In this document: one piece after another, positions 1 through 64,000 of the stretch
Numbering within the stretch: position 1 is the first letter of the stretch
Layout: the number at the start of each line of letters is the position of its first letter
Source: Mobula birostris
Lineage: Eukaryota
Assembly: GCF_030028105.1 (NCBI RefSeq)
Contig: NC_092376.1
Coordinates: 76,618,935-76,682,934, forward strand
DNA length: 64,000 bases
Direction: 5' to 3'
The notes under the pieces: model-generated
Database searches by the model: none
What the model saw: the letters and a program-made list of their open reading frames with translations, nothing else
What the model was told of the DNA's origin: nothing
Program-made: the position numbers and the translations under genes

Positions 1-605
1 GAAGGTGATAGGTAAAGCCAGGTGAGGAGGAAGGTTGGTGGGTGGGAAGGGGGAAAATGAAGTGGGGATCTGGCAGATGATAGGTGGGAAAGGTAAAAGA
101 TTTAAGTAGAAGGAATCTGATTGGAAAGGAGAGTGGGCCATGGGAGAAATGGGAGGAGGAGAGGCACCAAAGAGAGGCGATAGGTAGGTTAGGTTAAGAG
201 AAGTGGTAAGAGGGGAGCCGGAATGGGGAAATGGAAAAAGAGAGAAGGGGGAGGGGAAGAATTACTGGAAGTTAAAGAAATCAGTGTTCATGCTGTCAGG
301 TTGCCACTGCTCCTCCAACCTGTGAAAGGCCTCATCGTAGCAGTAGAGGAAGCTATGGACTGACATGTTGGAATGGGAATGTACAGTGGAATTAAAACAG
401 TTGACCACCAGGAATTCCTGTTTGTTGTGGATGGAACAAAGGTGCTCAAAAAAGCAGTCCCCAATTTACATTGGATCTCACCGATGTAGGGGAGGCTGCA
501 CTGGGGGCATGGGATAAAGCAGATGACCCCGACAGACTTGCTGCCCCACTTGGAAAGACTGTTTGGGGTTCTGAATGGTGGGGAGAGAGGAGGTGAATCG
601 GTAGG
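1..605 (-). mobile_element. Penelope-like retroelement (PLE) fragment: decayed GIY-YIG endonuclease end plus pLTR
   Basis: Minus ORF 288..632 contains VICFIPCPQCSLPYIGEIQCKLG, a GIY-YIG-like motif. The DNA matches the other PLE copies in the window (tcaggttg...ctcctccaacctg...ggcctcatc). Confidence 0.8.
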
Positions 606-609
606 TGTA

Positions 610-716
610 GTTGACTCTTTGTTCCTTTCCATAGATGCTGCCTGACCAGCTGAGTTTCTCCAGCCTTTTGTGCACGCTACTGTGGATTTCCAGCATCTGC
701 AGAATCTTTTGTGTTA
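610..716 (+). mobile_element. PLE terminal (pLTR) tail, inverted relative to the adjacent PLE body
   Basis: gatgctgcctgaccagctgagtttctccagc...ttccagcatctgcaga is the same tail that follows the hammerhead motif in other PLE copies. Confidence 0.7.
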
Positions 717-1041
717 CCTGTGGCTCTAGGACCTGCAGACTCTATCGCTGACATTAATTTACCTCAGGCACTGTATCAGATCTCCTGTTTTACTTTTCAT
801 TAAATCAGAGAAAGCAGGAGCAAAAGATAAGCTGCTTGTCAAGTTTAATAATTTACTGGTATATTCCATGGTCAGGTGACCAAACATTTTCAAAAGCTCA
901 AACAGATAAATAGAGGGATAGCTCAAGCGAAGCGGCCAGTGCGTGAGTGGGCCAGTGAAGGAGTGGAGCTTTGAGGCTTTGACTCGAAAGGCTTCGACGA
1001 GAAGAGGCGGAGGACAAGCTAGCTCGCAGTTAGTTTTTACA

Positions 1042-1983
1042 ATGTCTCCTGAGACGGTGATGTGCCTCTCATGTGAGATGTGGCAGTCTTGGGGGAACTC
1101 CCCTCTCCCGCAGAGTCACATCTGCCAGAAGTGCATACGGCTGAGCGATCTGGAAGACCATGTAAGGAATCTGGAGCAGCAGCTCGACGACCTTTGACTC
1201 ATAAGGGAGAATGAGGCAGTCATAGATGAGAGCTACAGGGAGGTAGTCACACCTAGGCTGTCGGAAGCAGGTTGTTCGGTGACAGTCAGAGGGGGGAAAG
1301 CGAAGGTGAGCAGACAGGTAGTGCAGAGCACCCCTGTAGCCATTCCCCTGAATAATAAGTTTATCATCCTGGATACTGTTGGCAGGGACAACCGACCAGG
1401 TGTGAGCCACGGTGGCAGGGCCTCCGGCACTGAGTCTGACCCTGTGGTGCAGAAGGGTGGGACGGAGAAGAGGAGAGCTGTCATCATTGGAGACTCTATA
1501 GTCAGGGGAGCAGACAGGAGATTTTGTGGACGTGGGAAGGACACCCACATGGTTTGTTGCCTCCCGGGTGCCAGGGTCCGGGATGTCTCTAACCGGGTGC
1601 ATGACATCCTGGTACGAGAGGGAAAGCAACCAGAAGTCGTGATACATGTTGGGACCAATGACATAGGCAGGAAGAGGGATGAGGTTCTGAAGGGTGAGTT
1701 TCGGGAATTAGGCAGAAGGCTGAAGAACAGGACCTCAAGGGTGACGTTCTCAGGATTGCTGCCAGTGCTACGTGACAGTGATGGTAAGAATTGGAGGAGA
1801 TGGCAGTTGAATGCGTGGCTGAGGAGTTGGTGCAGGGAGCAAGGTTTTAGATTTTTAGATCATTGGGATCTCTTCTGGGGAAGGTGGGACCTGTACAGAT
1901 TGGATGGGTTGCACCTGAACTCAAGGGGGAGCAATATCCTTGCAGGTAGGTTTGCTAGCATGGTTCGGGAGGGTTTAAACTAA
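1042..1983 (+). pseudogene. CR1 ORF1: Zn-finger, coiled coil and SGNH esterase; one in-frame stop at 1195-1197
   Basis: CLSC...CQKC cysteine pairs, heptad LSDLEDHVRNLEQQLDDL, and esterase motifs GDS, VGTND and DGLH. ORFs 943..1197 and 1279..1983 are in the same frame. Confidence 0.88.
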
Positions 1984-2018
1984 TTTGCGAGGGGGATGGA
2001 ACCCAGCGCGATAGAGCT

Positions 2019-4909
2019 GTGAAAGAAGTGCATGGAGTAAAGCCAGATCTAACATACAGAGAGGCTTTGAGGAAAGAGAAGCAGAATAAACAGTGTAAAG
2101 ACAGTAAGGTAGAAGGGCTGAAATGTGTGTACCTCAATGCAAGAAGCATCAGGAACAAAGGTGATGAACTGAGAGCTTGGATACATACATGGAATTATGA
2201 TGTAGTGGCCATTACAAAGACTTGGCTGGCACCAGGGCAGGAATGGATTCTCAATATTCCTGGATTTCAGTGCTTTAAAAGGGATAGGGAGGGTGGAAAA
2301 AGGGGAGGAGGGGTGGCATTACTGGTCAGGGATACTATTACAGCTACAGAAAGGGTGGGTAATGTAGCAGGATCCTCTTTTGAGTCAATATGGGTGGATG
2401 TCAGGAACAGGAAGGGAGCAATTACTTTACTGGGGGTATTCTATAGGCCCCCTGGTAGCAGCAGAGATACAGAGGAGCAGATTGGGAGACAGATTTTGGA
2501 AAGGTGCAAAAATAACAGGGTTGTTATCATGGGTGACTTTAACTTCCCTAATATTGATTTGCACCTGATTAGTTCCAAGGGTTTAGATGGGGCAGAGTTT
2601 GTTAAGTGTGTCCAGGATGGATTCCTGTCACAGTATGTGGACAGGCTGACCAGGGGGAATGCCATACTAGATCTAGTACTAGGTAATGAACCGGGTCAGG
2701 TCACAGATCTCTCAGTGGGTGAGCATCTGGGGGACAGTGACCACCGCTCCCTGGCCTTTAGCATTATCATGGAAAAGGATAGAATCAGAGAGGACAGGAA
2801 AACTTTTAATTGGGGAGAGGCAAATTATGAGGCTATAAGGGTAGAACTTGCGGGTGTGAATTGGGATGATGTTTTTGCAGGGAAATGTACTATGGACATG
2901 TGGTCGATGGTTAGAGATCTCTTGCGGGATGTAAGGGATAAATTTGTCCCGGTGAGGAAGATAAAGAATGGTAGGGTGAAGGAACCATGGGTGACAAGTG
3001 AGTTGGAAAATCTAGTCAGGTGGAAGAAGGCAACATACATGAGGTTTAGGAAGCAAGGATCAGATGGGTCTATTGAGGAACATAGGGAAGCAAGAAAGGA
3101 GTTTAAGAAGGGGCTGAGAAGAGCAAGAAGGGGGCATGAGAAGGCCTTGGCGAGTAGGGTAAAGGAAAACCCCAAGGCATTCTTCAATTATGCGAAGAAA
3201 AAAAGGATGACAGGAGTGAAGGTAGGACCGATTAGAGATAAAGGTGGGAAGATGTGCCTGGAGGCTGTGGAATTGAGCGAGGTCCTCAATGAATACTTCT
3301 CTTCGGTATTCACCAATGAGAGGGAACTTGATGATGGTGAGGATAATATGAGTGAGGTTGATGTTCTGGAGCGTGTTGATATTAAGGGAGAGGAGGTGTT
3401 GGAGTTGTTAAAATACATTAGGACAGATAAGTCCCCGAGGCCTGACGGAATATTCCCCAGGCTGCTCCATGAGGCAAGAGAAGAGATTGCTGAGCCTCTG
3501 GCTAGGATCTTTATTTCCTCGTTGTCCACGGGAATGGTACCAGAGGATTGGAGGGAGGCGAATGTTGTTCCCTTGTTCAAAAAAGGTAGTAGGGATAGTC
3601 CGGGTAATTATAGACCAGTGAGCCTTACGTCTGTGGTGGGAAAGCTGTTGGAAAAGATTCTTAGAGATAGGATCTATAGGCATTTAGAGAATCATGGTCT
3701 GATCAGGGACAGTCAGCATGGCTTTGTGAAGGGCAGATCGTGTTTAACAAGCCTGATAGAGTTCTTTGAGGAGGTGACCAGGCATATAGATGAGGGTAGT
3801 GCAGTGGATGTGATCTATATGGATTTTAGTAAGGCATTTGACAAGGTTCCACATGGTAGGCTTATTCAGAAAGTTAGAAGGCATGGGATCCAGGGAAGTT
3901 TGGCCAGGTGGATTCAGAATTGGCTTGCCTGCAGAAGGCAGAGGGTGGTGGTGGAGGGAGTACATTCAGATTGGAGGATTGTGACTAGTGGTATCCCACA
4001 GGGATCTGTTCTGGGACCTCTACTTTTCGTGATTTTTATTAACAACCTGGATGTGGGGGTAGAAGGGTGGGTTGGCAAGTTTGCAGATGACACAAAGGTT
4101 GGTGGTGTTGTAGATGGTGTAGAGGATTGTCAAAGATTGCAGAGAGACATTGATAGGATGCAGAAGTGGGCTGAGAAGTGGCAGATGGAGTTCAACCCGG
4201 AGAAGTGTGAGGTGGTACACTTTGGAAGGACAAACTCCAAGGCAGAGTACAAAGTAAATGGCAGGATACTTGGTAGTGTGGAGGAGCAGAGAGATCTCGG
4301 GGTACATGTCCACAGATCCTTGAAAGTTGCCTCACAGGTGGATAGGGTAGTTAAGAAAGCTTATGGGGTGTTAGCTTTCATAAGTCAAGGGATAGAGTTT
4401 AAGAGTCGCGATGTAATGATGCAGCTCTATAAAACTCTGGTTAGGCCACACTTGGAGTACTGTGTCCAGTTCTGGTCACCTCGCTATAGGAAGGATGTGG
4501 AAGCATTGGAAAGGGTACAGAGGAGATTTACCAGGGTGCTGCTGGTTTAGAAGGTATGCATTATAATCAGAGATTAAGGGAGCTAGGGCTTTACTCTTTG
4601 GAGAGAAGGAGGATGAGAGGAGACATGATAGAGGTATACAAGATAATAAGAGGAATAGATAGAGTGGATAGCCAGTGCCTCTTCCCCAGGGCACCACTGC
4701 TCAATACAAGAGGACATGGCTTTAAGGTAAGGGGTGGGAAGTTCAAGGGGGATATTAGAGGAAGGTTTTTTACTCAGAGAGTGGTTGGTGCGTGGAATGC
4801 ACTGCCTGAGTCAGTGGTGGAGGCAGATACACTAGTGAAGTTTAAGAGACTACTAGACAGGTATATGGAGGAATCTAAGGTGGGGGCTTATATGGGAGGC
4901 AGGGTTTGA
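2019..4909 (+). pseudogene. CR1 ORF2: APE endonuclease plus reverse transcriptase; 1-bp frameshift near 4541
   Basis: APE motifs YLNARSI, GDFN and SDH; RT motifs QHGF, DFSKAFD, PQGSVLGP and FADD. The C-terminus continues in another frame (4556..4909). The usual AITETW reads AITKTW, so the catalytic Glu is lost. Confidence 0.93.
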
Positions 4910-5084
4910 GGGTCGGCACAACATTGTGGGCCGAAGGGCCTGTACTGTGCTGTACTATTCTATGTTCTATGTTCTGTGTTCTATATTAATTTACGAAGGT
5001 TCTCGCAATTAGATCTCAAACCAATGAAAGAACTAAAGTTGAGATCTGCACTGTAAAATAATCAAATGCAACTTTCCATTGTAG

Positions 5085-5151
5085 TGTACAGAAAGATCCT
5101 GATACAAAAGGTATACATGTCATCTCTACAGTGTTCAAGATTACAGCCAGT
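5085..5151 (+). CDS. CFAP300: CFAP300 (C11orf70) penultimate coding exon, 67 nt
   Basis: ttgtag acceptor and gtaagt donor. Encodes (S)VQKDPDTKGIHVISTVFKITAS, similar to the recalled CFAP300 C-terminal region. Joins the 11952 exon in frame (phase 0). Confidence 0.88.
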
Positions 5152-5589
5152 GTAAGTATTAAGTTCCTACAGAACTATGTTGATTGCAGGATGAGCTAAA
5201 ATGCTGACTTAAAGATAGAAGACTAAGAATTAAATTTGGCTATATTAGAAGGTGAACATCTATTCACACATAAACCTTAGTACAAATCTGAACTAATATG
5301 AAGTAATAGTATTAATATCTAGATTGGAGTAGTAGACATAAAATTAAACACAGCTCTTCTTTGTTTGCTATTTTTTACTTGCTGGTAATTTCTCACTCTC
5401 TTTCTAATGTAAACTTGCCTAGGCCTGGAATGAACACTCCTACTAATATGAAACTGGTCCACAGAAATTAACGGATCAGGACATAAGTGAATTTCCAGAA
5501 CTAAATCAGATTGAGATTATCCACATTGAAGACAATATTTCTTAATAATGAAACAAGGGGAGCAAAGTATGCATAAATTTATAGAACCC

Positions 5590-6000
5590 ACACTGCACCT
5601 AATAGATCATTTTCCTGTCAATAGGGCTGGAATACAGGAGTAGCAATTTCATTACAATGAGCTTTAGTTAGGCACCATCTATGATATGTATTCATCTTCT
5701 GTACCACATCTCAAGAAAGCTATACAATTCCTGGAAATAGTATAGGAAATGCAATGTACTTTCAGTATTTGAAGGGTTAAATTATAATGCAATTTCAGTT
5801 GTATTCATTTGGGATTATCAGGTTGAACAGAAATCTACTTGAAGTGTTTGAAATGATAGCATCCAACGGTACAGACCCAGTAAAACTGAACAAATCCAGA
5901 ACAATGGAGCACTATCCTAAAATGGCTAAGCATCTAGGAATGAAATTAGGAAACATATTTTTTACACAAAGAGTAGTGGAACAAACTTTATACCTGACTG
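5590..6000 (+). mobile_element. Old, degraded CR1 3' fragment
   Basis: Remnant peptides LLEVFEMI and FFTQRVV resemble the CR1 ORF2 C-terminus. Confidence 0.6.
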
Positions 6001-6549
6001 AATTATAAAGACTTGGAAAGTTCTAACCTTTATCAGTTGTATGTACCAAAATTACTGATTCTACCTGTTTGTACTTAAATAACTAAAATGTTCCAGCATA
6101 ATTTTAGAATAAAACACATTGTAGCCTCTGGTTTAAGCTCTTAACCTGCCTGAGTCAATAATCCCAAATATTTGAGGGGGTCCATTCTTTACTTTAGTTT
6201 TTCCATCTCCAGCCAGTAATCATACTGGCATTTGTTTGCAGTTGCATTAAATATACAGTTCAAACTGCATAATATCAGTAATCCACCTGAAGACCCTGTC
6301 ATCCATTTGGTCTCCAATCAGGATAAGGCTAGGAGACTGCTGTAATCTTAGTGTGAGCATTCTGTGATATTGAATATTTAGGACATTACCATGGAGGGAT
6401 TTTTTTGGTATAAATGTTCCTATCTTAAAAACAATTACGACAGATGACAACTCTGCTGTTTAATACATGTATAAACAACAGAGTTGGGAAGGATTAAATT
6501 ATTTGACAGGGAAATGTTACTCAGAAAAGATGGAGGGAGGTACAGTGAA

Positions 6550-7117
6550 ATAGAAGCATAGAAACATAGAAAACATACAGCACAATACAGGCCCTTTGGC
6601 CCACAAAGCTGTGCTGAACATGTCCCTACCTTAGAACTACCTAGGCTTTACCCATAGCCCTCTATTTTTCTAAGCTCCATGTAGCCATTCAGGAGTCTCT
6701 TAAAAGACCCTATCATTTCCACCTCCACCGCCACAGCCGGCAGCCCATTCCACGTACTCACCACTCTCTGCGTAAAAACCTTACGCCTGACATCTCCTCT
6801 GTACCTACTTCCAAGCACTTTAAAACTATGCCCTCTCATGCTAGCCATTTCAGCCTTGGCGAAAAGCCTCTGACTATCCACACGATCAATGCCTCTCATT
6901 ACCTTGTACATCTCTATCAGGTCACCTCTCATCCTCCATCGCTCCAAGGAGAAAAGGCCAAGTTCATTCAACCTATTCTCATAAGGCATGCTCCCCAATC
7001 CAGGCAACATCCTTGTAAATCTTCTCTGCACCCTTTCTATCGTTTCCACATCCTTCCTGTAGTGAGGTAACCAGAACTGGGCACAGTATTCCAAGTGGGG
7101 TCTGACCAGGGTCCTAT
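6550..7117 (-). mobile_element. 5'-truncated CR1 (ORF2 C-terminus plus tail)
   Basis: YRTLVRPHLEYCAQFW...RRFTRMLPGL...TQRVV; microsatellite tail (catagaaa repeats on +) at ~6550-6580. Confidence 0.9.
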
Positions 7118-7700
7118 AAAAATAAAGAAGAAAAACTAAGACATTCCAGAATGCAGGATATATATAGACATGAATGCAAGAGTACATTTTACCTCTAGAA
7201 AAAGAAGTACGGTAGATGAAATTAAGGCATTAATTAACACATGGTATTATGACTATTATGATATTACTGTCACAGTCATGGTATAAAACAAGAGCAGGAC
7301 TGGCAGTTTAATATTCCAGGGTAAAGAATCCTCAGGTATGACTTGGAGAGTTAAAAGAGGAGGTGGCATTGCAATATTAATTAAGGAGTCTAAAAGTTAT
7401 GTTAGAAGACTCTTCAAATAAAGGAATATGAATACAATTAAGAAACAAAAAAGAGATGACTATTTTGTTCTGGATGTAACCACAGACTTCTCAAAATTCA
7501 TTGGGAGATAGAGGAGAAATTTATGGGTAAATCACAGAGGGATGAAAGAATAATAGGCTATAGTAGAAGGGGGTTCCACTTTCCCCAATATTAACTGGGA
7601 TTGCCTGGGTGTGAAAAGACTTGTAGAGGGTGGAGTCTAGATGAGATTTTTGAGCTTTTTGTAGTCCAGAAAGAGAAAGCAAGTACTGGACCTAATCTTA

Positions 7701-9790
7701 GACCATGAGATTTTGGAGTAGAATTTAGGTCACTTGGCCCATCAAATCTGCTCCATCATTCCATCCTGGCTGATTTATTATTCCTCTCAACCCTATTCTC
7801 CTGCCTTCTCCCTGTAATCTTTGACATCCTGTCTAATCAAGAACTCATCAACCTCTGCTTTAGATTTATCCAATGACTTGGCCTCCAACGCTATCTGTGG
7901 CAATAAATTCCACAGATTCACCACCCTCTGGTTGCAGAAATTCTTCCTCATCTCTGTTCTAAATTGACATCCCTCTATTTTGAGACTGTGCCCTCTGGTC
8001 CTAGAATCCTCTACTCTTGGAAACATCCTCTTCACATCCATTCTATCTTGGCTTTTCATTCCTGGTATCATTCCTGTGAACCTCCTCTTGACCCTCTCCA
8101 ATGCCAGCACATCTTTTCTTAGATAAGTGGCACAACAATTCTAGCAATACTCCAAGTGCAGTCTGACCAATGCCTATAAAGCCTCAGCATTGCATCCTCA
8201 CTTTGTATTCTAGCCCTCTCAAAATTAATGCTAACATTGCATTTACCTTATTTACCATTCACTCAACCTGCAAGTTACCTCATAGGGAATTCTGCACAAG
8301 GACTCCCAAGTCCCTCTACATTTATGATTTTTGAGTTTTCTCTCCATTTAGTAAATAGTCTACGCCTTTATTCCTTTTACCAAAGTGCGTGACCATACAT
8401 TTCCCTACACTCTATTCCAACTGATTTGCTCATTCTCTTTACCTGTCTAAGTCCTTCTGCAGTCTCCCTGCTTCCTCAATTCTACCTACTCCTCAATACT
8501 ACCTACCCCTCTACCTACAGTATCATTGTGTCATCCGCAAACTAGGCCACAAAACCATTAATTCTGTCATCCAAATTATTGACATACAATATGAAAAGGA
8601 GGGGTCCTGAAATTTATCCCTGCAGGACACCACTAGTCACCGACAGCCAACGGGAAAAGACCCACTTTATTCCCATTCTTAGTTTCCTGCCGGTCAACCA
8701 ATCTTCTATCCATTCTAGTGTTTTTCTTGTAATACCATGGGCTGCTGTTAAGCAGCTTCATTGCAGTGCCTGGTCAAAGGCCTTCTGCAAATCCAAGTAA
8801 ACAACATCCACTGCCTGTTATTTCCTCAAAGAATTCCAACAGATTTGTCAGGTAAGATTTCCCCTTAATCTCCCATGATGACTGTGGCCCATTTTGTCAA
8901 GTGCTTCCAAGTATCCAGAAGCCTCATCCTTAATAATGGACTCCCAACGTCGCCACAACCATGAAATTAGGCTAACAGGCCTATAATTTTCTTTCTTCTG
9001 CCTCCCTCCCTTCTTAAAGAGTGAAGACACATTTGCAATTTTTCAGTCCCCCGGAACTATTTCAGAACGTAGTGATTCTTGAAAGATCACTACTAATACC
9101 TTCACAATCTCTTCAGTTACCTCTTTCAGAACTCTGAGGTGTAGTGCATATCTTATCCACCTTCAGACGTTTCAGCTTCCCAAGGACCTTCTCCTTAATA
9201 ATAGCAACTATGCTCTCTTCTGCCCCCTGACACGCTCAAATATCTGTCATATTGCTAGTATTTTCTACAGTGAAGACTGCCACAAAATTCTTATTAAGTT
9301 TTCCATCATTTCTTCGTCTCCTATTGCTACCTTTCCAGCGTCATTTTCTAGTGGTTCGATATCCACTGTTGTGTCTCTTTTACTCTTCATATGTCTGAAA
9401 AATCTTATTGTATCGTCTTTTATATGATAGGTCAGCTTATCTCCATATTTCATCTTTTCTCTCCTTATAGCATTTTTAGTTGCCTTCTGTTGATTTCTAA
9501 AAGCTTCCCAATCCTCTAACTTCCCATTAATTTTTTGCTATATTATATGCCCTCTTTTTTGCTTTTATGCTGTCTTTGACCTCCCATGTTAGTCACAGTT
9601 GCATCATCATCCTCTCCTTAGAATACTTCTTCTTTGGGATGTATCTATCCTGTGCCTTCCCAATTGCTCCCAGAAGCTCCAGCCATTCCTGTTCTGCCGT
9701 CACCCCTCCTAGCGTCCCCTTTCATTCAACTTTGGCCAGCTTCTCTCTCGTGCCTCCGTAATTCTCCTTACTGCATTGTAATACTAATGA
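7701..9790 (-). mobile_element. CR1 ORF2 fragment with 3' end, degenerate
   Basis: Minus peptides LFKKGGRQKKENYRPVSL and LERVKRRFTGMIPGMK...RTRGHSLKIEG...QRVVNLWNLLP. Confidence 0.88.
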
Positions 9791-10979
9791 TTTTGGGGTA
9801 TCTAATCAGTCAATTGATGGGTATGTCCATGGAAGAACATTTTGGAGATATTGACAATAACTCTGTAAATGTTAAGGTGGCCATACAAATGTATAAGGAA
9901 TGATCAGAGATGAAGGTCCTGAATTAGATTTAAGGCTAATTTCAATATCATAAAACAGAACCAAGCCCAACAGGAGTATAGAAATGAAAGGGCAGCAGTT
10001 TAAAAAAATTAAGAGGGAAATAAGGTGTTTGAAATATCACTGATGGACAAGGTAAAAGAAAATCCCTATTCATTTTATCAGTATCTTATGGGCAAGATGC
10101 ATACAGTAAGTATGGAAAGAGTGGTGCTTATTTGGAAACCACGGGCCAATCTGCAGATGACAGCAGAGTATGTAGATTAGAATTAATATTTCTTATCTAT
10201 GTTCCCTAAGGAAAGGAAATTGTTGTTAGAATTCAGGGAGAGAGACAGTGACATTCCAGAATAAATAAGGAGGTATTAGACATCTTAGATGGCTTAAAGG
10301 TAAATGAATCCTCAAGGACTGATGAGGTGTATGCCATACTGCTCTAGAAGGTTAAGAAGGAGAATGCTGGGTCTCTGACTGAGATGTTTAAAAATTTTAC
10401 TGGTCACAGTTATGGTGCCTGATGATTATAGGACAACAAATGCTGGACCTTTATTCTCAAAGGGCAATAGGGACAAACCAAATAATTATTGACTAGTAAG
10501 TCTATAATTTACAATTATAAAAATGTTGTTTACAATTGGAATGATTTTGGGAAAAATACATGATTAATCTACAATTGGGAAGGCGAGACTAATAAAATAC
10601 AGTCAGCATGGATTTGTTTGCAGGAGATCCTGTCTGACCAATTTGAAAACAAATTACATGGATGAAGACAATGTGGTTTATGTAGTCTGTGTGATCTTCA
10701 ATAAGTTCACACAGGCCAAGCTGGCAAAATAGATCCACAGTTGACAGTAACAACAGCTGGAGGGTGATGCTTGAGTGTTTTTTATATGATTGGAAACCTG
10801 TAACTGGTGATCTACCACAAATAAATTGCTGCTGACAGAAGCAGACCCTTCAATCCACTATCTGTGAAACATCTACTTTTATTCACTACGTCAGATTCTT
10901 GACACACTCTTTTCAACTTCCCCATGGTCAGTCCACCACTCCTCCCCACACCTCCAGATTATAACACTCATCTGGACAC

Positions 10980-11130
10980 TGGGACCAACTTATTCACCAA
11001 TTAACCAATTAGGATGTGAGAGGAAATTGAAGCACCCAAGGGAAACCAATGTGGTCTTGTGAGGACATACAAACTCTACATAGACAATGTAGTCTTTGGA
11101 AGTGTAAGGCAGCAATTGTTGTAGTGCTAT
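10980..11130 (-). mobile_element. V-SINE (HE1-like) fragment
   Basis: Degenerate reverse complement of the V-SINE core: ggaaattgaagcacccaagggaaaccaatg...acaaactctacatagac. Confidence 0.6.
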
Positions 11131-11951
11131 GCACATTAGTATAAATGTAAGAGATATTATTAAGTCTGTATATGACTAAGGCATTTGTGGTATTGTTGAT
11201 AATGAGGCTAATGTTTGGCTACTGAACAAAGTTGGTGTTAGTAAAATGGTAGATTGAGCTTAGTCCTGAAAAATGTGAGAAGATGCACTTAGAAGAACTA
11301 AAAATACTGAGATGTATACAACGAATTATATGACCCTGGGAAATATTACTGAAGAGAAGCTTGACACATGTTCAAATACCCTTAAAGACAGCTACACAGG
11401 TAGATGGGCTAATTAGGAAGTCAAATGAGATACTTGCCTTCATTCAGATATTGGCTGGGAGTTTTGAAGAAAGAGTAGATATGCTGAAGGCTGAGGGGGA
11501 ACCTGATTAAGATAGAGGAGAACGGATAGGATAGAGAGTATTATTTTTTCCTAATAAAAGAGTATATAAACCCCAAAGGCATAGGTTTAGTATAAAGGTA
11601 TAAAGAGAAATTATTCACGCAAAGGGTGGTAGGAATCTGGAATGCACTGCTGGAGGGGTTGTTGAAAGCCAAGACATCGACAAGATTCCAGAAATATATA
11701 GATGAGCACTTAAGTTACAGAGACATAGAAGGCTGCAGGTCAGGAGTGGGAAAATAGTTCAGTATAAATAGGTACTTGATGGTCAGTATGGACTTGGGTG
11801 GACAGAAGCATCTCTTTCTATGTTCTATGACTTTATGATTGTGGGACTAATGTTGCCCTCCAACATGGCACAGTTTTCCTATTTTTATTTGTAAATAAAT
11901 TATGAATTTAGATACTAATTGCTCTCCCCTCTATGTTTTTTCTCTCTCTAG

Positions 11952-12083
<132 letters not shown>

Positions 12084-12517
12084 TGCTTACTTACAATCCT
12101 CTATCTTTGCTGAAATATAAGTACTGTTTAGCTGAGGATGTTCTGTGGGGAAGCAGTATGTATTATGAGAATGATTTATTCCAGTATTTGAAACTTGCCC
12201 ATCTTTCCGCATAACTGTAATTTTTAGTAAAGAGATGATTAAGTGCAGACAGTTTCAAAGTCTGCAAATAGTTGTTCATATCATCTGCTTTTCTAAATAC
12301 ACAAGTATTTTAGGGATTATCTTTTATTGCGTGTTTTGTTCTGAAATATATGTTAGTAATTACAGGCATTTGTGGATGTAACCAATGTTCCTTCTAATTT
12401 TAGTGGTCAGTGTGTGCAACATGTAACACAGATTTACTATTTTGGAAACCTTCAAGATGATTAATATTTTTATATTTTAATAACATCAATTTTCATTTAG
12501 ACTATGGCTTAAAAACT

Positions 12518-12523
12518 ATTAAA
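12518..12523 (+). terminator. Possible CFAP300 polyadenylation signal (ATTAAA)
   Basis: Variant hexamer ~435 nt after the stop, followed by GT-rich sequence. Not verifiable without transcripts. Confidence 0.3.
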
Positions 12524-12657
12524 AATAATTGTGGATTGTGCATGGTTCAAGTTCAAGATTGATGTCATTCAACCACATGAATACAGTCAAACGAAACAGC
12601 GTTACTCCAGGGCCAAGATGCAAAACAGAGTACCTACAGTCATACACAGCACAAGGC

Positions 12658-13281
12658 GTGGTGGTGGTGGCATCCGTTGGTCTCGCGAGACCATGGATCT
12701 GCTCCTGGAAAGTCTTGCAGCGTCTATCATGGTGAGGCGATGCTGGAGTGTCCTCTCCAGGGTGCAGGCCTAGGCAAGGTTGTATGGAAGACCGGCAGTT
12801 GCCCATGCAGCAAGTCTCCCCTCTCCATGACACCGATGCTGTCCAAGGGAAGGGCAAGGGCCAATACAGCTTGGCACCAGTGTCATCGCAGGAGTTGCCA
12901 GAACGAGGTTCAAGGCAACGTCGGACTGCCTTAGGGACTCCAGCTCCGCATTTGACCTCAGGGTTTACTCCCAAAGCCTTTCCCATGAGTGGGTATAGCC
13001 ACAAGGTAGCGGAAGTTTGAAATCAGAATTTTCCCTCTCTTAGATGGGCTGACTTCCCAGGCTGACGAGCTCCATCTACACAAAGCACTGGTTTTAAGGC
13101 GCCAGGACCCACCTTCACCCCTTCTCCTGTCAGTAGAAACAGTTCTGCCGGGCTTAGAGGCTAAGCCACACGAGAAGGCCAGGAGTTGGACTTGGTTATC
13201 AGAGGTTATTTGAGGCTCATGCTGTGAGGAGCACTTTTAGGTAGTGGGAGCTTGTCCCCCCTACCACTCCTCGGCTTGACA
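12658..13281 (-). mobile_element. Non-autonomous RTE-type retroelement, ~620 bp, with TSD
   Basis: 12-bp TSD acagcacaaggc (12646-12657) / acagcagaaggc (13282-13293). The minus-strand 3' end has a GGTCTCGCGAGACC hairpin and a (CAC)n tail. The 5' part is structured and RTE-5'UTR-like. No RT ORF. Confidence 0.72.
13124..13275 (-). ncRNA. Candidate HDV-like ribozyme at the element's 5' end, probably decayed
   Basis: P1 GCCGAG/CCCGGC, P2 CTCCTG/CAGGAG, P3 GCC/GGC with loop TTCTCGTGT, a short P4, and a CTGA junction before P2'. Confidence 0.5.
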
Positions 13282-13644
13282 ACAGCAGAAGGCACTTGTG
13301 GCATATATGCATTCATTTAGATTTTTTATACCTTATTTTAATGTTTACCTTACGTACACTATGTGAATTATAAAGTTCATATTGGAACTTAAATGGAATC
13401 AACAGTTCAGTACCAGGCAGGAAGTTTTAACAGTGACTTGTAAGATGTTTTTTAACCCAGCCACTCTATTGACCAAATAGGTTGAGAGTATGAAATGACT
13501 ACACACATATCTCAGTCTCAGCTCCAAATGTGATTTGGTCTAAATCATAAAGAAGAGTAACAGCAACTTAATGGGGCCTTGAGATTCAATGACCTCTCAC
13601 TGGATATCATCCTTGGGGGTTTAAGGCACCATAGGAATAAATGT

Positions 13645-14275
13645 TAGATTATTAGATTATGAGGACACGCAGTCCTCGTTTATTGTCATTTAGTAATGCA
13701 TGCATTAAGAAATGATGCAATGTTTCTCCAGTGTGATATCACAAAACACAGGACAGACCAAGACTGAAAAAACTAACAAAACCACATAATTATAACAGAA
13801 AGTTACAACAGTGCAACAATACCATAACTTGATGAAGAACAGGCCATGACACAGTAAAAAAGTTCAAAGTCTCTCGAATGTCCCACACCTCACGCAGACG
13901 GAGAAGGAAGAAAACTCTCCCTGCCATGCCCGACCACAGTCCAACTCTGAGTCGTCCGAAAACTTCGAGCCTCCAATCAGCCCTCTGACACTGAGTACTG
14001 AGCACCATTTCTATCCTAATGATTCAACCTCAGTCTCGGTCGCCAGCAGCAGGCAAAGCCAGGGATTTTGGGGCCTTCCCTCTGGAAGATTCTCGATTGT
14101 CCAGTAACAGCGGCAGCGAACCGGCGTTTCAGAAATTTCTCCAGATGTTCCTCTGTGCTTTCACGTCTGTCTCCATCAAATCAGAATTGTCCACAGCCCC
14201 TATTTAACGGATATGATATCATTTTCACTGGAGAGCTGCATGCGCGTGGTGCGCAGCTGTCTTCACCTCCCGCCT
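13645..14275 (-). mobile_element. Unclassified non-coding retroposed repeat
   Basis: On the minus strand it has a GC-rich start (GGCGGGAGGTGAAGACAG), a 3' AATAAA and a short (TAATC)-type tail. It is CpG-rich relative to its flanks. Confidence 0.5.
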
Positions 14276-14569
14276 AGGTGCTATAGGTGCTATTGAGATG
14301 TAGGAATTTAACAACATCACAGAAAACGTGTAAGCGGCTTTACAAAAGTTCTAAGTAAAGGGCAGTATGATTACCTACTGCTGGATTCCTTGGTGCAAGT
14401 GGTCTAATGACCGCTTCAGACAAGTAAGTCTTTATTACTTCAACAAATTCAACTACCTTGTCTATACTAGCATACTAGTCCAAACATAAACAGCTTGCAG
14501 GTAACCCAACTGCCCTTGATTATTTATTTCTAACCTTTGAACCTCTTTTAAAACAATGTCATGCTTTTG

Positions 14570-14725
14570 CTTATGGCTAGATTCTGCTCCAACTCCATTT
14601 ACAAGTTTGCAGATGACCCACCATAGTGAGCCAAATCTCAAATAATGATGAGTTGGAGTACAGGAAGAAAATAGAGAACCTACTGACATGGTATGTAACA
14701 ACCTTTCCTTCAATGTCAGCAAAAC
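14570..14725 (+). mobile_element. Rex1/Babar-type RT fragment
   Basis: KFADD...QISNNDELEYRKKIENLLTW...NNLSFNVSKT. Confidence 0.7.
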
Positions 14726-16629
14726 AGGTGAAGATGGAACTGTCTATTGGACAGCCTTCAAGGGCTTCAAATCATGGAGGATGTTCGCTAAAAGCACCAA
14801 GGCAAGTGGAAATAAAATAGCTCTACCTCCTCTGAAGCACAAGTTGTACCATATGCACATTCTAGGAAGAATAGTCTAGATCTTTAGATATACCAGATTA
14901 TATATATGTCTTGTTCTCAGATGGTTTTGAATTTATTGTTCCTGGACCTCATTGGTTTACTTCCTCAAAGGGGTTCATTTCCTACTCTTTAAGAGAGTAT
15001 TCCTGTCTCCAAGCCAGATATAAGCAGTATTTTGAAGCATGAGTAAATCAGGGAGAATGAACTGCCATTGCATCAACACTTCCTGGAATGCCTAAGAATC
15101 TTGTGCACATTTGCAGAAAAATGGCTGCACCACTGAACTTTGACGGAATGGAAAATGTTTTGGTTGATTAAACTCCCATGTAGGATCTGGGAGGTCACTT
15201 ACCAGGTGTAGTCAAGAGGAAAGCAGTTAAAGACTCATACCTGAGTGTCTACTCATGCTGGCTGCCCTCATCACAGCTGATGTATTTGCTGGCCCTGGCA
15301 AACTAGCTGACGTGATAACATAAAATGACCCTCCCGAGTCACTGGAGTCAAGAAAACTGATCCACTGTCCACATATTCTGACCGCCTGTGAACTGCTGCC
15401 TTCATTATCTTCTTTACAACTCCAGGTGAGTGAGGAGCATCCTGCTGCCATTCTTTGTTGGTATTCATCTTGCTTCTCCTGTGTCACAAATATCACAGTT
15501 CAGCAGCATCCATCGTTTCTAATGAAACCAGCAAATGCTGATCAAATGTGCTTAGTTTGGAGGCAGAATTACAAGCACAAACAAACTTTTCTCCAAATGC
15601 ATCAAGATTTGCTGCAATGTTTTAGAAACAATTCTCCCCCTTCACTTTTGTGTATAGAGCTTTTTCTGAGTCTTACTTATTAAGCCATATTAACATGTTT
15701 GCCAAATGTCTGGTGCTCTTGCCTTGATTTAGTTGACAAATTTAAAGAAACTGATTGCAATTAGCTTAATACATTATGAGCATTGAAATTGCACGCAACA
15801 CTTTCTCCCACCCTTGTGTTAAATATAAAAGTTGGTATGTTGAAAGCAGTATCTAATACGCTGTTACTTTAGATAGGTTTAATTTCTGATCTATTCTCAA
15901 ACTGACAATCACAGAAGTTAAATTCCAAATCCAGTCTGCTTTTTCTGTTTGTCTCTCTCTGAATGTATATGTATTGGCATTTTGTGGGTTCCACTGCGAT
16001 GGCAGAGGAAGAGTTTGCTAGCTAAGACCACATACTGTATGAAGAATGCCATTAAGAATTAGTGAAATGCCATAAGCCAGCATAGTACTAAATAGCCACC
16101 TTCGGCCAACCACAGACTAAGTGCTGGATTTTTCCACTATTCCATTTGAAATTAATGAACGACAAGTGGAGCAACATAAAACAAACTCATAATATAATTA
16201 AAAGAAGTGCTCCAAATCTACTTCTCATTGCTTTGCTTCAGTGAAATAGTACAAATGAGTATCTCACCTAAATACGTTAGGCAGATTTTTATCAAAAGAA
16301 AGTAAAATCCTTTGAATTTAGTTTATTATCACTGACACATGCCATGACATTTACTGTTTTGTAGTAACCTGTCAATCTTCAGGCCATGGCACTCAGGGAC
16401 TTGTGTTAATCTTATTTTGTGGCTGTATGTGCTGGATCATACCAATATTTGCTGTGTGTGATGATATGTTGTGTATTGCATCTTGGCCCCAGAGGAACAA
16501 TGTTTCATTTAGCTGTATACATGTGTATGGTTGAATGACAATAAACTTGAACTTGGAAAGTAGAATAAACATTATTATAAGTTACAAGAAAAATAAATAG
16601 TGCAAAAGATGAATAACGAGGTAGAATTG

Positions 16630-19600
16630 ATAAAGGAAATTACAATCGCATGAGAGGGAACTGGTCGAAGTTAATTGGAAAAGGACATTTGCAGGAAAGA
16701 CAGCAGAGCAGCAACGGCTGGACTTACTGCAAAAAAAACGAAGGAAGTGCAAAACAGATATATTCCAAATAAGAAGAAATTTTCAAAGGGAAGAAGGACA
16801 CTACCATGGCTGACAAGTGAAGCCAGTGCCAAAGTAAAATCAAATGAGAGAGCGTACAAGGAAGCCAGAGCTAGTGGTAAGATAGAGGATTGGGGTGCTT
16901 TTAAAAACTTGCAGAAGGAAACTAAGCAGGTCATTCGGAAGGAAAAAATGAATTATGAGAGGAAGCTGACGACTAATATCAAAGAAGATACTAAAAGCTT
17001 TTTTAAGAATATAAAGGGTAAAAGAGAGTCAAGGGTAGATATAGGACCAATAATACAAAATGACGCTGGAGCAGAATGGCAGCTTAAATCAAATCTAAGA
17101 TCTTTCCAACATATCTGAATTGATAAGGGGAGAAAGAAAGCCCCGCTGCGGAGCCTGTGGAAGAGGGAGGTGCGGCGCGCGGCTCTCCGACACGTGCGCG
17201 TGGCGGCGAGGTGACGCGGGGCCTCGTGCGGGCGAAGCGGCGAATATGATGAAGGTTCTGGAAGAGATACGGGAAATCCAAAAAGATATAAAACAACAAC
17301 TCAGTGATATCAAGTCAGGCTCGCCAACGTCAATCAGAAAATAGCGGTGGCAGAGACTCGAATTGAGAAGGTGGAAGACCGCGTGCAAAACGTGGAACAG
17401 ATACTAAGTAAGACGATAAAAATATTAAATCAAGAGGAAAGTAAATTGCTTGACCAGGAGGGAAGATCGCGACGGAAAAATATCAGGATTTATAATGTTC
17501 CCGAAGGAGCGAAGGGAGTATCGATGATGGAGTTTGTGGACAAGCTACTGCGGGAGGCGCTGGAGATTCCCCCGAATATGGAGATGGAAATAGAAAGGGC
17601 GCCCCGTTCACTTGTTCCAAGGCCTCCCGGAGACAGACAAAGTAAACCGCGATCCATTGAACTTAAATTTCTCCGATTCCAAGGCGGAGATTCTACGAAG
17701 GGCCTGGGGTAAGAAGAGGGTTTTTTGGAACGTGAAGTTAATATACTTCGATCATGTTTAGCCCCCCGGCGGTCCTACAGAAACGGAAGGAATATTCCGA
17801 AGCAAGATGAATATTAAAGCAAGAAAAGATTAAATTCCAAACCCCGTACCCTTCTAAACTGAGGGTATTTTACCAAGAAGGGATACGACTGTACCAGACG
17901 GTGGAAGAGGCGACTACAGACATGAACAACAGAGGACTGTCCATTAGCGTGGTCAAACCTGGGGAAAGTCTGGCTGAACAGTTATCCCGAGCTGCTTGGG
18001 AAATAGTAAGAGAACCGAGAAAGCAAGGGACGGTAAAAGGACGAGAGAAGGATATTAGGAAGAGACTGTGAGTTCTCCGAAGCCAACCCTCACCTCCTCC
18101 AAAAGAGCCATAAGGTTTGGCTAACTTTAAAAGTGCTGATAAACCAAACGGAAGCAAAAATAGACGGTGATATACCTATCTCGAGAAATACGTGTTATAA
18201 CGTGGTTTTTATATTACTCAATTTTTTAAGAAAATCATTTATTCATTACTTTTCCCCCACCTAAATGAGAATATATACATGGGAGGAATCATTTCTGTGT
18301 AATGGACATAGTTTTTTTTAACTTACTTTTATAGGTACTGCAACGGGGGGGGCGAGGGGGCCTCAACTCACAGGTAGGAGGGACTATCCCCCACGGCTAG
18401 ACTTTTCTTCTAGCCCAACCCAGGGTCATCTAGATACCCCGGCCTTGGAACCACACCTCCCTTACCTTTCTTTTTATTATTCACTTTTCTTGGTTCTTAC
18501 TTGTTCAGGGAGTAGATCGATTAAGTTATATCCTGCAAATTTCAATAATATACTAACTTAGAGAGTAAGACCATATATTTTGGGTATATACCTCAAGAAT
18601 GGTTTAAAAGAGATAAATATAAATATTTACTGAATGTACTGCTGGTGACTGGTAAAAGGACCCTTACCAGGAAATGGTTATTTCGGGAGAGCCCAACTTT
18701 AAATGCATGGATGGAAATTACAATGGACATTTACAAAATGGAGAAGATAACATCTGCTAATCATAAGTTGGAACAATTTTATTCATACTGGAAAAAATGG
18801 TTTAACTACATAACATCTTATAGGCCTGATTTTATTCTCAAAATCAATGAATATGTTGTTTAAAAAGTCACTCCCTACTCTGTACATGGTTTTCTTCTTT
18901 CGATTGTTCTTTCTTTCCTCTTTTTGTAAGAGTATACGTCAGATAAATAGTATGTGGAGATTTGTGACAAATATGCTAATATGATATATATGTACTGTAT
19001 GTGAAATACATCTTATGGAAATGTTTGTTTGATGATGAAATTCTATAAAAAATAAATTACAAAAAAAACAAAATGACGCTGGAGATATTGTAATGAGATG
19101 GCAGAGGAACTGAATGCATATTTTGCATCAGTCTTCACAGTGGAAGACACCTGCAGTATACCGGACATTCAAGAGTGTCAGAGAAGTGAAGTTTGTGCAG
19201 TGAAAATTACGACTGAGAAGGTGCTCAGGAAGCTTAATAGTCTGAAGGTGGATAAATCTCCTGGACTTGATGGAATTCACCCTCAGGTTCTGAAGGAAGT
19301 AGCTGGAGAGATTGTGGAGGCATTAACGATGATCTTTCAAGAATCAATAGAATCTGGCATTATACCGGATGACTGAAAAATTGCAAATGTTACTCCTTTA
19401 TTTAAGGAGGGTGGGAGGCAGCAGAAAGGAAGCTATAGACCTGGTAGCCTGACATCAGTGGTTGGGAAGTTGTTGAAATCGATTGTTAGGAGTGAGATTA
19501 CAGAATACCTGGAGGCAAATGACAAGATAGACCAAAGCCAGCATGGTTTCCTGAAAAGAAAATCCTGCCTCACTAACCTACTGCAATTTTTTGAGGAAGT

Positions 19601-20822
19601 TACAAGCAGGGTAGACAAAGGAGATGCAGTAGACATGGCATACTTGGATTTTCAGAAGGCCTTTGACAAGGTGCCACACGCGAGGCTTCTCAGCAAGATA
19701 GGAGCCAATGGAATTACAGGGAATTTACTAGCGTGTGTGGAGCATTGGCTGGTCAGCAGAAAACAGAGAGTGGGAATAAAGGGATCCTATTCCGGCTGGC
19801 TGCCGTTTACCAGTGGAGTTCCACAGGAGTCGGTGATGGGACCGGTGCTTTTTATGATGTATGTCAATGATTTGGACTACGGTATCAATGGATTTGTGGC
19901 TAAATTTGCCGATGATACAAAGATAGGTGGAGGAGCGGGTAGTGTTGAGGAAACAGAGAGCCTGCAGAGAGACTTAGATAGTTTAGGGGAAAGGGCAAAG
20001 AAGTGGCAAATGAAATACAATGTTGGAAAGTGTATGGTCATGCACTTTGATGGAAGAAATAAAAAGGCAGAATATTATTTAGATGGCGAGAGAATTCAAA
20101 GTGCAGAGATGCAAAGGGACTTGGGTGTCCTTGTGCAAGATACCCTGAAGGTGAACCTCCAGGTTGATTCAGTGATGAAGAAGGCGAATGCAATGTTGGT
20201 ATTCATTTCTAGGGGTATAGAATATGAAAGCAGGGATCTGATGTTGAGGCTCTATAAGGCACTCATGAGACCACACTTAGGGTATTGTGTGCAGTTTTGG
20301 TCTGCTTATTTTAGAAAGAATATACTGATATTGGAGAGGATACAGAGACGATTCACAAGAATGATTCCAGGAATGAAAGGGCTACCATATGAGGAACATC
20401 TGGCAGCTCTTGGGCTGTATTCCCTGGAGTTCAGGAGAATGAAGGGGGATCTCATAGAAATATTCTGAATGTCAAAAGGCCTGAACAGATTAGATATGGC
20501 AAAGCTACTTCCCATGTTAGGGGTTTCTAGGACAAGAGGGCATGACTTCAGGATTGAAGGATGTCCTTTTAGAACTGAGATGCGGAGAAATTACTTTAGT
20601 CAGAGGGTGGCAAATCTGTGGAATTTGTTGCCACAAGCGGCTGTGGAGGCCAGGTCATTGGGTGTATTTAAAGCAGAGATAGATAGGTTAGCCAGGACAT
20701 GAAAGGGTATGGGGTGAAAGCAGGGGAGTGGGAATAACGGGAATAATTGGATCAGCCCATGATTGGCAGAGCAGACTTGATGGGCCAAATAGCCTACTTC
20801 TGCTATATCTTATGGTCTTAAT
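16630..20822 (+). mobile_element. 5'-truncated CR1 ORF2 interrupted by an L1 insertion
   Basis: ORFs 16675..17118, 19098..19376, 19458..20468 (RT with FADD) and 20469..20702 are colinear CR1 ORF2 pieces. The tail tcttatggtctta is at ~20810-20820. Confidence 0.92.
17072..19067 (+). mobile_element. L1-clade element with ORF1 and only the extreme 3' end of ORF2
   Basis: 17-bp TSD acaaaatgacgctggag (17055-17071 and 19068-19084), AATAAA and an A-rich tail. L1 ORF1p motifs EGRSRRKNIRIYNVPEG, EIERA.R, PRSI and YPSKLRV are present. The 18645..18863 peptide resembles an L1 ORF2 C-terminus. Confidence 0.85.
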
Positions 20823-20829
20823 TCACGGA

Positions 20830-21620
20830 CAGTTCAGAATTCTGATGACAGGGAAGTAAGTTGTTTTTAAAACATTCAGTGTGGATCTTCAGCCTCCAGT
20901 ACCTCCTCACTGATGGTAGTTTCATGAAGAAGGCTCATCCTGAATAATGAGGATTTTTAAGAGTGGATGGCACCTTTTTGAGGCACCACCTCTTGACAGG
21001 GAGGATTGTGCCAGTCATGGAATTGGCTGAGTCTACAATCCTCTGAGTCTGTTTTGATCCTGTGGATTAGAGGTTTCATACCAGACTGTGATGCAACAGT
21101 CATAATGCTCTCCATAGTACATCTGTAGAAATTTGCAAGACTCTTTGGTGACATACCAAATCTCCTCAAACTCCTAACAAAGTAGAGCCACTGGGGTGCC
21201 TTCTATGTGGTTCCATCGATGTGTTGGGCCCAAGATAGATCCTCAGAGATGTTGATGCCCAAGAACTTGAAGCTGCTTACACTTTCCACAGCTGGCCCCT
21301 CAATAAGGACTGATATGTGAAATCCCAACTTCCCTTTCCTTAAATCCACAATCAATTATTTGGTCTTGCTGACGCTGAATGTGAGTTTGTCATTGCGACA
21401 CCACTCAATCTACATCACTCCTATACAACTCCTTGTCCCCATCTCAGATTCTGCCAACAACCATGATTTCATCAGTGAATTTATCGATAGCACTTGATCA
21501 GTAGTCACAGTCATGAGTATAGAGAGTGTAGAGTAGCGGGCTAAGCAGGCTTCTTTGAAGTGCATGTGTTGAATGTTATCAAGGAGAAAATTTTATCACC
21601 AATCCACACTGATCGGTAAT
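20830..21620 (-). mobile_element. Rex1/Babar LINE fragment
   Basis: RRFGMSPKSLANFYRCTMESIMT and upstream RT-like sequence (cagcgtcagcaagacc, ttcaagttcttgggcatc). Confidence 0.8.
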
Positions 21621-22226
21621 AACTTCTTCCGATATGTTACAGTTGTGATTTACAGGAAAATTATGAAGCCATACAAAAGGCTAGACTTTTAACTTAAAAT
21701 CATGCACCTTCTACTTTACCTCTTCCTCTTAAGTTAGCCCCCAGAAACAGAAGCTGATGTGGAACATCAGCACACGTTCCCAAATGCATCAAACTTACTG
21801 ATGGAATCCAACCAATCGATCTGTGAGTACACATTGTCATCAGAGTCCACATGGCGGAGGATGACCTTCCTGAGATTTCCCAGCAGTTACAGCAAGAAAT
21901 ATGTTCATAGGTCCAGAGGTACAGAGTTGACTAATAATGAGGGGATGACTGTTGAACAAACATCAAGCTGTAACAGATGAACAGTGGCCTAACATTTGTA
22001 TTGCAGTTGCTTAGTAGCTCCAAAGCTAAATGAAAAGCCAATGAGATTGCATCCGCTGTAGACCTGTTGTGGAGATAGGCAAATTACAGATTTAACTGAT
22101 TCCATGGAACTAAGCTAGCTATTTTTATGCATTGGTCATTGAAATTGTTGCAAATACAGCAGGTGTAGCTGTGGATTACTGAATATAAGGACTTGTGCCT
22201 ACAACCTAATAATTCACACATGATTA

Positions 22227-23015
22227 CACTGGACAAGTGTTGCTTCCTCATTTTTTTTGGTTTATGATAGACCGCTTGAAGCTGAACACAAATATAATTT
22301 AAGACAATTTGTATCACGTTGGAATTTAGAGAAACAAGAAATCAACTTTTATTGAATATACTGTAATGCATTTAATTACTGTACATAGTGGTGCTGACAT
22401 TTTGCAATATTTCAACTAAGCTACAAAGGTTTTGTTGATGATTTTCATTGTACTCAGTGTCCAAGGCTTCTTGCTTAAGTGTCCCAACAATAATCAGCCA
22501 ACATTGATGGATTCCAGTTGCCCTGATGCCGTTTCTCCATGACTGCAATGTCCTGGTGAAAACCTTCAGCATGTTTGTCACTGACAGTGCCAAAGTTTGC
22601 TGGGAAGAAGTCTGAATGGGAATACAGAAAATGAATCCTTAGTGACATGTTGCACTTCATAGTTTTGTATGCCTGAAACATATTGTCAACCAGCTGCATG
22701 TTGTTTAGTGCTCTGTAGATGCCAAGAAAATTTTCAACAACATCCTTCAATGCCTTCTATGAGATTTTCTCCAGTCCCACTAGAAGTTCTTCAAATTGCC
22801 TGCTATTGATGCTTGTTTGATTTGTGGACCAACAAAAATGCCTTCCTTAATCTTGGCATTAGTTATTCTAACTTGAATTATGAATTATAACAACAAATAT
22901 AGGCAATTTCAAAAACCTGGTGTGTGATAGGGAAATTTCATGGTGATTTTCATGATCAGCAGCCCCAAATCCACAAGATATGTCCAAAAGTTTTCAGGAA
23001 ACAAGATATTGTCTA
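22227..23015 (-). mobile_element. Chapaev3-like DNA transposon remnant
   Basis: MSLRIHFLYSHSDFFPANFGTVSDKHAEGFHQDIAVMEKRHQGNWNPSMLADYCW matches the recalled Chapaev3 transposase C-terminus. One end begins CACTGGACAA. Confidence 0.75.
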
Positions 23016-23279
23016 TATTAATTAAAAGTAAATTAACTTAGGAAGCATTAGTAAGAGTACTAAAAGCAATTTTTAGTGATATGTAGCATTTAGCAACTAC
23101 CAGATCATCATTTAGTCATGGTTTGGCTATTCAACTGCAAAAGCTAAAGCATTTGTTCAATTATTTAGCTCGTTTCATATCTGTAATTTGCTACAAGCTA
23201 CCATTACGGGCAAAGAATGGACAAGGAGTGAGAGACCCTGATGGATTGTTGGGAGTGGGAAAGGATCACAGGTTGTGTG

Positions 23280-23885
23280 GGTTGCCTGCTATTGCAATAT
23301 CCAGTGTTCATACCATTGAGCTGTAGGTTACAATTGCCAAATTTGAAATGCTGTTCTTTTAGTTTGTGTTTGGCCTCACTGTAGAAGTAGAGGAAACAGG
23401 TCTGACAGGTTGCTGTGGGAAATGGGAATGAGAGTTGAAGTGACATGCCACCAGAAGCTCAAATGGTCACTGCGGACAAAGTACAGGTGCTCTGCAAAAT
23501 GATTGACTAGTCTAAGCTTGGTCTTGTCAACATACATGGCACCACATCATAAACAGCAAGTGTAATTGATTAGGTTGGAGAAGATGTACGTGATTCCTTG
23601 ACTCACATGGAAGAACTGCTTAGGTTCCTGGATGGTGATTAGGGAGGTGTAGGGATGTGTTTTGCACCTCCTATAGTCACAGGGAAAAATACCAGGGGAT
23701 GAGGTATGGGAGGGGTGGTAGTGGAATGGTGTGGGTGAGAAGGGATGAGTGGACCAGGGAGTCATGGAGAGAGTGGTTCCTGCAGAAAGTTGAAAGGTGA
23801 GGGGATGAGGCAATGTAGTTGATGGTCCCATTGAAGCTGGCAGAAATGGCAAATGATGATATAACAGCGATCTCTACAAAATGCT
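23280..23885 (-). mobile_element. Old PLE GIY-YIG fragment
   Basis: PGIFPCDYRRCKTHPY...TIQEPKQFFHV...SNLINY and EAKHKLKEQH...LNGMN. Confidence 0.72.
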
Positions 23886-24410
23886 GAGGTTGGATGAACA
23901 ATACCTCATATTCCGTCTGAGTAGCCTCTAACTTGATGGCGTGAACATCAATTTCTCCAATTTCTGGTAACTTCTACCCTTTCCCCCCTTCTCTCTGTTC
24001 CTGTTCCCCATTCTGGTTACCCTCTCACCCCATCTCTTCTCCTGCCCATTACCTCTTTCTGGTTCCCTCCTCCTTCCCTTTCATCCACCACCACCTCCTG
24101 TTTGATTTCTTCTTCTTCAGCCCTTTACGTCTTCCACCTATTCCCTCCCAGCTTACTTCATCCCCTTCTACACCCCCCCTCACCTGGTCTCACATATCAC
24201 CTGCCAGCTTGAACTCTTTCCTATCCACCACCTCCCCCGCAACCTTCTTCTTCTGCCTCCTGCCTCCTTCCATTCCAGTCCTAATGAAGGATCTTGGTTT
24301 GAAATGTCAACTGTTTATTCCCCTCCAGAGATGCCGCTTGACTTGTTGAATTCCTCCTGCATTTTGTATATGTTACTTAAGATTTCCAACATCTATATTA
24401 TCTTTTTTTG
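23886..24410 (+). mobile_element. PLE 3' end plus pLTR with a degenerate hammerhead motif (24276-24313)
   Basis: RLDEQYLIFRLSSL*LDGVNINFSNF*, a pyrimidine-rich tract, then CAGTC-CTAATGA-A...GAAATGTC-AACTG. Confidence 0.8.
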
Positions 24411-25149
24411 GTTAATTGGCCACTGTAAAATGATTAGGCAGTAGGTGAAATCCATTTTTCTTAGATAAGTAATCATATTCATTGTATACAAAAATTATAA
24501 AGGATTTATTTAAAAAAACAAGGGGGATAAAATGCATCGAAAATAGCATTTAATATAGAAAGACAACCCCAAACATTTATATCAGCATAAATAAACATAA
24601 AATATTCTATAAGCATGAATAAGTATGAAAGAAAGGCGATACTGAATGGGGTAAGAAGATTTTCTGGTACTGTACAGGCATGTGTGACCTGCTAAAAGAA
24701 TACATATTTATTCCCAGGAGAAGACAGCAAGGATGGTAACACTATATCAGTGGGCATTAGCTGCATTAGATAAGATAAAAATTAATAAAGGTTGGAAATT
24801 CTCAAACTAGGACAAAGTTCTTAAAGACCTTGGTGAACAAGCTCCACTCCTCAATCTAAATATACCATTCTGCAACTGGGTGTTGGACTTCCTAACAACA
24901 GACCTCCAACAGTCAGAATGCAAGACTATTCCTTCTTCCCTGTCATCCTCAACATGAGTGCCTTCCAGGGCTGTGTACTGATAGTTGATTAGAATCTCTT
25001 ATTGACTGATATCGCCAACCACAATGAAGGCATAGGTGATCCTGAATGTCTGAAAGTTATTGTGCCATCAAATTTCTAAGCCCCAAATCCTTTACTTTTT
25101 ATGCAGACTACTATAATTTCAACTTCATATTTGTGAAATTTGTACTTTT

Positions 25150-25385
25150 GTACCATTCTGTATCTTCTGGCCCAACAAGCCTACGCTGTCCAGTTACACC
25201 CATAACACCAATTAACCTACTAACCCACACATCCTTGGAATGTGGTAGAAACCTGGAGCACTTAGAGGAAAACCACACGCTTGGGAAGAATGCTCAAACT
25301 CCTTACAGATGGTGGCAGAATTGACCCCAGGATTCTGGTGCTATAATGGTATTATACTGACAACTATACTACCGTGCTGTCCCAT
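25150..25385 (-). mobile_element. V-SINE (HE1-like)
   Basis: tggaatgtggtagaaacctggagcacttagaggaaaaccacacgc...caaactccttacaga is the reverse complement of a V-SINE core. Confidence 0.7.
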
Positions 25386-25399
25386 ACCCGTTAGCTGTG

Positions 25400-27812
25400 G
25401 CTTCCCAATATTGTTCACCAGACCTGGAATACCTCACAATTAAGTACTGGCCATTTTACCTGCCATGAGAGATTTCAACAATCATTTTGGTAGTGCTGTA
25501 CATTGCACCTTAGGCTAATGTCAAACAGGCTGTAGATTAACTGAGTGATGTAATCAACAGGCGTGAAACAGTACATCCTGATGCCTTCTCCATCATTTTT
25601 TGGGGATTTTAACAGGCCAGCTTGACAAAGTCACTAAATAATTATCAACAGATCACCTAAAATACTAGAGGAAATAACACACTGGACCACTGTTACACTA
25701 AATTCAAGAGTGCCTTCCGTACTATTCCACACCCACATCTTGGAAAGTCTGATCACCTGGCTATACTTCTACTCCCTGAGTATATGCAGATCCTGAAAAC
25801 TGCAGCATCAGTATTGAAGACCAAGAAGGGATGGACCAGGGAGGCACAGGAGTGCTTACAGAACTGCCTTGAATCAGTGGACTGGAGTCTGGATGAGTAT
25901 AGCACATTTGTCACTGACTTCATTAAAACCTGTTTGGATGAGTGTGTGCCTATGAAGGCTTACTGTACATTCCCAAACCAAAAGCCATGGGTGAACCAGG
26001 GGGTTCGTAATCTGCTGAGGGCTGAGTCTGTGGCATTTAAGTCTAGCAATCCAGGTCTGTATAAGAGCACCAGGTATGACTTGTAGAGGGTTATTTCAAG
26101 AGCCAAGAAGCAATTCCAGGAGAGGTTAGAAGTGACATCGATGCACATCTACTCTGGTAGGCTTTGCAGGCCATTACTTCCTACAAAGCAAAACTCAACA
26201 TCATGAATGGCAGTGATGCTTCGATTCCAGACAAGTTCAACACCCTTTACACTCACTTTGAAAGGGATAATAAAACCACAGTTGAGGATCCCTACAGCAT
26301 CCAATGACCCTGTGATCTCTGTCTAGGAGACCAATGTCAGGTTGTCTTTCAAGAGTGTGAACCCTCGCAAGGCAGCAGGGCACAATGGAGTATCTGATAA
26401 GGCTCTGAATACCTCTGCCAACTAACTAGCAGGGGTATTCAAAGACATTTTCTGTCTCTCACTGCTAGTTGGAAGTTCCTACCTGCTTCAAAAGGGCAAC
26501 AATTATACCAGTCCCGAAGAAGAGCAGGGTGAGCTGCCTCAATGACTATCATCAACAGTGATGAAATGCTTTGAGAGGTTGGTCCTGACTAGAATCCACA
26601 CTTGTCTCAGGAAGGACCTGGACCCACTGCAATTTGCCTATTGCCACAATTAGGTCTACAGCAGACGCGATCTCAGTGGCTCTCCACGCAGCCTTGGATC
26701 ATCTGAACAATGCTGTTTGTTAACTATAGCACAGCACTTAACACCATTATTCCTTTAGTCCCAATCAAAAAGCCACTGAACATAGGCCTTTGAACCTCCC
26801 TCTGCAATTGGATCCTTGTCTTCTTAATCGGAAGACCACAATCTGTGTGGATTGGTAATAACACCTCCTCCTCGCTGACAATCAACACTGGCACACCACA
26901 GGGATGTGTACTTAGACCACTGCTCCTCTCACTCTACACCTATGACTGTGTGGCTAGGCATAGCTCAAATGCCATCTCAATTTGCCGATGATATAACCAT
27001 TGCTGGCAGAATTTCAGATGGTGACGAAAGGGTGTACAGGAGCGAGATACACCAGCTAGTTGAATGGTGTCACAGCAACAACCTTGCACTCAACGTCAGC
27101 AAGACAAAGAGCTAATTGTGGACTTCAGAAAGGATAGAATGAATGAACACAAACCAATCCTCATAGAGGGATCAGAAGTGGAGAGAGTGAGCAATTTCCT
27201 GGATGTCAATATCTCTGCAACATACTGATGCAGCTATAATGAAGGAAAGACAGTGGCTATATTTCATTAGGAGTTTGAGGAGATTTGCTTCACCAACTAA
27301 AACACTCAAAAGCCTCTACAAACGTACCACGGGGAGAGTTCAGACTGGCTGCACAAGATCCAAGTAAGTTGCAGAAATTTGTAAAATTAGTCAGCTCCTT
27401 CATGTGTACTAGGCTCTGTAGTATCCAAGACATCCTCAAGGAGCAGTGCCTTAGGAAGGCAGCGTCCATCATTAAGGATCCCCACCACCCAGGACATGCC
27501 CTCTTCACACTGTTACCATCAGGAAAGACGTACCGAAGCCTGAAGGCACACACTCAGCAATTCAGGGTCAACTTCTTCTCCTTTTCCATCCAATTTCTAA
27601 ATGGACACCAAATCTGTGAACACTACATCACTTTTTTTTGCACTACTTATTTTAACTTAACTACAGATATGCATACACACACACATACGTATACACTTAA
27701 TGTTGCTCAGTTTTTTTCTCTATATTTATTTATCATGTATTTCAGTATACTGCTGCTGTAAAGTGAACAAATTTCACAACATATGCCGATGACATTAAAT
27801 CTGATTCTGATT
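25400..27812 (+). mobile_element. Rex1/Babar LINE, decayed (APE and RT remnants, 3' tail)
   Basis: CSPDLEYL..., [47 protein letters not shown]; (TCTGAT)n tail at ~27800. Confidence 0.88.
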
Positions 27813-28389
27813 TAATACTGGCATTTTAATCAAACTTGTTCCTTATGTGTGACAATGCCAAACTCAATAATGTTTGAAGACAAAATAAGCCTACCTGAAG
27901 AAAGTGTATATGGGCCAATAATATAAATAAACTTGTAAAGCTATCTCTCTGATTAGAAGTTGGGAGTTGAAATCATTCTATTTGCAGGCAGTTCTACATG
28001 ATAATCTGTGCATAATTTGCATTACTGTTATTTTACTAAAAACAGAAAATGCTGGAACTATCCAGCAAATTAGCTGTGTTGTTTTGTTGTATTGTTATTA
28101 GCTACAGTTGAGTCACAAGTTTGTAGCTTCAAGTCCCACTCCTGGGAGATGAGTGGAAAACCAATTGCAACACTGAGTGAGTGTTAGAGGTGCGAAGTTT
28201 GAAGTAAAACGTGAAATCATGGTTCTACCTACTTTTCCTTAGGGTTGTGGTACTAATTGGAAGAAGACTGCAATTATTCCTGTGTTGTGGCCAATTTTGT
28301 CTCTCATTCAAAAACATTAAGGCTCATTATTTGGTCATTATCACATTGCCATTTGTAGATGTACTATTTGCAACTTGTATTGTTGTCTT

Positions 28390-30440
28390 TCCTCTATGAC
28401 TACAAATCAAAACAGAAAATCCTCGAAATATGCAGCAACTCGGGTAACATTTACAGAAAGAGGAATAGAATTAATATTCCAGAACTGGAAATTGCTTTAG
28501 TCAATTTAATAAAAGGTATTTATAAAAATGTAGGATGGTGGAAAGGGGAAGAAAGAATCAAAAGAAAGATCTGTAACAGAATGAAAGGCAGATTTAATGA
28601 CAAAAGGCAAATGGTACAAGAAAGCAAAAATCTAGATGGAGTGTAATAGATAAATAATTATCTGAAATTACCAAAGAAAAACTGGAAATATGGAGAAAAA
28701 TGTCAGAAATTGATGAACAGAGTGCTAACTCCAGAAGGCTGTTATGTGTCTCCTTCTGGAGTTGATGAGTTGGTGATCCTTGAGCTAACCTTGTAGTGGC
28801 TGAGAACAACATGGACAAGGAATGCTGAATTAATGTTATAGTCACCTAATGTGACTACAAAAGTCACCTAATCTATATTTGGTTTTCCCTGTGCAGCAGA
28901 GACCATATGACCAATGATGGAATTACAAATTCTACCATTAACTTTTTGGGGTATGTATCTTTGATTTACAAAAGCTATGTTTTGCTGTAACAAATAACCT
29001 TATTGCATGCACAGAAATACATTGTACTTAAATTCCCACAATCTACTTCAATCAGCTTTAATGATTTATGAACGTTTGGTTAATGAAACCAGGAATGTTT
29101 TTTTTCAAAATGAAGGATTGTCTGCACATCATATCTACTGAACAAAATTTAAGCAAACCACTGCTTCATAGCAAAGATTGTTTGGGGCTCTGGATGGCAG
29201 GAAGCGAAGAGATGGTTATGAAGGTAATGCATCTCCTGTTTGTATGAGAAGATAGCCTGGGAAGGGGACTGGGTGTATATGCAGATGGAAAAAAGAACTA
29301 GAAGCATCCCAGAAGGAATGGTCCCTTCAAAATGCTAAGAAAGGAAGTCACATCTAGCGCCTACATTGTGTTGGATGCATCAGAAATTGCATAGGAAGCT
29401 CTTTAGAATGCAAAGGCTGATGAGGTGGAAACATGAGAAACCTTTCCAAGTTCTGAGAGTACATTGATGAGCTGAGAGCAGAAACATAGGAACTGAGTGG
29501 GACATGGTCATGATCGCGGTTGACTACGATATGGGGAATCCATAATTGAGGATAAAAGATGGCAATGGCAGAACAAATATCCCTAGAGTGCTGGAAGAAT
29601 GGAATAGTGAAGCTGGGTAGAGGGATATCAGTAGACATACTGTATTGTAGCTGTGAGAGTCAGTGGGCTTGTAGTATTGGGTCACAAGTCTATCACGTGA
29701 AATGGATATGGAAACATCAAAGAAGAGGTGGCTAGTGTCAGAGATGAGCCATGTAAAGTTGAGAACAGGGTGGAAATTGCCTCCCATGTTTGCAAATCAC
29801 ATAACAGCAGGTCGTAGCAGGAATATAAATATGAATGGACCAGAAAACAAGGAAATGGAGGTTACCTGTGTAGGATTTAAATATAGAATGTACCTCTTAT
29901 TCCACAAAGAAGGAAGCATAACCCATACTCTCATATAGAAACAACTTATTCAGAAGAAGTGAATTCATAGAAGTTGCTCAATATGACCTCAGTCAGGCAG
30001 AGTAGGGTGATAATAGGTAAGGCTAGCTGGTCCTCTGTTCAAGGAAGAAGCAAAAGGCTCCTCAAGGCTTCTTTGTGATATGGAGATGTAGAGGCATTGG
30101 GCATTCATAGCAGAAATGACCAGTTGGGACCAGTAAATTGTCAAAATAATGGAGGAACACCAGAAAGATTGCTGTTGTGGATGAAGAGAGAATGAACAAG
30201 GAATGAAAAACTAAGCGCACAGGAAGAAATGAGTTCTGTGGGCTGTACCTGCCAAAGCAATGCATCAACAGGGACAGCCCTACTTTCGGATCTTAGGTGG
30301 AAGTTGGCTGTGTGTGGTTGAAGTTAATGAGGCGTGAGGTGGGGAATAATAATCTTCTGAATGAATGAGGCTAGTGTCTGGGAAACAATGATCTGATGTT
30401 CAATGTGGGGTCATATTTCAAAGTGTGGTACAAGCAAGTA
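28390..30440 (-). mobile_element. Old, fragmented PLE with RT remnants
   Basis: LNFTWLISDTS...ISISRDRL...YYKPTDSHSY is a Penelope-type RT motif. Confidence 0.65.
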
Positions 30441-30479
30441 TTAGATAACTGGCAGTTGGTGAGGATCCTGAAACCCCAC

Positions 30480-30690
30480 ACTCAATGATTCAGGAAAACT
30501 TCCTTCCTCTCCACCATCAGATTTCTGAACAGTCAATGGGCGCACAAACACTACCTAAAATTCCTTTTTTTGGCACTATTTATTTCTATTTGTAATTTAT
30601 TGTAGTTTATGTCTTTGCACTCTATTTCTGCCACTAAACAACACATTTCATATCAATATAAGTCAGTGATAATAGACTTGATTCTGATTC
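30480..30690 (+). mobile_element. Rex1-type 3' end fragment
   Basis: cacactcaatgattcaggaaaac...ttgattctgattc resembles the 3' end at 27550-27812. Confidence 0.65.
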
Positions 30691-32454
30691 AGCACCAGAA
30701 ATGTTGTGGTCAATTGGCAAACCACAAATTCAGATTGAAGTAAATTGGAATAGAACAGTAGATGTCACACTGGCAGGCTGCTTTGAAATAAACATCTAGA
30801 GGTAAAAGCACAGAGGATGGTTCCAAAGGTAATTTAAAGATAAAAGCAAAGGTTCATTGTACTGTATCAGGTAAAAGTGGTAATTGCTGGTTAAACAAAT
30901 AGGCAGGGATGTGAAAGATTGCACCATTAAACTCAGTAGTTTCCCGTCGTCTGTACTTTTTGCCTGGCCTGCTGAGTTCTTCCAGCATTTTGTGTGTGTT
31001 GCTTGGATTTCTAGCATCTGCAGATTTTCTCTTGTTTGTGATTGAAGTGTCCCTTAATATTTGTATTTTAATCTATGCACTCTCTCTTTTATTCATTTCA
31101 GGATAAGAATTTCATTGGTTTGACCTTTTATTCTATATTGAAGAAGGGTGAACAACAAATCATTGTTTAGTTTGTAAGCAAACATTAAGTGCCTCTTCCT
31201 CTGTGCGTTTTTCTCCTAATGTTACCCAATGTAGTTCACGGAAAACGAATATCTATTCTAACAAATATCTGTTCGTAAACCATCTACTAAAGTAGATATT
31301 AAAAATATTCTCATCTGAATTACCGTTTCGCTCACCTCGGTAAACTCGAATGAATTCCAGGGAGTTTTGTGCCTGCGTGTGGTCCCAGGGGTGTGTGCGT
31401 GTGTGGTGTGTATGGGGGGCGGGGGGGGAGAGGGAGGATGTAGGGGGCGGTTCAGCTTCAGCTAATAATAAACGCTAGGCCAAATCTGGCTTCCAAATTT
31501 GTTTTCTTTTCTGCAAAGTTTGGCTATCCTGCTGGGCATCAGAAGTAAACGCAAATGTTAAAGCAAGCCTAACGCAGCCCGATTAGGGGTAACTGTTAGG
31601 ACGGAAGGGTGGCCTTTGGGATACCAAGTTTTCAGTTACGAGTTGAGGATTTTGACCGCTTGATAGGAAATGTCACAAACGGTTCTTTATGGTTTGGTTA
31701 ATAATTCTTTTTCACCGATTCGGGACGAATGGATAATTTCAGCGATGAAACGATGACAAGAAAGGTACCCTTCCCCCAACCTCAAGTATTGTGGCCTCAA
31801 AAAAGCCTCAGGAAAGCGATAACGCTGGGCTACATTTTTTGAAAACAGAAAAACATTCAACATTTTTATGCAACCAACTGTATCGCATTTGTTTCAGCCT
31901 TAGTGGCACGCTTTTATTGTAATAGTTACCATTTTAAGTACAATTGATTGATTTTGCTTCAACTGAATCCGCATGGCTCTGTATACAGTCGACGCGCCAA
32001 ACGAGACGTCGGGGAAAAGGAAACACGTCTGCTCAAGCCGAGATCTGATCGAGGTGTCACTGATTTTCTGACGGCCAGCCCAACACACATCAAACGATAA
32101 ACCATTTCAGGCGAAACTTTGTGATTAGACGATGGTTAGAAATTAATTTTTCATTACGGTATCGGGCGGACAAATCTTTTGAGAGAAAATCCAGCCTATC
32201 TTTCTTTATATTTCCCTTTTCAGTCTGTTAAGTGATGTGCATTAACGGAGAGCTGTGACAACCTGTGGCAGATTCTGTAAATGATCCACACTTACTCTGC
32301 TCGTTTCTTATCAAATGGCTGGGCGTTTTCTGCCGTGTAATGCGTTGTATAACAATAATAGCATTGATTACGGTTCGGAAAACGCGAAGGGAACCAGACG
32401 CAAAAGTTGCACTGATCTTTCCGAGTGAGGTAAATGCGACCAGATTCCCAGATC

Positions 32455-32600
32455 ACCACAGGAGGCGGGGAAAACCAGGATGGCAATGCACAAAGTTGTG
32501 TTGGGGGGGGGGGTGGAAGACTACCCACCCAAAACCCACCGGGCTGGGCTCCGCCCCTGCGACATCACCGATCACGTGGGCAATCAAAGTTGCGTGCGGG
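32455..32600 (+). promoter_or_regulatory. Putative YAP1 proximal promoter
   Basis: GC boxes GGAGGCGGGG (32461) and CCGCCC (32551), an E-box CACGTG (~32573) and a CAAT-like element 180-310 bp upstream of the ATG. No TATA box. Confidence 0.5.
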
Positions 32601-32710
32601 CTGCCACCAGTCGCAAACTTTTAGTTTCAGAAAGTTTCCTGTGAAAGTTATTGCGGTCGTGATTCGACGGCAGGTTCGATGTCAAGTTGAAAACTTTCGG
32701 CGTGATTTAG

Positions 32711-33271
<561 letters not shown>

Positions 33272-36200
33272 TAAGTGCTAAACAAATGGATCCTCCTGCC
33301 CAGAAATTACGAGTAGTTTAGTTTTATTTCGTATTTTGCCTAATTTAGAAGCCAGTCTGAGCTCCGCATGAATGGCGCTGTGGATAGCGTTTCTCAACAG
33401 TGCACCAGATCGGGTTACACAATTGAGAGGATTTCCTGGCTTTCAAGGGATATACTGCGAGCTCTGTAATGCAGGTTTAGACAGACTTTCCAAAGAATCC
33501 GACTCTCGATCTATTTGCTTTGGGGGTTGTGTTTAAGTGAAGTTAGTGTTTAAGTACAGTATGTAACGGCGGGAGGGGAAGGAAAGCAACAACATTAAAG
33601 GGCAGTGGGTGGTTGTGATTTATTAAAGGGTAAAGGAAATTTAATTTATTAGCCATGTACAATAAATTTTATGGTCAGTGATGGATTAAGTTGATTTTAT
33701 ATTATGGATTAGTTCGATTACGAACTGAGTTTAGAAAGAAACTTTGGAGAATGGCTATAAATGCCAGGAAAAATAACTTCAACACAATTTTGTTTTAAAT
33801 TTACAGCATTTGCGCTTTTTTAAAAAAAAATTGCAATGTGCAAAGTTCACGCAGGCGTTCTACAGTTCTTGTATTCCATGGTAGATGTGGGCAGTCCTCG
33901 ACAAAACGAAACCTGTCTCAAAATGGCTCGATTCTGGCCATCCGGTTTTGTGTTAGAATCATTTAATTTGTTTGACTGCTGGAAGTACCTGATTTAAGTA
34001 TTTGACGGTCTGAATCGTTGCAACAACCCGAATAGAGTCAGTAGACCAACTTTTCACATTCGACGCCTATCGAAATCTTGTTCCAACCGAGGCCACTTGG
34101 TGACGCACCTTATTCCCAAGTGACTCAGAAACGGTTCAAATCTTTTGAGTATAAGCTCTGATATATCATTCACCAAATCTTGTAAACGTCACCAACCTTC
34201 AATGTATATGGCTGTTCTAGAACGAATTGGTTAAGAGGCTTGTCAGTTTTCTAATGAGAATAGGACTTAGTACTTTTTAAAAAAAAAATCCAAAGTGGTA
34301 AATACTGTACTTTAACGTAGTCTTGAAGTTCAAAACAGTTAAAGCTTCCTGAGTTTTCGACAGTGGCTCCAGTTTGCTGAGATTTGCAGCCTGAGATCGA
34401 CAGAAAGCTTCTCCCCCTCCCGCGTGGCCAGTCAGCGAGCCCTATCCATTTCAGAGTGTCGGGTTACACCGGCAACAATAGCACTCTGTAGGAGGCTGAG
34501 ACTGCAAAAGTCCGCATGTCTGGCAGGAGTTATCTCTATGGGTCCAGCGTTTGTTCCTCTGCAGACAGTTAGAGTCAATTGTTGAAAGAGCGGCCTGCTG
34601 ACAAGGATGTTTCTTTAAGCTGAAGAGTAACGTGGGAAGTGCGGACAAAACCTGCTTGTAAAGTTTATGAACTTTTTAACCTTCTCGCTTCACAGGAGGA
34701 GGAGGGGACAAAGGGGCCGGAGGAGTCGCCATGTCGCTCTCAATTTAAGCCTCGGATAATATTTCCATGTTAGATTCACGGCATGAGATTTAATTCCTGT
34801 TGTTATTGATCTGATCAACGGATCTGTTCTCTTGTTCGACAAATGTAAAGGTTTTTCACGAACTATGCTGATTGGAAAAAGTATGATGTATTTTCTCGCT
34901 TGCGAAAGAGCGTAACTCCGTTCTTGTTGTCCGCTGACATCATCTTAAATGATAAACCTGCCCAGTCAAGTTCTGCGATCCATTTAATGGAAACGATTAT
35001 AATGATCGATAATCATAAACCGTACTTTATCCGTCTCTGGGTAAATAGTGTAGGTTTGACTTGCAGCTTCACATCTCACTACAAAATCAAAGCAGCTAGC
35101 AACTTTCTCAACATTACTTGATTTTGGATTCTCCTTTCACTTGATGATCATATTAAATCGTCATCTACTTTGTTTAGCTGCTAGTTCAGATCAGCGCGAA
35201 ATTATGTTTGGTCTCCGGGGTGCGGTTCTTTGCTATTTGGAATTCGATATTTAAAATCCATGTCCTCTATAGCTCGGTCAGTGAAGAGTTAGCCGGCATC
35301 CTACATGCATGCCGATTAACTGTGCCGGGGGGTTCTATCCCGTTTGCGACTGAAGGTCCCCACGTTCCTGATCATTCAGTCACCAAAAAATGTTTGCATT
35401 TGATCCCGTCTTTTTTCCTCCTCCTGGGGTCTGGATCAGTATCCATACGAAACTTGCCTGATCTTCCTAGTATCTGAACTCTTGTCTTTGTTAACCTATT
35501 TGTTGACTTGACCAACTGAAGGGGCCATTTGTTCACCGAATGTTCCTCTCGCCAGTCGATTGTCAACAGCCTCTTCCTCTCGAATAATTGGCCCCTTACT
35601 GAGGCTTTCGGCGGGCTGACGACAGAAGACGGCAGTGATAGGCATGGGTTTACCTCAGTCGGTGGTCACTCCCTCCTCCGGTTTTCAGGTGAGGAGCTCC
35701 TGGAATATGCGCCCAACAGAAAGCCATCAAATGTCGCCGTCTGCCCCATGTCAGAATTAACGAATGACATAGGAGTACACGTGGACATCTAAGTGACTCT
35801 TTTAGAAAGCTCAATGATTATGGTAATATTAAATTACAACCATAAACGTCTGACGGAGGACTAGGTAATGTTGGTTATAACATCATAGGCTTGTTTTGTT
35901 TGCAGTGCTGGAAGTAAGGATTGAGTTTGGTATCTCACTTTTCAGAGTACTGGTGCAAGATATATTCAAAACTTGCAGTTTGGTCCATGCTCAAAACTGT
36001 TCCTTGAATTTAATCAGCCTTGTCTTATTAAGGCGCAAGCTCTATGGAAGCCCTGACAGTCCTGCTGTGACATTTTCTTTAAGACAGATGGGAGACTCTA
36101 TCCCAACTGAGCTAATTAATTTGGAAGAAGATTGGGTAGTATTAGAATGGAATGAACACTAAGAACCTTATTGCCTTTAGCCAATGATTGTCAATGGCTT

Positions 36201-38789
36201 GTTTATCTTTACTGGTAAAGTAGGACCAGATATTCAGGGCCTCTGGTGAGCAGAGGAAAGAATAGATCCAGCACATGGTTAGTATTGGGGTGTAAGCTTT
36301 GTCATGTGGCCTTCTTTGGACCTTGGAAGCACTCAAAACTTCCTGAAGACATACCTATACTTAGAAAACCGAGGTGCTACTGATTGGAAAATTTAGGTTA
36401 CTGCCCTGTTCAGGAGTCAATATATCTGTGAAGAAAAATTTAATTTGCCTTTGATTTAATGGGTAAAAGGGTAGATTAGAGAATTCCATATGTGAGGAGT
36501 GTACAGTATCTGTATGGGAATTTGTTTCATGATGTAGTTCCACAGATATTGATTTCATAGTTCATTTAGCAAACTGATCTCTTGTCATTATTCATGTGAT
36601 GCTGGATAGTTGCATTGCTCATGCAAAACCCTTGTCCTGGGCCTCTGGCCTGTTCCCACCTGAAGTCAGTCGTAATAATTAAAAGTAAGGGCTGAATTCT
36701 ATGGCCAATTCTCGTTTTCATTGCTGTCGCTGTTTCTCCCTTGCATACAGGAATCAGTAAATCATGTGATACATATGATATCATGAATGATATTAGCTAA
36801 CTCAGTAGAAACTGACGAAGATATTGAATTCAATAGTAATTCTATATATCTTTTGAAATAAAGGAGAAAAAATACCCTTAAAATAAAAGGCACTTGCACC
36901 ATCTCACTGATTAAAGCAATTTATTCTGATTTTAATATGGCTATTGTTGATGTAAGTTGTCAACTTTGCTGCTGAAATGGTTTTAGTACTAGTTTTTAGT
37001 GATGTTGTTTCCATTCAGTTTTTTCGTTTTAGTTAGTGTGCAAGCACATATACTTCAAACTGTAGACTGTATTCGTAGCTGCAGCTAAACATTGCACAGC
37101 AGGCAAATCTTCCTGGCATGGCTGAAGTTTTCACTCTAGCAGTAGTAAATAAAGGCTTCCAATGTGTATTTTGTAATTGTACACATTTAATTTTAGGGGT
37201 CACATTGATGTACCCAACAAATTCTCAACTCGTTAACTTTCAGTTATAATCTTGGAGCATTACACTGAGTAGAAACTTGGCACAAGAATTACTGTTTAAC
37301 TAGGTCTATCTGGACTGAACTTCTGCTTCCTGTGCGGTATTTTTTTAAAAAGTAGACATCCTGTCTCAGCCATGGTAAATTTGTTTTAATGGTCATTAAA
37401 CAGTGAGTCACTTGAGTTCAGCAGTGGTACTGGAGTCCTCAGCACATGCAAGTCTCTTTCCCATCTTCTGATGTGTTTAAAAATAAATGACTGTGAAAAT
37501 ATCCTTTGGACACTTGGAGAAAGGTGGGTTCATTATTGGATCAGTATTTAGTCAGATGACCTTTAGCTTAATACTGTATATTATGTCATTACACAGTAGC
37601 TAGCTCCTATTACCTTATGGTATAATCCTATTGGTACAACATATAAGTTATTCCATTGTTCATACGAGAGTTTGATTCACGTGAGCCCTCCTCTTCTGCT
37701 ACATCTATCCCCATTAATCTCATTACATCCTCTTTTGTCACTTTGGTGCTTGTACCTTCCTTTTTAAATGCAAGTCCTTGTGATAATGAGTTCCAAAATC
37801 TCACCACTCTGGTTAGTGTCATGACAATTCCCTAGTAGTGGCTTTTTTGGTGACTCCATTATGTATTTTGTTCCGTACTGGCAAGAGCATATCTGCATCT
37901 ATTCCAATCAAGACTTCCCTCATCTTAAAAGTCTGTTATCAGCTCCCTCCTCCATGTCTTTTCCAGGGCAGCAGATCAGGCATTTTCTGAGGTGAGGCAA
38001 ACCTTTTGGGTTAATGATCTTTTACTGGAACTGGACAAGTGACAGCACAAGCATGTTTCAATTTGCTGACTAGGGGCAGGATGGAAAGACAAAGGGAATG
38101 TCTGCAATTGGGTGAAGACCAAGATGAATCAGAAATGCAGTTGGTGCCCTCATAACCAGTCTGTCTTGAAGAGTGTAAAAAGCGGGAGGAGAATGAGGGC
38201 GGTACAGAGAAGAAATAACGCTTGAGCTGTGAAATGCATAATATAGCATTTTCTGTAAATTTTAAATAAAACAGTATTAGAAATAAATACTCAGCAGCTT
38301 ACTTAATGTCTGGCAAGAGAATCGCCTCAGTTGATGATGCACATGAATGACCATGGGCCAGAAGTGGTCAGTTTTGATGCAAACCAGGCAGTTGGTTATT
38401 TGAAATTGAGTTGAGAACTACAATGGCCTTAGACAGATGAGGTGCTGATTTCTAATCTCTGCCACTAACATTGTCCGTAGAAAGCCCAATTGAAGGATAG
38501 AACATGAGGGGGATTTTAGTTAAGTGGTATGTTCTTGGAAGCTTAAATTTGCTGTTGTGGACTGAACAGGGCTATTGTGCAATCCTGTTTATTTCAATCA
38601 GTCAGTTCATCCGTGTACCCCTTTACTACCCTTCCACAATGCTTCTACTCTTTCTGAAGAAATGTGTTAATATTCGGGGGATAGTCAAGTGCTTAATTGC
38701 ACATGACTTTATAATTTGATTTAGCATCCTGCAAAATTTTTCCATTTTCAGCTTAATAGAAGATCATCCAACAAAAATAATTAACAAGA

Positions 38790-39255
38790 GAAACAAGAAA
38801 ATCTGTAGATACTGGAAGTCCAAGTAACACACAGAATGCTGAAGGAACTCAGCAGATCAGGCAGCATCTATGGAAAAGAGTACAGTCAATATTTTGGGCC
38901 AATACCCTTCGGCAGGACAGGAGAAAAAAAGCTGAGAAGTAGATTTAAAAGGTGGGGGGTTAGAGGGAGAGAGAGAGAAAGACAAAGTGATAGGGGGAGG
39001 TATGAAATAAGGAGCGGGAAAGTTGTTGAAAGAGACAGAAGGCCATGGAAGAAAGAAAAAGGGTGAGGAGCACCAGAGGGAGGTGATGGGCAGGCAAGGA
39101 GATAAGGTGAGAGAAGGAAAAAGGAATGGAGAATGGTGAAGGGGGGGGTTTGGGGGGCATTACTGGAAGTTCGAGAAATTGCTGTTCATGCCATCAGGTT
39201 GGAGGCTACCCCGTCGGAATATAAGATGTTGTTCCTCTGACCTCATTGTGGCCAA
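38790..39255 (-). mobile_element. PLE 3' end/pLTR with a degenerate hammerhead motif (38883-38920)
   Basis: Same family as 62689-63847. The minus strand reads CTGCCGA-AGGGTATTGGCCC-AAAA. Confidence 0.82.
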
Positions 39256-39617
39256 GTGTAATGAGGAATAGCAAGTTCAGAATTAGACCTCTTACTGCAG
39301 AAAGTGACCTTTTTCCTCATCTAACTTTTTCTTTTTATTTTTCTACTTTTCTGCTTGTCGGATTACAAGGCACGAAGGCTTATTTTTGAAGGGACTAAAT
39401 ATCAAATTACTACATTTTCTTTCAGTATGTGTTTAGAATGGACATGTACTGCACAATTGAAATCTGAAATGGATTCTTCCAATCCATTTTTAATTTGTTT
39501 AAAGGAGGTATCATTAATTAGGATGCATGGATTTAAATTGAGAGTGTTAATGTTATTAATTAGGAAGCATGGATTTAAATGGAGAGTGTTAGTGTTAGTT
39601 AGTGTTATTGATTAGGA

Positions 39618-40799
39618 CAGGGGTCCCCAATCTTTTTTGCGGTGTGGACCGGTTTCATATTGACAATATTCTTGCGGACCGGGGTGTGGGGGGGGGGGGG
39701 ATGGTTGCCAATGGACAAGAGTACAGTAGCAGTCAAATACGTTGTGTTTACCCTGAAAAGACTACGATGACCATGAAGCCTTGCGCGGGCACCAGTGCGC
39801 ATGCGTGACTTGTGTATGCATGCACCTGCCGTTTTTTGCTACAAATCGTTTTTGGCGATTCTGTTCGGGAGGGGGGGTCGCTGTTAATCATGACCGGAAT
39901 ATCGGTGGTAAGTGGCTAATACACTCAATTTTGTTTCTAAAAGGGTTTATCTAACGAATTTAATATTAAACACAGCGCATATTTTCCTCGCATGAATATA
40001 GCGATAAGTCAATTATCAGGGGAGGACAGGGGGGCTTGAAATAAGTGTTGAACGAACTCCCAGTAGAAGTGGCAGAAGCAGGTTCGATATTATCATTTAA
40101 AGTTAAATTGGATAGGTATATAGACAAGAAAGGAATGGGGGGTTATGGGGTGAGTGCAGGTCGGTGGGACTTGGTGAGAGTAATGTTCGGCATGGACTAG
40201 GAGGGCAGAGATGGCCTGTTTCCATGCTGTAATTGTTATATGGTTAAATAAGTAAGTCAATAACATCATAACATTTTAAGTAACGTTTGGATATTAAACA
40301 CACAGCGCATATTTTCCCCGTATGAACATATAAAATCATTGCAACGCACCAATATCACTGAATCAGTGGGAGCCCTGGGCTTCTTTTCCTGCAACAAGAC
40401 GGTCCCATCGAGGGGTGACGGGAGACAGGGATACTCGAAGGGGGTTCCTTATGTCCAGTCTATTCCGCAATTTAGTTTTTGTTACATTCATTGCAGAGAT
40501 ACGTTGGAAATGGAAGCAACGTTTTCAGTGCTTCCGTGGCTATCTCAGGATATTCGCCCTTGACTTTGATCCAGAATGCCGGCAGAGATGTTAATTTTCA
40601 GCTGGCCGTCATTTGCAAACTCGAGGAGTTGATCTCCTTCCCGCACTGACATGGATGATGCGTGTGTAATGACCTCGCGTGCGTTCAAGCTCCACACTGG
40701 GTGTGACAGGAAATGAGGAAAGGTGCAGCTGACTCGCCAAATCATATCGTTTCCTCGTGGCCCGGTACTGGTCCACGGCCCGGTGGTTGGGGACCGCTG
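39618..40799 (-). mobile_element. hAT-Charlie non-autonomous DNA transposon (Charlie3/MER1-like)
   Basis: TIRs CAGGGGTCCCCAA / TTGGGGACCGCTG and an 8-bp TSD GATTAGGA (39610-39617, 40800-40807). Minus-strand transposase C-terminus FWIKVKGEYPEIATEALKTLLPFPTYLC...KTKLRNRLDI...AQGSH*. Confidence 0.92.
40040..40247 (+). mobile_element. CR1 3' fragment nested in the Charlie element
   Basis: NELPVEVAEAGSILSFKVKLDRYI-like remnant followed by the CR1 3' UTR ggcctgtttccatgctgta. Confidence 0.75.
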
Positions 40800-41073
40800 G
40801 ATTAGGAAGCATGGATTTAAATGGAGAGTGTTAGTATTAGTGTTATTGATTAGGAAACATGGATTTAAATGGAGAATGTTAGTGTTAGTTAGTGTTATTA
40901 ATTAGGAAGCATGGATTTAAATTGGGAGTGTGGAGGATTAAAGGGAAGATTAGCTTATTTTCCACCAAAGACCAGAATTCTAGAATGCTCTGCCCAGAAA
41001 AACCTGCAGGAGTAGAAACTAATCTTTCCTTTTAGGAAGGAGCTTCGATAGGCACTGTTATTAATTAATTTAT

Positions 41074-41263
41074 GGTGGTGTAGTGGCGTCAGCACTGGTC
41101 TTCAAGGCAGATGGTCCTGAGTTCAATCCCAGCCGGTTCCCAATCTGGGCAGCAGGTATCTGCGCGGAAGAAAGGCCTAGCAATCTACTTCCGTATCTTG
41201 CCATGAAAACCCAATGGTCCATAAGGTCACGAAGAGTCAGACTCAACTAAACGACTGAACAAC
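41074..41263 (+). mobile_element. tRNA-derived SINE with an RTE/BovB-type 3' end
   Basis: A box TGGTGTAGTGG and B box GAGTTCAATCC. The tail gtccataaggtcacgaagagtcagactcaactaaacgactgaacaac resembles the recalled BovB/Bov-A 3' end. Confidence 0.75.
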
Positions 41264-41269
41264 TAAATT

Positions 41270-41540
41270 TAGAGATACAATGTGAAATAGGCCCTTCAGG
41301 CCCTTTGAGCTGCATCGCACAGCAACCCCCATGACCCTCATTTATCCCTAACCTAATCATGGGATAATTTGCAATAACTAGTTAACCTACCGGGTACTAC
41401 TGTGGACTGGAGGACCTGGAGAATACCCACCCATTCCAAACGGGAGGATGTACAGAAACTCCTTAGAAAAGACACCGGATTGAACTCCAAACACCAACCA
41501 TAATGGTGTGGAGCTAACCCCTCTGTTACTGTGGTGCCTG
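41270..41540 (-). mobile_element. V-SINE (HE1-like)
   Basis: ttaacctaccgggtact...gaggacctggagaatacccac...gggaggatgtacagaaactcctta. Confidence 0.65.
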
Positions 41541-43269
41541 TATCCTACATGATTTGGGGCTTAAAGTTGGGAAATAGGATTTTTCATAGATGCTGTAACT
41601 GGTTGATGGATTCGCCTCCTGTAATTCAAATGTCAATAGTTGTAAACTTTTGTTGTCCATGCTTTAGCAACCTGTAAATCAGGAAAGCTTGTTTTTGTTT
41701 TGATTGTTTGCTGTACCTGATTATGACAAAGTAGTGTTTTGCTCTTCTAAGGAAAATCACCAGTGCATTCTTCACACAGCAGTAATGCAGGTCTGCTCCA
41801 GCTTATGTATAGGCCATCAAACGAGCATTTGGGAATCGGCAGTAGCTGCAGTAATGTGGGGAGGACCTGTACTAAAAATGGCTGGAAATAAAAAACTTGA
41901 GAAGAATCTCTGTGGTGATGATAAAGTAGATTGACCTTCAATGGGAAGTTTTACCAATGTGCGTTTCAATAATGCTATAAAAACAAATATTTGAAAGACC
42001 TTTGCATAATTGTATTATGTTGACAAAAATGTACCTGTAGTTAACAATAGATTAATCTGTTCACTGGAGTGAGACCTTTACATCCTTGATGCTGTGCTAG
42101 TTGGAGGAAAAGAAATGATGTCCAATCTAATGCCATGCAACACCAGTCTCATCCAGGATTATTTTAAATCTGGGGGCTGCTGCCTCTGCATTCTTTTTAG
42201 GCAGACTTCCAGACCTTGGGAAACCTCTGGGCAAAATCTTTTCCTCACCTCCATTCCAATTGCTTTAGCAATTATTTTAAGTCCATTTCCCTAGTTATAA
42301 CCTTGGACCTGCAAGTTCTGATATTCCTGTGTTTTCTGTGAAGGTCCTTCATAAGTTTAATCATTGATAGGAAAGAATAATGTCCTTCAAGTTGGACATT
42401 TTGTTAATGAAATTTGCAACTCTGATTTACTGGAGCTTACTGTAAATATTCTATACAGTCAGATTTGGGAACAGCTTCTTTCCAACTGTGATGAGACTGC
42501 TGAACGGATCCTAACCGGGATCTGGGCCGTACCCTCCAAATATCTGGACCTGCCTCTCAGTTTTTTTGCACTACCTTACTTTCCATTTTTCTATTTTCTA
42601 TTTACGATTAATAATTTGAATTTTTAATATTTACTAATTTTTACTATGTTAATATTTTAATATTTAATATTTGTAATCCAGGGAGCGGGAAGTGCAGAAT
42701 CAGATAGCGCTGTGATGATTGTACATTCTAGTATCAATTGTTTGGCGACTATAAAGTATACCTCAGTTGAGTTGCTCACATAGTTATCCAGCCCCATTTG
42801 ATTTTCTGTTCGTGGGACTCGTACTGCATTCTCACAGCTCAGAGTTTAAATAATGAGCTGAAAACTTTTTTTCCTGGAGGATTGTTTTTGCAAGTGAAGG
42901 TGCATTGTTTCAGGGAATAACAATGACATTAATTTCACTTCGGTTTACCAGAACATCACTCGTGCTCCTACTGATTATTTTTTCAACTCAGCTTTCTGTA
43001 CGCATTGTTTAATTCCTTGAAATAAGTTTCATTATTTGCTTTGCTTCTTGCACTTTTCAGCTCTGCTTCAACCTTTTCCCTTTGAAACAGTTCTTTCAGA
43101 TGGCTTACATTTTCATCTTTTATAGCTGACTCAGGCACACAGTTCTAATTACATTTTCACTTCAGAAAGATGGGCTTACAAACTTGTTTATAGAAAGGAA
43201 TAACTCAGCCAAGCTCCTCCTTATCTAGTGCATTTGAATGAAATTTTGCATGAGTGGAGGTTCAGTATC

Positions 43270-44235
43270 CATAAGACATAGGAGCAGAATTAGGCCATTC
43301 AGCCCATCGAGTCTGCTCTGCCATTCCATCATGGCTGATCCCGGATCCCACTCAACCCCATACACCTGCCTTCTCGCCATATCCTTTGATGCCCTGACCA
43401 ATCAGGAATCTATTAACTTCCACCTTAAGTATACCCATGGACTTGGCCTCGACCACAGTCTGTCCACAGATTTACTACTGTCTGACTAAAAGAATTCCTC
43501 CTTACGTCTGTTTTAAAGGGTTGCCCCTCAATTTTGAGGCTGTGCCTTCTAGTTCTGGTTACCTCCACCACAGGAAATATCCTTCCACATACGCTCTATC
43601 TAGTCCTTTCAATTTTCAGTAGGTTTCAGTGAGATCTTCCCCACATTCTTCTCAATTCCAGTGAGTCAGGCCTCAAGTTGCCAAATGCTCCTCATGTTAA
43701 CCCCTTCATTCCCAGAATCATCCTCGTGAACCTCCTGTAGACTCTCTCCAATGACAACACATCCTTTCTGAAGTACGGGGCCCAAAACTTTTGACAATAC
43801 AGTAAGTGCATCCTGACTACTGTCTTAGAAAGCATCAGCATTATCTCCTTGCTTTTTAGATATCTCCTATTTAGATAATAGTCCGCACTGTTGATCCTTT
43901 TACCGAAATGCATTTTCGTACATTTCCTAGCACTATTCCATTGCCATACTTTTGCCCATTCTTCCAATCTGTCTAAGTTCTGCTGCAATTGCATTGCTTC
44001 CTCAATACTACCTACCCCTCCACCTATCTTTGTATCATTTGCAAACTTTGCCGCAAAGTCATAAATTCCATAATCTAGATCACTGACAAACAATATGAAA
44101 AGCAGTGGTCCCAATACTGACCCTTGAGGAACACCACTAGTCACCGGCAGCCTACCAGAAAAGGCCCCTTCTATTCCCACTCAATACCTCCTGCCTGTCA
44201 GCCATTCCTTTATGCATGCCGGTATCTTTCCTGTA
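43270..44235 (-). mobile_element. CR1 3' fragment with RT remnant
   Basis: VTSGVPQGSVLGPLLF...KFANDTK...RRFTRMI; tail cataagacatagg. Confidence 0.9.
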
Positions 44236-44879
44236 ACGCCACTTAAACATAGTTCTCACCGTCCAGGTGCTCTTGCGCATGCACCTTGGGTACCATAGGT
44301 GCTTTATATTTATGGAATCTAACTGCCATCTGAGCAAGTCGCCTTCAAGACGGTGAAAATTCTTTATCCTGCGATTATACTTTGTATTTATTGATTCTAG
44401 ATGGTTGCTCCAGTACAATTTCCATTATGTACACGTGGTGGAGTGAATTAAAAAAAAATTTTCTCCACTATGAAAGCCATTGATTAACATCAGATGCAGC
44501 TTTATGAAACTCTCAAATGATATTGTGGATTTTGTACCAGAAGCAAACTGAATCACTGCATCCTTTCATTGAATCTGTTTTATTTTCTGTGTAGATTCCA
44601 CAAATATTTGGGAATAATATTTCTTTGTTAGATTTGTGGTTTACAGGGAAATAATCCTAATAACATCCCTTGTTCCATATCTTTTATTGTTCAGAGTCAG
44701 ATGACTTTTTTTTTAAAAACAAAACGTTTATTTGGGCAGGAAAATCCTTTGTAATTAATCTTTGAAAGTTCTCCTTAGTCATCTGAGAAACTCGTATAAT
44801 TGGTCCTTTAAATCCACTTGCGTTAACTGGACCAGTTGATTTCACTGTGGAATAAAAATGCACTTCTCTTAAAAATCTG

Positions 44880-45410
44880 ATCGACTTCTCGTGTCTGATT
44901 GAAATTCCCATTCTTGTTCCGACATGTTGGTCCACGGCATGCTCCTTTGCCAAGATGAGGCCACACTCAGGGTGGAGGAACAACATCTTGTATTCCATCT
45001 GGGTAGCCTGCAACCTGATGGCATGAATATCGATTTCTCCTCCCAGTAAAAAAAAATCTCCCCCCCTCCCATTCTCTACTCTAACATTTTACCCCTCTCA
45101 CCTGCCTATCACCTCTCCCCGGGTCCCCTCCTCCTTCCCATTCTCCTATGGTCCACTCTCCTTTGGCATTCCTTCCTCTTCTCTCCTTTACCTTTCCTAC
45201 CCACCTGGTGTCACCCATCACCTTCCAGCTAGCCTCCTTCCCCTCCTCCCACCCCACCTTTTTCATTCTGCTGTCTTCCCCCCTTGCTTTCCGGTCCTGA
45301 AGAAGGTTCTTGGCCGGAAATGTTGACTGTTTATTCATTTCCATACATGTTGCCTGACCTGAAGAGTTCCTCCAGCATTGTGTGTGTGTGTGTGTGTGTT
45401 TGTGTCTGAT
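44880..45410 (+). mobile_element. PLE 3' end/pLTR with a hammerhead-like motif (45292-45329)
   Basis: HGMLLCQDEATLRVEEQHLVFHLGSLQPDGMNIDFS, then CGGTC-CTGAAGA-A-GGTTCTTGGCCG-GAAATGTT-GACTG. Confidence 0.85.
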
Positions 45411-46299
45411 GTCTCTTTTCACTTTTGATGCAGTTACCTTTCATAATGTATAAGGGCCTGATAAATTCTTTGTGCAGTAATTCCTAAAAGTAATATTAAA
45501 CATTTTAAGGTTACTAATATAGAGCAATTCTGCCTTTGGGTATCCTAGCTTCCATTAGGAAATCTGACTCCTGATTTTTTTTTTGAGTGGGATATTTGTG
45601 TACTTTAGCACTTTTTTTTCCCCTTTGCATTCTAGCCTCCTCTCCTTCCCAGTAAACAAAGTGTGGCATGGTTTCAAACCTCACTGGTCTGGAGTAATCC
45701 AGCTATACATATAGCTTCGAAAATATGTGCTGCAAATTTGTTGAATAATCGATTTCACATGCATCTAGGTATCTTCTCTCTTTTGGACTATATTTGTGAT
45801 ATAAAATAGGAATTTTTTTTGCATTTTTGCCCAATTTGATTTCCATTGTCCCTCTCTCTAAAATCTAGTGCTCACTTTCTAAACTGTTGCTTGACAACCA
45901 GTTTGAGCAATGTTGGTAACCTGCAAGCCCATGTAGTTATTATAAGCATTGAGAGCTGTTCTTTTCCAATTCACTCTGCAAGTATTTGTGCCTTAAGAAA
46001 GTGGATGATTCAGAGGGTCCCTGCCAATTTCCAGATCCCCCTTCCCCCTCCTAAATTAAACACTTGATCCAAGACAACAGGTGGATCTCCTTTCTGCCCT
46101 GTCCTGAGCAATCGTGTTCCTTCTGTACTGAGATGACCCACGCTGTACGCACCATATTCCAGATGTATACTCACCAAGCTGTGACTCCTCTACTCTTTTA
46201 TTCGCCGCCCTGACTAATGAAAGCTAACATCCTGTATGGAGCCTTAACTGCCCTATCTAACTGTGATGCTGCCGTTGGTGATATAGTAAGCTTGTTTTA

Positions 46300-48457
46300 C
46301 ATAGAAACATAGAAAATAGGTGCAGGAGTTGGCCATTTGGCCCTTTGAGCCTGCACCGCCATTTATTATGATCATGGCTGATCATCCAACTCAGAACCCC
46401 GCCCCAGCCTTCCCTCCATACCCCCTGACCCCCGTAGCCACAAGGGCCATATCTAACTCCCTCTTAAATATAGCCAATGAACTGGCCTCAACTGTTTCCT
46501 GTGGCAGAGAATTCCACAGATTCACCACTCTCTGTGTGAAGAATTTTTTCCTAATCTCGGTCCTAAAAGGCTTCCCCTCTATCCTCAAACTGTGGCCCCT
46601 CGTTCTGGACTTCCCCAACATCGGGAACAATCTTCCTGCATCTAGCCTGTCCAATCCCTTTAGGATTTTATACGTTTCAATCAGATCCCCCCTCAATCTT
46701 CTAAATTCCAACGAGTACAAGCCCAGTTCATCCAGTCTTTCTTCATATGAAAGTCCTGCCATCCCAGGAATCAATCTGGTGAACCTTCTTTGTACTCCCT
46801 CTATGGCAAGGATGTCTTTCCTCAGAATAGGGGACCAAAACTGCACACAATACTCCAGGTGTGGTCTCACCAAGGCCTTGTACAACTGCAATAGTACCTC
46901 CCTGCTCCTGTACTTGAATCCTCTCGCTATAAATGCCAGCATACCATTCGCCTTTTTCACCGCCTGCTGTACCTGCATGCCCACTTTCAATGACTGGTGT
47001 ATAATGACACCCAGGTCTCGTTGCACCTCCCCTTTTCCTAATCGGCCACCATTCAGATAATCTGTTCTCCTATGTTTGCCACCAAAGTGGATAATTTCAC
47101 ATTTATCCACATTAAATTGCATCTGCCATGAATTTGCCCACTCACCCAACCTATCCAAGTCACCCTGCATCCTCTTAGCATCCTCCTCACAGCTAACACT
47201 GCCACCCAACTTCGTGTCATCCGCAGACTTGGAGATGCTGCATTTAATTCCCTCATCCAAGTCATTAATATATATTGTAAACAACTGGGGTCCCAGCACT
47301 GAGCCTTGCGGTACCCCACTAGTCACCGCCTGCCATTCTGAAAAGGTCCCGTTTATTCCCACTCTTTGCTTCCTGTCTGCTAACCAATTCTCCACCCACA
47401 CCAATACCTTACCCCCAATACCGTGTGCTTTAAGTTTGCACACTAATCTCCTGTGTGGGACCTTGTCAAAAGCCTTTTGAAAATCCAAATATACCACATC
47501 CACTGGTTCACCCCTATCCACTCTACTAGTTACATCCTCAAAAAATTCTATGAGATTCGTCAGACATGATTTTCCTTTCACAAATCCATGCTGACTTTGT
47601 CCGATGATTTCACCACTTTCCAAAGTGCTGTTATCACATCTTTGATAACTGACTCCAGCAGTTTCCCCACCACCGACGTTAGGCTAACCGGTCTATAATT
47701 CCCCGGTTTCTCTCTCCCTCCTTTTTTAAAAAGTGGTGTTACATTAGCCACCCTCCAATCCTCAGGAACTAGTCCAGAATCTAACGAGTTTTGAAAAATT
47801 ATCACTAATGCATCCACTATTTCTTGGGCTACTTCCTTAAGCACTCTAGGATGCAGACCATCTGGCCCAGGGGATTTATCTGCCTTCAATCCCTTCAATT
47901 TACCTAACACCACTTCCCTACTAACATGTATTTTGCTCAGTTCCTCCATCTCACTGGGCCCTCTGTCCCCTACTATTTCTGGAAGATTATTTATGTCCTC
48001 CTTAGTGAAGACAGAACCAAAGTAATTATTCAATTGGTCTGCCATGTCCTTGCTCCCCATAATCAATTCACCTGTTTCTGTCTGCAGGGGACCTACATTT
48101 GTCTTTACCAGTCTTTTCCTTTTTACATAGCTATAAAAGCTTTTACAGTCTGTTTTTATGTTCCCTGCCAGTTTTCTCTCATAATCTTTTTTCTCCTTCC
48201 TAATTAAGCCCTTTGTCCTCCTCTGCTGAACTCTGAATTTCTCCCAGTCCTCAGGTGAGCCACTTTCTCTGGCTAATTTGTATACTTCTTCTTTGGAATT
48301 GATACTATCCCTAATTTCTCTTGTCAGCCACGGGTGCACTACCTTCCTTGATTTATTCTTTTGCCGAACTGGGATGAACAATTGTTGTAGTTCATCCATG
48401 CAACCTTTAAATGCTCGCCATTGCATATCCACCGTCAATCCTTTAAGTGTCATTTGT
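46300..48457 (-). mobile_element. Young 5'-truncated CR1 (2.1 kb of ORF2, one frameshift near 47620)
   Basis: ORFs 47578..48453 and 46391..47623 with a complete RT (the FADD motif reads SADD) and a catagaaacatagaaa tail. Inserted in an older CR1 remnant (46085-46290, 48480-48600). Confidence 0.93.
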
Positions 48458-50206
48458 CATTTTTGTCCCTCAGTGCCCTCTGGGGGCCTACCATTCCATG
48501 TTTTCCTCCCAAAATGCACTATCAGGATTAAATTATCTCTGCCACTGCTCTATCTGACTTACCAGCTGATTGTTATCCTGAGACTACTCTTCCCCACTAT
48601 TCACACTCCCACCACATTTTATTTCAGGTAAAGAGATCGCCACATGTGGTAGAGGTAGGGATTTCCACCCAGTGGTAGAAGGAGGGTGACAGGTTTGCAA
48701 GCCAGGATGATGTGGAACTTGGACGGCATTATACAAGAGATTGTGCTGTCCCATGACTGCTGCCCGTTATCCCTGCGGGTAATGAGAAGTTAAAATTGGG
48801 ATGTAGTGCACGATTCCTATAATAGTCTTTAGATGCTGAAGACACTGTGCCTGAGGTGAAGGAACTAAATGTTGATGAGTCCTATCTGGGTTACTTTGTC
48901 CTGGCACCCTACTCCATCACATTCTTGACCTGTGTCCTATAGAAGGAAGAAAAGTTTTACAGTGTTGGGATTTAGCTTGCTTCCGATGCTGTCCAGCCTG
49001 CTCTTGTAGCCACATTATTCTTTTCTGTTGGCCCAGCTGAATTTCTGGCCAGTTGCAACAGCCAAAGTCCTCCCCTTTCATGTATCCTGATAATGGAGAA
49101 TTTATGCTTCAGGAATATGGAGTGAGAGAGTGGAATAATCTTCCTTGTCTTCTGCTTTGCAGTACAGATTTTACTTTGAAAATAATAAATGTCGATGCTG
49201 AAAGTCTGAAATAAGGTGTAGCGTTGATGGAAAGAGAGCCAGTTGATGACTTGGGTTGAAGATCTTTTACTCAGCGCTTTTCAGCCCAAGACATAAATGT
49301 TATCCAGGATATACTGCTTGCTTTATTGTTTTGAAATTTGCAAGAAGAATTGAACATGTATTTGCCATCAACCATCTTTCTGACCTTTTGAGGGACAGGT
49401 CTTTGAACCATTTGAGGACGAGAAAGGTTCTTTTTGCTCTTTAGCATATTTACAAATTTCTCCATATTGTTTAACAAAGTATTATTGTAACTGCATGGTA
49501 ACAGTCAGGCTTAAGGCATGGTTAGTACAGGAACACCCCTTTATCACTGTCTGTGTGTTGTTTGGTAACAGGCTCCGAATGTATCCACTATTTTATGAGC
49601 TCCCATAATCAAATTGAACTGACTGAAGGCTGACTTCAGTGATTGTGGGGGTGCTGAGATGGGTTATTAAGTTGATGATGTTGTCTACTCTACACCAGAG
49701 TCCCGTGGAGATATTTGTGATTGGATATGATGGACTGAAGGCATTGGACTAAATAGTTGTAGCATTTGTGCCCTTATGCACTGGAAATATCTCCACTTGT
49801 CATGCTGACAACTTTCTAAGAGTGTTACATATTTGGAAACTGGTGTATCTTTGAATTGCTAAACTATGAGGTTTGATAAGAATATGAAAGGAAAGAGATG
49901 GTGGGTCCTGTTTATCTGGTATTTTGTGAATAAAACATTGCAAAACATCTTACTGTTTTACAAGTTTATTCAGAAAAAAGATGGACATCAGTCAATGAGA
50001 TATGAAGGACTGCTTAAAGGCTTAATCAAAAAGTTATTCTTTTTCAAAGATGTAGCAGGAGAAGCGATAACAGAGCAGGGGCATTTAGGATGGGCATTCA
50101 ACAGCACACAGCAAAGATAGTTATAGACACTCTGGAACAAAGCAAAGGATATGCAGTAAATTCTAAAGGTGAGCGAGGAGGGGTATTAGAGTTTTGGGTT
50201 GTTATA

Positions 50207-52362
50207 CAGTGCCTTGAAAATATATTCAGCCCGCACAACTATTTTCAAATCTTGTCTCATTCACTAAATTTAAAATGTATTGAAGTTGGATTTACCAGAA
50301 CATTGTGCATCATGTCAATCAAAAGAAAAATTCTGAAACCTGTCAACAATTTACTAAAAGTTAAATACCAAAATTGAGGCTGGTAAGGTGATCATCCCCT
50401 TTTTAATTATTACGCTAACTTTACTGTATTACCTTATCAACTCGCCCATTTTGTTAATGTAGAAAATTGGAAGATCACTTGAATAAATACACCTCTGTAA
50501 GGTCCAACCGTATAGAGACCACAGCACAGAAACAGGCCTTTTGACCCTTCTTGGCTGTGCCGAACCATTTTCTGCCTAGTCCCACTGACCTGCACACGGA
50601 CCATATCCCTCCATACACCTCCCATCCATGTATCTGTCCAATTGTTAAAAAAATGTTAAAAAAGAACCCGCATTTACCATCTCATCTGGCAGCTCATTCC
50701 ACACTCCCACCACTCTTTGTGTGAAGAAGCCCCCCCCCCAATGTTCCCTTTAAACTTTTCCCCCCTCACCCTTAACCCATGTCCTCTGGTTTTTTTCTCC
50801 CCTTGTCTCAGTGGAAAAAGCCTGCTTGCATTCACTCTTATCTATACCCATCATAATTTTATATACCTCTATCAGATCTCCCCTCATTCTTCTACGCTCC
50901 AGGGAATAAAGTCCTAACCTATTCAACCTTTCTCTGTAACTGAGTTTCTCAAGTCCTGGCAACATCCTTGTAAACCTTCTCTGCACTCTTTCAACCTTAT
51001 TTATATCCTTACTGTAATTTGGTGACCAAAACTGAACACAATACTCCAGATTCGGCCTCACCAATGCCTGGTAGATTTTCAACAGACCAAACCAAAATGA
51101 AGACAAAAGGGCATTCAAGACAAGTCAAAGAAATGATAATAGAGAAGCACAAATCTGGGGAAGGGTACAAGATCCTTTCAAAGGCACTTAACATACCTTA
51201 GAGCTCAGTGCAGTCGGTCGTGAAAAAGTGGAGGAAAAAATATGAACCCATAGTCACACTGCCTAGGTTCAGCTGCTCCTCTAAACTTAGTCACCCGAGA
51301 AGAATGGCAAATGTAAGAGATGCTACTGTGATGCCAGCGGTCACTCTGAATGAGTGGCAGAAGTCAGTAGCTGCAACTGGAGTTGAAGTTCATGACTCCA
51401 TAATCTAAGGCCATGCACAAAAAGGGTACTTATGGAAGAGTGGCAAGGAACAAGCCCTGGCTGGGGAAAAAACATATCCTTCCCCATAAAGATTTTGCAA
51501 AGCATCACTTAGAAGATAACTGTAAAGATATGGAAGGAGGTCTTGTGATCAGATGAGACTAAGTGGAACTTCTTGGCCTAACACTAAGTGGTATGTGTGG
51601 CATAAATTTAAAACTGCATCTGCCAGATAACACCATCCTTGCTGTCAAATATCATGCTGGTAGTGTCATGCTATGCAGATGCTTTTCAGGAGGAGGAACT
51701 GGAAATCTAGTCAGGATTGATGGGAAAATGAATGCTGCTATATACATAGAGATCCTGGATAAAAAGCAGAAACCTTGAACAATGGAGGTAGTTCATCTTT
51801 AGTCGGACAACGAGCCAAAGCACACATGGAGTGGCTTCATATGAAGAAAATTGATGTCCTTGAGTGGCCTAGTTAGAATCCTGGTCTTAACTCGATTGAA
51901 CATCTCTGGCAAGACCTTAATATTGCTCTCCACCACCCCTCCCCAAATAACCTGGCCCAGCTTAAGCTGGAGGACTAGGAAAACCTTGTATCATCATGTT
52001 GTGCAAAACTAATGGAGACTTATCCAAAAAAACTACTGGCTGTAATAGCTGCAAGAGTGGTTCAACTATGCCCTACACTGGCCTCCTAGGCCTGAGTCGA
52101 CATAGTAGTAGTAGTGGTTCAACTAAGCACTGAGCAAAGGGGAATGAATGAATTCTTTTGAACTGGTCACATTCCAGGTTTTGAATTTTTTAATTTTATG
52201 CTTTATAACTCCTGTTTTTGGGGTTGTACTGTGGAGGTGGGGTGGGGAAGGAGAATGTGATTCACAAATAAAAATTCTCAGTTAAATTGATCAAGATCCC
52301 TGGTTGCCATACTCATTTATGTAAACAAAGGGCTGGGGGCTGAATACTTTTACATGGCTCTG
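50207..52362 (+). mobile_element. Tc1-like DNA transposon with a decayed transposase, interrupted by a CR1
   Basis: TA TSDs; TIRs CAGTGCCTTGAAAATATATTCAGCCC / GGGCTGAATACTTTTACATGGCTCTG. Transposase from ~51098 (MKTKGHSRQVKEMIIEKHKSGEGYK) with catalytic remnants SDETK, DNEPKH and LNSIEHLW. Confidence 0.9.
50511..51068 (-). mobile_element. CR1 3' fragment nested in the Tc1 element
   Basis: ALVRPNLEYCVQFWSP...ERVQRRFTRMLPGL...RGDLIEVYKI. Confidence 0.9.
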
Positions 52363-53172
52363 TAACAGGCTTCAGTACAGCAGAGCAAGAGGTGGTTCTG
52401 AGGTTGGTGGCAAGGAAATGGGATTTGTGGGGATCCTCAAAGATGAAAATATTTCCCTAATTTTTAGAGGGTTAGACTAAACAGGGTGAAAGATTGAAGG
52501 GAATTGATGAGTGGTTACGCTTGAAGCATTTGATATGCGTATAGAGTCTGATCCATCTTTTTAGGATGTCTGTAAAGGCAATGTGTAGATTGGGCAATGC
52601 TGATTTTAAGGATGGGGCCAAGAAAAGGTGAAGTGCTGTCTGTGATTGATAGGTAGGGATGAAACCAAGTGAGCAAAGAGCCATGAGCTGGATATAGGAG
52701 AGAAATGATGATTTGGTCTGGAGTTTCAAAGGTTGCAGAAAATTCGAGGATGGAATTGACAACTTGTTCATTATAAATGCATATTATAAATGTCATTACA
52801 GAATCTAGAGTGGTGTGAGGAGTAAAATTCTTGACGAGTTGAAAGAAACACACATGTGCATTGACAAATGCCAATTAAAGGGAGCTGGAGCAGTAAAGGA
52901 GGACAGGTTAGTCATTGGCAAAGAAATGGGTTGAGGTCTCTATCTTTGAGCCAAGCATGCAAAGCCAGAACACACACACTGCTGTTTTTGGATATCTTAA
53001 TTAAACTGGAATATCTTCTCTACTTCTGTCTTGTTTCCCATCAGATGTTATTCTACGGATTGCCTTTTCTCGAGAGTTTTTGCATAATTTCTGGGCACAT
53101 TGAGCACTGGAAAATTGTGGTTGTTGTGAGGCACAAAGGAAGCATGGTGCTCTCATCGATTGTACTTTAAAG

Positions 53173-53240
53173 CAGAGGTTCCCACCCTGGGCCTTCTCGG
53201 TTAATGGGGGTCCATGGCAGAAGGAAGGTTGGAAACCCTG
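53173..53240. mobile_element. 68-bp hAT-type MITE
   Basis: Ends CAGAGGTTCCCACC / GGTTGGAAACCCTG with an 8-bp TSD ctttaaag / ttttaaag. Confidence 0.65.
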
Positions 53241-55349
53241 TTTTAAAGGAAGTGGTGGAACTTAATGCTTTACACTCGTCTTGATCTGGTGTGTTAATTC
53301 ATTGTATGATAACAAGAGCAGTCCTTAATCGTTTATTAAGTCTTATAATACTTAATTTTTATTAATAGCAGAGCTTTGTGGAAAATATGATGGGTCGCAA
53401 TCTGCAGAGGAAATGTGGCCTCAGAGGACTGATGTTAGCCCTCTTAGTGCCTCAGAATTTCAATCATTTCCATTGTTGATGGGATTGTCCAGCCTTGTTT
53501 CATTTCCTGACTTTGTTACTATGACCCGTGCTACAGAATAATTCAAACCGTGAACCTAAAATCCACTTGTAATTATGTTGGAGATGGATTTTTCTTCATC
53601 TTGATAACAGTTCTTTTAAACTAGTCATGCTCAAAAAATACTGCGGTTCAATAAAGAATAATTTCCATTCATTTCACGTTTATCTATGTTCTTTTCCCGA
53701 AGTGCAGAACACATTTTCCTTTGTAGAGTTTGTACTGAATTTTACAGGGATTTTCAGGGTTTGACTTCGGTAGTGCTGTGTTTGTGTGTGGTGTGGTTTC
53801 AAAATGTTCTGTTGGGGATTTGAACTTGTGCCCCTGTGCTTTTGGGACCACCCTATCTATGTTGATCTGTAGCAAATCCTTTCACACTGCTGTAAGCAGC
53901 AGCCATTCAGGAAAACTGCTCTGTAAAAAGTTTTTTTTAAAAAAATGTGGCATTTTACCAGTTTACTTGATACGGGCCAAAATCAAAAATTCTTCTTTCT
54001 GGATTTGAATGATGACTTGATGGTTGAGTGAGTGCTTGATGTCCTTGAGAATGTTAACATAGCTTCCTAATCCAGAGCTGGCAACTTAATTAATAACTGA
54101 GTGCAAAGAAATATTTAACCATTTTAACAGCCAGGAGTGAAGCTGATTGGATTTGTACTAATCTTAATTCTGCAACCTAAGTTAGATAATGTTATAATTA
54201 TTTACCGACTTCTATGTGCAGTTGTTATTTAATACGAGGAGAAGGCAAGAATGTGAAACTGTGACAATATGTATCTCAGACTGCTAGTACAGGCATGATT
54301 ACTGTTCATGTGATTTTTATCCATTGGACATCAAGGCTTGTATTGTTTGGCAACATGGGGATTTCTGTTTGTATATTTGTGGTGTTCTACAAGTAAAGTC
54401 AAGTTTTCCAGCATTTCAATCAAATGATATTAATTAATCTGTTCCACTACAATTATCTCTAGATTTATCTCAATATCCTTTCTTAAAATGGCAAACTCTT
54501 TTTGCAGCGTAAGTAGAAAATATTGGAAAATCTCAGCTCATTCAACATTTGGGGGAAGCGAGAACATTAATGTTTGAGGCCTTGTGATCCATCACCAATT
54601 TAAAAAAAAAACACAAATTAAATAGCACATAATCTGTTTACTTGGTACTGGCCAAAATCAAATTCTTGTTTCTGAATTTGAATGATGGTTGAGTGAGTGA
54701 CTGTTTTTTCTACTTAAGGTTTATTCTTGTTGGTCCTCAACAGACAGCAGAAGTCCAGATTTTAACATTTTAAAGCGACTGTCATTGATGAGTAAGCACA
54801 AGCCTACTGAAGAATCAGTAGGATATCAAATGTGGATACAGACCAGAGCCAGGTTTTCAGAGTTGTAATGGCTTTTGGCAGGAGGTTAGAAATTCTGGCC
54901 AACCATTAGAATTTATATTTGTCCAGAAAGCTGACATTTGTTGAGGAGAGGAATGAGTGATTTACTTTGCATATTGCAGTAAATTTGGATTTGAATTAAA
55001 TGTGCCTCATTGTGATTGATGCACGCTTCCTTTGCTGAGAACAATTTCGCACAGAGCCTCTGCTTTCTGACTGTTTCCTTGGTTTGCATTTGGAAAGATT
55101 TGAGAATGTGCATCCAAGAACCAGGGTGATAGATTCAACTACAAATTGGATTTGTAGAATGAGAACTGGATTGAGATACCAGCAGAAGCAACATAAATGG
55201 TCTTTAGTAGTTCCTTTTTACACCTTTTAGTTTGAAGTTTAGTTGCTCTTTTGGGTGGTTAGTGATTTTGCCCATCTTGTCTGCTGTTGAACTCAGACTG
55301 TCATTACAACCCAAGATGGTTTTTGTACAGTTGCATTTTAAATCTGTCT

Positions 55350-56290
55350 ACATGAAAGTACATGGAGCAGTAGAGTGTGAGCTCTTCTGCTTATAATGTT
55401 GTGTAAGTCCACTCCATCATCAATCAAACCCTTCCTGCCCACACAGGCTATAAACCTTCCATTTTCTTTACACTTATGAGCATATCTAAAAGTCTCTTAA
55501 TTGTTCCTATCCTGTCAGACTCTGTCTCACCCAGGCAGTGCATTGCAGTGACTTACCTCTGAGAAAACCAAAAGAAACCTACCTACCTCTAATATCTCCC
55601 TTAAACTTTCCTCCATTCACCTTAAATGTTTCCTGGTATTGACCATTGTTGCCCAGGGAATACTGTACTGGCTGTCTATTCGATCTAGGCCCCTCATAAT
55701 CTTATACATCTCTATCAAGTTGCCTCTCATCCTCCACTCTGAAGAGGCCTAAGCTTGCTCATAAGATATTTTCTCTAATTTAGGCAGCATCGAGGTAAAT
55801 CTCCTCTGCACCCTCCCTAATGTTTCCACATTCTTCCTACAATAAGATGACCAAAACTGAATATAGTATTCCAAGTTTGGTGTTACCAGAGTTTTATAGA
55901 GGTTCTCAAACTTAATCCCTCAACTAATGAAGGGCAAGGCACCATTTGCCAGCTTAATCGCCCTATCAGCATGTGTGACAACTTTTAGAGATCTGTCAAC
56001 TTAGAACCCAAGATTGCTCTGCTCTTTCCTCTCCACTACCAAGAATCCTGCCGTTAACAGTCTGCCGTCAAGGTCAATCTTCTAAAATGTATCGCTTCAT
56101 GCTTTTCCAGATTGAACTGCATCTGCCATTACTCTGCCCAGGTTGGCATCCAATCTCTATTTTTAACCTAGGTGTCAACCTTCCACATTATCCATAACAC
56201 CACTGGTTTTCATGTAGTCTGCAAACTTTTTAACCCACCCTTCCACTTCCTTATCCAAGTCATCTATATAAAAAAAAAATCACAAAACAT
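55350..56290 (-). mobile_element. Old CR1 3' fragment
   Basis: Reverse complement of CR1 RT and 3' sequence (tctgcaaacttt, aactgcatctgccat, tatagtattccaag). Confidence 0.8.
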
Positions 56291-56919
56291 CTACTTCATA
56301 AAGTAAATCATGCTGAGCACTGTTTCCAAAGTTTTGAAAGCTGAAATGGACATTGATCCATTTCCCATATTCTTGGCAAAAATGGTTTTAACATCCCGAT
56401 AAACTTAACTGGCTATTTCATGTTGCATTAGTGATAAAGGTTTTTAAGAAATTGAACATTTGGGAAATTTACTATACTGAAACTCCAAATCTCATGTCAA
56501 CTGATCTGCTATTTAAAACTAGAGATGGGGGCAGCTTTTTGTCCTTTCATACTAGATACATGTAACTATAACTTGAAATATTCCTTTTAAAATTTGCAAA
56601 CCCACCAGAATGTGTGGTACAGGTCAATCAAGCTAAGTATGTACAACCAGGAGAGATCAGATGAAGTGTTGTTAGGCTGTGTGATGTAGTCTGAAGCCAT
56701 TTCCTCAGAGACAGGAGGCAAAATCTGGGGCTGGAAACTTATCTTTACTAACATAAATATTAACATTTTTGTAGCAATATTCCGAGTTTCTGATATTCAG
56801 AGACATTTAAACATCACTAATTAATAAACAATTTGAATCTTTTGAGCAGAAACTTTTAAATTACAGCAAGAAACAATAGAATGCACAGAAATAAAGTCAC
56901 TTCTTTTAATCTTCAAACT

Positions 56920-57165
56920 GGTAAGGGGTGGGAAGTTCAAAGAGGATATTAGAGGAAGGTTTTTTACTCAGAGAGTGGTTGGTGCGTGGAATGCACTGCC
57001 TAAGTCAGTGGTGGAGGCAGATACACCAGTGAAGTTTAAGAGACTACTGGACAGGTATATGGAGGAATCTAAGGTGGGGGCTTATATGGAAGGCAGTGTT
57101 TGAGGGTCGGCACAACATTGTGGGCCGAAGGGCCTGTACTGTGCTGTATTATTCTATGTTCTATG
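56920..57165 (+). mobile_element. Short 5'-truncated CR1, same subfamily as 920-4985
   Basis: About 8 mismatches in ~246 bp against 4726-4972, with the same TTCTATG tail. Confidence 0.93.
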
Positions 57166-57966
57166 ATCTAAATGACCAAATTCCAGTCCTGTACCAGGTA
57201 TTGTGTCAGATCCCATGTTGGTATACCATAGAAGATGTAGATTCACCAGGGCAATGCTAGGGAATCTCAGCGTAAATTTATTTTTCCCGTCGGATTCCGT
57301 ATGGAATTCAGCAAAGGATAATGCCTATCATTCACGTGCTACAGACTTGGAACATAAGAAAGTGACCTGGATTTGAAAGTAGCATGGGACTTGTAACAGG
57401 CCCATGCAAGTCCATTACTTGCTCATCTGGGAGCAGCTGAATGCCAGAGGTTTCATTGGGAACCACTGGCTCAAGCCAGTGCACTCTGTTCTGGTATCTT
57501 TTTAAAATTGGTGGTAAATTTACTTGGAATTACAAGCTTGGCACGTAACCTGACCATGTAGACAGACAAAAGATGTTTTTGGATTGGGTCACTACAGGAT
57601 TGTTTTGTTGTGCTGACTGACAGGGAAACAATCTTAAGGGGGGGGGGTGTTGTACAGAGACAAATGGTAAAGTTGTGAGGTGGTCCTGAGATTGTGCATT
57701 CACTGGCATTGGGCGACATCAGTGGAACTGACATATTGAATGAAATTTATTGCACACCTGATTGATTATAGTAGCTTATTGTGAGAATTTCAGGAACAGT
57801 GCTTGTCTTTCAGTTGATGCCAAGAAAAATGATGTTTGCCCTCCTACAGGGGAGGTAAATGGTCAGGTTGCTAATGGGAATGAATATGTCCATTTACCTG
57901 TTTTTTTAAAAAAAAACACGACACACACAGAGAGACCCCCTCTCCCTCCCCCCCCCCCCCCCCCCC

Positions 57967-58690
57967 AGAGGCCAGGAAGCATCAATGGAAAAGAGTACAG
58001 TTGACGTTTTGGGCAGAGACCCTTCATCAGGACTGGGAAAAAGAAAAGATGAGACAGTGTAAGAAATTGGGGGGAGGGGAGTATGAAACACAAGATGATA
58101 GGTGAAACCGGGAGGGGAGAGGGGTGAAGTAAAGAGCTGGGAAGTTGGTGAAAGAGATACAGGGCTGGAGGAGGGGGAATGATAGGAGATGACAGAAGGC
58201 CAAGGAAGAAATAAAAGGGGGAGGAACACCAGAGGGAGGTGATAGATAGATAAAGTGAGAGGGAAATTAGCATGGTGAACATTATTGGAAGCTTGTAAAA
58301 TCAATGCTCAGACAATCAGGTTGGAGGCTAGCCAGATGGAATATAAGGTGTTGCTCCTCCAACCTGAGTGTGGCCTCATCACGACAGTAGGGGAGGCCAT
58401 AGACTGTGACATGCCAGAATGGAAAGTGGAATTAAAATGGGTGGCCACTGGGAGATTCTGCTTTTTCTAGAGGATAGACTGTAGGTGCTCAGTGAAGCGG
58501 TCTCCCAATCTGCGTTGGGTCTCACTGATATACAGGAGGCCACACCGGGAGCATTAGATACAGTAGATGACCGCAACAGACTCACAGGTGAAGTGTTGCC
58601 TCAACTGGAAGGACCGTTTGGCACCCTGAATGGTAGTGAGGGAGGAGGTGTAGCACTTGTTCTGCTTGCAAGCATTAGTGCCAGGAGGGC
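57967..58690 (-). mobile_element. PLE GIY-YIG end plus pLTR with an inactivated hammerhead motif (57998-58035)
   Basis: Minus DNA encodes IYCI*CSRCGLLYISETQRRLGDRFTEHL. The hammerhead reads CAGTC-CTGATGA-AGGGTCTCTGCCC-AAAACGTC (GAAA changed to AAAA). Confidence 0.87.
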
Positions 58691-59549
58691 CCATTTACCT
58701 ATCAGTTACGGGCTGGAGGTTTATACCTGCAGTGTTGGGCACTGGGGTGCCTGGGTTTAAAGATAGTCTTGACTAATTGCAGTTTTGCTCTGTGAAAAAG
58801 TTGGCTTGCGAGGTAACAGATAGATAACAGCAGATGGATTCTGCCAGACCAGAGTTACTGCAACTCTAGAATACAATGGTCATGGCAAATGAGAGGATAT
58901 AGCTACTGTTTCATTTCCTAGCAGAAACATCTTTTGTAATTTTAGCAGACAGAGAGAGGGGTCTCCTTGCAGAAGGCCTGTTGTGGCATTTAATGGAGGA
59001 GTTGGGAGCAATCCAGCAGATGGAATTTGATAATGGCCATCTCGTGCAGAACGTGCTTTACCAAAAGGCAAGCTAGCCATCTAAATGTAATGGCTTCCAA
59101 AGAGGAAGTTGGGAATGCACATGGCTTGATGTAAAGCCAGGAGTTACAAAGAGTTCACTTGCAGATGAATGGGAAGGTAAAGTCTAGATATCATGGGATG
59201 TAGTACAGATTGGTAATATACTTTAAGCATAAAATACTCCTATTCTTTTCCAAAGTCTATGGTTTTTGTTTGTTCAAATGTTTGCCAGCACAGGGCAGCA
59301 AGTAAATACAAACATTACATTGAAATAATAGTGATGTATATCGTTCATTATGAAGGCACTGGAAGAGGTTACCACAAACTGGAAATGTACATCTGCAAAG
59401 CAGATCATTAATCACAGCCTTACTAAGAGGTCATAAAGTGGGCGCGGTCCTTTCCTGCAACCCAGAATTGACAATATTCCATTGGGGAGAGATTTTGCTT
59501 CTTGTGGTCTTCAGTGGAGTGGTAATACCCAATCCTTCAATGATAGTTT

Positions 59550-62180
59550 GCAGGCAGAATCCCTATAAGAGACCGTGTTAGGGATCTGGAGCTACGGTTT
59601 GATGATCTACAGCTTATTGGGGAAAGTGAGCAGGAGATAGGTAGGAGTTACAAGGAGTTAGTTACCCCGAAGCTGCAGGAGTTAGATAAGTGGGTTACTG
59701 TCAGGGAAGGGATGAGAAGAGCTCAGATAGTAGAGAGCACCCCTGAGGCCATCCCCCTCAGTAATCATTATCTCATTTTGGATGCTGTTGAGGGGGGTGA
59801 CCTAACAGAGGATGACCATGGTGATCAGGTCTCTGGCACTGAGCCTGGTTCTGTGGGGTAGAAGGGAGAGAAGAAGATGAAGAATGCAGTACTCATAAGG
59901 GATTCCACAGTGAGAGGAACAGACAGGAGGTTCTGTCACCCTGATAGAGATACTCACATGGTGTGTTGCCTCCCAGGTGCCAGGATATGGGATGTCTTGG
60001 ATCGGGTGCAGAGTATTCTGAAGGGAGAGGGTGAATGGCCAGAAGTCTTGGTACATGTTGGTATCAGTGACAGGTAGAAAAAGGGAGGAGGTCCTGAAGA
60101 GAGAGAGTTCAGGGAGTTGAGTAGGAAGCCGAAAAGCAGGATCTCCGGGATCGGAATCTCAGGATTGTTGCCTGTGCCATGTGCTAACAAGTGCAAGAAT
60201 AGCATGATCAGCCATATTAATGCGTGGCTGAGAAACTGGCGTAGGGGGCAGAGATTCAGATTCCTAGATCATTGGGGCCTCTTCTGGGGGAGGTATGACC
60301 TGTACAAAAAGGACGGGTTACACCTGAACCCGAAGGGGTCCAATATCCTAGCAGGCAGGTTTAGTAGAGGTGTTAGGGAGGGTTTAAACTAATTTGGCAA
60401 GGGGATGGGAACCAGAGTGATAGGGCTGAGGAAGGGGGAAAAATAGAAATAAATCAAAGATAGCGTGCAACAGCGATGATAGAAAACACAGGCAGGAGAT
60501 GAGGCATAATCACAGCCAGTGGGATAAGTTACAGGGCAATAGAGGCATGGTGCAGTTAAAACAGAAAGCAACAAATACTGGACTGAAGGTGTTATATTTG
60601 AATGCACGCAGCATAAGGAATAAAATGGACGATCTTGAAATTCAGCTACTGATTGGCAAGTATGACGTTGTGGCCATCTCTGAAATTTGTCTAAAGGATG
60701 GCTGCCATTGGGAACTGAACATCCAAGGATATAAGGTATATCAGAAAGCTGGGTTAGTAGGCAGATGGGGTGGTGTGGCTCTGTGTATAAGAAATAATAA
60801 TAAATCACTAGAAAGGGATGACATAGGATCAGAAGGTGTAGAGTCTCTATGGGTTGAGTTAAGAAATGGCAAGCGTAGAAGGACCCTAATGGCAGTTGTA
60901 TACAGGCCTCCAAACAGCAGCTGGGATGTGGATTACAAATTACAACAGGAGATAGAAAAGGTGTGTCAGAAGGGCAATGTCATGATAATTGTTGGGAATT
61001 TCAACATGCAAGTGGATTGGGAAAACCAAGCCAGTACTGGACCTCGAGAGGATTTGTAGAATGTCTAAGGGATGGCTTTTTAGAACAGCTTGTTGTTGAG
61101 CCCACTAGGGGATCGGCTGTGCTAGATTGGGTGTTGTGCAATGATCCAGAAGTGATAAGAGAGCTGAAGGTTAAGAAACCCTTAGGGAACAGTGATCGCA
61201 GTATGATCGAGTTCCCTTTGAAATTTGAGTAGGAGAAACTAAATTCTAATGTGTTGGTATTTCATTCGAATAAAGGAAATTACAATGGCATGAGAGGGGA
61301 ACTGGCCAAGGTTGACTGGAAAGAGACACTAACAGGAAGGACGGTAGAGCAGCAATGGCTGGAGTTTCTGCTAAAAATGAGGGAAGTGCAAGACAGATAT
61401 ATTACAAATAAGAAATTTTCGAATGGAAGAAGGACACTACCGTGGTTGACAAGTGAAGTCAGAGCCAAAGTAAAGGCAAAGGAGAGGGCATACAAGGAAG
61501 CCAGAGCTAGTGGGAAGACAGAGGATTGGGAAGCTTTTAAGAACTTGCAGAAGGAAGCTAAGAAGGTTATTAAGAAGGAAAAGATGAATTATGAAAGGAA
61601 GCTGGCGACTAATATCAAAGGAGATACTAAAGGCTTGTTTTGAGAAGGATATACTGACATTGGAGTGGGTTCAGAGAAGATTCTCGAGAATGATTCCAGG
61701 AATGAAAGGGTTACCATATGAGGAACGTCTGGCTGCTCTTGGGCTGTATTCCGTGGAGTTCAGGAGATTGAAGGGGGATCTCATAGAAACATTCCGAATG
61801 TTAAAAGGCCTGAACAGATTAGATATGACAAAGTTATTTCCCATTGTTTGGGGGGGGGGGGTCTAGGACGAGAGGGCACAACTTCAGGATTGAAGGGCGT
61901 CCATTTTAGAACAGAGATGCAGAGAAATTACTTTAGTCAGAGGGTGGTAAATCTGTGGAATTTGTTGCCACAAGCGGCTGTGGAGACCAAGTCATTGGGT
62001 GCATTTAAGGCAGAGATAGATGGGTAGATTCTTGATTAGCCAGGGCATCAAAGGGTATAGGGAGAAGGCAGGGGAGCGAGGATGACTGAAAGAATTGGAT
62101 CAGCCCATGATTGAATGGTGGAGGAGCAGACTCGATGGGCTGAATGGCTCACTTCTGCTCCTGTATCTTATGGTCTTATT
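59550..62180 (+). mobile_element. CR1 with decayed ORF1 and an internally deleted ORF2 (RT removed near 61640)
   Basis: Esterase remnants (HMVCCLPGAR, DGLHLN) and APE (YLNARSI). The sequence then jumps from NIKGDTK directly to KDILTLEWVQRRF. Same subfamily as 16630-20822. Confidence 0.9.
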
Positions 62181-62790
62181 TTGTATGGTCAGTGTGAATC
62201 AATCAGTGGTTGGGATTACACACGTGGTGCAAAGAGCCTGATGACCTAAGGGCTCCGAATAATGTTACAAGATAGGTTGACAGAAGATTTAGTAGGTTAA
62301 TTGGTCATTGTAACTTAGGCTAGTGTTAAGTAGGTGGGTTACTGGGCCGGAAAGGCTGTGCTGTATCTCTAAATTTTAAAAAAAGTGACAAATAAGGTCT
62401 GATAGAGCAGGGTGGCTAAAAGAAGGAATGTATTGCTCCATGGAGGTGATTTTAGTTTTGAAGATCCCGTAAATTACCTTGCTTAATAGCCTGCACTAAG
62501 GATGGCTGAAAGCTGTAATGATTGAATGGTAAGCACCATGAAGCATTCGATAGTTTAGGATGGGGAAAGGAGAAGGTGAGATTGGAGGACAATGACTTCC
62601 TGCTTTCTTAGCAGCAGCCAAGACCAGAAGTTCAATATTCCTGGGAAAATTGAGGTGGGAAAATGAAAATAAAGGAACAAAGATGAGGAACGCAAACACG
62701 AGGAAATCTGAAGATGCTGGAATTTCAAGCAACACACATAAAAGTTGCTGGTGAACGCAGCAGGCCAGGCTGCATCTCTAGGAAGAGGTA

Positions 62791-62827
62791 CAGTCAATGT
62801 TTCGGGCCGAGACCCTTCGTCAGGACT
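62791..62827 (-). ncRNA. Hammerhead ribozyme motif with the helix III palindrome mutated
   Basis: AGTC-CTGACGA-A-GGGTCTCGGCCC-GAAA-CATT-GACT. Confidence 0.6.
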
Positions 62828-63756
62828 AACTGAAAGAAGAGCTAGCAAGAGATTTGGAAGTGGGACGGGGAGGGGGAGATCCAAATTGATAGGAGAAGAC
62901 AGGAGGGGGAGGGATGGAGCCAAGAGCTGGACAGGTGATTGGCAAAAGGGATATGAGAGGATCATGGGACAGGAGGCCCAGGGAGAAAGAAAAGGGGGAG
63001 GGGGGGAAACCAGAGGATGGGCAAGGGGTATCGTGAGGGGGGGACAGAGGGAGAAAAAGGAGAGAGAGAAAAAGAATGTGTGTGTGTGTGTATATAAATA
63101 AATAACAGATGAGGTACGAGGGGGAAGTGGGGCATTAGCGGAAGTTTGAGAAGTCAATGTTCACGCCATCAGGTTGGAGGCTACCCAGACAGAATATAAG
63201 GTGTTGTTTCTCCAACCCGAGTGTGGCTTCATCTTTACAGTAGAGGAGGCCGTGGATAGACATACCAGCACGGGAATGGGACCACTGTGTGGCCACTGTC
63301 CGCCAGAGTAAGCAGGATCTCCCAGTGGCCACACATTTTAATTTCACATCCCATTCCCATGCTGATATGTCTATCCACGGCCTCCTCTACTGTAAAGATG
63401 AAGCCACACTCAGGTGTGGGTAGCCTCCAACCTGATGGTGTGAACATTGACTTCTCAAACTTCCGCTAATGCCCCACCTCCTCCTCGTACCCCATCCGTT
63501 ACTTATTTATATACACACATTCTTTTTCTCTCTCTTTCTCTCTCTGTCCCTCTCACTATACCCCTTTGCCCATCCTCTGGGTTCCCCCCCCCCTCCTTTT
63601 CTTTCTCCCTGGGCCTCCTGTCCCATGATCCTCTCATATCCCTTTTGCCAATCAACTGTCCAGTTCTGGGCTCCATCCCTCCCCCTCCTGTCTTCAACTA
63701 TCATTTTGGGTCTCCCCCTCCCACTTCCAAATCTCTTACTAGCTCTTCTTTCAGTT

Positions 63757-63792
63757 AGTCCTGACGAAGGGTCTCGGCCTGAAACGTCGACT
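63757..63792 (+). ncRNA. Minimal type I hammerhead ribozyme motif with an intact core
   Basis: Stem I AGTC/GACT, CTGACGA box, stem II (A)GGGT-CTCG-GCCT, GAAA, palindromic ACGT, and cleavage triplet GTC (cut after 63788). Confidence 0.78.
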
Positions 63793-64000
63793 GTATACCT
63801 CTTCCTATAGATGCTGCCTGGCTTGCTGCGTTCACCGGCAACTTTTAAAGATGAACCTTGAGAAATCAATTTTTTAAAAAAATGTGGTTGAGTTTATGGT
63901 ATTTAACGTACTGAAAAGTGTTATTGTTAACAAATAGTGTTGGTCTGTGTAAAGTTTGGTCTTGTATGTTGCATACCATTTTTAAAATACCTTTAGTTTA

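What the first reader, a model, noticed from the sequence alone, without database searches (positions are those of the whole stretch)
62739..63847. ~1.1 kb Penelope inverted repeat in the YAP1 intron with a hammerhead motif at each outer end
Seen: two ~0.5-kb arms are reverse complements (roughly 90% identical by eye; the right arm lacks ~27 bp near 63415), separated by a ~67-nt spacer. Each arm ends in a hammerhead motif. Established: PLEs often insert with inverted terminal segments and carry hammerheads, and long intronic inverted repeats form dsRNA that ADAR edits and can influence back-splicing. Inference: in YAP1 pre-mRNA the sense hammerhead has its own antisense copy 1 kb upstream, so a long hairpin could mask it. 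That would be a self-silencing ribozyme cassette, and a transcript from either strand would carry one hammerhead plus its masking strand.
Basis: partly seen in the sequence, partly recalled or inferred. Interest (0 to 1): 0.7.

Follow-up and report, generated by a model that had tools for sequence, protein, structure and literature searches.

The report
Head-to-head Penelope insertion in YAP1 intron
This 1.15-kb mirror repeat in a YAP1 intron is one ordinary, lineage-specific insertion of a very abundant Penelope-like jumping gene; its one intact ribozyme motif is predicted to be inactive without a partner and also paired off by the other arm, so it is likely a by-product of how these elements insert rather than a switch for YAP1.

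Summary
The inverted repeat is real and lies in the first coding intron of YAP1 of a ray-like genome. It is a single Penelope-like (PLE) insertion: two 5'-truncated 3' ends joined head-to-head over a 3-nt microhomology, one with the ~37-nt tail and one without, between copies of a 13-bp target. Contigs of two related organisms hold the empty site with one target copy. The 'spacer' is mostly element; the loop is 24 nt. The hammerhead 33-mer has 29,379 exact copies in the genome, and 17 of 40 unselected copies have an inverted partner, so the layout is the family's routine product and is in print (PMC8557442, PMC3846280, PMC4209133). Masking is predicted but adds little: the sense motif is a dimer-type minimal hammerhead with no intact sense partner in YAP1; the antisense one has lost its GUC site; both arms share one intron, so they cannot bracket an exon. 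ADAR editing is plausible and untested. The scan found this layout before (94 notes, at least 31 genomes). Ordinary; interest low.

The parts
62679..62691 (.). Left copy of target-site duplication (13 bp; last C may be shared with the element end)
   Evidence: Identical to the single copy at the empty site in run X14
62692..63298 (-). Left arm: 5'-truncated PLE 3' end (endonuclease C-terminal remnant, 3' UTR/pLTR, hammerhead, tail), antisense to YAP1
62692..62728 (-). ~37-nt PLE 'tail', present on the left arm only (approximate bounds)
   Evidence: Two 3' end classes in family copies; PMC11167929 equates the tail with the stretch between two RT start sites
62791..62823 (-). Degenerate minimal hammerhead: core kept, palindromic ACGU and GUC triplet changed to ACAU/AUU
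   Evidence: sequence
63282..63285 (-). 4 nt replacing 13 nt of the family sequence near the 5' end of the left arm
63296..63298 (.). Head-to-head 5'-5' junction, 3-nt microhomology (CTG) shared by both arms
   Evidence: family copies read CTG before the right-arm start; table 7
63299..63322 (+). 24-nt unpaired loop; element sequence present only in the right arm
63296..63846 (+). Right arm: 5'-truncated PLE 3' end, tail-less (ends ~11 nt before the usual short end), sense to YAP1; endonuclease remnant frameshifted by a 26-nt deletion after 63415
63756..63793 (+). Minimal type I hammerhead with all core nucleotides, extra A after A9, 4-bp helix II (G10.1-U11.1 wobble), loop-less palindromic ACGU helix III, predicted cut after C63788
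   Evidence: features per PMC4209133
63847..63856 (.). Right copy of target-site duplication, lacking 3 nt relative to the left copy and the empty site
32771..33271 (+). YAP1 first coding exon (host gene; intron of ~68.8 kb follows and holds the insertion)

Best explanation
This is a single insertion of an endonuclease-bearing Penelope-like retrotransposon, two truncated 3' ends joined head-to-head between duplicated target letters, likely made in one integration and likely without a selected role for YAP1. Shown: element identity, one tailed and one tail-less end, 13-bp target duplication, empty site in two relatives, 3-nt junction microhomology, commonness of the layout. Inferred: the element protein nicked both strands ~13 bp apart, primed two cDNAs from the two internal start sites (one giving the tail), both stalled ~550-600 nt in, and their ends were joined by microhomology. 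Predicted: in YAP1 pre-mRNA the arms form a ~500-bp hairpin that buries the sense hammerhead, which would anyway need a second copy or the element protein to cut; the hairpin would probably be edited by ADAR and discarded with the intron.
For: Empty site: one 374-nt contig of run X14 lies on 62552-62691 and 63876-64000 with 21 letters between; its letters, and those of a 715-nt contig of run X9, read through one copy of the target. Family size: 14,482 + 14,897 exact 33-mers, control 0. Layout frequency: 12 pairs in 11 of 28 best-matching loci, 11 of 12 with exactly one tail, 9 of 12 with a shared flank word of 8 nt or more; in 40 unselected anchors 17 have an abutting inverted end, 15 of these 17 with one tail (my tally of the printed chains), 11 of 40 have a partner with target-duplication score 8 or more against 0 of 400 random flank pairs; among the first 100 listed exact matches 6 neighbours within 4 kb are head-to-head, 1 tail-to-tail, 3 tandem, with ~4 in all expected. 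The arms share 6 non-CpG variants, more than 97% of 694 unrelated pairs. Longer copies carry RT-like and GIY-YIG-like coding with CX4CxxC and CCHH-type motifs. Literature passages: PMC8557442, PMC3846280 (inverted pLTR, tail at one end, TSD), PMC11167929 (both strands cut and extended; two RT start sites; HHR inactive without protein), PMC4209133 (single minimal HHR shows no cleavage; opposite-strand pairs 100-700 bp apart).
Against: Arm-to-arm distance (0.065) is close to the between-locus mean (0.071 +/- 0.015), and each arm ranks its partner only 9th and 11th of 41, so a common template RNA is not proven. The right target copy lacks 3 nt and the right end is ~11 nt short, so that end was altered or formed atypically. 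23 of 40 anchors showed no abutting inverted end, 9 of them with a target duplication around a single arm, so two-ended insertion is common, not obligatory. The two-cDNA mechanism is not distinguished from fold-back self-priming. Neutrality is inferred; no RNA data.
Confidence: 0.87

Rival explanations
1. One reading: a retained, functional self-silencing ribozyme cassette in which the hairpin (and its editing) controls cleavage or splicing of YAP1 pre-mRNA.
For: Sense hammerhead is the only one of 27 hammerhead-like copies in 263 kb around YAP1 with full core and ACGU-H site; pairing with the left arm predicted; Penelope copies are heavily edited in lizard and a chimaera shows hyper-editing (PMC5625713, passages).
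Against: Absent in two relatives; arms have drifted 4.2-4.6% from the family majority like other copies (mean 4.0%); intact cores are common (29,379 exact copies); no intact sense partner in the gene; 29 kb and 38 kb from the nearest coding splice sites; same-intron pairs favour linear splicing (PMC11263572).
Confidence: 0.04
2. Two independent insertions, the second targeted into the 5' end of the first in opposite orientation.
For: Arms are not each other's nearest copies (ranks 9 and 11 of 41); family density is high (one exact motif per 137 kb).
Against: One target duplication encloses both arms and none lies inside; clean 3-nt junction; strong excess of head-to-head over tail-to-tail neighbours and one-tail rule.
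Confidence: 0.03
3. Single insertion, but the mirror arm arose by fold-back (self-priming) copying of one cDNA or of an antisense template, as proposed in PMC3846280, not by two primed cDNAs.
For: 6 shared non-CpG variants between arms; short loop with 3-nt microhomology and a 13-to-4 nt replacement next to the junction.
Against: A fold-back copy of the tail-less arm cannot supply the tail, and both outer ends fall on the two fixed start sites in most pairs; several pairs share no variants (L002, L028). This rival changes the mechanism only, not the verdict of an ordinary insertion.
Confidence: 0.25
4. Assembly artefact (fold-back read or misjoin).
For: The central junction is not among the listed contig pieces, and outer-junction contigs reach only 26-30 letters into the repeat.
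Against: Arms differ by 6.5% plus several indels; target duplication matches the empty site; both outer junctions are seen in contigs of a second organism (X5).
Confidence: 0.01

Closest known systems
EN+ Penelope-like element insertions with an adjacent inverted 5'-truncated copy, a 30-40 bp tail at one end and a TSD (PMC8557442 passages; PMC3846280 passages)
   Same: Head-to-head 5'-truncated copies, tail on one end, flanking target duplication, empty site, hammerhead in the terminal repeat.
   Different: Target duplication 13 bp here and 8-18 bp in family pairs (8-10 bp in the rotifer examples read); no full ORF in this insertion; ray family not assigned a Repbase name here.
Neptune/Nematis-type PLEs (CX2-5CxxC linker plus CCHH GIY-YIG; PMC8557442)
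   Same: Longer family copies show CKRNKCYTC linker, VIY-CxxC-YIG core and C-terminal endonuclease after the RT.
   Different: No RT tree was built, so Neptune versus Nematis is not settled.
Minimal dimer-type hammerheads of metazoan PLEs (PMC4209133, parts 1-2 of 4 read)
   Same: Extra nucleotide after A9, palindromic 15.2-16.2, no helix III loop, opposite-strand pairs a few hundred bases apart.
   Different: Helix II is 4 bp with a G-U at 10.1-11.1 in the sense copy; activity untested.
Poseidon element of Anolis (PMC11167929, main text read)
   Same: Two 3' end classes separated by a tail; consistent with both strands being cut and extended.
   Different: Different clade; there the RT start lies in the 5' ORF, here the copies extend from the 3' terminal repeat into the endonuclease coding end.
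Intronic inverted Alu pairs (PMC11263572 passages)
   Same: Long intronic duplex that would attract ADAR; same-intron pairing favours linear splicing.
   Different: Made in one insertion rather than by two; 24-nt loop; carries a ribozyme motif.

Membership tests
EN+ Penelope-like elements | C-terminal GIY-YIG endonuclease with CCHH motif | tested here: met
   Motifs visible in longer copies; Pfam GIY-YIG only weak, E 0.03, below cut-off; homologues of the upstream part carry PF01541 and PF26215; the window's arms hold the C-terminal remnant
EN+ Penelope-like elements | Reverse transcriptase upstream of the endonuclease in one ORF | tested here: met
   L007 frame with GVAMG and RYIDD motifs; 176 homologues at E<=1e-30, most listed ones annotated PF00078; direct Pfam scan of this 280-aa piece gave 0 families
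EN+ Penelope-like elements | Direct or inverted pLTRs with optional 30-40 bp tail at one end | tested here: met
EN+ Penelope-like elements | Target-site duplication of variable length | tested here: met
   13 bp, empty site in X14 and X9; right copy lacks 3 nt
EN+ Penelope-like elements | RT groups with PLE/telomerase RTs in a tree | not tested
   No tree built
Neptune/Nematis clades | CX2-5CxxC linker between RT and EN | tested here: met
   CX4CxxC in L003, L007, L008, L013, L019, L021, L028, L030
PLE minimal hammerhead | Conserved core CUGAnGA / GAAA with NUH triplet and palindromic 15.2-16.2 | tested here: met
   Right copy met; left copy not met
PLE minimal hammerhead | Self-cleavage as dimer or with protein | not testable with these tools
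   Cofold of two right copies forms the intermolecular helix at the ACGU palindrome but in a competing fold; needs bench assay
Canonical (Rfam) hammerheads | Reaches gathering score of an Rfam model | tested here: not met
   0 matches in the window
Back-splicing reverse-complement pairs | Arms lie in different introns flanking an exon | tested here: not met
   Both arms lie in the intron 33272 to ~102041; unannotated exons not tested
Conserved intronic regulatory ribozymes | Kept at the orthologous site across related species | tested here: not met
   Absent in organisms C and E, present in A and B

The most novel reading that the evidence does not exclude
Head-to-head PLE insertions are self-quenching: each buries its own hammerhead and its own repeat sequence in a local hairpin, so they are tolerated in introns better than single sense copies, and ADAR unwinding of this hairpin frees the one intact YAP1 hammerhead to cut as a trans-dimer with one of the thousands of other family transcripts, tuning YAP1 in this ray lineage only.
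Probability: 0.04. Interest if true: 0.6.

Novelty: new member of a known kind. Interest (0 to 1): 0.12.

Why it matters
As a YAP1 feature it probably does not matter: it is a young passenger. Its use is as a clean, empty-site-validated example of PLE integration. The family statistics (exactly one tailed end in 15 of 17 unselected pairs while 21 of 40 anchors are tailed; chance about 0.001 by hand binomial) say the two ends of one insertion are coupled, one from each RT start site, which fits a dimeric protein copying from both nicked strands and gives a genomic test of the still open PLE integration mechanism. The tail-at-one-end pattern itself is already in print. Thousands of such hairpins would also make this family a main source of intronic double-stranded RNA in these fishes.

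Tried and rejected
Rfam scan: 0 matches. RNA evidence: no RNA holder listed; two runs guessed to be RNA laid nothing on the right flank; neither is evidence on expression or editing. Differences listed inside the arms come from other family copies and were not read as editing. Monomer folds of the hammerheads are no better than shuffles and adopt a non-catalytic pairing (z -0.10, 0.24). The stretch of L067 taken as a full-length reference held only ~880 nt of the element, so 8 of 40 anchors ran off it and their 5' ends stayed unresolved; 17 of 40 is a lower bound. The 40 anchors are 40 of the first 44 listed matches on one contig end (4 skipped because they lay in an earlier stretch), not a genome-wide random sample; the 28 loci were chosen for likeness to the right arm. 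The second half timed out and was redone. Direct Pfam scan of the RT piece found nothing. Doubt that the gene might be WWTR1 was rejected (listed named hits are YAP1 or unnamed). Intron versus intergenic counts could not be made without annotation. Paper searches listed no paper on this ray family or locus; the library lacks most subscription papers and no supplements were read.

Full report
Observation. The window is G000:C8:76618935-76682934. Inverted arms run from 62739/63847 inward. Aligned, they are 85% identical with gaps and differ by 6.5% substitutions over 494 columns; the right arm lacks 26 nt after 63415. The region folds as one long hairpin at -970 kcal/mol. Hammerhead-like motifs lie at 63761 (+) and 62823 (-); Rfam gives 0 matches. 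The host gene is YAP1 on the + strand: the ORF at 32771 is 92% identical to a stingray YAP1, and that protein maps to seven coding exons at window-equivalent 32771, 102042, 135423, 158263, 175320, 185923 and 186996. The repeat lies in the first coding intron, 29 kb from its donor and 38 kb from its acceptor.

What it is. Both arms are the 3' end of a Penelope-like element: the right arm begins in the C-terminal part of the endonuclease, and longer copies elsewhere extend into a CX4CxxC linker, a VIY-CxxC-YIG core and RT motifs; the RT piece has 176 homologues at E<=1e-30, most listed ones with RT and PF26215 domains and several with GIY-YIG, while a direct Pfam scan gave only a weak GIY-YIG match. 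The motif set fits the Neptune/Nematis type as defined in PMC8557442 (passages); no tree was built. Family copies end at two places about 37 nt apart; the left arm reaches the far one (tail, to ~62692), the right arm stops ~11 nt before the near one.

One insertion, and a young one. A 374-nt contig of run X14 (organism E) lies on both flanks with 21 letters between, and its letters and those of a contig of run X9 (organism C) read through a single copy of the 13-bp target. In the window the left copy (62679-62691) is whole and the right copy (63847-63856) lacks 3 nt. Contigs of organism A reach 26 letters over the left junction, and contigs of organism B (1.7% different in the left flank) reach 26 and 30 letters over both outer junctions, below the tool's 31-letter bar; the central junction is not among the listed pieces. 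Organism A may be the source sample. So the cassette entered once, after the split from C and E (flanks ~9% and ~5% different) and probably before A and B split; the arms' 4.2 and 4.6% distance from the family majority agrees.

How common. The 33-nt hammerhead motif has 29,379 exact copies, control 0. In 28 other best-matching loci, 11 hold 12 head-to-head pairs; 11 of 12 have exactly one tail and 9 of 12 share a flank word of 8 nt or more. In 40 anchors taken in order from the list, 17 have an inverted hammerhead within 8.5 kb upstream and 11 have a partner with target-duplication score 8 or more, against 0 of 400 random pairs; chaining alignments shows an abutting inverted end in 17 of 40, 15 of them with one tail, with 8 unresolved and 9 single arms that carry their own duplication (my tally). 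YAP1 itself holds a second pair of this family in a later intron. The layout is in print: PMC8557442 (passages), PMC3846280 (passages) and, for opposite-strand hammerhead pairs, PMC4209133 (parts 1-2 of 4).

How it likely formed. Inferred: nicks on both strands ~13 bp apart, two cDNAs primed from the two internal start sites, both truncated, joined by microhomology. This leans on PMC11167929 (main text), where a Poseidon protein cuts and extends both strands, starts at two sites that bound the tail, and is predicted to be a dimer. The arms share 6 non-CpG variants (above 97% of 694 unrelated pairs) but are not each other's nearest copies (ranks 9 and 11 of 41), so one versus two template RNAs, and fold-back self-priming as proposed in PMC3846280, remain open.

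What it does in YAP1 RNA. The sense motif has the full core, an extra A after A9, a 4-bp helix II with a G-U at its base and the loop-less palindrome ACGU, the dimer-type design of PMC4209133, where a single motif showed no cleavage; the Anolis motif needed the element protein. Of 27 hammerhead-like copies in 263 kb it alone keeps core and site, and it is 1 of 9 sense copies in the YAP1 coding span, so it has no intact partner in cis. The antisense motif has lost the palindrome and the GUC. Pairing with the left arm is predicted at 0.94, so masking is likely but redundant. Both arms share one intron, and such pairs favour linear splicing (PMC11263572, passages). Editing is plausible: Penelope is massively edited in a lizard and a chimaera shows hyper-editing (PMC5625713, passages); no RNA data could test it here.

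Verdict. Real, correctly identified as PLE-derived, but an ordinary insertion product with no sign of selection. The scan has 94 earlier notes with these words in at least 31 genomes, one shown from this genome; they are unreviewed and were not used as support. New member of a known kind; interest 0.12.

Noticed in passing
window 32771-33271: The first coding exon of this YAP1 encodes residues 1-168 in one piece; human YAP1 is split after about Q107 (recalled, not checked), so an intron may have been lost or gained.
   Followed up: partly
G000:C8, window-equivalent 177150-179436 (in L031-L050): A second, longer head-to-head pair of the same family lies in a later YAP1 intron; both its hammerheads are degenerate. 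Small pairs of related older families lie at ~93.9 kb and ~101.7 kb, the latter ~300 nt before the next exon.
   Followed up: partly
L051-L090 (G000:C1): Many short arms have their 5' end within about -12 to +8 nt of the hammerhead CUGA, some 20-40 nt upstream of the cut site, which likely marks the RNA start rather than ribozyme cleavage.
   Followed up: partly
genome G000: 29,379 exact copies of one 33-nt minimal hammerhead, more than the 4,000-9,000 motifs reported for coelacanth and Xenopus in PMC4209133; the C-to-T form that gives a G-U at 10.1-11.1 outnumbers the G-C form in the first 100 listed.
   Followed up: no
window 38793-39252, 44906-45387, 57969-58477, 30962-31038, 23888-24320: Older, 65-85% diverged PLE 3' ends with decayed hammerheads in the same window.
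   Followed up: no
window 3531-62176, many pairs: Numerous 65-74% identical oppositely oriented repeat fragments (LINE-like by appearance, not classified), e.g. 8054-9288 with 19120-20378 and 4428-4975 with 6552-7118.
   Followed up: no
L007:3150-3539: A tandem repeat reading as repeated TTTLLRLPS-like units lies in frame in front of the RT piece of this copy.
   Followed up: no
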